Assembly: GCA_035221665.1 (NCBI GenBank)
Contig: CM069144.1
Coordinates: 52,886,001 to 52,950,000 of the forward strand
Source of the DNA: Okamejei kenojei
Lineage: Eukaryota
Direction: 5' to 3'
DNA length: 64,000 nucleotides
Positions 1 through 64,000 of this stretch are shown one piece after another. Below the pieces are notes generated by a model. The model ran no database searches, was not told the origin of the DNA, and saw only the letters and a list, made by a program, of their open reading frames with translations. Each line of letters starts with the position of its first letter. The first letter of the stretch is position 1. The translations under genes and the position numbers were made by a program.

Positions 1-739
1 TATTATTTTAACATGCATGGATGCAATTATGCACAATTCAAGGTAAATTTCTTGACTTTCATCAAATATTTCAATTTATCTGACATTTCTCATCGCATCA
101 TACAATGTCATGTCCACACAAACCATTTTCTTGATACTGTTTATGTACCAAGGAATACTTCAGTGCAGCTTCAGATTACCTCACAATATCACAACTAAAG
201 TAGATATCCCTTAAATTTATATTTTTATCCCCTCAGAACTCAACTTCAAAAATTCAATTTGATTAAAGATGATTTTAATATATAATAATTTATCGGGCAC
301 ACAGCAAAGAACCTCTTAGATTGACAAAACTTGCCATCATTAATATTTTTAATGAAATGACAACAGGAATTTGAATAAATCTAACCTATCTTTTATTGTT
401 TATTGTTTGGAACCTTGGCACGGTGCAAGTAGGAATTGATGGATACGCGCCTTCAATATCTAGCTGCGCAGACATAGCATTTAAAATATGATAAGTTCAT
501 TAATGCATGAATGAACCAGGATTCCTAATAACTAGAATTAAAAATATTTCAACATGCATCACTGTAGAACAGCAGAAATAAGAGAATGCGAGAAATTTCT
601 ATGACTACTGCCGCTTATTCTCAAGTTTTCAAATGAAGCATTTCAATTAGGTTGAAATAATTGGCCTTCAACAACAGTCTTTATGCTTGGTGCTAAATCT
701 AGCCAAGTATGCTCCTTGATATTAACCGGCTTCAATTTT

Positions 740-1150
740 AGCTAAGTTCTTTGATGCCGCACTCACTCAAATGATGGCCTAATTTCAAGATCCAAACAGT
801 TATCATAACTGGAGTGAACATATCTTAACCAAACTTAAACTCAACCAACAATTCACCAACTTGCTGATGATTGAGACTACACTATTGGAGCAAGTAGAAT
901 TAGATCTGTACTGCTTTTCATGATTCAGATCATCAGTGTAATTGTTCACATTCTCTGGATAATGCTTAGATTGCAGCACCCAAGGGTTAGACTGGCCAGA
1001 GGTAAAACTAGCTGTGGAAGGCAAACAGTCAGCACTTTATCCAGGATATCAACCGCATAACCTATGCTATACCCATTACACTTTTCCGTTTCTGGACATG
1101 ACAAGATGGATGAATTGCTTTTGTGCCTCAAATTGCCTCAAAGATACTAA
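740..1150 (-). mobile_element. Very old CR1-group LINE RT fragment
   Basis: Degenerate peptides VLTVCLPQLVLPLA and HEKQYRSNSTCSNSVVSIISKL resemble LINE RT N-terminal motifs (..CAPELA.PLA; HKK..KSNP.NYRPISLLSIISK). Confidence 0.4.
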
Positions 1151-2899
1151 AATGGTTGCCCTTATGCATCTTGTCGTACAAAGACAAAATGGGATATAAA
1201 TGGCAACGATAATATAAAATATTTTGGACAGTCAAAAGATTTTTCTTATTCAAATTAACCAATGGCCAGATTTTATGTAGCTAGACTCGTGAATCGGCAC
1301 ATAGAAAAAATAAACTGATTCAATGCAGATTAAAAATACAAGAGCAAGCTTCCAACGTTCTGCCCAAACCTATTGCCATTTTAGTGCTAGGACATTTCAG
1401 TTTCACATCTATAATCAGTTTCCTCCAGCTATTACCCACACAGAAAACAGTTTTCAGTCTTTGCTTGGCAATGATTTTTTAAAAAAGCCACATCAGCCAT
1501 CAACTAAATTATGATATATTTTGGGCACTTAAAATGGATATGCAGATGGAAATGATCCATCTTCCTTTATACTTTGGCTTCCACGCCCCCTCCCCCTAAA
1601 TTCCACACCACAGAAGTCTTCAACTCTTCAGAGCAGCCCAAACATCCTGATGCAATGCCCGTTTGTTAATTTTAATGAAAGATAATCCCAGTTTATTTTA
1701 ACTAACAAAATTAGAAGCTATATCATTAAAAAAAAAAATAGATTCCACAAAAGATTCCCCAAATCCAAGCCAAATAACATTCTTAGTTACTTTTTAGAGG
1801 GGTAGAGGCAGGGGGTTACCAAGAGTTCCACGAAAGCAAATTAACAGTATAGGGAAACAAAATGACAAATTGCAATATTTAATCTTAACCTCATGCTCCA
1901 GCAAAATACCCTTGGGTTTAGCTAAAATTTCACCCATTATCAATGATTATTCAATTTTATTTGCCCAATATTTTAAACAAATTCTTTATTAACTGATAAA
2001 ATTCCAAATATTCAGTGTTAAAATGTAATGCATCTGCTTTCAGGCTGTCAATAGAAATCTTAGCCCTGTTTACTTACAAATTGTGCAAGGACATCAGTGC
2101 CAGATTATATAACTTTCAATGCACCCTGAGCAGGAACATCACGTGAAACTGACCTGTAAGCATAGAAAAAAGTTACAGCCATTTTAACCTTTTTGAAATC
2201 ATTGTCATTTGGTCTTTTGGTGAAAGAGTAAGATGGGAATGGAAAAACTGTACATGGACTCAATACTAAAAAGTGAACAACATGTTTTGACGTCTTGAAA
2301 CATCTCTAATGATATACATTTACTCTCTTTTAGCTCGAGTCCCAATATCTCCAGGAATCTGAAATAAATGATACACCTCATCCCAATCAAAGAAAAACAA
2401 ATCCGATATTAATTGTAGATAATCATATTCAAAGTAAAGATTTGTTTATTATTCTTTGTGGTCAATAATTCAATTTGGCATTAAGGTATCCATGCAAATG
2501 TATACAAAATATTCTCGTAATATAAAGGACTGATCATACAATATGAAAAATAAAATTTCCTAACTATCTTGCTAATTCACAAGACAGAATAGCATTTTCA
2601 CGCCTAACGGAAAGAGTTAAAGATGCATAATTGCCAATAACATAGAACCATGTCAAAACAAACCACAAACCTAATCTTGGAACCAGTGAGGACTTTGAGG
2701 GAAAAACCTGACATCCACATCCGGAATTATCAGTTACTTCAGATTACAATGTTCAACACAACAATACTTTTTTTACTAGTTTACAAAAGTGCTTTATTAG
2801 CTCAGCTCATTACTTCAACATGTGACTAAGTTTGTCCATCAGTTGCTTGCCATTAAATATAATTCAGATTGCTGTAAACAGGCAAGAAACTTCACAAGA

Positions 2900-3021
2900 C
2901 ATAGAAAAAAGTAACTGCAGATGCTGGTTTACGAAAAGACACGGTGCTGGAGTATCTCAGCAAGTCAGGCAATATCACTGGAGAACATGGGTAGGTGACA
3001 TTTCAGTCAGGCTCTTCAGAC
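2900..3021 (-). mobile_element. Degenerate Penelope-like 3' end with decayed hammerhead motif
   Basis: Shares AACTGCAGATGCTGG and GCTGGAG..CTCAGC with other PLE ends; minus strand GTCTGAAGA..GAAATGTCACC. Confidence 0.6.
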
Positions 3022-4986
3022 CCCACTTGGATTTATGACCATTTTCCCAATTAAATACCAAGGCTTCACACTTAAATAAAAAAATAAAAGACCTTCCAAT
3101 GTTTAACCATTACCACACCCCCATGAACAAGAAGAGTCAAACATAGAACTGCAAGAAAACTCAGATCATACTTCATGAAAAATGCATAGCCAATATTTAT
3201 CTGCTCAAGATACCTAAAATCAACAATAAATGTAAAAAACATACTTTCTGCAATGGAGTAAGACGTTTTAAAACCAATGGCTTCAAATGTAAAGAAAGTA
3301 AAATGTCAAAATCTAGAATTAAACATTAGAAGTTAAAAAAAAAGCCCCAATTTGCTGTCAATTATTCAATCGTCCATTTTAAATCTAGCTACTGGAAGAA
3401 AAAAAGATCTCCATACCAAAAAAGCTAAAGTCTTAGCATAACCTAGTGGATAAAATACAGAAAGTTGAACATTTGAAAAAAATTATATAGTGAAGGCAGT
3501 CTGAAAATACGTACATTCGTGGCTGAAACTCAGACTTCCCTGAAACAAATTAAACTCACGTTTAACATAATACAGAGAAATGAAAGTGCTGCTGGTTGAA
3601 CAAACGTTGACGAAATGGTGCCGAACTTTAGCCGCTCTCTATAAAAGTTTCAGTAAATAATGTAAACATATTAGTCCTTGTTGAAATTAAGACAAACAAT
3701 GGGTTTGCGGAGATACACAGTGAGTTGGCCATTCCGGTTTACTTTTGCGGCCTACACAATACAGCTACTGTACCGTCATGGTAGTAACGAAATGGTTAAC
3801 TTATTATTTCAACGATAAACATCGCAGCAAAACACCACCACTATCCTTTGCTGTAAAATGCACAAGTTGCTTTTTCGAAGTACATCTTTAACCCATGAAG
3901 ACAAAATTACTGCGCACAGAATGGGGTTAATGTTATACTCGTCTGGTCCATGGAAAATATTACTAATCAGGCCTAGACAACAGGTCTTTTATTTGAGAGC
4001 GTTCGGTATGGTTATAAGCGGCCTACCTCGTACTGGGGTTTAAGCCCAACAATTAGAAGGGAGAGGGTTGAAGCAACTTTAGTTACTGTCAGGTTCAAGC
4101 TTAGTTGCCTCTATTACTAGATCATAAAGGCATTTTTAAAGAGCGAGGGAGGGGAAAGGGGGGGGGGGGGGGGGCAGTGGGGTGTCAGCGTCCAGGCCTG
4201 TGTTTCAGCATCAATCCCCGCTGTCGGAGTTACAGCTGTCGCCGGATGTGTGAACGTCAAACACCAAGTGCTGCTGGGAAGGAAGTCGAGGGGGCGGGAG
4301 AAAGAGGAAATTATTAAAATAAACTTCCTCTGGCAGCCCCCTCCCTCTGCCTCCTCCCCCCCCCCCCCCACCCCCACCTAAAAACAAAAACAAAATCCAA
4401 CCTTTAAACAAAAACCCACACGAAATGTTAAAAAGACCTTAAAGAATTAACTCGCAAAATATGGTTATTTGGTTCCTTGGCCTTTGGGCAAGGCTCAGCC
4501 GAGGCCGCTTCCTATTATCCTCGCACATACAGGAAAAAAGCCAAATGTGCTCACTCATTTTCAGAAAGAGAAACGAATCATATACTCTATAATAAAACAT
4601 GATACACACACATCCCTGCCACCCACTGGCATTCGCATATTTAAGAAACATTTAAAAGCGGTGGTAGGTGCAAGGAAATCTTGCACATCCTGGAAATAGG
4701 CAGAATAGGCTGAGGAATTCATTCTTGGTGCCAAGGAGGGGGGGGGGGGGGGAGGAGGAGAAAAAAAAGCTCAAAAATGTTTTTGCTTTAAAGATAAAGG
4801 AATCACACTGTCCGTCGTTTTTTTCCCCCCTCTTCCTTTCTCTTTCTTTTGCCACTGTTGGAAATAAATGTTATTACCTAGTTTGTTCCAATGCTACAGC
4901 CTGCCACCAGCTGACTCTGTGCCTCTCTCACTAAACTCTCGGCCACCGCGGCGACTCCACTGGGCCAGCCGGGCCCGCCCGCTCAC

Positions 4987-5350
4987 CCTGCTCGGCGCCC
5001 GTATCCCTCCCCGTCCGTCGCCGGGCCTCCTTCCCCTTGTTTCAAGTGGGCGGAATGGAGGAGGGGACAGAGGTGGTGTCACTCCCTTCCTGGCCCCACT
5101 AACCAAACAAACCAAAAATACCCCCCCCCTCCCTCTCATTCCACATTTACCAGGGTAAATATAATATTATCTCTTTCCTTTTTTTGTTTCGAAAAAAAAA
5201 AAAAACCCAAATACCCGTCCAGTCCGCAATATTTACAATTAGTCAACTCTTCTCGCTCCTCCGCCTGCCTCCAGGGGTATCACTGCGCGAGGGTCGTGAC
5301 CCCTGCCGGCCCTGCAAGTCCTGGGAACTGTTCGTCACAGTCACCGGTTG
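4987..5350 (-). other. TRIP12: Probable non-coding first exon of TRIP12 (intron 1 runs off the left edge)
   Basis: Minus-strand donor CAGG|GTGAGC at 4987/4986, weaker CTG|GTAAAT at 5151/5150; TRIP12 is head-to-head with FBXO36 in human. Identity inferred from synteny only; TSS unknown. Confidence 0.5.
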
Positions 5351-5587
5351 ACGTTGGCGATTACATGGCAATTTCCGCGAAATTTCTTTTTTTTTTTTTT
5401 TGTTGTTTTTTTTTTGGGGGGGTAATCGGTTCCGCTGAACGTTTCTTTCCGATGAAAGACACAATGAAGAGTTGCTAATGCATCTCTGGCGAATTTGCAG
5501 TGCGTGAACTTGCAGTGAAGTAAAACTAGTCGCGGCTGCCCTTGTTTACATTCGACGCCGTTGCTCTGGCAATGAAAAGCGTCCAAA

Positions 5588-5683
5588 ATGGCGTCGTTAC
5601 TGCAAGGCACACTTTTTGAAATGAGCGCACAAGCTCCTCCACCGAGTAAGGATTATTACCAGCTGCTGGTCACTAATTCTTTG
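5588..5683 (+). CDS. FBXO36: F-box only protein 36, coding exon 1 (MASLLQGTLFEMSAQAPPPSKDYYQLLVTNSL)
   Basis: ATG at 5588 (context CAAAATGGCG); 96 nt; matches recalled human N-terminus MASWLPETLFETVGQGPPPSKDYYQLLVTRSQ; phase-0 donor TTG|GTGAGT at 5684. Confidence 0.95.
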
Positions 5684-6029
5684 GTGAGTATATAAATCGA
5701 AACATTGATTAACACTGCCTTTAGGTCTGGTGCAATAGAGCAAGTTCGCGGGACGTGAACTTTACCTTTTGTCAGTCTCCACAGTGTTAAAAATATCTGA
5801 CTCGTTTGCTTTTGGTAAATTCAATTTTTTCCTGCCTTTTCAAAAAGTTATTATACTAGTAAGAAATGTTTTAATTACATCCTTTAAATTAGCGCATATT
5901 TAAAAAAAAATTAAGAACTCTAGTGAAGTATAACATTTTAATACCTCGGCAAAAAATGAAAAATGTATCTAATTTGTGTGTATGTTGTAAGATTTAAATA
6001 TAGTGCGAGAAAAATAGCATCTCCCGTTG

Positions 6030-6800
6030 CAGGTCCCGAAGAGCACAATGGCCTCCATCATTCTTAAATGGAAGAACTTGGGAACCACCAGGACTCTTCA
6101 TGGAGCTGGCCGCCTGGCCAAACTGTGCAATCGGGGGAGAAGGGCCTTGGTCAGGGAGGTGACCAAGAATTACTCCGTAAAAAGCACATGACAGCCCACT
6201 CGGAGTTTGCCAAAAGACGCCTAAAGGACTCTGCCATGAGAAACAAGATTCTCTGGTCTGATGAAACCAAGATTGAACTCTTTGGCCCGAATGCCAAGCG
6301 TCACGTCTGGAGGAAACCAGGTACCGCTCATCACCTGGCCAATACCATACCTTCGGTGAAGCATGCTGGTGACCAGCATCATGCTGTTGGGATGTTTTTC
6401 AGCGGCAAGAACTGGGAGACAAGTCAGGATCGAGGGGAAGATGAATGGAGCAAAGTACAGATCCTTGATGAAAACCTGCTCCAGAGCATTTTGCACCTCA
6501 GACTGGGGCGGAAGTTCACCTTCCGACAGGACAACGACCCTAAGCACACAGCCAAGACAACACAAAAGTGGCTTTGTGACAAGTCTGTGAATGTCCTTGA
6601 GGGCCCTGCCAGAGCCCAGACTTGAACCCGATTGAACATCTCTGGAGGGACCTGAAAATAGCTCCCCATCCAACATGACAGAGCTTGAAAGGATCTGCAG
6701 AGAAGAATGGGAGAAATTACCCAAATACAAGTGTGCCAAGCTTGTGGCGTCATACCCAAGAAGACTTGAGGCTGTAATCGCTGCCAAAGGTGCCTCAACA
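6030..6800 (+). mobile_element. Tc1-family transposase fragment (frameshifted, internally deleted, no TIRs seen)
   Basis: ILWSDETKIELFG, FRQDNDPKHTAK, LNPIEHLW, CAKLVASYPRRLEAVIAAKGAST in shifting frames. Confidence 0.92.
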
Positions 6801-6859
6801 AAACACATGCAGACACAGACACACACAAAAAAAAAAATCACCCCCACCCCCCCTTCTTG

Positions 6860-7090
6860 GTGGTTGTAGTGTTTAATAGCCTGATGCTGTTCTTGAACCT
6901 GGATGTTACAGTTTTCAGGCTCCTGTACCACCATCTTTATGGCAGGGGTGAAATGAGTGTGTGGCCAGGGTGGTGTGGGTCTCTGATTCTCTGCCTTTTT
7001 GAGGCAGCGACTGCTGTAAATCTCTTCAATGGTGGGAAGATCGGAATCAGTGATGGACTGGGTATTGGCAACATCATGGGCTTCTTGTAG
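6860..7090 (-). mobile_element. Rex1/Babar-like LINE 3' fragment
   Basis: Homologous to 56800-57020 (AGGCTCCTGTACCA, GAGGCAGCGACTG, GATGGACTGGG). Confidence 0.7.
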
Positions 7091-7874
7091 GACCAGCATG
7101 TTTCATTCTTCACAAAAAGGCAGTTGTTGCTTGAAAATTTCAGAGTTTTAATTGCAGTGACTTTCTTTTCCGTGCGATTTATGTGGACATCCAGGACATC
7201 AATTGTAGCACTCTTTTCAACTACTTTGTATTTTTTGTTCATTTGCAGAATACTTTGAGCATCTGCCTTTCACAAAAAATCTTCTGTTATTCCCCACAAA
7301 CACTACCTTTTTCAAATCAGATACAATAAGAAGGGCAATTGAGAATTGCAATATGAATTAAGTTTGCAGAGATAAAGGTCAAATCTTGAATACATTTTAC
7401 ATTAAGGATTTTTGTTTTGCTGTGTAGAATTTGTGTTGATATGATGGGGCACTTCAAGTGTTTGGAAAGGCCAAGCCCAATGGTTCACGGTTTGCATTTG
7501 AATGTTAGCCATTTTCTCGATTCAGAACCTGGATGTAATTTTTACTAGGTGAAATGTAGAATTGATTGCCATTAAAAACAAAATGATCATTAAGCAATCT
7601 CAATTGGGGGCATTGGAAATGACATGTTTTGTTAATCATAAGCAAAAACATTCGGAGATTAATTAATTACAGATGGTTTCTGAGCTGCTTCAGGGCTGTC
7701 CAATTCAAATGGCATCTGCCTTACTCCCAGGATTCCCAATAAGAAACATTTTAAGTGGCCATGATTATCTTTTCTCAAATGCAGGTGGGAAAATAACACG
7801 GCTTTCCTAAAATAGGCACAAATAAAGTTGTCACATTACTTGGTAATAGATAAAGAGATGCCGTCTTCACCGAG

Positions 7875-10080
7875 ATCCCAGGGTCACTCTCCTCATTAAC
7901 AGAACGAGTGTTATTGTTAAACTCAATACTGGAGCTCATTGTAACGTTCTGTCCATATCTGAGCTCCACAGGATTCGGAATGCTGAAGTCATAAAACAAA
8001 CTGCTGCTACATTACTTCCCTTTGGAGGGGGTGCAGTGCACCCTGTTGGAAGAGTCGAGTTAGTGCCATCTAGCGTCGCGTGTATACAATCTGAGCTTCT
8101 TTATTGTCCGAAATAAAGTGACCTCAGCGGTTTATCAACTATCTACAACACATGGCACCACTCAACAGTTCCTGTCACAATACGGAAATCTCTTTGGCAA
8201 CAAGCTTGGCAAGCTTCCCATAAAGTACACAATCACGACCAACCCAGAGGTTCTGCCAGTTGTCTGTCCCCCACCGGATTCCCCATGCTATGCGGGATCG
8301 TGTACAAAAATAACTCAACAGGATGGAGACTCGAGGTGTGATTGCTCCCGCTGTTGATCCATCGGACTGGGTCTCAACCATGGTAGTAGCAACCAAGAAG
8401 AACAAGGAAGAAATACAGATATGTATTAATCCCAAAGATTTAAACACTGCCATTAAACGACCACACTATCTCATGCGCACAGTGGAAGAAGTCTCAGGGC
8501 AACTGGGCAATGCAACAGTATTCTCAGTTCTAGATGCAAAGAGTTCATTCTGGCAGATTCCACTGGATCACAACTCTTCCAAGCGAACCACCTTCAGTAC
8601 ACATTTTGGATGTTACAAATTCCTGCGCATGCCGTTCGGCATAAACTCGGCAAGTGTAGCATTCCAGCGCGCCATGGAACAACTATTTGCTGGTTACCCT
8701 TGCTCAATCATTGTTGATGGCATTCTCATTGCTGGACAAAATGTCCAAGAACATGACGCAAATTTAAAGAGGGTTCTGGACCGCGCCAAAGAGATCAACC
8801 TCAAGTTTAACCCCCTAAAGTGCAAATTCCGGGTGAGTGAGGTGAACTACGTCAGTCATGCATTCACCCGATCCATCAAAGACTATTGCAATTAACGAGT
8901 TAGCAGCACACACAGATGTGACCAGCCTGCAGAGATTCCTTGGGAAACTATTTGGGAAAATTCAATCCGAATTTCAGCGAACTATCGGCCCCACTGTATC
9001 AGCTAACTCGCAAAGATACTGTATGGTTCTGGCATGAACAGCAGCAGAGGACGTTCAACACTCTTAAACGACAGATGTCTTGTGTCCCCACCCTCACCTA
9101 TTTCGATGTTAAGCTACCTATCACACTAACTTGTGACGCCTCCCAGTATGGCTTAGGAGCAGCCTGCCTTCAAAACAACGGTGACGGCAACAGACCTGCG
9201 GGCTATGCCTCACGCACCATGACTGATTATATACGTGAGAAGGTAGACTCCTGTGCGGTGTGGAACAGTTTGGCACCACTCCAACAAAAGCAGCCACTTC
9301 TCCCACACCCGGTTCCCGACCTCCACAGTGGCAACTGACATTTTTGATTGGCATGGCAAACGATACCTGATCCTAGTCGGCTCGTACTCCGGATGGTTTG
9401 AAATAGATCTACGTAGCCCCACCTCCTCAGTGGTAGTCCAGAAACTGGCACGCCATTTCTCTATCCACGGGGCTCCCTATCAACTACTTTCTGATAATGG
9501 CAGTCAATTTACCAGCCAGTACTTCAAAGACTTTGCTACATGCTGAGACTTTCATCATATCATCAGCAGCCCCGAATACCCACAGTCAAACGGGTTGGCT
9601 GAACCTGCTGTCAGGAGTGCCAAACAAGTGATGGAGTGATCTCACAGAGCAGGGTCAGACGTATTCCTAGACTTCCTCAACCTGCGCAACATGTCTTGTG
9701 ATCTTGTACTGGGGTCACCCACCCAGTGCCTGATGTCAAGACCGATCCTAGCCACACTGCCTGTGGCAAAACAGACCATAGAACCGCAAGTTCGCACAGC
9801 ATCCAAAATCCAATCCAAGCTACAACAAAAATGAGACGTTCAAAAAAGATGGTATGACAAAACGAGCAGACCACTCCCACCACTATCTAAGGGGCAAGTA
9901 GTCCATCTACAAACAGAAAAGGGTCACGGCCGCCTCGGTGTAATATCTCGAACTGCTCCCGAACCACGTTCATATCTGGTCAATGCCGACGGCGGCACCT
10001 ACAGATGTAATAGACAGCATACCTGCCTGTGAATGAACCAGCGCCATCTCTGCACCGTCCCGACCGCACAAGCATACTTC
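7875..10080 (+). mobile_element. Ty3/Gypsy (Mag-like) pol relic: protease, RT, partial RNase H, integrase
   Basis: Protease KLNTGAHCNVL (DTG mutated to NTG); RT VLDAKSSFWQI, RMPFGI, IIVDG (DD lost); RNase H LTCDASQYGLGA; integrase LLSDNGSQF, SSPEYPQSNGLAE; deletion near 9228 joins RNase H to integrase. Confidence 0.93.
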
Positions 10081-10081
10081 C

Positions 10082-10227
10082 ATCCCCCTTCTGACACCAT
10101 GTTGAATGATCAGACCCATACACGGGAGTAATAACTTTATTGTAACACAAGCGGAGGTAACATTACATGCTATCGTCTCCGTGGTAAGCATCTAGTCTGC
10201 CAGTGACAGTGACGTGCTATATTAACA
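10082..10227 (-). mobile_element. 128-bp LTR (10100-10227) plus tRNA-Leu primer-binding site
   Basis: TGTT...AACA termini, minus-strand AATAAA, followed directly by TGGTGTCAGAAGGGGGAT (17/18 complement to recalled tRNA-Leu 3' end). Confidence 0.75.
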
Positions 10228-11059
10228 TTATTAACAATCCAGGGTAGGGATGAAGATCTGGACTGGACTTGATATGGAATGTGACCATGCATAATATTTG
10301 TGGTGATAGATATAGTAAAGGCAGACTAATATGGTTAATCTACAGTTCAGTTCAGAACTAGCTGCCTAACTTTCAAGAGATCATTTTCAAAAGTGCAGAC
10401 AGCATATTTAATCACTCTTTCCGCAATGTCTAGAAGGATTAAAAAAACAATGTTTAGGAATATATTGTTTAAGCTTGATTTTAAATAAACACATTTGCAT
10501 TTACGTGGCACCTTTTCAAGATTTCACATTTTGCAATGCTTCAGTTGGAAGCTGTATTTTAACTTCTAGTTAGACATTTGTAGTTGATCTGATCTGATCT
10601 GCTGCACATAGCCTTTGTGCCATTCTTGTGGTCAGTGTTACTACTTCCAGCCTAATTGTCACGTTGATCCTGTTGCCGTGGAATGGTCTGTGAGCAGCAG
10701 CCAGTCCTAAGGCAGTGAATTCTGAGATCCTGCCCCAAAGCCATTTTAAAAACTGGATTTAAATTTAATGTTTTTTAAAGAAAAAATGAAGTTTACATAA
10801 TAGCTTTAAACTCATTGAAGCCTTTTTTTTCCTCCAAGACGTTTGATACTATGAGGTTTTCATCTACTTCAGTGACATAATTAATGATCACTTCTAGATT
10901 GGCTTCTAAACAAGAGTCTTCAACACACAGTAAATCTCTATACTTTCTGGATCATCACATCTTGGGAGCTGATATATCAAATCATCATTGTAATTAAAGG
11001 ACCAAGAACTATAGGTTGCTGATAAAGCAGGACTGAAATCGCCCCAGGTTTAATTAGAG

Positions 11060-11175
11060 CAGGGGTCGGCAACCTTGTTCTGCCTAGGGCCCTGGACGCA
11101 TGTCTGTGAGCGGATGGCGGGCCACATCTATCACGTGTACACATGGATCCTGCCCCAGATGGCAGGCATCAAATC
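11060..11175 (+). mobile_element. hAT/Charlie-like left terminus
   Basis: CAGGGGTCGGCAACC terminal motif; matching right end not found. Confidence 0.5.
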
Positions 11176-11189
11176 ACGTGTTCACAGAA

Positions 11190-11320
11190 GGTAGACAAAA
11201 ATGCTGGAGAAACTCAGCGGGTGAGGCAGCCTCATGCAATCCTGCATGTCTCACCCACTGAGTTTCTCCAGCATTTTTTGTCTGCCTTCGATTTTTCCAG
11301 CATCTGCAGTTCTTTCATAA
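11190..11320 (+). mobile_element. PLE-derived hairpin insertion with 14-bp TSD
   Basis: Inverted arms AGACAAAAATGCTGGAGAAACTCAG / CTGAGTTTCTCCAGCATTTTTTGTCT; TSD ACGTGTT(C/A)ACAGAA at 11176-11189 and 11321-11334. Confidence 0.8.
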
Positions 11321-11459
11321 ACGTGTTAACAGAAAGTGCGCGGCTGTGCCGGCGGCTTTGCACAGGATGCGGTACAGCCAGAGCTCGGGGCGCCCGGATG
11401 AGGACAGGGGAAAGGTCACCCAAACTGGAAGAGGACAAGATGAGAGTTTTAGTAATAGT

Positions 11460-11460
<1 letters not shown>

Positions 11461-11513
<53 letters not shown>
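11461..11513. repeat. (GATA)n(GACA)n microsatellite
   Basis: Seen directly; another (GATA)n at ~16047-16103. Confidence 0.95.
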
Positions 11514-11901
11514 GGAGTGTAGCAATGTTACAAAATTTTGACATTTTAAAAATCAAGTCTGCAATTTATCCCATCAGATAAAGCATAAAAAGAAGTTTAA
11601 TTTGACACCAAATTCACTTCCATATCTTCAGTATTAAAACATTTTCACTTATTATAGATTGAAGCATTCTGAAACAAATATAAAACATAGAAATATAGAT
11701 ATATAAAATATAGAAATTAAAGCATATAATTAGTTAATTACCTAATTGTAGTCAATTACAAAATTGACCATTGTGACGGAAACAGTAATAAACACCCAGA
11801 CTGCCTTGAGAATTCAAAAATGCGATATTCTCAAGATCAGAACTTTAATATTATTGTATTTATATGCTGTAAGTCTGTAAGAGTTAGGTAAATTACAATT
11901 T

Positions 11902-12151
11902 CTAGCAATAGACCAAGTCTTTATGTAGAAGATCAGTTGCTAGCTGGTACATTGGCATATCATAATCAGTAGCATCATCATACTCCTCAGATTGTAACCA
12001 ATAAGCAACTCTGTATAACTCTGTATACCTTGATTTTCCTCAACTTTTCAATTTTGGCATTGTAAACTACAAGTTTTTGCTCTTCAAACCACGCATGACA
12101 TGCCTTTCTGCCCACTACTTTCCCATTAAGAATGTCCTGTAGATTCCATTT
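11902..12151 (-). pseudogene. Captured coding fragment, Spin/Ssty-like Tudor domain
   Basis: Removing a 10-bp duplication (12007-12026) gives KWNLQDILNGKVVGRKACHAWFEEQKLVVYNAKIEKLRKIKVYRVAYWLQSEEYDDATDYDMPMYQLATDLLHKDLVYC*. Confidence 0.55.
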
Positions 12152-13213
12152 CTTAAGAAAATGATTTTTTTTTAAATAGCCTAAGTATCGAAATAACAAA
12201 CTAATCCCATTCACATAAGAATTCACAATATAACATGATTATTAAAATCTCACTGTCATATGCCAGATGGAAGGGATTTGATGTTTAATTCCCATAAATT
12301 AATCTAGAAACATCCACTCAATATAATCAAATGTATTGTTTTTTTGCACAATACTTGGGACTAAAACTGATATTTAGTATAAAAAATATTGACTATGGGT
12401 AGACAATAACACAAAATATAGACGATTTAGATGCTCTTGACATGATTGTCCAAAAAAAAAGCATTTAAATCGTCTTGCAAGTGGGTTTTCTGGAACGCGA
12501 TCGTTTGGAACGTTGCATTTGCGGTGAATTTGAACTCCATATCAGCAGGAAAAACACTGCCGAATCATATGGGGCCCAAATGACATTTTCGCAATGTAAA
12601 ATTTGATTAAAGCCATGCCAAGAAGCAAGTTTATATGTAAAATACACGACTTACCCGTTGTTATGTGCAGATGCTGGACGTTGTTATGTCTTGTTCATGC
12701 GATCTGTCACTTTGTAGGCGTTGAGGGCGTTAGAAGTCGCTTTTTATTTTAATCATATTAAATTGTCTCTTGATTAAAAAAAAAATTTAAATCGGGAACG
12801 GGAGTCGGATCGATTATTCTTCAGCAGCTAGCAGCCCGAGAAAATGGCATTCAAGTGCAGTTTCATACCATTTCAAGCAGGATGCAATGCCACTAAAGAC
12901 AGCGACTCATGACCTCGCCCTCCTCCATCTTGCAGAGACTGAGCCACGCCCACACTTTTGGGTTTTATAGTCCCCCCCTACCACCAGGAGTGGCCTTCAT
13001 TGACGTGATTGACAGGAGAGAGAATCTTAACATTTTTTAAACACTAATAACTCTTTTATTTTTCATCGATGGGAAAAATCCTCAGCACCTGATGAGCGGA
13101 GGGGGATGAGTAAGATGGCCAAAAATCACAGCCGTACGTGGTAGCGTTTTTTCTAAAATCAATATAAAGCACAAACAGGAAGTGGTCAAGATTAGACTTT
13201 TTATTATATAAAG

Positions 13214-13361
13214 GCAAGGCAACTTTAATTAGGCATGACAACTTTAATTAGGCAAGGCAACTTTAATTAGGCAAGACAACTTTAATTAGGCAACACAGCT
13301 TTAGCATTTCCAAACCAAAGGCAACACAGCTTTAGCATTTCCAAACCAAAGGCAACACAGC
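13214..13361. repeat. Compound minisatellite: 4x19 bp GCAAGGCAACTTTAATTAG then 2.3x31 bp GCAACACAGCTTTAGCATTTCCAAACCAAAG
   Basis: Seen directly; the third 31-mer is split by a CR1 insertion and resumes at ~13660. Confidence 0.9.
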
Positions 13362-13660
13362 GAACAAGGGCTCACAGTTTAAGGATAAGGGGGAATTCCT
13401 TTAGGACCGAGATGAGGAAAACATTTTTCACACAGAGAGTGGTGAGTCTCTGGAATTCTCTGCCACAGAAGGTAGTTGAGGCCAGTTCATTGGCTATATT
13501 TAAGAGGGAGTTAGATGTGGCCCTTGTGGCTAAAGGGATCAGGGGGTATCGAGAGAAGGCAGGTACAGGATACTGAGTTGAATGATCAGCCATGATCATA
13601 TTGAATGGCGGTGCAGGCTCAAAGGGCCGAATGGCCTACTCCTGCACCTATTTTCTATGT
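13362..13660 (+). mobile_element. CR1 LINE 3' end
   Basis: HSLRIRG..FRTEMRKTFFTQRVVSLWNSLP tail and 3' UTR GGGCCGAATGGCCTACTCCTGC; similar copies at ~49460-49825 and ~50645-50850. Confidence 0.9.
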
Positions 13661-15149
13661 TTAGCATTTCCAAACTATATTTTCAAACCACATTAAGGTC
13701 ACTGACAGGTCAGTATAACCACTCACAGTTTAGTAGACGTGTTCAGTGTTATTCACAGCTCAGACTAAGAGACGTGACCCTCTCGCTTCCCCATCTTGCA
13801 GAGACTGACTGAGGCACTCAACACTTCAGGGTTTTATCGTCCCTCTGGAAGGGGCGTGGCCTTTAGGAGAGAGAATCTCAACATTTTGTAAACACTGATA
13901 ACTTTTATTTTTCTCGATGGGAAAAATCCTCTTGTCCTGCGCAGCGGGGGACTCTGAGTAAGATGGCCAAAAATCACAGCCGTAAATGGCAGCGTTTTTT
14001 CTAAAATCAATATACAGAACAACAGGAAGTGGTCAAGATCAGACTTTTAGTAATATGGATATTGGGCTGACTAGACTAAGTGGGACCCATTAGGTCCCTG
14101 TCACACGGGAGGCCTGGTCCCCCAGTGCAACCCTTTCCCCAATGCAATATTCCACCACTCACCCATTCCCCCATTGCAACCCGTTCCCCAACGCAATATT
14201 GCACCACTCACGCATAGCCCCCAACTGCGCAGGCACGGCTCATTTCCCCTCATCCCCCAGCACTCCCTCCTCTTCACTCTCCATCTTCTTTCCCCTCTCC
14301 TCCTCCCAATTCCTCCCTCATCTCTCCCTCCCTCTCCTTTCCCCTACCCTCAGTCACTCCCTCCATAACCTCTCCCCTCCCTACCCCCTCCTATCCCTCT
14401 ATCCCCCCATTCCTCATCTCCCCAATCTTTCCTGACCTCCCACACTGCCCTCCTCTCCCTCTATTCCCCACTCCCTACCTCCCCCACTCCTCTCCCTCTA
14501 TTCTCCTTCCTCCCCCACTCTCCTCACCTCCCCCATTTTCCCCCTCTCCCTCCCTACCCCTTCTCCCTCAATCCCCCCTCCTCACACTCCCTCCTCACCT
14601 CTCCAGGATCTTTCCCCTCTCCTCTTTCCCTCCCCAATCCCTCCTTCCCTCTCCTTTCCCCTACGCTCAGTCACTCCCTCCCACCCGCCATCCATAAAAA
14701 CCAGCATCTGCAATTCCTTCCTTCACAGGTCATTCATTGTTAGTTGTGGTTTAGATACCATTGACTGACGATTGGACCAGTTTGCATCATGTGTGTGTTA
14801 CTGAAACTCCGCACAAACTGCTCGGCCACCGTGCAACCCGACTCTCCCTCCCTCCCTCTGCCCACTCTGGCTGGGCCGCCGCTCGGCCCGTCCCCGTCCT
14901 GTCCGACCACCCGCTGCTGCCGCTCGGCCCATCCCCGCCTTGCCTGCCCGCTGCTGCCGCTCGGCCGTCCCCGTCCTGCCCACCTGCCTGCCACCGATCG
15001 GAATGAAACCTGTTGCACTCGCAGAACAGGAGAACGGCGAGTAACCTGGCAAAGAATCGTAGTGCTATCATATACTGCTTTTGCGCAAATAGATAAAACG
15101 CGCAAACTGGAAGAGCACAAGATCAGAGTTTTAGTTATGTAGCAGTTTG

Positions 15150-15350
15150 ACTGCCTGACCGCGGGAGAAGAACAGGGAAGAGATCAGATCTTTTGCCTTC
15201 CATCACAGTGAGGAGGTGTCTGGAGATTCATTGTGATAGATGTTTGTGTTAAACTGTGTTAATTGTATGTATTGTTTTGTTGCTGTTATGACTGCAGGGA
15301 ACAACATTTCGTTCAAACTTATGACAATAAAGGAAATTCTATTCTATTCT
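15150..15350 (+). mobile_element. Short non-autonomous retroposon 3' part
   Basis: Same family as 48375-49295 (GCCTTCCA.CACAGTGAGGAGGTG; TTTCGTTC..ATGACAATAAAG plus short-repeat tail). Confidence 0.65.
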
Positions 15351-16046
15351 AAATGAGATTCCATTGTGATGTACCCATTACCCCAAAGCAACCCATTCCC
15401 CCAACGCAATATTCCACCACTCACTCATACCCCCAACTGCGCAGGCGCGGATCATACACTCACTCCCCCTCGCCTTCACCCTCCCTCTTTTCTCCCCTCT
15501 CCTCCTCCACTCCCTCACCTCTCCCTCCCTCTCCTTTTCCCTACCCTCAGTCACTCCCTCCCTCACCACTCCCCTTTCGCACTCCCCCACTAAACACAAT
15601 GTTTAAATAACATTTTTTCTCCTCCCCTCCCCCACTCCATACCCCTCCTAACAACAATGTAAGAAATCTCTCATTGCACTGGCTGGAGCTCATCCCAACA
15701 TGTTCATTGGCAGCTGAGAGCCCATTGTGATGTCATTGTCGGGTGGCGGAATGTTTACGGCAGCGTATGTACATGAGATCCCATTGTGATTGGAGGACTG
15801 TGAGATCCCATTGTGAGGTCATAGCTGCTAACTGCCAGAATCTCCGATCAACCGTCCCAGCATCTGTCAAGTTATTCTCAAAGTGTTTTTTTAAAAGCTT
15901 GTAAATGTCAATAACTTGTGAAATATAGCATCAATCTGAATGAAACTTTACACGAACGACCACGTGTTAAAGGTGAGGAAGGTGGTGCAAAAGTTTTAGC
16001 ACTCGCCTGTACCGTTTTGGCGTAGGTCCCGGATCACATACGGATT

Positions 16047-16104
<58 letters not shown>

Positions 16105-17324
16105 AACAAGACGAGACTTTTAGTAATATACTAGACCACGTGGGACCCATTGGGCCCCATCCCACAATGTGGGGGGGATGCGGCATCACCGGATGCAGGT
16201 GTCCCCTGGAGCCAATCACCCCCCTCAACCCCCACAAGGAAAATTCTGCAATTTGTGGAAGCAATCAATCATCCCCATGTGTTAGGGACGATCACCTCCC
16301 CCCCCCCCCCCCCCCTCCCCCCATCACATATCCCTACAAGGAAAATTCTGGAATTTTGTATTGTAAATGAAACCTCTCTCCTATTCCACCCCCCCACAAT
16401 GAAAACCCACATGTGGGGGGGGGGGTGAAGTGGGGACCTCCCCCCCAACCTATCCCCCCACAAGGGAAGTGTATTTTTTTGTAAATGAAACCTCTGCCCT
16501 ATTCCACGCCCCTCCCCACAATGAAAAACCTCCTCTCAAGAAATCTTGTTTTTTTAAATGAGATTAGCAATCCCAGATTTGCTGCTAAATGAGATTCCAT
16601 TGTGATGTACCCACTCCCTCAATGCAACCTGTTCCCCAATGCAATAATCACCCATAGCCCCCAACTGCGCAGGCGCGGCTCATTCACTCCCTCCTCTCGT
16701 CTTCACCCTCCCTCTTCCCTCCCCTCTCCTCCTCCCCAACTCCCTCCCTCACCTCTCCCTCCCTCTCCTTTTCCCTACCCTCAGTCACTCCCTCCTCACC
16801 TCTCCTCTCCTCTTTCACACTCCCCCAGTAAACACAATGTTTAAATAACATCTCTTCTCCCTTCTCCCACTTCCTACCTCTCCTTACAGCAATGTAAGAA
16901 ATCTCTCATTGCACTGGCTGGAGCTTATCTCAACACTGATTGGCAGCTGAGATCCCATTGTGATGTCATTGTTGGATGGCGGAATGTTCACGGCAGCAAA
17001 TGTAAATAAGATCCCATTATGATTGGAGGACCGTGAGATCCCATTGTGACATCATAGGTACAAACTGCCAGAATCTCCCATCAACTGTCAGAGCATCTGT
17101 CAAGTTATTGTTCTCAAAGTGGGGTTTTTTAAACTTTTGAATGTCAATAACTTGTGAAATATAACATCAATCTGAACGAATCATTATAAGAACAACCACG
17201 AGACAAAGGTGAGTAAGGTGGTGCAAAAATCTTAGCGCTATAGTGTACCGTTTTGCCATAGGTCTGTGATCACATGACGACAGACAGATAGATCTATCTA
17301 TCTATCTGCAGACAGACAATTGTG

Positions 17325-18460
17325 CGGGGGAAGAATTAATTGCTGTACACATCTGTCTTGGTAGCTGGTGTCTCAAATTGGATCGAATGCCCTCGTCTGC
17401 TCCTAATTGGTTTGGGTTTGGTGTAGATTTTGTAATCTATATCGAGCTGGCCATTAAACATTTTTCAAAAACAGGTCAAACGGTGAGCTTCACGTCTGTC
17501 TTGGAGAGGGTTCCACCCCAGTGAATTCAGAAGTTTGGTAACACTCGCTTCTCACTCATAGGTATTAGTAGCAAATCGAACTGCCTGTCTTTGGACACGT
17601 TCGATGGAAGAAATGTTTTTATTTGTGTATGGGTCCCGTGCTGCAACTGCGTATTCCAAATGAGGTCTAACGAGGGTGAAGTATAACTTCTCCTTGACAG
17701 AAGTTGAACAATGATGAAAGTTGCGTCTCAGAAAGTTTAGGACACCTGTTGCTTTCACCGTTGCATGATGAGTCTGACCATTCCAAAGCAGATCGTTCTG
17801 CAATTTGATGCCAAGATACTTGGTTTGTTTGGATTCTTCAAGGGTGGCACCAAGTATATTGTAATATGTTTCGCCTGGATTCCTCTTTCTGGTGACACGC
17901 ATGGTTTCACATTTGGAGGGGTTGAACTGCATGCCCCATTGTTGTGACCACTCAAACATAGTATCGAGATCCTTTTGGAGAGCATCTTTATCATCAGCTG
18001 ACTTAATTGGACGATACAGCAAACAATCATCAGCGAATAGTTTGGTCGTACTTGTGACTTTTTCATGGATGTCATTTGTGTAAAGCAAAAACAGTTGTGG
18101 GCCAAGTACTGTGTCCTGAGGTGTACCACTCAACACTGGACCCCAATCGGAGCTCTTTCCGTTCACACACACCCGCTGAAGACGTTTTGTCAGGAAACTG
18201 GAAATCCATCATTTTGTGTTGGAACGAATACCATAGATGTCAAGCTTCCGAAGCAGTCTCTGGTGTGGGATGACATCAAATGCTTTAGAAAAGTCCAGCA
18301 CTACTAAATCCATGATGACGTTGCTATCAAGGTAATTGGCCAGGTCATTTGTCGTCACGATGAGCTGAGACTCACATGATCTATGCTTCCTAAATGCATG
18401 TTGATTGTCAGCAAGAATGTTATGTTTGCTCACGTGTCTCATCAGATTACTCTGCAACTT
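17325..18460 (-). mobile_element. CR1/L2-group LINE RT fragment
   Basis: NQHAFRKHRSCESQL, LDFSKAFD, SGTPQDTVLGP, KLFADDCLLY, LVRPHLEYA. Confidence 0.9.
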
Positions 18461-19200
18461 TACAGATCTGCAACTTTACAGTTATGGCATATACTGTGTG
18501 TCCTGGTGAATCTTTCAAATCTTGTTTCCTAATTTAATATATTTTTGCCTGCTCGTTGACTTTCATTCATTCCATAATTTTAAGTTGTATTGACATTTTT
18601 TTTCATTTCTGTATGTAAATTTTGGCTGTCAATATTACCCATTGCTGAAGCTTAAAAATAATGGAAGAATTACCAGTAGAGGAACAATGTGCTTAAACTT
18701 CTGTGGAACATTGTAATGCAATACTGCATCTAAATTCCTTTCAATAGAAATAGCTTGTAAAATTAAATTCTATTTTACCTTTGCTATGCTATGGAGTTGG
18801 CAACTAAATGGAATTCTGTAAAATGGTTGAAAACTGAAATTAATTTTAAAAATTTGGATGTGTATTGGAACAGAACGTCCCTGATTGGTGATAAGAGACC
18901 AATGTGGATTCTTAACGTGAACCCATGTAAACTTGATATTCATGTGTCACCAAGCTACTGCATGTAGAACACTTTGTTAAATATATGTCACAACATTGAG
19001 GAACCATTGAAAATGGAACCCGGCACATTCAGGTGTACATGTCACATCAATGTTGAGATCATGCAATTGATTAAATGACTATTTGTACCCTTATTGGATG
19101 AAAATCAGAAGTGTTCTCTTTGTCAAGGTGTAAAACCCAAAACACCATCATTAAATCTTCTTTGTTTATTAACACATCACTCTTTATAAGAACTTGCTTA

Positions 19201-19639
19201 TCCATCTATCCATATATTACTACAACTCTCATCTTGACCACTTCCTGTCAGCGTTGTAATTAAATTTGCGCAAAAACGATCCCTCATAGCACTACGATTT
19301 TTCGCCACCTTACTCACCATTCTCCTCTGCTGCGTCAAATACGTTTTTTTTCCGATCGGTGGAATAGTACAAAAGTTATGAAGGTTTTGAAGGTCCCCCC
19401 TCCCCCACAGCCCCACACTCTCCCACACACACCCCCTCACCCACCCCCACACCCCCCTCCCCCTCACACACACCACCTCCCCCACACACCTCCTCCCTCA
19501 CACTCCCCCTCCCCAGAGTGGTGGAACATTGCTTTGGGGGAACAATTGAGTGGTGGATTATTGTGTTGGGGAATGGGTTGCGTTGGGGAGGACCAGGCCT
19601 CCCATGTGACTGGGACCCAACGGGTCCCACTTAGTCTAG
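19201..19639 (+). mobile_element. Complete non-autonomous Helitron (~440 bp)
   Basis: A|TC start, 3' hairpin GGGACCC-AAC-GGGTCCC, CTAG|T end, no TSD. Confidence 0.88.
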
Positions 19640-20289
19640 TTACATTATAAAAATACATGTCAAAAATACATTGCTTGCTGTGAAACATCATGGGATATCA
19701 TCAGTTTGTGAAGGGCTCCATATATAAAAGGTTTTTACTTTTGCCCATTAGAAATACTTGATACCAAAATATGTGAATTTCCACAGGAGTGCCAGTGAAA
19801 ATATTGGAGGAAGATAAGGGATTGGAAATTTGAATTAACTTGAAATTCTGGGCCTCCACTCAGTCAATCCTTGACTGCCAATTTTCACTTGCCTTTAGGG
19901 CAGGCAGATCTTGTATTTAACCTAAACTTATTCTTGGCATTCGAGATGTGTGGACAGTATCATTCTGGGAATTTCTTAGTTTCAACTTCCTGCCATACAA
20001 CAAGTTGGGCATTGGGAAGAAACTGATATACATGCCAGCTTGGGGGAGCAACATAGGACTCTTATTTTCTTAACATCTTATTTTCTCGCCTCCTTGTAAT
20101 GGAAGATTTATTGTATTGAAGTATAATAAAGTTTCAGAGCCATCTGGAACCATCAGTTTCAAGCAACTTGTCAGACTACTAATTTCTTATTCCACTTTAA
20201 TAAACTTCCCGTATTATGCTTATCTGGTGATTGTCCGCAAAGGTTGATATATTTACATTGTAATGTTTGCACAGCTGCATATGTGCATT

Positions 20290-22160
20290 TTTTTTCAATT
20301 TAAAAAAATATATAATTTTTAATTAGAAGTAATGTACAATAGTATAAACCAAAAATAACATAATACATTTCATGTACAACTTCTTGTTTTAAAATTGTGA
20401 TAATAGAGAAGTAACAGAAGCAAGAGAAAGAAAAATAGAGAAAGTTAGATAAGATTGTGACATTAATAGTACGTGAAAAAGTAGAAAGAGAGAACCCATA
20501 AAGATGTAAAGCACGAGAGAGAGAGAAAAAGAAAAAAAAAGAAAATATAAAGAAAACAAAATAAAAGGGATGTACCTGCTTCATATCTTTACACACCCCT
20601 CACCCGTCTCTGAAACAGTTTATTTCCAGAGTTATGTTGCACCATATGCTTGTAATAAGTTGATAAAGGGAGATCAAATCTTTAAGAATTGGTCTGATTT
20701 GCCTGCTAGGACGCATCTCATGTCTTCAAAGTGTGACATTTCAGACATATTTGAAATCCACATTTTAAGCGTTGGTGTGGGTGCATTTTTCCAGAATTTA
20801 AGTATAGGTTTTTTTGTTGTTATTAAGCCATAGTTAAGGACACTCTTTTGGAATGAAGTCAGATCAAAGCCGACTTCCATTGTTCCAAAGATAATCAGTT
20901 CAGCATTGGGTTTCAGTTTTATTTTAAATAATTTTGTAAAAATTTCAAAAAATTTAATTCCAAAATTTTTGGAGTTTTATGCAAAAAACAAAGGAGTGTG
21001 CTATGGTTGCATCTTGAGATAAACATTTATCACAAATGGGGGAAACATTTGGAAACATTTTGTTCAGTTTAGTTTTCGAGTAATATAATCTATGTAAAAT
21101 TTTGAATTGAATTAAGATATGTCTTACATTAATCGAGCATTTATGCACATCTAGCAAGTATTTATCCCATCTCTCTTTCGATTTTGACTAATTTATCAAT
21201 AGTTCTTGTTCCCGATCTCTTCTAATTGTGTCAGATGATGGTATTTCTATATTTAGAATGATATTATACAAGTATGATATTAAGTTAGATGAATCCACCT
21301 TTCTGTTCATAGCTTCATCTAATAGATCTGGAATCAGAGTTTGGTATTCTTGTGTATGTTTTTTCAAATAGTCACGAATTTGAAGGTATTTAAAATATTG
21401 ATTACTTTTGAGGTTATATTTGAATTGTAGTTGTTGGAATGATTAAAAAAAAATCCCATTTCATACATGTCTCCAAGCATTTTAATTCCTATTCTTTCCC
21501 AATGGGTAAATGTTTTATCAATAATGGATGGTTTATAATGACGGATTATTAACTATAGGAGAGAGAAGCGATAAGTTTCTTAATTTGAGAGTTTGTTTTA
21601 TTTGTTTCCAAATTGTAATTGTACTATGAATAATTGGGTTTTTCTTGTATATTGTATTATTCAATTTTATCATTGAGAGAAGGATCGCTCCTATATTAAA
21701 AGGGGAACAATCCTCTTTCTCCATTATTATCCAATCTACCCGTTGGGCAGAATTGTCCATCAGGTGAATTACATTTTTGATATTTACTGCCCAATAATAG
21801 TACAAAAAAATGGGGAGTGTTAGTCCACCAAATTCTTTGGGTTTACACAAGTGTCTTCTTTGGATTCTATGGGGCATAGTCCCATATAAAATTTGTGATA
21901 TCAGAATCAAGTTTAAAAAAAAACTTTTTATGTAAGTATATTGGTATTGATTGAAATAAATATAAAATTTGTGGTAAAAAAAATCATTTTTATGGCATTT
22001 ATTCTGCCTATTAAAGACATCGGAAGTGTTTTCCAAAATTTAATCAAGGCATTTAATTTAGCAAGTAAGGGCATATAATTTGCGTTGAAAAAGATTTATA
22101 TTTTCTGGTAATTTTGATACCCAAATATTTAAATTTTTCTGTAGCAATTTTAAAGAACAG
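20290..22160 (-). mobile_element. AT-rich L1 LINE, 3' part of ORF2 plus 3' UTR/poly(A)
   Basis: LCKPKEFGGLTLP..YYWA, QFKILHRLYYSKTKL, CDKC..HSFVFC zinc knuckle; T-run near 20290. Confidence 0.88.
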
Positions 22161-24142
22161 AGCTCTTGGATTTAAAAATTGTACGTCCATATATCTCTGG
22201 TCATTTATAGGACCAAGAAAGGATTAAAGTAATTTCCATCTTTAAATACCTTTCCAAAATTAGTAGGCATAAGCATGCCTTGCTTTATGGCGATTTGGGT
22301 AATGGAAATTCCCCCATGTAGAATTCATAAATCAATACCCTAAAGTTGTGATATAGATTAAAATTCACTCTAGTGGAGTTTATCTAAAGTAAAAATAAAC
22401 ACTTTTTTTCGACTCTTGCTTCTTGACACACATAAGTGGCTTTGCACTACGGAAAATTGTGATGCGGAACATTTTCTAGGAACACAACACTTTAATGTGT
22501 AATGATAGAAACAATGAGGGGTTATTGCTGTCATTCTAATTTAAAGGACCCTCCTGCAACATCTGTACAAATGTAGTTCAATTTGCAAATTGAAGAAAGT
22601 CAGCAAAAGATTCAAACATTGCAAAAGATTCAACACACCAGAATGTCATCAATCTTCAGATTTTATTCACAATTAAAATAATCCTTGTGTAACTTTGGAT
22701 TTTTATCTTTTTTTCAATCTTTTTTTCTCATCTCTTAATTTTCCTTTGCTGCATTATTTTGAAATCAAGTTAAATCAGTTCCCAAGCTGTTGTGACTTTT
22801 CCACGTGCTTGGATAGCCTTGTCCATTCTACCGGTTGAAACTCTGCTCAGACCTTAACAGAGCTCATCTCAAGACTCATTTTTACCTAGTTCTCCACAAT
22901 TCCCTGGTTTGTGTTCTTGGTAAGAGTTCCTGCTCCTCATGATGATTCCCAGCCATTGCTATTTCCTTTGTTATGCAGTTCAGGGCTCAAAATTAACGGT
23001 TGCCCGGGTGCCAATGGCGACTTCAAAGTCCCGCCGGGCAACCTAAAAGCCGTGCCATTTTGCCCAGCTTGGCAAGCACCTGAGACACCTGTCGTTCAAC
23101 TCTGAGCGGGCCCCCCTCTCTATCTCTCTCTCTCTCTGGCACTCTCCGTCTCCGCCCCCGCCCACCATCCGTATACGTGTCTGGGCCGCAGGTTCTCTGC
23201 TCTCCTCCCAGGGCCAGCCTTAGGACGTGCGGGGCCCAATTGGGAACGATTTTGGTGAGCCCCAGGTTCCCAGCCAAGGTCTGTAGAATAATAGGAATAC
23301 AAATAAAGTCTATTATAGACTTTATTTCTCTATGGTAGAATGGAAAATAATCAAAATGTGTGCTTAAAAATTGCCTGTGAGTTAATAGACCAAACTACAT
23401 TATAAGCTTCATTATAATATAAAATTGCATACATGTAAGCCTACAAGTAACAAACAAAATGTGTAGATCACCTCTGAAAAGCACATAGTTACAATACCAC
23501 TTGTTTTAGTGACTGTGAAATGAAAAAAAAAAAACTAGATCCTGGAAAACCAATAACTATTGGCGAAAAACCAGTCCAGGCATTAAATTTTGGGCTTCAG
23601 CACCATCCTACCCTTTGGGCTTCTACCCCATCCGTTCGTGCGTGCGTGCGTGTGTGTGTAGTGTGTTAGTTGTCTGTGCGTTATGTGTGTGGGAGGGAGG
23701 AAGGGAGTGAGGGAAGTAGAGAAAGGAGAGAAGGGAAGAGCAAGAGAGGAAGGAGAGAGGGGACGGAAGGAGAGTAGGGAAAAGAGAGGGGGAAGGGGGG
23801 AAGGGAAGAGGGGGATAGAAGGGGAGGAGAGAAGGGAGGGAAAGGGCCGGCGGCAGGAGCATATGCCGGGATCCGGGCGGATGGGTGTGAGCTGAGGCCG
23901 AGGTTTGTAAATGTTGCTCCGACTCCCGGCCCGGCCCTCCCTGTCTTGTTCACCGCGTCTTCCCGGGGAGAGAGAGGGGTGGAGCCGGGGCTGTGTACGT
24001 GAAGCACGGCGACGAGGGGCGAGAGCGCTGCCCCGGGACCGTGAGGGAACAACCCACCTCGCCCTCTCCCCCTTCTCCATTCACTCTCACACCCCCCTCC
24101 CTGTCTACCCCTTTCTTCCCCCTTCACCCCTCTACTCTCTCT

Positions 24143-24355
24143 NNNNNNNNNNNNNNNNNNNNNNNNNNNNNNNNNNNNNNNNNNNNNNNNNNNNNNNNNN
24201 NNNNNNNNNNNNNNNNNNNNNNNNNNNNNNNNNNNNNNNNNNNNNNNNNNNNNNNNNNNNNNNNNNNNNNNNNNNNNNNNNNNNNNNNNNNNNNNNNNNN
24301 NNNNNNNNNNNNNNNNNNNNNNNNNNNNNNNNNNNNNNNNNNNNNNNNNNNNNNN
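24143..24355. other. Assembly gap (others at 26834-27494, 44458-44673, 47249-47431)
   Basis: Runs of N. Confidence 1.
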
Positions 24356-26833
24356 CTGGAGAAACTCAGCGGGTGCAGCAGCATCTATGGAGCGAAGGAG
24401 ATAGGCAATGTTTCAGGCCGAAACCCTTCTTCAGACTGATGGGGGGGTGGGGGGAGGCGGGGTGAAGAAAGGAAAAAGGAGGAGGAGGAGCCTGAGGGCT
24501 GAGGGAGAGGTAGGAAGGGGAGGAGACAGTAAGGATTAACAGAATTGAGACAATTCGATGTTTATGCCAAGAGGATGCAGACTCCCCAAGCGGAATATGA
24601 GGTGCTATTCCTCCAATTTGCAGTGTTGCTCACTCTGGCCGTGGAGGAGGCCCAGGACAGAGAGGTCGGATATGGAATGGGAGGGAGAGTTGAAGTGCTG
24701 ATCCACCGGGAGAACGGGTTGGTTAATGCGGACCGACCGAGTTGGCCACGGGAGCCAGGGTGAACCGCAGGAAGAGCGAGGCCATGCTCTTTGGCAACTG
24801 GCCCGACAGATCTTCCGTCCCCTTCACCATCAAGCCTGACTTCTTGAAGGTGCTGGGGATCTGGTTCGGGGGGGCTGAGGCATGTAACAAAAATTGGCTG
24901 GAGCGGATAGCCAGGGTGGGGAGGAAGCTGGAGCTGTGGAGGCAACGCTCCCTCTCCATAACGGGAAAGAATTTGGTCATCAGGTGTGAGGTGCTCTCGG
25001 GGCTGCTGTACTTGGCACAAGTGTGGCCTGTCCCTCCCTCATACACCACAGGGATCACCCAGGCCATCTTCCAGTTCATCTGGGGGTCGAGGATGGACCG
25101 GGTGCGACGGGCCACAATGTACAAGTCGGCAGACAACGGGGGTAAAAGCGTGCCCAACGTCGCCCTCATTCTGATGGCCACCTTCGTGTGTGGCTGCAAC
25201 AGGCGGAGTGTAGAGCCAAGGCACTTGGGCACCAAGTGTCACTACCTGCTGAGGTTCTACCTGTCCCCGGTGTTGAGAAGGATGGGCCTGGCGCAGGTGC
25301 CACGCAATGTGCCAGTCAGCTGGACATTGCCGCCCCATCTGTCGTCGGTGGAAGGGTTCTTCTGGACCAACACCTTTGACCACATGTCCATCGGGCAGTG
25401 GTCAGCACAGAATGTCCTGCAGGCACTGCAGGGAAAGGACTCTATGGTCCCGGTGGCGTGGTTCCCTGAGCAGACTGCCCAGCTTGTCTGGCAAAATGCC
25501 TCATCGCCAGAACTCACCAACAAGCACCAAGACCTGGCTTGGCTGGCGGTGAGGGGAGCCCTCCCAGTCAGATCCTTCCTGCATCGTCGGAACCTCACTG
25601 CCAGCGCACGCTGCCCTCGGGACGGCTGCTATGGTGAGGAGATAGTTGCCCACCTCTTCACAGAGTGTGGGTTTGCTAAAAGAGTCTGGAGAAAAATGCA
25701 AGGGTCCCTGGTACGCTTTATCCCGAACAGCTCCGTCACAGAAGACTCGGTGATTTACGGACTGTTCCCAGGGACACATTCAGAGGCTGACATCAAGTGC
25801 TGCTGGAGGGTCATCAACTCGGTAAAAGATGCCCTTTGGTCTGCCCGAGCATTGTTCACCACCCAGCAGAGCGAGATGTCCGTCAGGGAATGTTGCCGAC
25901 TGGCCCGCTGCAGACTGCAGGAGTACGTGCTGAGGGACGCACTGAAGCTCGGTGCAGCCAACGCCAAGGCTCGGTGGGGGAGGACCACAGTCTAACGCCC
26001 TTCCGCTGCTGGACATGGGGGGTACGGTATGGTGCAGACGCCCCTCAATATAAGGGAAGGTATCCCACGCCACTGTGGCACGAGTGGGGGACTGATTTGT
26101 GGAAATTTGGGGGAAAGAAATGTCTAAACTGTATTGATCTATTGTACAGCCTCCGAAAATGTCGGATGGATTTTCCGCAAGGTTAATGTATTGTATATAT
26201 TTATCATTCGAATAAAGTATATTTTGAAATTTAAAAAAAAAAAGGACCGAGCAGAGGTGTTCGGCGAAACGATCGCCAAGCCTCCGCTTGGTCTCACCGA
26301 TATAGATCAGCTGACATCTAGAGCAGCGGCTGCAATAGATGAGGTTGGAGGAGGTGCAGGTGAACCTCTGACGGACCTGGAACCACTGCTTGGGTCCTTG
26401 AATGGAGTGGAGGGGGGAGGTAAAGCGACAAGTGTAGCATCTCTTGCGGTTGCAAGGGAAAGTGCCCGGGGAAGGGGTGGAGCAGGAGGGAAGGGTAGAA
26501 TTGACAAGGGAGTTGCTGAGGGAGCAGTCTTTGCGGAAGGCACGTTGGAGGTGGGGGAGATGGGAAGATGTGGTGGGGTCACGTTGGAGGTGGCGAAACT
26601 GGCGGAGGACTATGTGTTGTATGTGCCGGCTGGTGGGGTGAAAGGTGAGGACCAGGGGGACTCTGCCCTTGTTGCGAGTGGGGGGGATGGGGAGAGAGGG
26701 CAGTGTTACGGGGTACGGAGGAGACCCTGGTGCGAGCCTCAACTATAGTGGGGGAGGGGAATCCCCGTTCCCTGAAGAATGAGGACATTTGTGATGCCCT
26801 GGTGTGGAACACCTCATCCTGGGAGCAGATGCG
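24356..26833 (-). mobile_element. Penelope-like element (GIY-YIG endonuclease, 3' hammerhead motif), interrupted by Tx1-like L1
   Basis: FTCTSSNLIYC..C..C..IYIGETKRRLGDRFAEH; RVPLVLTFHP; 3' end CTGAAGAAGGGTTTCGGCCTGAAACATT at ~24407-24434. Confidence 0.9.
24737..26243 (+). mobile_element. 5'-truncated Tx1-clade L1 with uninterrupted ORF2 C-terminus (24742-25995)
   Basis: 417-codon ORF with KVLGIWF, RSLSITGKNLVI, GGKSVP and CPRDGC..E...HLF..C knuckle; AATAAA and poly(A); TSD GGACCGA 24730-24736 and 26244-26250. Confidence 0.9.
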
Positions 26834-27619
26834 NNNNNNNNNNNNNNNNNNNNNNNNNNNNNNNNNNNNNNNNNNNNNNNNNNNNNNNNNNNNNNNNNNN
26901 NNNNNNNNNNNNNNNNNNNNNNNNNNNNNNNNNNNNNNNNNNNNNNNNNNNNNNNNNNNNNNNNNNNNNNNNNNNNNNNNNNNNNNNNNNNNNNNNNNNN
27001 NNNNNNNNNNNNNNNNNNNNNNNNNNNNNNNNNNNNNNNNNNNNNNNNNNNNNNNNNNNNNNNNNNNNNNNNNNNNNNNNNNNNNNNNNNNNNNNNNNNN
27101 NNNNNNNNNNNNNNNNNNNNNNNNNNNNNNNNNNNNNNNNNNNNNNNNNNNNNNNNNNNNNNNNNNNNNNNNNNNNNNNNNNNNNNNNNNNNNNNNNNNN
27201 NNNNNNNNNNNNNNNNNNNNNNNNNNNNNNNNNNNNNNNNNNNNNNNNNNNNNNNNNNNNNNNNNNNNNNNNNNNNNNNNNNNNNNNNNNNNNNNNNNNN
27301 NNNNNNNNNNNNNNNNNNNNNNNNNNNNNNNNNNNNNNNNNNNNNNNNNNNNNNNNNNNNNNNNNNNNNNNNNNNNNNNNNNNNNNNNNNNNNNNNNNNN
27401 NNNNNNNNNNNNNNNNNNNNNNNNNNNNNNNNNNNNNNNNNNNNNNNNNNNNNNNNNNNNNNNNNNNNNNNNNNNNNNNNNNNNNNNNNNNNNNATTATA
27501 AAGTTCTATCGTATAGTATTATGTGTGTAGGAAGGAACTGCAGATGCTGGTTTAAACTGAAGATAGACACAAAAAGCTGGACAAAAGGAAAATGTTACGT
27601 TTTGGGTTGGGTCTTAAAA

Positions 27620-27785
27620 AAATTCCTGCACACCTTTGGAATGTGGAAACAAGAGCACCAGAGAAAACCCATGCGATCAAAGGGAAAAGGAGCAAACTCC
27701 ATAAAGACGGCACCCATATCCAGGATCGATTCCGGATCTCTGGCACTTTTAGGTTGCAACTTTATAGCCAATATACTGCCCCGTA
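27620..27785 (-). mobile_element. tRNA-derived V-SINE (HE1-like)
   Basis: Minus strand GTCTTTATGGAGTTTGC..GCATGGGTTTTCTCTGGTGCTC..CCACATTCCAAAG core. Confidence 0.7.
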
Positions 27786-27929
27786 GTCCTGAACTGAATT
27801 AAAACATACAGTAGCTGTAAAGGGGGACATAGTGTCACTGAGAGATTTAAGTCTGAAAATGGATAGTTTCTTTTTTGTTTAGTAACCAAAGTTATCAACG
27901 TATAATTGTGTGTTGGAAAACAAAATATA

Positions 27930-28142
27930 GTGGCACAGCTGGTGGACTTGCTGCCTCACACGCCAGAGATCTGTGTTTGATCCTGTCCTCGGGCACTGTC
28001 TTTGTTGAATTTGCACATTGTCCCTGCAAGCGTGTGGGCTTCCTCCCACATCCCAAAGACGCATTGGCTTTGTAGGTTAACATGTTTGTTAATGTGTAGG
28101 GAGTGGGTGAGGAAAGTGGGATAACAGAATTTGTGTGAATGG
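27930..28142 (+). mobile_element. tRNA-derived V-SINE (HE1-like)
   Basis: TGGCACAGCTGGT A-box, GTTTGATCC B-box, TTTGCACATT..CTCCCACATCCCAAAGAC core. Confidence 0.75.
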
Positions 28143-28144
28143 GG

Positions 28145-29290
28145 AGACAAAAATGCTGGAGAAACTCAGCGGGTGAGGCAGCATCTATGGAGCGAAGGAA
28201 TTAGGCGACGTTTCGGGTTGAGACCCTTCTTCAGACTGGTGTGAGGGTGGGGGGGGCAGGAAGAAGAAAGGAAGAGGCAGAGACTATGGGCTGAGGGAGA
28301 GCTGGGAAAGGGAGGAGAAAGTAGGGACTACCTGAAATTGGAGAAGTCAATGTTCATACCACTGGGTGTAAACTGCCCAAGCGAAATATGAGGTGCTGCT
28401 CCTCCAATTTACGGTGGGCCTCACTCTGGCCATGGAGGAGGCCCAGGACAGAAAGGTCGGATTCGGAATGGGAGGGGAGTTGAAGTGCTGAGCCACCGGG
28501 AGATCAGGTTGGTTATTGTGAACCGAGCGGAGGTGTTGGGCGAAGCGATCGCCAAGCCTACGCCTGGTCTCACCGATGTAGAGCAGCTGACACATAGAGC
28601 AGTGGATGCAATAGATGAGGTTGGAGGAGGTGCCGGTGAACCTCTGCCGCACCTGGAAAGACTGCTCGGGTCCTTGAATGAAGTCAAGGGGGGAGTAAAG
28701 TGACAACTGTAGCATTTCCTGCGGTTGCAAGGGAAAGTACCAGGAGAGTGGGTGGTTTGGGTGGGAAAGGACAAATTGACCAGGGAGTTACGGAGGGAGC
28801 GGTCTCTGCGGAAAGCCGACAGAGGAGGAGATGGAAAGATGTGGCCAATGGAGCAATCCCGTTGGTAGACAAAAATGCTGGCGAAAATCAGCGGGTGAGG
28901 CAACATCTATGGAGCGAAGGAATAGGCGACGTTTCAGGTCTTCAGACATATGTCGGGGAGTGGGGAAGGAAGAGGCGGAGACAGTAGGCTGTGGGAGAGC
29001 TGGGAATGGGAGGGGAAGGCGGGAGAAAGCAAGGACTACCTGAAATTGGAGAAGCCAATGTTCAATCCGCTGGGGTGTAAACTACCCAGGCAAAATATGA
29101 GGTGCTGTTCCTCCAATTTGCGGTGGGCCTCACTCTGGCCATGGAGGAGGCCCAGGACAGAATGGTCGGATTCGGAATGGGAGGGGGAGTTGAAGTGCTG
29201 AGCCACCGGGTGATCAGGTTGGTTATCATGAGCTGAGTGAAGGTGTTGGGCAAAGCGATTGCCAAGCCTGCGCTTGGTCTCACCAAGGTT
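28145..29290 (-). mobile_element. Two tandem Penelope-like 3' fragments (28145-28860, 28865-29290)
   Basis: GIY-YIG NLIYCIHC..YIGETRRRLGDRF; C-terminus RKLEEQHLIF.LGSLHP.G.NI; each ends in a hammerhead-type pLTR. Confidence 0.9.
28204..28240 (-). ncRNA. Minimal type-I hammerhead ribozyme motif (best-preserved copy)
   Basis: CCAGU-CUGAAGA-AGGGUCUCAACCC-GAAA-CGUC-GCC: core boxes, stem II, palindromic ACGU stem III, GUC cleavage triplet; stem I is weak. Confidence 0.65.
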
Positions 29291-32200
29291 GATCATACAC
29301 TGAATAATCCAACCACATTTTTGTTTGGAAATGGAAAGAAATAATAGAAATTGCATTCATTGCAACGTATAAAAAGAATTGAGATACTGTATATGCTGTA
29401 TTATAATTTTGCTGCATTTCATTGTGGTATATATCATGTCTTGATTGGTGAATATGTTTAGTTTGTGACTTTATTTGAAGCAGAAATAATATGTGAATGC
29501 TTTATTGAGCATAATTCCGATATGCACTTCGTCCGAGCACATTATCGCACGCGTCATGCAAGCCGTTTTAAATTACCACCTAAACTGTCATTTGGCAACC
29601 TGAAAAGCTGCCTAGGTTGCCCGGCTGGCATCAGAGAAAAAAAGTTAAGTGAGAGCCCTGCAGTTTCAAATAATAGTTCATAGCTATCAGTTTTTTAATA
29701 ATTAATTGCTTGACCAAGAGATTAATCTGATCATTCATGCATGAGGCGGAGAACAGTTTCGATTTTGTGATCCATCGTTTTATTAAGTCTGCCCATAATG
29801 CTTTGTGGAATGCAACAGGAGTTTAAATAAGTCTATTCTGAGATGAATAATTAAAAACACAAGTAACTTATTATGGTTTCTTCAATCCAGTTAAAATATT
29901 AAGGCATGCTGTTGCTTGACCAGGTCAAACATGTCACAGATCTCAAGTAAGCATTTCACAGTTCTCTAGTAACTACTGGTTGTAGCTGAAACACTCTTGC
30001 ACATTCTCTGGGCAACTGAAAGCACTATTGCATTGTTACTGACCGTATTGTTACCGATATTGCTTGAATTAAATCTAATTACATTTAGAAGTTCCCTTCT
30101 ATAATCAAGTAAATGATAGCCCAGTTATTGGAAAAATAACAGTGTTTATTTTGTCATTTGTCATTGCAAGCTGAAAGACTGTACACTTCCAGTTTACCAT
30201 TACCTAGGTAATGATCATCTTCTAGTATTCAAATGGCACCCGTAAAGCAGTAGTGAAATTAGAATTAAATACTTCTGTACTTTCATTAAATGCTCTTGAC
30301 CTATTTCCACTGTGTGAGAATGCTGTCCTTCAGCCTGGGCTGTGTTGCTTCATGCAAATCCAGATGTTGCGCTGTTAATAGGGCCACATGGTTAGTGTCT
30401 GGAGATCTGCATCCCACTCCACTTCCACAGTTACTGGTGTAGGCTGATATAATGTCCTATGAAACATTTGGCATTATGCTGCCCTTTGCAAAGTTTGTAG
30501 CTTGAGTGTATCACAATCTAGAGCTGTTAATAAAGAAGATCATAAGACATAGAAACAGAATTAGGTCTTTCAACTGAGAGTCTGCTAATCAACTGGAAAA
30601 TGTTCAACTTCCTGCCACTGCATTTGATTGTGTCTCTTGATGTTACCATTGAAGCATGATGGAGAACATTGTACTCAGGAATTTCAGTTTTATTGCTGAC
30701 ATGGTGGAGGGCCAGCTGTAACGTTCAGAAAGCTGAACATTGAGAGTGATTCTAAATATTTTTCAAAAAGATGTTGGCAAGTGTGCAGCCAATCTGTTTT
30801 GGTGGTATTAGCAAGATGTTCATCTTGTCCACAAAAATAAACTGCAGCACAACTGATAATATTAATAATGGATGCTTGTTGAACATGAAATATTGCTATC
30901 ATAATATATGTTTGCTAATCCACTGTCTAAATACTCTAATAAACAAATATATATTCAAAAAAATAAAAATAAACTGCAGCAACAACTATTGCCAGAATGG
31001 AACTGTTATTTTCTTCCTGGGTGACACCACAACAATACTGTTGATCTTTCAGAAGCAAAATATCTGGACTGGTAGAATGGACTGGAAGCTACTTTTAAAA
31101 TTGGTGCTTAGGACAGCAGCAAACTAAAGTTCCTAGGCTAATGTTATACGTCATAGGGTGTGTATTGAAAGAGAAGCTTTGACATGGTGATACCTGGTTG
31201 CTCCGTCATGGTATATTGAGATACTCGCCTATTCCATGTTAGAAATGATCGTCCCATGTCCTTTGCCAATTTAGGATAATAGAGTTTTTGGAAGGCTTCC
31301 TACTGCTTCAGTTGGATGTAGATACTTATTAAATGAAAATTAAAATAAAAAAATTCAAGATGTTGGAAATCTGAAATAAACACAAAATGCTGGAAAAGTT
31401 GAACAGGTCAAGTGGCAGCAGTAGAAAGAAAACATATCTTGCATCAGAACTCCTTGTTAATTGTTTCTATTTCCACAAATGTTGCTGGAAGTCAGAGCAG
31501 CACAAGAACAGAACGTCTATGCTTTCCACGGTGCCAATTTACATTGCATATTTGCCCGCATATGGTTTATATCCCTCAATTCCCAGTTTATCGAATATAT
31601 GCTGTTGTTTATGGTCATTAACTGATTTGTGTAGTGTGAACCATCAAAGCTTTCTTCAGAATCTGCTGGGGAAAAGCTACTTGTTGGCCCTATCCGGCAG
31701 TGGCATGGCATCTGCGATGCCTGTTTGCCCATCTAGTTTTTCTGATGCGTGGGAGCAAAAATATTCTAGTTACTGGAAAATCAAAACAAAAACACAGAAT
31801 ACTGAGCAGGTCAAAAGGCATCAGGAAGAAGAGAAACGGGAGCAACCCTTTGGTTTTGTGACCCGCAATCAGAATTGGGAAAGAAAGAAACCAAGCATAT
31901 TAAATTACAGAGTGGAAGGAATAGAAAATATGAGGTACTTATGGTAATAGACATACCCTGTGTTCTTTGCACTTTTAATGAAATGTTGATTCTACTTCTC
32001 ATCACAAGATGATTCTCATCTATCTTGGCTTCTGAAGACCTACAGTGTTGTACTTTTAAGCATATGGCTATGATTGAGAAATGTCATCTCCCTATGTTCA
32101 TTGACTGGTTTATTTTCCTTATCTGACTATGAAGTCTGCATTTTATTGGTAACAGAATTGAATAGGACAAGAGTTGAATGGGGCTGAAAAAAAGTGAAAC

Positions 32201-33159
32201 ATTTCCTAAATTATCTTCAGAATGTAATACCCATCTTAGTAACTGCAATGCATTGTCCCTTTAATAGAATCAAACTACTTTTAAGTAGCTCCAGCTTTTG
32301 GCCACTGATAACATGAGCTGTGATTGAGCAAAGAGGTGGCGATACCGGCAAGGTTAAAAAAAAATGTTGAATCTGCATGTGGCACCAATTTAACATTCCA
32401 GCTGTGGTGCACTGAATTGGTTTGGCTCATCACATTTTCTGAGCCCATTTTCAGAGCGCATCCAATTTCATAACCAGCAACACTTCTTCGTTATGTAATA
32501 GATCTTATTTTCATTATTTAATCTTCAGTATACTGAGTAAAGTAAGGGAATAACTACATGGATCTTCTAAAATTATTTAGAACAGTTTCATCTTTCCCTT
32601 AGCTCCACCTATTGTACTCAAGTGTGGCTTGAGTGTATTTATGTATAGTATTATCTGATCTGATTGGGTAGCATGCAAAACAAAGCTTTGCACCTTTCCA
32701 CATGACAATAGTTAACCTAAAATTGATAGATTTTGCCCACAGCTCAAATGGATCAAATTGTCACATTTGATCCAAATACTCGTGACAGCACGTTCAATTC
32801 TCCCCAGGCTTCTTCAGGAATAATGGCAGAGAATCATAGTTTTCATACAACTTTGGGATCTACTGGAGCTTGCCAAGAATGGCCAGAACTTATTGCCCTC
32901 TTTACCTCTCTTTATGTAACAAATATTTCTGACAGACAGTTCTGCTCAAAGTCCTGATTTTAAACACAGTTTGGCTCATAACAAAGTTGAAGGGCCTATT
33001 TTCAAGCTGTGCAGCTCTGTCTCTGAGTTTGGAGGAGAGTTTGCTTAGTATAGTGACAGATTGTCATATTGTTTCAAGGATTCCTCCTTTAGTCACTATG
33101 ATTGAAGACGGTTCAGGGGATAATCAGGGGATTTTCCCCCTGGGTTCAGGGGATTTTGT

Positions 33160-33965
33160 AGGGGGCGCCATTGAGTATGGCTGCCCTGCCAGCAGCTGTT
33201 AGTCCTTTCACCCTTTTTTTTAATTTTTAGTGAGTTAAAAGTGTTTGTTTTGGAGGTCTTTAGTCTTTTATGTGGTGTGTGGGGGTGAGGGGAAGGGGGA
33301 AACTTTATTTCCTAGTTCCTCCCTGGTCGGAGAGACGGCTTCCCTCCGAGCTGCTTCTTCGCCCCCTCCTTGCGGCCTACCATCAGGCTGGAGCGGCGTT
33401 TCCTGTCGGGACCGGCCGGAACCCCAGCATCGGCGGCGGCACAGCACTGGGACACCGTCGCGGAGCCTTGCCCGGGTTCCAGGGCAATGGGCTCCGGAGC
33501 ACTGTGGCTGCCGACTACAACATTCGAGGAGCTGTGGATGCGGGCGGCACTGGATTTAAAACACCGCGGAGCCTGGGATCCGTGATCGCCAGAGTCAGAG
33601 CTCCAACCAGCGCAGCCTGCGGACTTCGGGAGCCACTGTCTCCGGGGAGGAAGCGGCCGCTCCAGACATTCCAAGCCGCTGAGGAGTGTTCACCCGACGC
33701 CGGAGCTCCATCACCCCGGCAAGAGGGCCTGAAGCATCGGGCTGCCCTAGCGGCGACTGCGGAGGCCACAATGGGCCCGACGAACGGGACGGGACTGGAC
33801 TGGACTTTGCTGCCTCCCCCCCACAGTGGGAACCATTGTGGGGGGATGTTTTTTTATTCTTTAATGTTGTGTCTTATCTTTATTCGTGTGCTGCAATGGC
33901 AAGTCAAATTTCACTACACCAATTGGTGTATGTGCTAATAAATGTCCTTTATATCCTTTTTGTAT
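33160..33965 (+). mobile_element. GC-rich non-autonomous retroposon with LINE-type tail
   Basis: Architecture like 48375-49295; 3' CTGCAATGGCAAGTCAAATTTC..AATAAA plus repeat tail; ORFs not protein-like. Confidence 0.6.
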
Positions 33966-33969
33966 CCTT

Positions 33970-34275
33970 TGTAATCGAAACGCACTCACAAGTTCTCCAC
34001 AAGACATTCAATGCCGTCCAAAGATAAATCTTCCAAACACAGTCTCTTAATTAATAGCTTCTTTATTGTAATAATAAAAACAGTAAGATATTCATCCAAA
34101 TTTCTGTGTAAGTACAGTTTGATCTTACTCGTGTTCAAACTCGTGCATGGTCGAAAGCTGTGACCTCTCCCCCATGCTTCTTCAAACTAAACTAAAAACT
34201 ACTAGGGCGTCTGCGTGAGAATCCCAGCTGCAAACACGCCACCAACTACGTATAAATCCCACCCACATAATTACA
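33970..34275 (-). mobile_element. Solo-LTR-like element (related copy at 41871-42135)
   Basis: TGTAAT...ATTACA termini, minus-strand AATAAA; shared blocks with 41871-42135; no clean TSD. Confidence 0.55.
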
Positions 34276-34340
34276 GGCAGATAAAATTCAAAGGTAAATG
34301 GTTATAGTTATAACATACTGAGTTAAGCTAAATGGCTGGT

Positions 34341-34678
34341 TGACAAAAATGCTGGAAAGACTATTTCCCACCGCAAATTGGATGAGCAGCACCTCATATT
34401 TCACGGGTAGTTTACACCCCAGCGGTATGAACATTGACCTCCAATTTCAGGTAATCCTTTCTCCCTCCTTCCCCTCCCCTTCCCAGCTCTCCCACAGTCC
34501 ACTGTCTCAGCTTCTTCCTTTCTTCTTCCCGCCTCCCTCCCACCCCCACATCAGTCTGAAGAAGGGTCTCGACCCGAAATGTCACCTGTCCCTTCGCTCC
34601 ATAGATGCTGCCTCACCCGCTGAGTTTCTCCAGCATTTTTGTCTACCTTCGATTTTTCCAGAATCTGCAGTTCTTTCT
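34341..34678 (+). mobile_element. PLE 3' end with short inverted 5' arm, hammerhead motif (34556-34583) and TSD
   Basis: CTGAAGAAGGGTCTCGACCCGAAATGTC; TSD TAAGCTAAATG(G/A)CT at 34324-34337 and 34679-34692. Confidence 0.85.
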
Positions 34679-34729
34679 TAAGCTAAATGACTAATCCAGT
34701 TAGTATAATGGTGTTGAAGTTAGTAAATA

Positions 34730-35042
34730 GGAATCTGATGTTGGTGCCCTTATCATCTAGATGCCCCAGAGACGAGTGTAGGACCAGGGAGATGGCATCT
34801 GCCCTCACTTGTGGCGAAGGTAGGCAAACTGCAGTGGATCAAGGCTGTCTGGGATGATGGAGTTAATGTGCATCATCACCAGCCTCTCGAAACTTCATGA
34901 TGGTGGATGTCACTGACACGTGACGGTAGTCATTAAGGCACATTACCCTGCTTTCCTTTGGCACCAGGCTGATAGTGGTCTTCAAGCAGGTCAGGACTTC
35001 AGAATTGGGTAGTGAAAGATTAAAGAAAACTCCTGCCAGATA
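34730..35042 (-). mobile_element. Old Rex1-like RT fragment, interrupted by Tc1
   Basis: TCLKTTISLVPKESRVMCLNDYRHVSVTSTIMK, homologous to ~57930-58130. Confidence 0.75.
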
Positions 35043-35044
35043 TA

Positions 35045-36677
35045 CAGTGGCTTGCAAAAGTATTCATACCCCTTGAACTTTTCCACATTTTGCCACGTTA
35101 CAACCACAAATGTAAATGTATTTTATTGGGATTTTATGTGATAGACCAACACAGAGTGGTGGTGCATAATTGTGAAGTGGAAAGAAAATGATACATGGTT
35201 TCCAAATTTTATTACAAATAAAAAACTGAAAAGTGTGGCGTGCAAAAGTATTCAGCCCCCCTGAATCAATATTTTGTAGAACCACCTTTCACTGCAATTA
35301 CAGCTGCAAGTCTTTTGGGGTATGTCTCTACCAGCTTTGCACATCTAGAGACTGACATTTTTGCCCATTCTTCTTTGCAAAATAGCTCAAGCTCAGTCAG
35401 ATTGGATGGAGAGCGTCTGTGAACAGCAATTTTCAAAGTCATGCCTGAGATTCTCAATTGGATTTAGGTCTGGAATTTGATTGGGCCATTCTAACACATG
35501 AATATGCTTTGATCTAAACCATTCCATTGTAGCTCTTGCTGTATGTTTAGGGTCATTGTCCTGCTGGAAGGTGAACCTCCGCTCCAGTCTCAAGTCTTTT
35601 GCAGACTCTAACAGGTTTTCTTCCAAGATTGCCCTGCATTTGGCTCCATCTATCTTCCCATCAACTCTGACCAGCTACCCTGTCCCTACTGAAGAAAAGC
35701 ATCCCCACAGCATGATGCTACCACCACCATGTTTCACAGTGGGGATGGTGTGTTCAGGGTGATGTGCAGTGTTAGTTTTCCGCCACACATAGCGTTTTGC
35801 ATTTAGGCCAAAAACTTCAATTTTGGTCTCATCAGACCAGAGCACCTTCCTCCACATGCTTGCTGTGTCCCTCACATGGCTTGTGGCAAACTGCAAACAG
35901 GACTTCTTATGGCTTTGTTTCAAAAATGGCTTTCTTCTTGCCACTCTTCCATAAAGGCCCGATTTGTGGAGTGCACGGCTAATAGTTGTCCTGTGGACAG
36001 ATTCTCCCACCTGAGCTGTGGATCTCTGCAGCTCCTCCAGAGTTACCGTGGGCCTTTTGGCTGCTTCTCTGATCAATGTTCTCCTTGCCCAGCCTGTCAG
36101 TTTAGGTGGACGGCCATGTCTTGGTAGGTTTGCAGTTGTGCCATACTCTTTCCATTTTCGGATGATGGATTGAACAGTGCTCCGTGAGATGTTCAAAGCT
36201 TGGGATATTTTTTTATAACCTAACCCAGCTTTAAACTTCTCCACAACTTTATCACTGACCTGTCTGGTGTGTTCCTTGGGCTTCATGATGCCCAAGGAAC
36301 ATTGTTTGTTCACTAATGTTCTCTAACAAACCTCTGAGGCCTTCACAGAACAGCTGTATTTATATTGAGATTAGATTACACACAAGTGGACTTTATTTAC
36401 TAATTAGGTGACTTCTGAAGGCAATTGATTGCACTGGATTTTATTTAGGGGTATCAGAGTAAAAGGGGGCTGAATACTTTTGCACGCCACACTTTTCATT
36501 TTTTTATTTGTAAAAAAATTTGAAAACCATGTATCATTTTCCTTCCACTTCACAATTATGCACCACTTTGTGTTGGTCTATCACATAAAATCCCAATAAA
36601 ATACATTTACGTTTGTGATTGTAACGCGACAAAATGTGGAAAAGTTCAATGGGTATGAATACTTTTGCAAGCCACTG
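35045..36677 (-). mobile_element. Full-length Tc1 (IR/DR type, Passport-like) transposon, 1633 bp
   Basis: TA TSDs; ~215-bp TIRs CAGTGGCTTGCAAAAGTATTCATACC with inner DR GCAAAAGTATTCAGCCCC; transposase from ATG 36286 to ~35266 with WSDETK, QDND, NPIEN; one TAG (35675-35677) and one frameshift (~35435). Confidence 0.97.
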
Positions 36678-38319
36678 TAAAGTGCAGTCGGTGGATGGAG
36701 CAGTAGCCTCTTTCCCTGTATCCTTGTAAATTCCTGGATCTATGCAGATCTCATTTGAAAGCCATAATTTGATGTTTGAAGCTGATACCTGGACCCCTTG
36801 GGAACTGAGGAAAATCTTTTTTTTAATGCAGAAAGTGATAATGATTTGTGATCTTGTTGTTTCTACCACTTGTCTGCCTATTCTGCCAGTCCATTTCATT
36901 TCACAGGTTTATGCTATTGTCCAAACTGTCTATCACATCTTTGAACTTGATGTATACAGACAGACTTTAATCTCGCATATCCAAATTATTAAATATCAGG
37001 AAAACACAGTGGTCCCAGCACCGCCCGATCGCATATGCTACTGTCCATCATCATCTAGGCTGGTAAAATTACCATTCACCAGTTTCTTTGCAATTTGTTT
37101 TCTAAGGGTACATTTATTGTCTAATATTTGTCATGGTCAGTTTGGAAAAATGTTTAATATTTTGAGATATTCAAGAAGTGACGTCAAACTATCACACTAG
37201 AGATGTAAATAAATAAGTCTTTGATAACAAAATAGTTTCAGAATGTAGTTAATTTTGTTTTTTGCTTTTGTTTTCTTGAAGCCTAGGATACAAAAGAAGA
37301 TAGGAGGAAGGATATACAAAATTGCAGGCAGGTAGGTGACAGTATGTAGGAGTTGCGTATACATTTTGGGAGATGCCATTCAGAATATAAATTGGCATGA
37401 AGGGTGGGGTCATGAATCTAGTATAGAAGTATCATGAAATGCCTGATTACCAATACAGAGTTTGTGGGATGTCAGAGCATTTAGAAGGATGGTCTTGGAG
37501 CAGAGTTGCAGAAAACTACTCTTGAGATGTTGGATCTGGAGGATGGAATGATAGTCAACAGTCTTTTGGTATAGATATACAAAGTTTACCGAATATGGCA
37601 ACAATGGGAAGATTAGATGTTTTCGATCTTGCTGACAGTGGTGTAAGATAAATGTTTTCCAAGTGATTGATGTGCAATGGCTCCAAAAGCATGGAATACA
37701 ACGTGTGGTGTGAAATCAGACTAGGACTAACCTGACGAGGCAACAAGACAATAAGGCAATGGGTGTGTGCAATGAGAACCAATAGAGAGGGAGTAGATGC
37801 AGTGGCCTACAGTGTGAGTTAATGGGATGTGAGCTTTGATAAGACGATGGGGGGAGGAAATGAGGAAACCCTAGGATTTCAAGGGAACCTTGCTCTTTTC
37901 AGTGCTGGCAGTTTGAAAAATGTGAGGAGAGTAGATGCTTCGCCTGGATGGGTTGAACATGGCGAGAAAGCAATGAAGGAGGAGCACCATTCTCAATCCT
38001 TCATGAGGTTATAGAGGTTATACTTAAATAATTAACATTCCTTGTTTATCACAGGAAACCTTTAGTATTTGTTGATGAGACTTAATTTTGCTTAATCTTG
38101 AAGCACCTTTGGGCATTTCTTTTTTGCTACTGACCCATTGATTATTACTCTAGTTTTCAGCAGCTCCCATTCCTATTTTCCCAGAAAACATTATGCCATT
38201 TACCATCCTCCAGTCAAACATGTCCCAAGATCCTACAATCATTGTTGCCTGCATCCTCAGACATTCCATTTTGAATTTAATTAAGTAGTTCCAGTGTAAT
38301 AAATAATGAATGCCCGTTC

Positions 38320-38775
38320 ATAAGTTATAGGAGCAGTATTTGGCCATTCAGCCCACTGAGTCTACTCTGCCATTCAATCATGACTGATCTATCTTTCCCT
38401 CTCAACCACATTTTCCCTGACATCCTTCCTGTTCTAGAATCTGCTCATCTGCACCATAAAAATACCCAATGACTTGGCCTCCACAACTGTCTGGCAATAC
38501 ATTCTACAGATTCACACCCTCTGACTAAAGAAATTAATCCTCATCTCTTTTCTAAAGGTACATCCTCTTATTCTGAAGCTATGACTTCTGGTCCAGGACT
38601 CTCCCACTAGTGGAAACATCCACTCTATCCAGGTCTTTCAATGTTTGGTAAGTTTCATTGAGGTCCCCACTCATCCTTCTAAACTCCAGTGCATACATGC
38701 CCAGTGCCATCCAATGCTTATCATATGTTAACTCAATCATTCCTGGTATCTTTCTTGTAAACCTCCTTTGGAGTA
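38320..38775 (-). mobile_element. CR1 LINE 3' fragment
   Basis: Reverse of CR1 tail (ATAGGAGCAG..GGCCATTCAGCCC); similar pieces at ~42140-42560 and ~53105-53390. Confidence 0.8.
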
Positions 38776-40064
38776 GCCATACATTGTCTGATTTAAACCA
38801 ATGTTTTAGTTGGTATCTACATGTACAGAAACACTTTCCTGCCGAAACTTATATTTTATTCCAAACTTATGGTTCATTTATGCCTGAACTCTCTTGGTAT
38901 CCAATAATAGGATATTAATGTAAGCTTCTAGACATTTTTATAGGTGAATGGTTGCAAGGTGGTTTGATTCCAGATACAGATGGTCATTGCACAGCACATG
39001 TGATTCATATGTTATGCCAATTAACAGCCATGTCTGAATGCAGTCCAAGCTTTCTTGCAAGCAGTCAAGTGTTGATTTATTTTTTTGGAAAACTGTGGAT
39101 AGAATTTATCATTGCACACTGACCATCAACGACTGTTCCCACTTTGAACTGGTAATGGAAGGAAGATATTTGATGAAGTAGCTGAAGCTAATTAGGTCAA
39201 AGACACCTGCAGAATAAATTCTTTCCGCAGTCTAAGGTGATTTATCTCCAACAACTGCAAATATTTTCCGTTGTGTTTAGTTTGACTCTTGGCAGCAGAT
39301 AATTTTCTCCTTTGTCCCATTAAAGCCAATGGGAATCAAAGGTTAATGCTGCTTTGATGTTAAAACAGTAGATTTTTCCGCCAGGATTTTGGCTATTTTG
39401 TTCTTGCTTGGTCCATGAGGCTAACAATCAAGGTTAGATATTTCATGTTGTTGGCTATATACCAGTGTTACAGCTCTATTGGAACAGTTGGGCTCAATCT
39501 GCAGCTCAACTTGTGTATAGTATGACAAGGTCATAACCTTTGTACTGTGTGGATCTCCCTGTTTAATTTTACATCTCGTGAAGTAAATCAAATTTTCAAA
39601 AGACTGACTTCTATGGTAGTTCTCGGGCGAGAGTATGAGGTATTTCAGCCAAAGATAATTGCCAATGCTTCAGATTGGTGATCCTATCATCATTGAAAAT
39701 GGAATGATACTGAATCCGTTTTCTCCAATTAGAAGAAGTCGATAACCGTAAATGTTGAAAATCTGATACAAAAACAGAAAATGTTGGACACGTTCACCGG
39801 TTCAGGAAGCATCTGTGGAAAGAAAAACGTGGATTTAGTTAAAGTCAATGACCTTCATCTGTTCTCAAACCTTTTTTTATTTTCCCCCTTCTCCAAAGAT
39901 ACTGCCTAACTTGATGTGTACTTCAAGTTAAACAGAAGTTCCAACATTATTCCCTGCTGAAAGTGGCAGGACCACAGATCTAACGATCAGAGCTGCTGGT
40001 TGTGAGATCACATCATACTACTGCTAATTAGCATCCCAGTGCTCCAATGTTGTGGATAGACCAC

Positions 40065-40840
40065 TCAAGGATAAAGGCGGGAATCAATGCTTGGATTCAG
40101 AGAATGTAGCTGAAGTGCTAAACAAGCAACTTGCACCTGTATTCACCAAGGAGAAGGACTTGGAGAATATGCTACAAATATGCTATGGCAGTTTGAGATC
40201 ATAAAGGAGGTGGTGCTGAGACTTTTGAAGGGCATTAATATGGGTACGTTCCCAGTACCGTATGAGATCTACCCCAGATTATTGAGGGAGGCAAGAGAGG
40301 AGATTGCAGGAGCTTTGACAAGGATCTTTGTTTCTTCTCTCGCTGCAGGTGAGGTCCCAGAAGACTGGAGATTGTCTAATGTTGTTCCTTTACGAAGGGT
40401 AGTTGAGAGAATCCAGGTAACTATAGGTCAGTAAACCTCATGTCAGGGGTAGAGAAAGTATTGAAGAGAATTCTTACAGGTAGAATTTGCGCCCATTTGG
40501 GATGGGCTAATTAGGGATAGTCAGCACAGCTTTGTACATGGCAGAGTGTATCATACTAACTTGATTGAGTTTTTTGAGGCGGCGACAAAGGAGATTGATG
40601 AGGGTAGGGCAGTGGTTATTTCTATGGATTGTAGTAAGGCTTTTGATAAGATCCCACATGGTAGACTGATCCAGAAGATTAAGTTGTATGAGATGCATAA
40701 TGACTTGGTCGTTTGGATTCGGAACTGGCTTGTTTGTAGAAGACTGTAGATTGTGGTAGAAAGACGATATTCTGGCTGAAGGTCTGACCAGTAGAGTTCC
40801 ACATGGATCTATCTGTGCTGGAGCCTCTGCTGTTTGTTTT
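40065..40840 (+). mobile_element. CR1 LINE RT fragment
   Basis: YPRLLREAREEIAGAL, GEVPEDWR, TNLIEFFE, MDCSKAFDKIPHGRL. Confidence 0.88.
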
Positions 40841-40859
40841 TTCTGTTATATATATATAT

Positions 40860-40940
40860 TGTTTTTAAAGTTTAAAATAAGGGAGGGTGAATAAGGGGAA
40901 ATGAGCTGCCCCTGCACAGTTGGGAGCTGTGGGTGAGTGG

Positions 40941-40990
<50 letters not shown>

Positions 40991-41815
40991 TAGACCAAGT
41001 GGGACCCGTTGGGGGCCCTGTCACACGAGAGGCCTGGTCCCCCAACGCAATCCGTTCCCCCAATGCAATATTCGCCCACTCACCCATAGCCCCCAACTGT
41101 GCAGGGACGGTTCATTTCCCATTATTCACCCTCCCTCATTTTAAAACTTTAAAAATAAATGCAATTGCACTTGCTCAGGCTGCCAGTGTACTGGGATTGC
41201 AACATTGTAGTTGTAAGAGCTACAATTCCATTGTGATGTCATAGCTGTAACTGCCAGTGCAGATGGAATAAATTTTTCTCAAAGTAGGATTTTGTAAAGT
41301 TAAAAATGTGAATAACTTGTAAAATCAATGTGAACAAAAGGATAAAAACACACCACAGACAATTGTGATTAAGGTGGTTCAAAAATTGTAGCGCTATCGT
41401 GTACCATTTTGGCATAATTCCGGGAGCACATGGGCTCGCACGCAGACAGACAAAAGACAGAATCACAAACAAGATGCGAGTTTTAGTAATATATAATGGA
41501 CTAAGTGGGACCTGTTGGGTCCCAGTCACCACAGGGGTGTGGGGTGGCAGAGGAAGTGTGTATGTGGGCTGGAGGGGTTTGCGAGGGGGGGGAGGAGGAG
41601 GGATGTGGGTGGGAGGGATGGGGTGTAGGGGGGAGGGAGGGAGTTGTTTGGGGAGGGGTGTGTGTGGGTGGGGTGTGTGGGAGGGGAGGGTGTTTGTGGG
41701 CAGGGGATATGTGTGGGTGGGGGTTGTGGGCATGGGTGTTGTGGAGGAGGGGTTTGTGGGTGGGGGAGGGGGGGTTGTGTGGGGGGAGGGGGGAGTGGGG
41801 GTTGTGGGTTTATAA
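40860..41815 (-). mobile_element. Helitron pair (40990-~41490, ~41500-41815) with (TA)n and an inverted partial copy
   Basis: CTAG plus hairpin at 40990; 5' end AAGATGCGAGTTTTAGTAATATA at ~41470-41493 abutting a second hairpin; (TA)n 40945-40989; 40860-40945 is inverted relative to ~41068-41156. Confidence 0.8.
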
Positions 41816-43013
41816 TCGTTCAAGAGATTACTCCCTTGAGCTGCTAAGTGGACTACATGGTTAAGGGGAATGTCGTTATACGCATGCGAGCTCTACATCG
41901 GGAACCTTCAGAGCTTCTTCACAGATAAATCTTCATAACAGTCTTTTGATTAATAAATTCTTTATTGTTGATGAAAAACAATAAGATACATCCAAACTTC
42001 TTCCAACTCGTACATTATAATCTTCATCGAACTCCAGCATATCGCTTTAAAGGTTAGAAAACTCCTCGTGTCTCCGTTACATTCCGCATGGTCAAAGGAT
42101 ATGCCTTCCCCATGCTGTTCCCAAACTACACTACAAGAATCTGTAAATCTCCGCCTTAAAAATATCAATTGACGGCTTCTACACCTGTTTATGGCAATGA
42201 ATTCTACAGATTTCTCTGACTAAATAAATTCCTTCTCATCTCCTTTCTAAAGGTATGTCCTTTTATTCTGAGGCTATGGCCTCTGGTCCTTGACTCCAGC
42301 GAGAACAGGCCTAGTGCCTTCAAACACTCATCATATGTAAATCAAAACATTCCTGGGATCATTCTGGTAAACCTCCTCTGGACCCTCTCCAATGCCAGGG
42401 CATCCTTCCTCAGATATAAGGCCCGAAACTGCTCACAATACTCCAAATACGGTCTGACCAGTGTCTTATAAAACCTCAGCATTACATCCCTGTTTTTGTA
42501 TTGTAGCCCTCTCGAAATAAATGCATTTGCCTTCCTTACTCGATTCAACTTGGAAATCCAAGACCTTTTGTTCCTCCAATTTGTGATTTATCTTCCCATA
42601 TAGGGGGGATAAAATATGTTTTAGAAACGGATGGGGCTTGGAGATGAGGAGGGGCAAGGTGCAAGAAAACGAGGACAGAATATTTGTTAGGAATTAGTCA
42701 TCACTCATGATGTTGACGCCTGTAACTGATGACCTGAGCTCGGTTGAATTTCAGGAGTGGCCTTGACCTGGCAAATGTGTTTTTCATTTTTCAGATAGAT
42801 CGCTCTAAAAATATCAGCAGGTTGATTTCTATTAATTTACCAAAGTATCTTTCATTATACATTTATCATGGTTAAGATTAGATTATCAGATTTTTCAATG
42901 TAAACCTCATCACAACTGTTAAACTTCCCCATTTTAACATTCTAGATCTACATGTAAATGATTTTTGTTGTGCAGATTATGTTGTGACAGCCTGTAATTC
43001 CACATGAACACAG

Positions 43014-43122
43014 GTAATCTGGAGGTGCTGGAGAATTTCGCTTCGAAGTGAATCTCGAAATGCGCATCCTAGTGAACAAAAGAATACTCACCAAGACTTC
43101 TTGGATGATGTTAATCTTCAAG
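43014..43122 (+). CDS. FBXO36: FBXO36 coding exon 2 (VIWRCWRISLRSESRNAHPSEQKNTHQDFLDDVNLQ)
   Basis: CACAG| acceptor, 109 nt, donor AAG|GTAAGA; resembles human VIFRWWKISLRSEYRSTKPGEAKETHEDFLENSHLQ; phase 0 to 1. Confidence 0.94.
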
Positions 43123-44673
43123 GTAAGACAACTTTTAAAATTGTGGTAGATTTCATTTGTTGAATACTTTGAAATGATATGTGATCAATTTTCCTCCTGG
43201 GATAAATAAAGTTGTATCGTATGAGTATATTATTAAAGACAAAGTGTACAGACTAAATGCAACCTCTTATTTTCCCAGTTATAGCCTCTCCTAGCATTTA
43301 CTTAACAATTAAGTGATTAATCTACAATCAATTAGTATTATTCATAGCTTAATTCAACTGATTAAAAAAGGTGATTTCTTTTTCTGTTTGGGAAGTTTTT
43401 GAAAAGGTACAGTTGAGTAGAAAACCAGTTTCCCATCATCCTGTTTAAAAATGACGCCTTGGACACAGATGCCGAGGTGGTGGTAATTGGGCAAGGAGTA
43501 CACAGATGGAGATTGGCAGATGGACGGAGTGAGTAACAGATTTAAGGTGAAAAGGAGACCAAAGGGTGTCAGACCAGGAATAGAAAAGGAAGTGGGAAAT
43601 GTAAAGCCGGAGGAAGGGATAAGACTGGAATGGGAGGGCGTTGTGGAAAGAGGGGAGATAAAATAGAAAAAGGGGATGGGGCTAGGTGATCCCCATATGG
43701 TGGAGGGGAAAGGAGAATGGTGATCAGGGAGTAGGGGTGGGAGATGGTGAGACAAATGTGTGCAGTAGAGACAGAGGAAAGATAGGGCATGGTGGTGGGG
43801 GGGGGGGGGGGGTGGGGGAGTGTATTACTTGAAAGTGTTATAAGGAATATGGAATGGCACGGTTTTTGTGTGGCCTCACTCCAATGGAGAAGGCCTAAGC
43901 AGCAAGGTCGGGATCAGGAAGGGAGTTAAAGTGATGGGAAACTGGCAGCTCCAGTAGGCCTTGGGTGGACAGAGCACTCTTTTGCTTTATGTGCTAAATA
44001 TTTTGTGTAGCCACAAAGGAGTTGAAATCTTCTGACTCCCTTATTGCTGCAGCACATAGATTTATATTTGTGAATTTTGAAGTCTAAGTGATGATAGATA
44101 AACTCTGAAAATTTTGTTTTTGTGACATATATTATCAAATTGGGACCACCAGTTTAGCTTGATGAGCCATTCCACTTGAGTTGTTGATGCTTTGTTCTTC
44201 AGGCAATGGTAACTAGATCTTGGCTGTTAACCTTTGATACTATTCTATTTCTTCTATGGTGTTTGTATATTTTCACATGAACTTTGGGCACTCTTAGATT
44301 ACATGTACAATGATAGAATTTAAACAAGATTTCAACATGGTTTAATCAAACCACAAAACAATTTAATCTTTCAATCCATTGTTAGATATTTAGTCCTTAG
44401 CAATGTCTTTGAGATTTTTATATTTTTTAATCCTATTATTCCCAGTGTTTGCAGACANNNNNNNNNNNNNNNNNNNNNNNNNNNNNNNNNNNNNNNNNNN
44501 NNNNNNNNNNNNNNNNNNNNNNNNNNNNNNNNNNNNNNNNNNNNNNNNNNNNNNNNNNNNNNNNNNNNNNNNNNNNNNNNNNNNNNNNNNNNNNNNNNNN
44601 NNNNNNNNNNNNNNNNNNNNNNNNNNNNNNNNNNNNNNNNNNNNNNNNNNNNNNNNNNNNNNNNNNNNNNNNN

Positions 44674-47248
44674 AAAACAAAACTTTTATTGGCATGATAA
44701 AATACATTGTTATATTGCCAAAGTATAAAACATGACATACATATTTACAATGCATAAATATAAATACAAGTATACAGTGCACAGATAGCTATGTCCCTGT
44801 ACATAAACTCGCAATAGACCTATAGCCCTTTTTTGATTGTCACACGTTCTTGCAGCTGTAAGCAGTACAACAGAATAGCAAGTTTAGCAATTCAATATTA
44901 ATTTCTTAGTGTCAGTTAATGTCAATTAGTGTGTGCGTGCATATGTGCATTTTGGTCATTCACGTCTCTCAGGTTATGGCATGCTGCTACGTATTGTGCA
45001 CCAAGATGTGCCATATTTCCTTCACCAAGGATTATTCTTAGTTTTGATGTATCATCTAGTTCTTTAAAATCAGGAGTTGGCAGACTGAGTTTGTCAAAGT
45101 ATGTTTTCCTTGTTTTGTCAAATTGTTTGCATTTTAGGAGTAAGTGCACCTCTGTTTCAACCTCATCTATCAAACAGTGGCCGCATATTCTATTTTCTCT
45201 TGGTTGCCAAAATCTCTTCTGTCTTCCTTTTTCAACTGCCAAATTGTGGTCACTTAACCTGTATTTGGTGAGGGTCTGTCTCTGCTTTATGTCTCTAACA
45301 GTTGAGAGATTGTCTGCCAATTTATAATTTATTTTTAGGGCACGGTAACATTCTAACCTGCTTTGGCTTTTGGTTTCTTTATCCCAATGTTCCAACAAAG
45401 TTTCTTTACATTGTTTGATAATTTGGTTCACTCTAACTGGTAATTGTGGATTATCGTGGATTAGTATTGATCTGAGGCTGGTCGGGGTTTAACTGGATAG
45501 GGCTTAACTGAATAGGGATAGTTAGTCTCAGTACCAACTGACACAGGGAACTCTTTTCTGGGCTCCCCTCTTGTGTTTTAAGGGCTTTAAACTGGAGGGT
45601 ATCTGGGAAGCTAGATTTAAGGTGATTCCAAAAATGTAGTGCTCTTTTCTGGATATTATCAGTGGGTATCTGCCTAATTCCGCCCTACATGCATTTGTTG
45701 GTGTTTTCCTTTGGGTACTGAGGATGTTCCGACAAAATTCCGCATGCAGGGCCTCCGTTGTATGTTTTTCCCATTTACTATAACTATGGTGACTGAGCGG
45801 ACCCCATACTTCACTACCATAAAGCGCAATAGGCTGAATTACACTGACAAATATTTTAAGCCAGAATTTAATTGGAATTTGGGTGTTGTAGAATCTTCCT
45901 TTTATTGCATACAGAGCTCTTCGAGCTTTCTCTTTTAGTGCATTCACTGCCATATTGAAGCTCCCTGATACTGAATCAGTTAGACCAAGGTAAGTATAGC
46001 TCATAGTGTGTTTGATAATGATACTATTGAGAGTAAACTTGTATTTATCTTCCTGACATCTGGGTCTTTTCTGAAAAATCATGATGTTGGTTTTCTTTAG
46101 ATTTTCTGCCAGGGCCCAATTTTGGCCGTACTCATCAAGTAGGTCCAGCTGTTGCTGCAGTCCCTGTTCTGTGGGGGACAGCAGAACCAAATCATCGGCA
46201 TAAAACAGGGATTTTACCTCTCTGTCCAGAAGACAGAGGTCTGGCGCTGTACTCTGGACCAACTTTACTGCCAAATCGTTTATATATACATTAACAGTGC
46301 TCAGATTGCAGCCTTGCCGGACGCCTCTTCTCTGCACGAAGAGATCAGTGCATTTGTCCCCAATTTTAATGCCACATTTATTATTCGGATACATGGATTT
46401 GATAAGGTCATATACCTTTCCTCCTATACCACAACAGAGGAGTTTATAATAGAGCCCTTTGTGCCAAATAGAGTCAAATGCTTTCTCAAAGTCAATAAAA
46501 CAGGCAAATATTTTTCCATTTTTTGCTTGGTGTATATGTTTTTCAATGAGAGTGTGGAGGGTATAAATGTGGTCAGTGGTACGGTGTTTTGGGAGGAAGC
46601 CAATTTGGTTTTTACTGAGAATGTTGTATTTGTTAAGGAAATCCTGTATTCTGTTATTTATGATACTGCAGAATAACTTCCCTAGGCAGCTACTGGCACA
46701 GATGTCACGATAATTATTTGGGTCTAATTTGTTTCCACTCTTATAAATGGGTGAAATAAGCCCTTGCACCAAATATCAGGGAAATAACCTGAACGTAGTG
46801 TGATGTCGAACAGCCTAAGCACTCTGTCCTGCATCTCCGGAGTGCTGTACTTGAGCATTTCATTTTAATGCTGTCTGGACCATAGGCTTTCATTGAGTGA
46901 AGAGATTTTATTTTTATGGTCAATTCTTCCAAAATAATTGGGAAATCAAGAGGGTTTTGATAATCTTTAATTATTGTTTCTAGCGTTTGGAGTTTTTCTT
47001 TGATATGAGAATAATTTAAGTTTATTTTATTTATTGGGATGTCTTTATATAGATTTTTGAAATGTGCTCTCCAGATATCACCGTCTTGAATTGGTAATGT
47101 TTGTAGTTTTGTTGTGCTCAGATTATTCCACATATCCCAAAATTGGTTTTGATTTATGGAATTTTCAATTTCTTCGTCTTTTATGTGTGTAATTTTGTGT
47201 TTTGTTCCTAATAGTGTATTTATACCTTTTAAGAGTTTCATTATATCT
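44674..47248 (-). mobile_element. RTE-X-like LINE ORF2 (RT plus C-terminal zinc knuckle), frameshifted
   Basis: PIYKSGNKLDPNNYR, FIDFEKAFD, GVRQGCNLS, FYADDLVL, RAELGRYP, RICGHC..VETEVHLLLKC; flanked by N gaps. Confidence 0.88.
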
Positions 47249-48127
47249 NNNNNNNNNNNNNNNNNNNNNNNNNNNNNNNNNNNNNNNNNNNNNNNNNNNN
47301 NNNNNNNNNNNNNNNNNNNNNNNNNNNNNNNNNNNNNNNNNNNNNNNNNNNNNNNNNNNNNNNNNNNNNNNNNNNNNNNNNNNNNNNNNNNNNNNNNNNN
47401 NNNNNNNNNNNNNNNNNNNNNNNNNNNNNNNTTGGATGAACCCAGTCTGGATGAACACAAGCAGCACACTTTTGATTCTAGAAATGTACAATGCCTGATC
47501 TATTGTGGCCAGTGACTGGATCATAGTTTCCAATGAACGTGTTTGCACTGGATGCAGCAATATTTCTAGACAAATCTCTTATGGATTACAATTAAGTTTT
47601 AGCTGACATTATGGAATGGAATGTGTTCTTTTTCTTTTTTCTTGATAAATAACTAATTTTGAAGTGTTGTTGTTTCTACCTCTCTCTGCCAAGACATTCC
47701 TGTGAAGTGCCTGAAAACACCGTGTTCTGAATCATATTGTGACAGTCTTCAATGTTTCTAACGGCAGATTTATTTTTAAAACCACTCCGTGCACCTGTTC
47801 CAGCTGTAATCCAGATTTTTTTTTAGAGGTCTGGGTTAATTTTCACCAGTGCAGGCAATCTAGCTTTAAATGGTTCCAGCTATTCGTGATATTAGCCTCT
47901 GAAATGTCCAACCTATCATCCATTTGGTTTGTTTGTAGAAAATGAAAACTGAAATCATTTCTAATGCAGGCAGCTTAATGTTGATGTTCTACCTATGGTA
48001 TGCACAACAGTCACAAATTAATTGTCTATTGTGATCCTCGCACTAGATTTCACAAACTATTACATTAAACTCTCTAATTATTAGGGTAAAACTTTCTAAA
48101 TACATTTCTTGTGTGTTTAAATTTTAG

Positions 48128-48300
48128 TTCATGTTTCTGTCATTTTTGGTAATGGCGTCCTCAAGTATGTCTGTGGCCTGTGTCAGCAGCAGTTTGATTA
48201 TCTCGAACGTCTTCCTAAAGACCTGCTTCTTAATGTCATTTTATGTTTGGAGCTTGAGGACATCGCTAGACTTTCCCAAACATCCAGAGCGTTTAAAAAG
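48128..48300 (+). CDS. FBXO36: FBXO36 coding exon 3, F-box motif (VHVSVIFGNGVLKYVCGLCQQQFDYLERLPKDLLLNVILCLELEDIARLSQTSRAFKK)
   Basis: TTTTAG| acceptor, 173 nt, donor AAG|GTGAGC; F-box signature LERLPKDLLLNVILCLELEDIARLSQTS; phases fit exons 2 and 4. Confidence 0.95.
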
Positions 48301-48374
48301 GTGAGCTGATTTTCATTATTTGATTGTTAATATTTGAAAAATTAGAACTATTTATATTTACCTCTTGTCATGTA

Positions 48375-49295
48375 AAGTAAAGTAAAGTATCCTTTATTGT
48401 CATTCAGACCTTTCGGTCTGAACGAAACTTCGTTACCTTGCAGTCACAACACACAACAAAAAACAAAACACACAATAAACACATATTTAACATCCACCAC
48501 AGTGAGTTCACCAGGCACCTCCTCACTGTGGTGGAAGGCAAAAGTCCCAAAGTCTTTGTCTTCTTCCCTCCTTGATCTCCCTCTGCGCTGAGGCGATCCA
48601 GGCCTCCGATGTTGTCGTCCACTAAGCCCGCGGCCGAGCCTCCGAAGCCGGGCTGCCGCCATCGCCGGAACACCGCCACAGCTCTGAAGCAGGGTCCGCC
48701 ACTGGAACGCTGGAGCCCCGCAGCTCTGAAGCCGGGTCGCCGCTGGAACGCCACCGCTGGAGCACCGCAGCTCTGAAGCCGGGTCGCCGCTGGAGCACCG
48801 CAGCTCTGAAGCCAGGCCGCTGCTGGAGCACCGCAGCTCTGAAGCTGGGTCGCCGCTGGAGCACCGCAGCTCTGAAGCCGGGCCGCTGCTGGAGCACTGC
48901 AGCTCTGGGTCGCCGCTGGAGCACCGCAGCTCTGAAGCCGGGCCGCTGCTGGAGCACCGCAGCTCTGAAGCTGGGTCGCCGCTGGAGCACCGCAGCTCTG
49001 AAGCCGGGCTGCCGCTGGAACGCCGCCATAGCTCCGAGGCCGCCAGCTCCGCCATTAGGCCTCAGCACAGACGGAGACGGTGACGGGGGACACGACAAGA
49101 TAAGTCGCATCCCCCCGAAGGGAGAGACCAAAACCCTGTTTCTACCGCCCCCCCTCCCCACCCACCCACACACACATACACAGCCCAATAAACCAAAATT
49201 CCAACCAAAACAAACACAAGAAGACAAAAAGAAAAGAGAAAAACAGACGGACTGCAGGTGAGCCGCAGCTGCCAGGCAGCACCGCCACTTCCGGA
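48375..49295 (-). mobile_element. Non-autonomous retroposon with internal 33-bp minisatellite
   Basis: Minus 3' tail TTTCGTTCAGACCGAAAGGTCTGAATGACAATAAAG plus (TACTT)n; 5' CCGGAAGTGGCGG. Confidence 0.7.
48675..49020. repeat. 33-bp minisatellite CTGGAGCACCGCAGCTCTGAAGCCGGGTCGCCG, about 10 units
   Basis: Seen directly; produces the repeated SELRCSSGDPA pseudo-ORF. Confidence 0.92.
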
Positions 49296-52200
49296 ATGAT
49301 GTCTTGGGTATAATAACGGCAGAAACGCAAATCATTGAAAATAGTTACTCAAGCCTATTTCACTATGAATCTAAATTTATTTGGTGGTTGGGGATTCTCA
49401 AATTAGTGTCTGGGTTACAAACATGCAGACTACATACACAGTGTTAAACAGTATATTACTGTAAGATTGTTAAGGGCTTGGACACACTAGAGGCAGGAAA
49501 CATGTTCCCGATGTTGGGGAAGTCCAGAACCAGGGGCCACAGTTTAAGAATAAGGAGTAAGCCATTTAGAACGGAGACGAGGAAACACTTTTTCTCACAG
49601 AGAGTGGTGAGTCTGTGGAATTCTCTGCCTCAGAGGGCGGTGGAGGCAGGTTCTCTGGATGCTTTCAAGAGGGAGCTAGATAGGGCTCTTAAAAATAGTG
49701 GAGTCGGGGGATATGGGGAGAAGGCAGGAACGGGGTACTGATTGGGGATGATCAGCCATGATCACATTGAATGGCGGTGCTGGCTCAAAGGGCCAAATGG
49801 CCTACTCCTGCACCTATTGACTATTGTACTTGCTGTCAATCACCATGGAATCCTCTACATGGAAAAGAGAAAGGTACGTTTTTTAGAACATTTCTTGATC
49901 AGTTTGGCTGTATAACAATTGAAGAAACAGATGCTGGGAGTAGGTCATTTCCCCTTATGTCTGCTTTGCCATTCAATCGTATAGTGGCTGTTCTTTTACT
50001 TTAGTGCCACCTGCCTGCACCAACTAGATATTCCTTAATTCCCCCAATCTTAAAAGGAATCAAAAAGGAATAGCTGGATTTATTTAAATGCACTAAGTGA
50101 CTGAGCCTCCAAAGACCCAAAAGATTCACAATCCTCTGGATGAAGAACGCCCTTTATCTATATTCTATATTGCTCACTCCTCATTTACATATTGGAGCCA
50201 TTGTTTTTAAATGTGCCAGCCAGGGGAAATATCAACAGCCACATGAAACGTGTCGAGGCCTGTAGGATTTTGTATGTTTCAATAAGGTCAATATTTTGCT
50301 TACAAACTCGAGTTGCCTTCATCTCTTCTCGTGACAAACCCACCATTATCAGTAATCCATTTGTAAAGCATATACCTTTAGTATTAATGTGTCTGTCTGA
50401 CAAAACTGGCTACAAGGAAATAAGTGAGCGAATGGGATTGTTCTTGAGAGCCAGTGCAAATCCATTGAAAAGAGCATCCATCTTCTATGCTGTCAAGAGA
50501 TGCTGACGCAAATAGCTTACATGCATTTAATGGAATTTGGACAAATGCACAAGGGGGGAAAGTAATAGAAGGAAATGTTAATAGGGTAAGTGAAGTCAGT
50601 TGGAAATGGGCTAATGTCAGAGCTTTGACATATAACAGAGATAATACACAGAGGGCAGTGGAGGCCAATTATCTGGATGCTTTCAAGAGAGAGTTAGATA
50701 GAGCTCTTAAAGATAGCAGAGTCAGGGGATATGGGGAGAAGGCAGGGACGGGGGGGTACTGATTGCGGATGATTAGCCATGATCACAGTGAATGGCGGTG
50801 CTGGCTCGAAGGGCCGAATGGCCTGCTCCTGCATCTATTGTCTATAATGCTGTATTCTCTATGCAGTTTTTGTAGAAGACAGTAAATATCTGGTGCTTTG
50901 GGATCCCACTTCCTACCTGCTCATTTAATGTTGGAAAGCAGCAAATATGAGGAGAACCTTCAGTCTTGAACCAAGATTTGTTTTCCCCAGTATACATGTT
51001 CATTTTATGAGCAGAGGACACAAACAAAACATTTGAATGGGTTACAAACATTGCAAGTGAGCACAATTTTGAGAGTACTATTATTGTCGCCAGCAGAGGG
51101 GGCTACTGACAGAATGTTGAAACAAAAATACTTCAGGATCCACATTAATCCATCCAGCCAGCCAAGCAAAAATAGGACCAGCATTCTGCAAATCACTGTC
51201 AAGAGTTGTATCAAGTACTTTGCACAATTGACTTTCTTCATCACTTTGACATTCATATTATCAAAAGACTGAAGGATTGTATAATATTCAGGTGCTGAAT
51301 ATTTAATATATAAGGTGTTTAAAATCTTACTCCATTTTCAGAGATAAATTGGATGCTTCATATTGTTGATCTCTTCACAATTGCACTCCATTCTAAATAT
51401 TATACAGATCTGTCAGGAGACATTCAATTCCACCTGTTTCTGTGTAGTTGCCCTAGAAAATATACATTCTTCCTTTTGAAATGGCATTTACACATTTCCT
51501 TACTCTTGTTTTTTTCTGTAAATTAGGATACAGATAGTTGTCAAACCTTCTCCGACACCTCCAAAAGTATGAGCGAACAGACTGATGATACATTTATTCT
51601 CAATTTTTCTTCATTGTGCGCGTGTCTCTCGGCCTCCCTGGCACCCCCATGGCAGAGAGGACAACTACAGTTCAGCACGACTGCAAACCATGATCCTCCT
51701 TGGTCTGTTCATAAACATAACGTGAATTTAATTTTATCCCTGTCTGTAAAATGATTTGTGGAGATTAGTGAAGAAAACATTTTACATCTTTTTGTAATTT
51801 ATGCCAAGGTATTTGGAGGAAAACTGTAGAGAGGATGGGGGGAGATACAGATACCTGACTACAAGCGCAGTCTAGATTACGTATTTGGATGTGGCTCTTT
51901 TGAAAGTCAGACCATGCTTTGATTTGTGTAGGAGGAAACTCCCAATGCTGGTTTACACCAAAGATAGACAAAAAGAATGTGCCTGCATTACGCCAACATT
52001 TTGTGTCTATACTGTGGTTTGATTTGCTGGCTGGCTTACTGTCCACCGCAATGTAGATTTTGGGCAGTTTTCCAAGCCAGTTTCACATTGCAGCTTTCTC
52101 CAGAGCTAGTGCTAATACTCCTCTTTTGTATTCCCTGAAACTCACTCCAATTCATCCCAGGATGGCTTGATTATCAACGCACGGGAAGTAAGGAGTAGTC

Positions 52201-52311
52201 AGGAGTGGATCTAGATCTTGGCATGCCCAACTCGACTCTTCACTCTCGGTTCCTCGCTTTGTACCTGTTGTAGTATCTCGTATGTATAAAATGGGTCCAA
52301 TGTTTACCAAT

Positions 52312-52535
52312 AGACACAAAAAGCTGGGGTAACTCAGCGGGACAGGCAGCATCTCTGGATAGAAGGAATAGATGACGTTTTGGGTCGAGACCCTTCCTCA
52401 GACTCTGAAGAAAGGTCTCGACCTGAAACTTCACCCATTTCTTCTCTGTAGAGATGCTGCCTGTCCCGCTGAGTTACACCAGCTTTTTGTGTCTATCTTT
52501 GGTTTGAACCAGCATCTGCAGTTCCTTCTTACACG
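52312..52535. mobile_element. Palindromic PLE-derived insertion with two back-to-back hammerhead motifs
   Basis: Arms ~52311-52402 and ~52403-52495; TSD AATGTTT(A/T)CCAAT 52299-52311 and 52536-52548. Confidence 0.85.
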
Positions 52536-53575
52536 AATGTTTTCCAATGGTGGATTGAAGGAAGTTAGGGATATGCACAACTATGTTGAAAGAATTCGGA
52601 GAAGGGAGAGATTTGGGAGATTACATGGCTGGAGGAAGATGCAAAGATGGAGGAAAAAGTCCATAGAAGGACCTGTGAGCAATGCAAAAAATTCAAATAA
52701 TAAGATAAATTGGTTTTATTGCTCAATAGCCTTGTTGCTCACAAATATCTGGGAGTATTCGGGCAAATCCAACCCACCTAAAGGCCTTGAAGCCTTAATG
52801 AGCTCATGCAATAATGTAAATGGCAATGAACATCTTAGCTAGTCGCTGAGTAGCCATTCCTTGTTCAGGTTTCAGTTCCGCTACCATCTTATGCTAAGTA
52901 CATACTAAACAGATTTTAACTTTGGATCTCAGTTAGACCACTTGAATTAAGGGTCTTTAGTATTTAGATTAACTGATAGAAGTAATTTATTTTCTCGAAT
53001 CTACTAATTGTTCTAAACCTTTTCTTGCAACATAAATATTAGATGGACGATAAGGGTTGCATTCATCCAGCTTCCATGGTGCAAGAAATATCTAAATCAA
53101 TCTTTGAGTCATACAGCATGGAAACGGGCCCTTTGTCCCAACTCATCCATGCTGACAAAGATGCCCCATCTAAGCTAGTCCTATTTGCCCACCTCTAAAA
53201 CTTTCCTATCGATGTACCCGTCGAAGTGTCTTTTAAATGCTGTTATTGTACCTGCCTCCCCTGGCAGCACAGTCCAGATACTCATCAGCATCCAAATGAA
53301 ATAGTTGCCCCTCAGATACCTATTAAATCTTTCCCCTCTTACCTTAAAGCTATGTCCTTTGGTTCTTGATTCCCCTATCCTGGGTAAAATAACCTGTGTA
53401 TTCAGCTCCCTTCACGCCAATAACTTTTTTTTCCCAATTCCTGACTTCTTTGAATGGATTAAGTGGCTTGGTTGTGCCAAAAGTATACAGCAGGCTAAAT
53501 TAGAGGAGTGAAATGTGTTTCAATATTAAAACCATATGTTTTATCGTAAAACAGATTGTTCTGCTTTCTCTGCAG

Positions 53576-53788
53576 ATATGCAATTCTGATGAACTCTGGG
53601 AACATATTGTTTTGAGATATTGTGATACCATAACCTCTGAGATGCAAGCATTGGCTTTCGATGTTGGTTGGAAGGAGATCTTCTTCACCAACAAACTTCA
53701 GCTGCAGAAAAAAATCCACCGAAGACGGCAAAAAGTTGAGGATGATGCCACTGACGTACCAGATCAAGACCATGCGTTGCAGACTTAA
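53576..53788 (+). CDS. FBXO36: FBXO36 coding exon 4 to stop (ICNSDELWEHIVLRYCDTITSEMQALAFDVGWKEIFFTNKLQLQKKIHRRRQK...)
   Basis: Pyrimidine tract plus TGCAG| acceptor; conserved CDTIT and GW..FFTNKLQLQ motifs; TAA ends 53788; spliced CDS 96+109+173+213=591 nt. Confidence 0.95.
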   Translation: MCNSDELWEHIVLRYCDTITSEMQALAFDVGWKEIFFTNKLQLQKKIHRRRQKVEDDATDVPDQDHALQT

Positions 53789-54760
53789 AACTACAAACAA
53801 AGTTGGTGCATACACTAGGAAATAGTTTGTTGCATTGTCATTTATGTTTCCATTTAACCTGCTCAAATAGTACACAGAGTGCCTTAATGCTTCATCCTAT
53901 GGCCACAATTACTTAGTAAACCATTCTGTACTTATTACATATTGTTGCTTTTATTAAAGAAAGTTTAATATGAGCCTAATCCATGAAATGGCCAGCAGAA
54001 TGTATACCACTTGCCAATGTGGGTAAGATAAAAGCAGAGATATCTATCACTCATGCCTGAAGTAAGAATTAATCCCTTTTCACGGAGACCTAGCTTGTAG
54101 TCTAGTTCAAATTATGTTTTACCCTGAGGAAAATAAAAAGAAGTCCACAATGAGACCAACCACAGAAATGTTTAAAATAAAACTCTCTAAAACTTGATCC
54201 CATTAGTTTCCCCATCCAACCCTCCACTGTCCTAAGAATTTCTGCTCCAAAGTTGTGATCAGAGCTCTTTTGCCCAGCCTCCATCAATTATTTATCACCT
54301 TTCTCCATTCTCCATTGGTCTGTCCATTTTTCTAATCTGTGGTTCTTTAGCCCCTAGATCTCCAACCCATTCAGTGCCATGGTTTATTGCCAAATGCTGA
54401 TATATATTTTTTAATTATGCCTCTGTCCCCACCCTACGATAAACTCCGTCCATCCAACATTCATCACCACAACTGGTAAGGCCACCTTTCTGTAGGAGTT
54501 GTGCCTTGGGTTACTCAGACATGTCCATTCAGACTCCATGTGCCCAGTGAGGTATTGGAGGGTAACTGATTTTTGGCACTCGGGCTCAGGGCACTGAGCT
54601 ACTGCAAATATTTAATTTACAAAATGTTATTTTGATATTTCCACCTAGATAAAATTTGCTGTTGTACTTCTCAATAACATGCATACATCTAGTATATTGT
54701 GCAATTTTAACTCCCTTTTAGTTTTGTAAATCTGAAATAAAAGCTTTTTTTTCACCTATT
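53789..54760 (+). terminator. FBXO36 3' UTR with candidate polyadenylation signals
   Basis: ATTAAA 53953, AATAAA 54132 and 54736 (the last followed by a T-rich stretch); the site used cannot be determined from DNA. Confidence 0.45.
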
Positions 54761-55309
54761 ATGCACTTGCTCTGGCATGCCAATTGTGACATTGTAGTGC
54801 ATATTAGGAGATTGGAGATATTTTATATTTTATTAAATCATAATTGCACATCCACTATTCCATCCAGTGAAACTAGATGAATGATTAGAAGCAACTTCAC
54901 TTTTGTGAGATGTAAATAGTTACTGCTTAATAAACGTTCTAATTTACCTTAGTAAAATGTGGCTTTGGAACATTTTATTGTGTTTATTCTTAAGTAATTG
55001 TCCTGGTGTTGAGCTTTGTTTGTAGTCTCTCCGTTAATCTCGAAATACCACTATTACCAGTTCAAATAAGCTACTATCATACATTATATATCTCAAGTAA
55101 GTAATGTGCACTGGATTAATGAATAGGTCTTGCAGGCAAACCTAAAACTTGTATGTCCTTTCTCAGTTCGAAGTTGGGTGATGAGATTAGTTTATTGCCA
55201 TAAGCACCAGGGTTCAGAATTAAATGACGTTCTTTTAGGAAGAAGATGAGGATAAATTTATTTAGCCAGAGGATGGTGAATCTGTGGAATTCTGCAACTG
55301 AGTTTTTGG

Positions 55310-58300
55310 CCTGCCGCTTATTTTTAAACTGTGACCCCTGGTTCTGTATTCCCCCAACTTGGGGAACATTTTTTCTGCATCTACCCTGTCCAATTCCCTA
55401 AGAATTTGATATGTCTCTAAAAGATTCCCTCTCATCCTTCTAAATATAAGCCCAGATGATCCATTCTTTCATCATGTGACAGTCCCACCATCCCGGGAAT
55501 TAATCTGGTGAACCAATGCTGCACTCCCTCAATAGCAAGAATGAACTTCCTCAAATTAGCAGACCAAAACTCCACACAATACTCCAGGTGTGGTCTCACC
55601 AGGGCCCCGTACAACTGCAGTAGGACCTCCTTACTCCTATACTCAAATCCTCTTACTATGAAGGCCATTTGTTTTCTTCACTGCCTGCTGTACCTGCATG
55701 CTTACTTTTCGTGACTGATGTATAAGGACACCCAGGTCTCATTGCACCTGCCCTTTTCTTAATCTGACATCATTCAGATAATAATCTGCCTTCTTGTCCT
55801 TGCCACCAAAGTGGATAACCTCACATTTATCCACATTATGCTGCATCTGCCATGCATCTGCCCACTCACCGAACCTATCCAAGTCACGCTGCAACCTCAG
55901 CATCCTCCTCGCAGCTCACACAGCCATCCAGTTTTGTGTCATCTGCAAACTTGAAGATATTACATTTCATTCCTTTGTCTAAATCATTAATATATATTGT
56001 AAATAACTGGAATGCTAGCACTGAGCCTTACGGCACCTCACTAGTCACTGCCTGCTATTCTGAAAAGGACCTGTTAATTCCTACTCTTAGCTTCCTGTCT
56101 GCCAACCAATGCCAAGTGCTCTAATTCTGCACACTAATCTCGTGTATGGGACCTTGTCAAATGCTTTTAGAAAGTCCAGTTACACCACATTCACTGGCTG
56201 TCCCTTATCCATTCTACTTGTTACATCCTCAAAAAATTCCAGATTAGTCAAGCATGAATCATAAATCCATGCTGACTTTGACCGATCATGTCACTGCTTT
56301 CCAAATGCACTGCTATTACATCTTTACTAATGGACTCGAGCATCTTCCCCACTACTGATGTCAGGCTAACTGGTCTATAATTCCAAGTTTTCTCTCTCCC
56401 TACTTTCTTAAAAAAGTGGGGTTACATTGGCTATCCTCCAGTCCACAGGAACTGATCCGGAGTCTATAGAACTTTGGAAAATGATCATCCCCGATTTCTA
56501 GGGCCACCCCCTCGAGTACTCTGGGATGCAGACCACCAGGCCCTGGGGATTTATCTGCCTTCAGTCCCAACAGTTTACCTCAAAAAGTCAAAAGAGTTTA
56601 TTGTCATGTGTCCCTGACAGGACAATGAAATTATTTCTTTGCTTAGCACAACAGAACATAGTAGGCATTGACTACAAAACAGATCAGTGTGTCCATATAC
56701 CATTATATATGTAAATACACACATGAATGAATAAATCGATAAAGTGCAAATAACAGATAAAGGGTTATTAATGTTCAGAGTTTTGTCCGAGCCAAGTTTA
56801 AAACCTTGATGGCTGTGGGGAACTAGCTATTCCTGAACCTGGTCGTTGCAGTCCTCAGGCTCCTGTACCATCTACCTGAAGGTAGCAGGGCGATGAGTGT
56901 GTGGCCCAGGATGGTGTGGGTCCTTGATGATGCTGCCAGCCTTTTTGAGGCAGCGACTGTGATAGATCCCCTCGATGGAAGGAAGGTCAGAGCCGATGAT
57001 GGACTGGGCAGTGTTTACTACTTTTTGTAGCCTTTTTCACTCCAGGGCGCTCAAGTTGCCGAACCAAGCCACGATGCAACTGGTCAGCAAGCTCTCTACT
57101 GTGCACCTGTAGAAGTTAGAGAGAGTACTCCTTGACAGACCAACTCTCCGTAATCTTCTCAGGAAGTAGAGGTGCTGATGAGCTTTCTTAATAATTGCAT
57201 CTGTGTTCTCGGACCAGGAAAGATCTTCAGATATGTGCACGCCCAGGAATTTGAAGCTCTTGACCCTTTCAACCATCGACCCATTGATTTAAACAGGACT
57301 GTGGGTCCCCATCCTACTCCTTCCAAAGTCCACAATCAGTTCCTTGGTTTTGCTGGTGTTGAGGGCCAGGTTATTGTGCTGGCACCATATGGACAGTCGC
57401 TCAATCTCTCTTCAGTACTCCGACTCATCCCCATCAGTGATACATCCCACAACAGTGGTGTTGTCAGCGAACTTGATGATGGAGTTTGCCCTATGACCGG
57501 CTACGCAGTCATGAGTATAGAGTGAGTACAGCAGGGGGCTGAGCATGCAGCCTTGAGGTGCTCCCGTGCTGATTGTTATCGAGTCTGACACATTACCACC
57601 AATACGAACAGTGGTCTGGGAATGAGGAAGTCGAGGATCCAATTGCAGAGGGATGCGCAGAGACCCAGTTCTGTGAGTTTGGTAGCCAGCTTAGAGGGGA
57701 TGATTGTGTTAAATGCCAAGCTGTAATTGATGAATAACAGCCTGACATATGAGTTTTTGTTGTCCAAGTGGTCCAGAGCGGAGTGGAGGGCCAGCGAGAT
57801 CGCATCCACCGTTGATCTGTTGTGGTGGTAAGCGAACTGCAGTGGGTTATTTTCCACCCCACTCACTTTGGGGTTTTTGTGTGGGGGGGGGGGGCCCCCC
57901 CCCCCCGATGTAGGAGTTGATTTGCGCATGATCAACCTCTCAAAGCACTTCATCACCACAGGCGTTAGTGCCACTGGTCGATAGTCATTGAGGCATGCCA
58001 CCTTGCTCTTCTTGGGCACCGGTATAATTGATGCCCTTTTAAAGCAGGTGGGGACCTCAGACCTCAGAAGTGAGAGAGGTTGAAAATGTCCGTAAAAACT
58101 CCAGCCAGTTGGTCCGCACAGGTTTTTAGGACACGACCAGGTATGCCATCAGGTCCAGACGCTTTTCGAGGGTTCACCCCTCTGAAGGATTTCCTGACGT
58201 CGGCCTCTGTGACTGAGACTGAAATTCATCACAGCGAATGGGGAGGCTCGGGGCTGGCTCTCGGGAAGGCACATCGGTGTTCTCCCTTTCAAAGCGTGTG

Positions 58301-60570
58301 TAAAACGCATCAAGCTCGTCAGGGAGTGATGTATCGCAATCATTTGAGCTGCCTCCTGGTTTCGCCTTGTAGGAGGTGATTGCATTCAGGCCCCGCCACA
58401 GCTGCCGAACATCTCATCCTCCAGCTTGTAGCAGAAGTCCTTTTTGGCCATTTTGATGGCCTTACCAAGGTCGTATCTGGACTTCTTGTAGACCACTGTA
58501 TCATCAGACATGAATGCCCGGTGTCTGGTCTTCAGAAGAGTGCAGATCTCACAGTTCATCCAAGGTTTCTGATTGGGAAACACTCGGAAGGTTTTTGTCG
58601 GGATGCAGTCCTCCACACATTTCTTTATGAAGTCTGAAACGACTGTGGCATATTTGTTCAAGTCTGTTGCCGAGTCCTTGAGCATTGCCCAGTCTACAGA
58701 CTCCAAACAGTCCTTGTAGTTGTTCCTCTGCCCCCCCCCCCCCCCCCCCCCCCCCCGACCAGCTCTGTACTGTCCTCACCTCTGGGGGTGCGCTCTTTAA
58801 TTGCTGCCTGTAGGCAGGAAGAAGCAGCACCGCGATATGGTCGGATTTACCAAAGAGAGGGCGAGGGATAGAGCGGTAGGCATTCTTGATGGTGGTGTAG
58901 CAGTGGTTCGAGGGTGTTTGGTCGTTTTCTGGTGCAGCAGGAGACATGTTGGTGGAAGTTGGGGAGTGATTTCTTGAGGTTTTCCTTATTGAAGTCCCCA
59001 GCAATGGTGGTAAAAGCCTCGGGGTAAGACGTCTGGTGTTTGTTGACCACGGCGTGCAGCTCCTCCAGTGCCAGACGGACGTCTGCCTGGGGTGGGATGT
59101 AGACCGCGGTCAGGATGATGGAGGTGAATTCTCTCGGAAGGTAGAAAGGACGGCACTTCACCGCCAGATGTTCGAGGTGTGGAGAGCAGGAGTTGGACAG
59201 GACTGCCACATCTGAGCACCACACAGAGTTGACCATGTGGCAGACACCCCCTCCTCTCCCTTTCCCCGATGCCAGTGTACGGTGGATGGAGAACCCTTCA
59301 GGCTGGACCGCTGAGTCTGGGGAGCAGGGGGTGAGCCATGTCTCTGTGAAACAGAACACAGTGCATTCCCTCAGCTCCCTTTGATAAAGCAACCTTGCCC
59401 TTAAGTCTTCCACTTTATTTTCAAGGGACTGTACATTTGCCAGTGGGATAGTAGGGAGAGGGGGCCGAAGTCCCCTGTGCTTCAGTCTGACCTGAAGTCC
59501 TGCCCGCCGGCCACGTTTCCGGACACAATGGAGGCTTCCCCTTTGTTTCCAGGTACTGTACCTGCTGTTTCTGCGGACTGGCGCTGGAACGGGAAAATTC
59601 CCTCACAGACGGCAGCTCCAGCTCCGTAACGAACGGGGGTTCCCTCAGAGTCAGCAACTCCAGCTTAATTGTTTCTGGGAGATCCAGCTCGTCGGCTCTG
59701 GAGATCATCCTGGGGTCTCCAGGTGCCGTACCTGGGTTCCTCAGTCGTGTCGGGAGTTTCCCAGCCAGCGTGGGAAAGTTTAAAGTCCAGGGCTCCCGCA
59801 GCTGTGGGAGATCGCAAAATTGCCAGCGCTTTCAGCTCCATTTCCTGCCAATTTCCTGATCCAGGTAAGTTGTTGGAAGTTGTAGTTGAGCCTTTTATGT
59901 TCCGGAGCTCCGCAAAAGTCGCCGCAGGCGTCTTGAGAGAATGCTGTATTGCACTTGTTACCTAACACCATTTCCTGACTAATGTGGATTTCCTTCAGTT
60001 CATCCCTCCCGATAGATCCTCAATCCCCTAGTATTTAATGGAGATTGTTTGTATCTTCTTTAGATACAGAAGACAGAACCATGTACTTGTTTAACTGGTC
60101 TGCTATTTATTTGTTTCCCATTATAAATTCACCCGTTTTTGACTGCAAGGGCCCTACATTTGTCTTTACTAAATCTTTTTCTTTCACATATGTATAGAAA
60201 CTTTGACAGTCAGTTTTAATATTCACTTTCTTTCATGCTCCAGTTTCCCCGTCTTAATTAACTTATTTGTCCTCCTGTGTTGAGTTCTAAATTTCTCCCA
60301 GTCCCCTGGTTTGCTGCTTCAATTTATATGCCTCTTCCTTGGATTTAACACTATCCTTGATTTCCCTCATTCGCCACGGTTGAGCTGCCTTCCCTGTTTT
60401 TATTTTTATACGCGATCTTTAAATCTTTGCCATTTCATATCCACCGTTAACCCTTTAAATATCATTTGCCAGTCTATCCCGTCTCATACCATCAAAGTTA
60501 CCTTTCTTTATGTTCAGGACTCTCGTCTCTGAATTAGCTGTGTCACACCCTATCTTAATGCAGAATTCAA
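55310..60570 (-). mobile_element. CR1 LINE (55310-56580 and 59958-60570), split by a Rex1-like element
   Basis: RGFEYRSKEVLLQLYGALVRPHLEYC; CR1 sequence continuous across TSD TTACCT. Confidence 0.85.
56581..59957 (-). mobile_element. Near full-length Rex1/Babar-like LINE (APE endonuclease plus RT), frameshifted
   Basis: APE CFTETWL, AVYIPP, IAGDFN, GKSDH; [34 protein letters not shown]; TSD TTACCT 56575-56580 and 59958-59963. Confidence 0.92.
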
Positions 60571-60734
60571 CCATATTTCAGTCACTGTTGCCCAAGGGGA
60601 TTTGCACAACAAGATTGCTAAATACATTGTTGTATATACATAAAACAATGATAAATGTACCAATAAATATAACAGCGAGTGCAATACAGTAGAATGGTAC
60701 AAAATTATCATGTAAAATCCAAGTAGTGGGGTGG

Positions 60735-61680
60735 AAAATTGGATAAGTAAGTATGCAGATGATACTAAGATAGGTGGTGTTGTGGATAATGAAGTAGATT
60801 TTCAAAAGTCTACAGAGAATTTGGGCCATTTGGAAAAGTGGGCTGAAAGATGGCAGATGGAGTTTAATGCTGATAAGTGTGAAGTGCTACATCTTGGCAG
60901 GACAAATCATAATAGGACTACATGGTAAATGGTAGGGAATTGAGGAATGCTGTGGAACAGAGGGATCTAGGAATAACTGTGCATAGTTCCCTGAAGGTGG
61001 GAATCGCATGTAGATGGGGTGTAAAGAAAGCCTTTGGTGTGCTGGCCTTTATAAATCAGAGCATTGAATATAGGAGTAGGGAAGTAATGTTAAAATTGTA
61101 CAAGGCATTGGTAAGACCAATTCTGGAGTATGGTGTACAATTTTGGTCGCCTAGTTATAGGAAGGATGTCAACAAAATAGAGAGAGTACAGAGGAGATTT
61201 ACTAGAATGTTGCCAGGGTTCCAGCAACTATGTTACAGAGAAAGGTGAACAAGTTAGGTCTTTATTCTTTGGAGCGCAGAAGGTTAAGGGGGGACTTGAT
61301 TGAGGTCTTTAAAATGATGAAAGGGATAGACAGAGTTGACGTGGATACGTTTTGCCCATTGAGGGTAGGGAAGATTCAAACAAGAGGGCATGACATGAGA
61401 ATTAAGGGACAGAGGTTTCGGGTGGTAACGTGAGGGGGAACATCTTTACTCAGAGGGTGGTGGCTGTGTGGAATGAGCTTCCAGCAGAAGTGGTGGAGGC
61501 AGGATCGATTTTAACATTTAAGAGTAAAGTGGATAGGTATATGGACGTGAAGGGAATGGAGGGGTATGGTCTGAGTGCAGGTAGATGGGACTAGGGGAAA
61601 ACAAATGGTCGGCACGGACTGGAAGGGCCGAGAGGGCCTGTTTCCGTGCTGTAATTGTTATATGGTTATATGGTTATATA
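60735..61680 (+). mobile_element. CR1 LINE 3' portion with (TATATGGT)n tail
   Basis: ISKYADDTKIGG, WQMEFNADKCEV, LVRPILEYGVQFWSP, SLERRRLRGDLIEVFK. Confidence 0.92.
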
Positions 61681-61759
61681 GTGCAAAAGAATATGAAAGT
61701 ACAAATCGCATAACTGAAATGCGCTAGAGTAAAGGGTATGACTACATGGCCACACCTCT

Positions 61760-62770
61760 GGTAATTGGATGTGAACGAGGTGATTGATTCAGGAATTGGA
61801 TAGCAGTAGGGAAAAAATCATTCATAAGTCTGGGCCCTTGTTTTCAAGCTCCTATATTTTCTCCCAGAAGATAGAAGAGAGAAAAAGGAATGGCTAGGAT
61901 GGCAAGCATCCTCGATATTTCCAGCCTTTCCGATGCTATGCACCATAAAGAGGGACTGAATGGAAGTGACAAGCCTGTGATTGACTGACCGGTTGGTATT
62001 CCTCATTCTCTGCAAGTTCAGATGGTCAAGAGCAGGGCAGTTGCCCTACCAGCTGTGATGCATCCTATCAAGTATCCTTTATAAATTTAAATTTGCAGAG
62101 GTTTGAGGAAATCCTTGAGATTTGCTTAGTATTTGATGACTGCTTCAGTGAAGGGAACAGATTAGCTGCTAGCGATATGGATGCCTGGGAACTTTATTCT
62201 GTTTCTCCAACAGTGCTGTTGATGAGGATGGGCCACCATCTTGAGTACTCTGGGATGCAGAATCAGGCCCATGGGATGTATCTGCCTTCAGTCCCAACAG
62301 TTCACCTAACACCATGTTAGATAAGCTGTTGGGACTGAAGGTAGATAAATGCCCACCACGCAATAGTCGACTCACTTGTTTAATTAGGTTAACAACAAAC
62401 AATTTTGTTTTTGTTGATGTTAAAGGCTAGGCTAGACACCATGACACTGTTGTTGCTCTCTTTCCTGAGTATTGTCTCATTGCTACCGTTGATTCGGCTG
62501 ACAACAGTGGCATCATCGGCAAGCTCAAACGGTTTGGCATTGTACTTTGCCACATAGTCATGGGTATGCAGGGAGTGGAGCACACAATGCCGAGGGACAT
62601 GGTGGAGGAAATATTATGACCAGTTCTGACTGTCAGTCAAGAAGTCCAGAAGCCAGTTGCAGATGGAGACCCTAAATTAAAGGTCCAAAAATTTAGGAAT
62701 TAGCTTATTTGGTATTACGGTGTTGAAGACTCAGCTGCAGTCATTGAAATACAAGGTGTAGCTCAAGGAT
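61760..62770 (-). mobile_element. Old Rex1-like LINE fragments
   Basis: HPSHSFFSLLSSGRKYRSLKTR; HTHDYVAK..ADDATVVSRI. Confidence 0.7.
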
Positions 62771-62971
62771 CTGTCCATGCTGCTTTTCAATAAAAATAAA
62801 TTTTAATATAATAATATATTAAAACTTCAATATACATATGTGTTTGGCTACACAAATGTGTAGGAAGTGGTGGGAATCAAAAGAGAAACTATTAAGGAAG
62901 AGAGCAAGTTCTGCAGGCACAGGGGGGAGTGTTGGTCGAGGAGAACCGGGTGGATTTGGAGAAAAGCCTAA

Positions 62972-63203
62972 AGGGCCTGTCCACTTGGCGATTTTTTTCG
63001 GCGACTGCCGCATCATTGATTGACGTATCAGGTGACCGAACAATTGACTGATGCGCCGTGATGCGGCGTGATGATGTATGACGCGCGGTGTATTTTCAAG
63101 TGTGACAATGTTTTTTTTGTCGCCGCTGGATTTTGAAATGTTCAAGATACAAATCTTTAAATGTTCAAAGACGCAGAAAAAATAGCCAAGTGGGACAGGC
63201 CCT
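62972..63203. mobile_element. PIF/Harbinger (Tourist-like) MITE
   Basis: TIR AGGGCCTGTCC(C)ACTTGGC at both ends; TAA TSD 62969-62971 and 63204-63206. Confidence 0.85.
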
Positions 63204-64000
63204 TAAGGCTTTCCTAATGAGGACTGTATATCCATGGTGAAGATGAAGGTGGTGGGAGCAACGGAATTGGAAGTTGTTGAACTGCTGGAGAGCATGTGAG
63301 ATGTACCAGATGGAGGTGGGAAGGGATTGGATAAGGGGTCACTAGACAGAGTCACGATACAAGGAGATAAGTTCAGTGCGCCAATTACGAGTGGTTAAAT
63401 GGCCCGACGGGGGCAGTGCTGCTTGTGAATCTTGGAGAAGATAGCTTCCCACCACTGCACTGTTACTGTCATGTTGGAAGCTGTGGGGGGAGACCACCTG
63501 AAGCGTTGAGATCTGCGATGATATGGGAGTCAGTGGCCAGATGTTTATCGGTGGGGTCATAGTCCAAGGGGAGATGAGGGGTGTCGATCAGCTGACCTCT
63601 GCAAGGTCGCGATGTTGCCTGACTTGCTGAGTTCCTCCAGCTGCTCTCCTTTTCTTTGCTACAGATTCCAGCATCTGCAGTATTTTGTGTCTCAAAAGAA
63701 ACGTTTAAATCAGCAGAAGTTTTCCAAGATGAGGAAGTACAAAAGGAGCAGGTGTGGGAATACATGACCTTCCCAGGTTACCGTAAGGTTCCTGTGAACT
63801 GTTCGTAACCAGTTTTGCAATGTTTAAATGCGGCCACAAACAGAATTCCCACCAGGCAGAAGATGTCAGCAGATCTGCAGCAGAGGGCAAATCCAACAAA
63901 CGATCGCCCAAATGCTCAATTCATATATTCAGGCTGTTCATAAAATTGGGCGTTCACTTAAGTAGAGAGAATCTGTAATATGACATCTGAACAAAAATGA

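What the first reader, a model, noticed from the sequence alone, without database searches (positions are those of the whole stretch)
28204..28240. Family of minimal hammerhead ribozyme motifs in Penelope termini
Seen: AGU-CUGAAGA-[AGGGUCUCGACCC stem II]-GAAA-CGUC recurs at 28207-28234 (-), ~24407-24434 (-), 34556-34583 (+), twice in 52372-52433, and decayed at ~28928-28946 and ~2995-3021, always at the 3' end of GIY-YIG Penelope-like sequence. Established: PLE pseudo-LTRs carry minimal type-I hammerheads with a palindromic stem III that work as dimers. Inference: this lineage uses a CUGAAGA variant with unusually weak stem I (about 2 bp next to the core); the + copies lie in sense within FBXO36 introns and could cut pre-mRNA if active.
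Basis: partly seen in the sequence, partly recalled or inferred. Interest (0 to 1): 0.7.

Follow-up and report, generated by a model that had tools for sequence, protein, structure and literature searches.

The report
Penelope-end minimal hammerhead, two-pair stem
This is a stripped-down self-cutting RNA motif of a known kind at the ends of a very abundant jumping gene; the copies inside this gene's introns are damaged and likely idle, but where copies begin across the genome hints that the jumping gene's RNA starts just ahead of the motif and may sometimes be cut by it.

Summary
The motif is real: all seven listed sites exist, and the genome holds 48,215 exact copies and 119,245 intact-core copies (controls 0 and 235). 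It lies in both end repeats of a near-full-length RT + GIY-YIG Penelope-like element with a Neptune/Nematis-type linker. It meets the published minimal-hammerhead definition. CUGAAGA is not a variant (30 of 56 published motifs). Helix I is 2 bp, as in 6 of those 56, but is weaker here (U·G or U-A plus G-C). No two-sided covariation exists among this genome's subfamilies. The host-cutting idea is unsupported. The focal copy is antisense. Both sense copies have a mutated helix III, and one is predicted to be buried in a long hairpin. In the youngest subfamily, 63 of 122 copies begin at the motif's 5' edge, consistent with uncut RNA starting there. A smaller pile begins at the predicted cut site in two of three subfamilies (hand tallies). 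The scan has reported this motif and the 5'-edge pile many times before, on this genome and on others. Verdict: new member of a known kind, modest interest.

The parts
28207..28234 (-). Best-preserved minimal hammerhead of the window (subfamily A1): core, extra A after A9, 4-bp helix II, ACGU palindrome; predicted cut between 28207 and 28206; antisense to the host gene
28141..28860 (-). 5'-truncated Penelope copy: broken RT-linker/GIY-YIG end, 3'UTR, hammerhead and short tail
   Evidence: (GIY-YIG E 8.6e-4, below Pfam cut-off)
28864..29296 (-). Second truncated copy in partial tandem directly upstream; its hammerhead (28928-28946) has lost helix II but keeps the ACGU, the cut site and the 3' strand of helix I
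24356..26833 (-). Truncated Penelope copy interrupted by another retroelement (about 24740-26240); hammerhead 24407-24434 with broken palindrome; tail runs into an N stretch
34342..34680 (+). Truncated copy with a short inverted tail piece at its 5' end, long tail and a 12-nt flanking duplication; hammerhead 34556-34583 is sense to the host gene, helix III reads AUGU
52312..52530 (.). Head-to-head pair of bare end pieces (subfamily C; short tail on the minus arm, long tail on the plus arm); both hammerheads damaged; predicted long hairpin, -136.6 kcal/mol for 52312-52494
2945..3021 (-). Old decayed end piece, upstream of host exon 1
11187..11316 (.). Head-to-head pair of tail-only pieces without hammerhead
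5588..5683 (+). Host gene, first coding exon (ATG to GT donor), FBXO36-like
48128..48300 (+). Host gene F-box exon with AG/GT ends
   Evidence: Atlas rank 3 'F-box only protein 36', score 0.85, a lead only
53576..53788 (+). Host gene last coding exon
   Evidence: Atlas F-box clusters, scores under 0.9

Best explanation
The motif is the minimal hammerhead carried in the end repeat of a very abundant Penelope-like retrotransposon; it likely cuts only slowly, when two element RNAs pair through the ACGU palindrome with help from the element's protein, and the scattered copies in this window are likely inert. Shown: the anatomy, the place in both end repeats of an RT + GIY-YIG element, the copy number and the damage to the window's copies. 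Inferred: element RNA starts 1-3 nt before the core, so helix I cannot be much longer than 2-3 bp at the 5' end. Reverse transcription starts internally at one of two tail sites about 96 or about 128 nt downstream and mostly copies uncut RNA, which gives the many 95-130-nt stubs and head-to-head pairs. A few per cent of templates may have been cut at GUC. Cleavage itself was not tested.
For: L112 has a hammerhead 160 nt before the ATG and another at the 3' end of a 4,034-nt element with DKG, YIDD, a CX4CX2C linker and a CxxC inside GIY..YIG. The core, the extra nucleotide, G10.1-C11.1 and the palindrome match the published definition (PMC4209133). The 28-nt motif is identical between subfamilies A1 and B, whose upstream 150 nt align at only 55% and downstream 60 nt at 82% (one pair of representatives). 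Same-architecture motifs from metagenome contigs covary at positions left free by the search: helix I pair 1 in 89 of 95 (shuffle mean 41.6, maximum 59), pair 2 in 86 of 95, helix II pair 3 in 86 of 95. 63 of 122 subfamily-B copies begin at -4..+11. 3' ends fall at <=+102 in 83 and >=+119 in 39 of 122, and 32 of 35 inverted pairs join one short and one long tail. This fits the two RT start sites, protein-assisted cleavage and uncut template shown for the anole element (PMC11167929). The active dimer is predicted 3.9 (B) and 8.3 (C) kcal/mol less stable than two monomers.
Against: There are no cleavage data. No two-sided covariation occurs among this genome's subfamily majorities, and no subfamily with a C-G first pair of helix I was seen among 100 of 1,379 listed matches. 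Rfam finds nothing. The constancy of the 28 nt could reflect a promoter or protein-binding role. No raw RNA reads were available, so the start site is not shown. The cap-like G before +1 is enriched (38 of 80), but only 2 of 4 copies with a target duplication and a single extra base have G. The 122-copy sample is not fully unbiased: it mixes most of the first 100 anchor hits on contig 1 with loci fetched for other reasons.
Confidence: 0.72

Rival explanations
1. The ribozyme in this lineage is dead or nearly so. Helix I has shrunk below a workable size, and the 28 nt are kept because they overlap the element's promoter or RT-binding RNA.
For: Helix I is weaker than any 2-bp helix I among the 56 published rows. 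Monomer folds are no better than shuffles (z 0.14-0.72). Subfamily C shows no step at the cut site (8 of 39 ends in 5 of 28 positions, p 0.39). Naiad elements spread without canonical hammerheads (PMC8557442 passages).
Against: All catalytic nucleotides, the palindrome and both helix I pairs are kept in every subfamily majority, and pair 1 switches between U·G and U-A without breaking. 5' ends step up at the cut site in subfamilies B and A1.
Confidence: 0.2
2. One reading: sense copies in FBXO36 introns cut the host pre-mRNA.
For: Two copies (34556, 52405) are in sense within the plus-strand gene. About 78,000 intact cores are extrapolated genome-wide from 21 in 740 kb, so partner RNAs in trans may exist.
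Against: Both sense copies are mutated in helix III. The 52405 copy also lacks G10.1-C11.1 and is predicted 25/28 paired to its opposite arm. They lie 17.8 kb apart. Published minimal hammerheads show no monomer activity. Of the six hammerhead-bearing copies inside the gene, four are antisense.
Confidence: 0.04
3. The pile of 5' ends at the motif's edge marks a 3' splice site or an RT stop at RNA structure, not a transcription start.
For: A pyrimidine tract, a branch-point-like CUGAC/CUAAC in some subfamilies and CAG lie just before +3. In D. virilis Penelope the intron end maps to the 5' end of helix I.
Against: Simple copies abut their target duplication, or a few varied extra bases, with no shared upstream exon. 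An RT stalled by the ribozyme fold would stop at its 3' side, not its 5' side (inference).
Confidence: 0.25

Closest known systems
Minimal hammerheads of metazoan PLE pseudo-LTRs (Cervera and de la Pena 2014, PMC4209133; read: main text parts 1-2 of 4, supplement file 2 parts 1-2 of 3; file 1 not searchable)
   Same: Type I topology, CUGANGA plus one extra nucleotide, G10.1-C11.1, loopless palindromic helix III, place in both end repeats, mostly solitary copies.
   Different: No cartilaginous fish among the 56 rows seen. Copy number is about 119,000 here against about 4,000-9,000 for coelacanth and frog. The 2-bp helix I includes U·G or U-A. Subfamilies share one almost invariant motif instead of being highly variable.
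Poseidon element PAc of the green anole (Frangieh et al. 2024, PMC11167929; read: parts 1-2 of 4)
   Same: Hammerhead near the ORF start; two internal RT start sites giving short and long tails; uncut RNA as main template.
   Different: Here the motif lies 160 nt upstream of the ATG instead of overlapping it, and the linker is of Neptune/Nematis type. The parts read do not describe where the 5' ends of genomic copies fall, and found no RNA-seq reads ending at the cut site.
Neptune/Nematis EN+ Penelope-like elements (Craig et al. 2021, PMC8557442; passages only)
   Same: C-terminal GIY-YIG, CX2-5CxxC linker, partial tandems, inverted 5' copies, tail at one end only.
   Different: Clade not resolved; no RT tree was built.
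Non-LTR retrozymes (bioRxiv 10.64898/2026.07.22.740005; read: part 1 of 5 and passages)
   Same: Type I hammerheads related to PLE end repeats; reported in one cartilaginous fish.
   Different: These require tandem units each with a complete hammerhead. The window's only tandem has one broken motif, and its units carry ORF remnants.

Membership tests
Minimal PLE hammerhead | Core CUGANGA, GAAA, NUH | tested here: met
Minimal PLE hammerhead | One nucleotide between 9 and 10.1, and G10.1-C11.1 | tested here: met
   subfamily majorities, except old subfamily D (G·U); definition
Minimal PLE hammerhead | Palindromic 15.2-16.2 without loop 3 | tested here: met
   ACGU in all six class majorities
Minimal PLE hammerhead | Helix I closing the motif | tested here: met
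   2 bp, at the low end of the published range (6 of 56 rows)
Minimal PLE hammerhead | Present in both end repeats of an RT-EN ORF | tested here: met
   L112
Minimal PLE hammerhead | Compensatory covariation | tested here: inconclusive
   one-sided only within the genome; strong across 95 metagenome motifs of the same layout, which does not test this family itself
Minimal PLE hammerhead | Self-cleavage as dimer | not testable with these tools
   needs an in vitro assay
Rfam hammerhead families | Match to an Rfam model | tested here: not met
   none among 28 matches at E<=10
Neptune/Nematis EN+ PLE | CX2-5CxxC linker before a C-terminal GIY-YIG with internal CxxC | tested here: met
   GIY-YIG and RVT_1 hits are below Pfam cut-offs
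Neptune/Nematis EN+ PLE | RT phylogeny | not tested
   no reference PLE proteins at hand
Non-LTR retrozyme | Two or more consecutive tandem units with complete hammerheads and no ORF | tested here: not met
   window tandem 28141-29296 has one broken motif and ORF remnants; not tested genome-wide

The most novel reading that the evidence does not exclude
The genome keeps a fossil record of the ribozyme working in vivo. Most short copies come from uncut RNA that starts at the first base of helix I, but about 3-4% of young copies begin at or just after the GUC cut site. This would mean that a hammerhead with a 2-bp helix I cuts in the germ line, presumably as a protein-held dimer, and that the cut product is reverse-transcribed and inserted.
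Probability: 0.3. Interest if true: 0.62.

Novelty: new member of a known kind. Interest (0 to 1): 0.3.

Why it matters
The role of Penelope hammerheads is still open (PMC8557442 passage), and the one biochemical study found no RNA ends at the cut site. A genome with about 50,000 young copies makes insertion ends countable, which gives a route to the element's RNA start and to how often cut RNA serves as template. For the host gene in this window the finding probably does not matter.

Tried and rejected
1. Rfam scan: no hammerhead match.
2. Search for a subfamily with a C-G first pair of helix I: 1,379 matches; the 100 listed were sporadic changes or truncations.
3. The idea that the +1 pile is cleavage at the upstream AGUC in trans: rejected, because helix I cannot form in that register (by inspection).
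4. A dimer through swapped helix II strands. The predicted minimum-energy dimer (-19.7 kcal/mol for B; its pairing was not printed) is far below the active dimer (-6.7), but a swapped helix II could not also close helix III, which stacks on it (own knowledge). The loop is better read as a YNMG tetraloop (26 of 33; class name recalled).
5. RNA evidence: only assembled contigs were offered. The depth drop at the motif's edge in X14 is confounded by subfamily differences and genomic copy ends. No host splice joint was among the joints shown, and the last exon had no cover. Neither counts as evidence.
6. The 841-aa open frame that pointed to L111 was a repeat fused to an endonuclease end, not an intact ORF.
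7. Cut-site step in subfamily C: not seen.
8. Of about 22 subfamily-B copies starting at +32..+36 that were inspected with flanks, none had a clear target duplication; most were second arms of inverted pairs or complex junctions (output partly cut).
9. Lunse et al. 2017 was not held; it is known here only through a review passage, and it may already describe this or shorter helix I variants.
10. Host exon 2 was not found; it may lie under an N stretch.

Full report
Numbering: the A three bases before CUGAAGA is +1; the predicted cut lies between +31 and +32. The host is probably a cartilaginous fish. This rests on recall of the repeat and on earlier scan notes and was not tested.

Observation. 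All seven sites exist. Only 28207-28234(-) is intact in core, helix II, palindrome and helix I. The others carry changes in helix III (24407, 34556, 52405), in the core (52374), a 10-nt deletion (28928) or general decay (2995). In the window the loose pattern is barely above chance (4 against 1.05), and Rfam finds no hammerhead. In the 2.76-Gb genome the exact 28-mer occurs 48,215 times (control 0) and the relaxed core 119,245 times (control 235). In 74 blind 10-kb stretches (740 kb) a profile found 278 end pieces, 173 covering the motif and 21 intact. That extrapolates to about 1.0 million, 0.64 million and 78,000.

The carrier. L112 holds a 4,034-nt element: hammerhead, ATG 160 nt later, a frameshifted ORF with DKG, YIDD, CX4CX2C linker and GIY-YIG with internal CxxC, then a 3'UTR, a second hammerhead and a tail. 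Pfam hits (RVT_1, GIY-YIG) are weak and below cut-off. The linker places it with Neptune or Nematis by the definition in PMC8557442 (passages); no tree was built. The focal copy is the downstream member of a partial tandem of two truncated copies (28141-29296). Four of the seven window motifs have endonuclease or 3'UTR sequence upstream; three are bare end pieces.

Anatomy against the known class. Core, extra nucleotide after A9, G10.1-C11.1 and the loopless ACGU palindrome meet the definition of Cervera and de la Pena. CUGAAGA is in 30 of the 56 rows of their Fig. S3, and a 2-bp helix I in 6 of 56, all with two G-C pairs (my count). No cartilaginous fish is listed there. One search for hammerhead ribozyme + Penelope + shark returned one paper, where 'shark' refers to the shape. 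A 2026 preprint reports retrozymes in one unnamed cartilaginous fish. Lunse et al. 2017 could not be read. Here helix I is U·G + G-C (subfamilies A, B) or U-A + G-C (C, D). Helix II is almost invariant, with one-sided changes only (307 near-full copies sorted into six classes, 98 unassigned). The motif is 100% identical between representatives of A1 and B, whose upstream 150 nt align at 55%. A pattern scan of metagenome contigs gave 124 loci, 5 of them with an endonuclease match. Among 95 distinct motifs the free positions pair far above column shuffles: helix I pairs 1-4 in 89, 86, 67 and 59 of 95 (shuffle means 35-42); pair 5 is at chance. Related sequences inflate such counts. Contiguous helix I is 2 bp or less in 37 of 100 of these motifs, decayed copies included. 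The layout is therefore a real structured RNA class, and this family sits at the weak end of it.

Host gene. Three plus-strand exons with proper splice ends (5588-5683, 48128-48300, 53576-53788) fit an F-box gene; FBXO36 is a lead from the Atlas. The focal copy is antisense. The two sense copies are mutated in helix III and 17.8 kb apart. The one at 52405 is predicted to have 25 of 28 bases paired to its inverted partner. Published monomers do not cut. Pre-mRNA cutting here is unlikely.

Where copies begin. For the young subfamily B (49,777 anchor matches), 122 anchored copies were mapped: 34 run past -268, 6 start at -240..-28, 63 at -4..+11, 11 at +12..+31, 7 at +32..+36 and 1 later. Genome-wide, 24,034 of the 49,777 differ from the element at -15, or about 61% after correction, indels included. 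The main pile is at the motif's 5' edge, not at the cut site, so uncut RNA is the likely main template, as in the anole element. The sequence around +1 fits an initiator (consensus recalled). G precedes +1 in 38 of 80 listed copies, after dropping 20 that share two recurrent junctions (expected 27%, p 5e-5). With target duplications as anchor the G signal is thin (2 of 4 single extra bases). A 3' splice site at the same place is a live rival. 3' ends fall at two sites, and 32 of 35 inverted pairs join a short and a long tail, matching the known one-sided tail and the two RT start sites.

The cut-site signal. Hand tallies of the first 100 listed matches of four searches, indel copies dropped:
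- B, (30 dropped): 5 ends at +28..+31, 39 at +32..+36, 26 at +37..+49. Without inverted or tandem junctions, 16 of 31 fall at +32..+36 (p 4e-4).
- B, (15 dropped, partly overlapping): 27 of 85 at +32..+36, and 10 at exactly +32.
- A1, (77 dropped, mostly a length variant): 8 of 23, and 4 at exactly +32 (p 0.007).
- C, (61 dropped): 8 of 39, no excess (p 0.39).
Statistics are; they put the +32..+36 class at about 2.6-4.3% of B copies. The five-base width was chosen after seeing the data. The mode is +35, where a TA microhomology lies, and the inspected copies lacked clear target duplications. This is a lead, not a result.

Mechanism. Most likely the motif cuts only in the element's own RNA, when two molecules or tandem units pair through ACGU and helix I forms between strands, with protein help. 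The active dimer is predicted less stable than two monomers by 3.9-8.3 kcal/mol. Only 4 of 21 intact cores have an intact same-strand neighbour within 4.5 kb inside the 10-kb stretches. Dispersed copies are by-products of reverse transcription.

Verdict. New member of a known kind. The scan holds 784 notes with these words in at least 42 genomes and 60 in this genome, several with the same 5'-edge reading and one with the cut-site reading. My 5'-edge and cut-site readings were written down before those look-ups, and those notes are not independent support. Interest 0.30.

Noticed in passing
G000:C1, e.g. L256, L276, L278, L046: One inverted junction (reversed long tail joined to +1) recurs in 14 of 100 listed copies and another in 6 of 100, with shared 3' flanks in the few seen. 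These may be short non-autonomous units or passengers in another repeat.
   Followed up: no
L116:2991-3950: Tandem array of about 16 tail-only units of about 55 nt behind one hammerhead-bearing copy.
   Followed up: no
L112:7848-7643: A 95-nt end piece inserted into the element's own 3'UTR copy with a 12-nt duplication, which puts two intact hammerheads 205 nt apart on one strand upstream of the ORF. A natural test case for dimer cleavage.
   Followed up: partly
L112:7595-7520 (-): The tail is predicted to fold into a long stem with an inner hairpin spanning the region of the two 3' end sites. It is a candidate RT-binding structure.
   Followed up: partly
window 24727-25992 (+): A 422-aa open frame of another retroelement splits the Penelope copy at 24356-26833.
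   Followed up: no
window 6068-6622 (+), 35396-36322 (-), 8314-9543 (+): Tc1-like transposase remnants and a Gypsy-like RT/integrase remnant; family names recalled from the translations.
   Followed up: no
L047, L058, L037 and three listed places: A subfamily-C end piece starting at +28 recurs with the same flank, probably one insertion spread inside another repeat.
   Followed up: no
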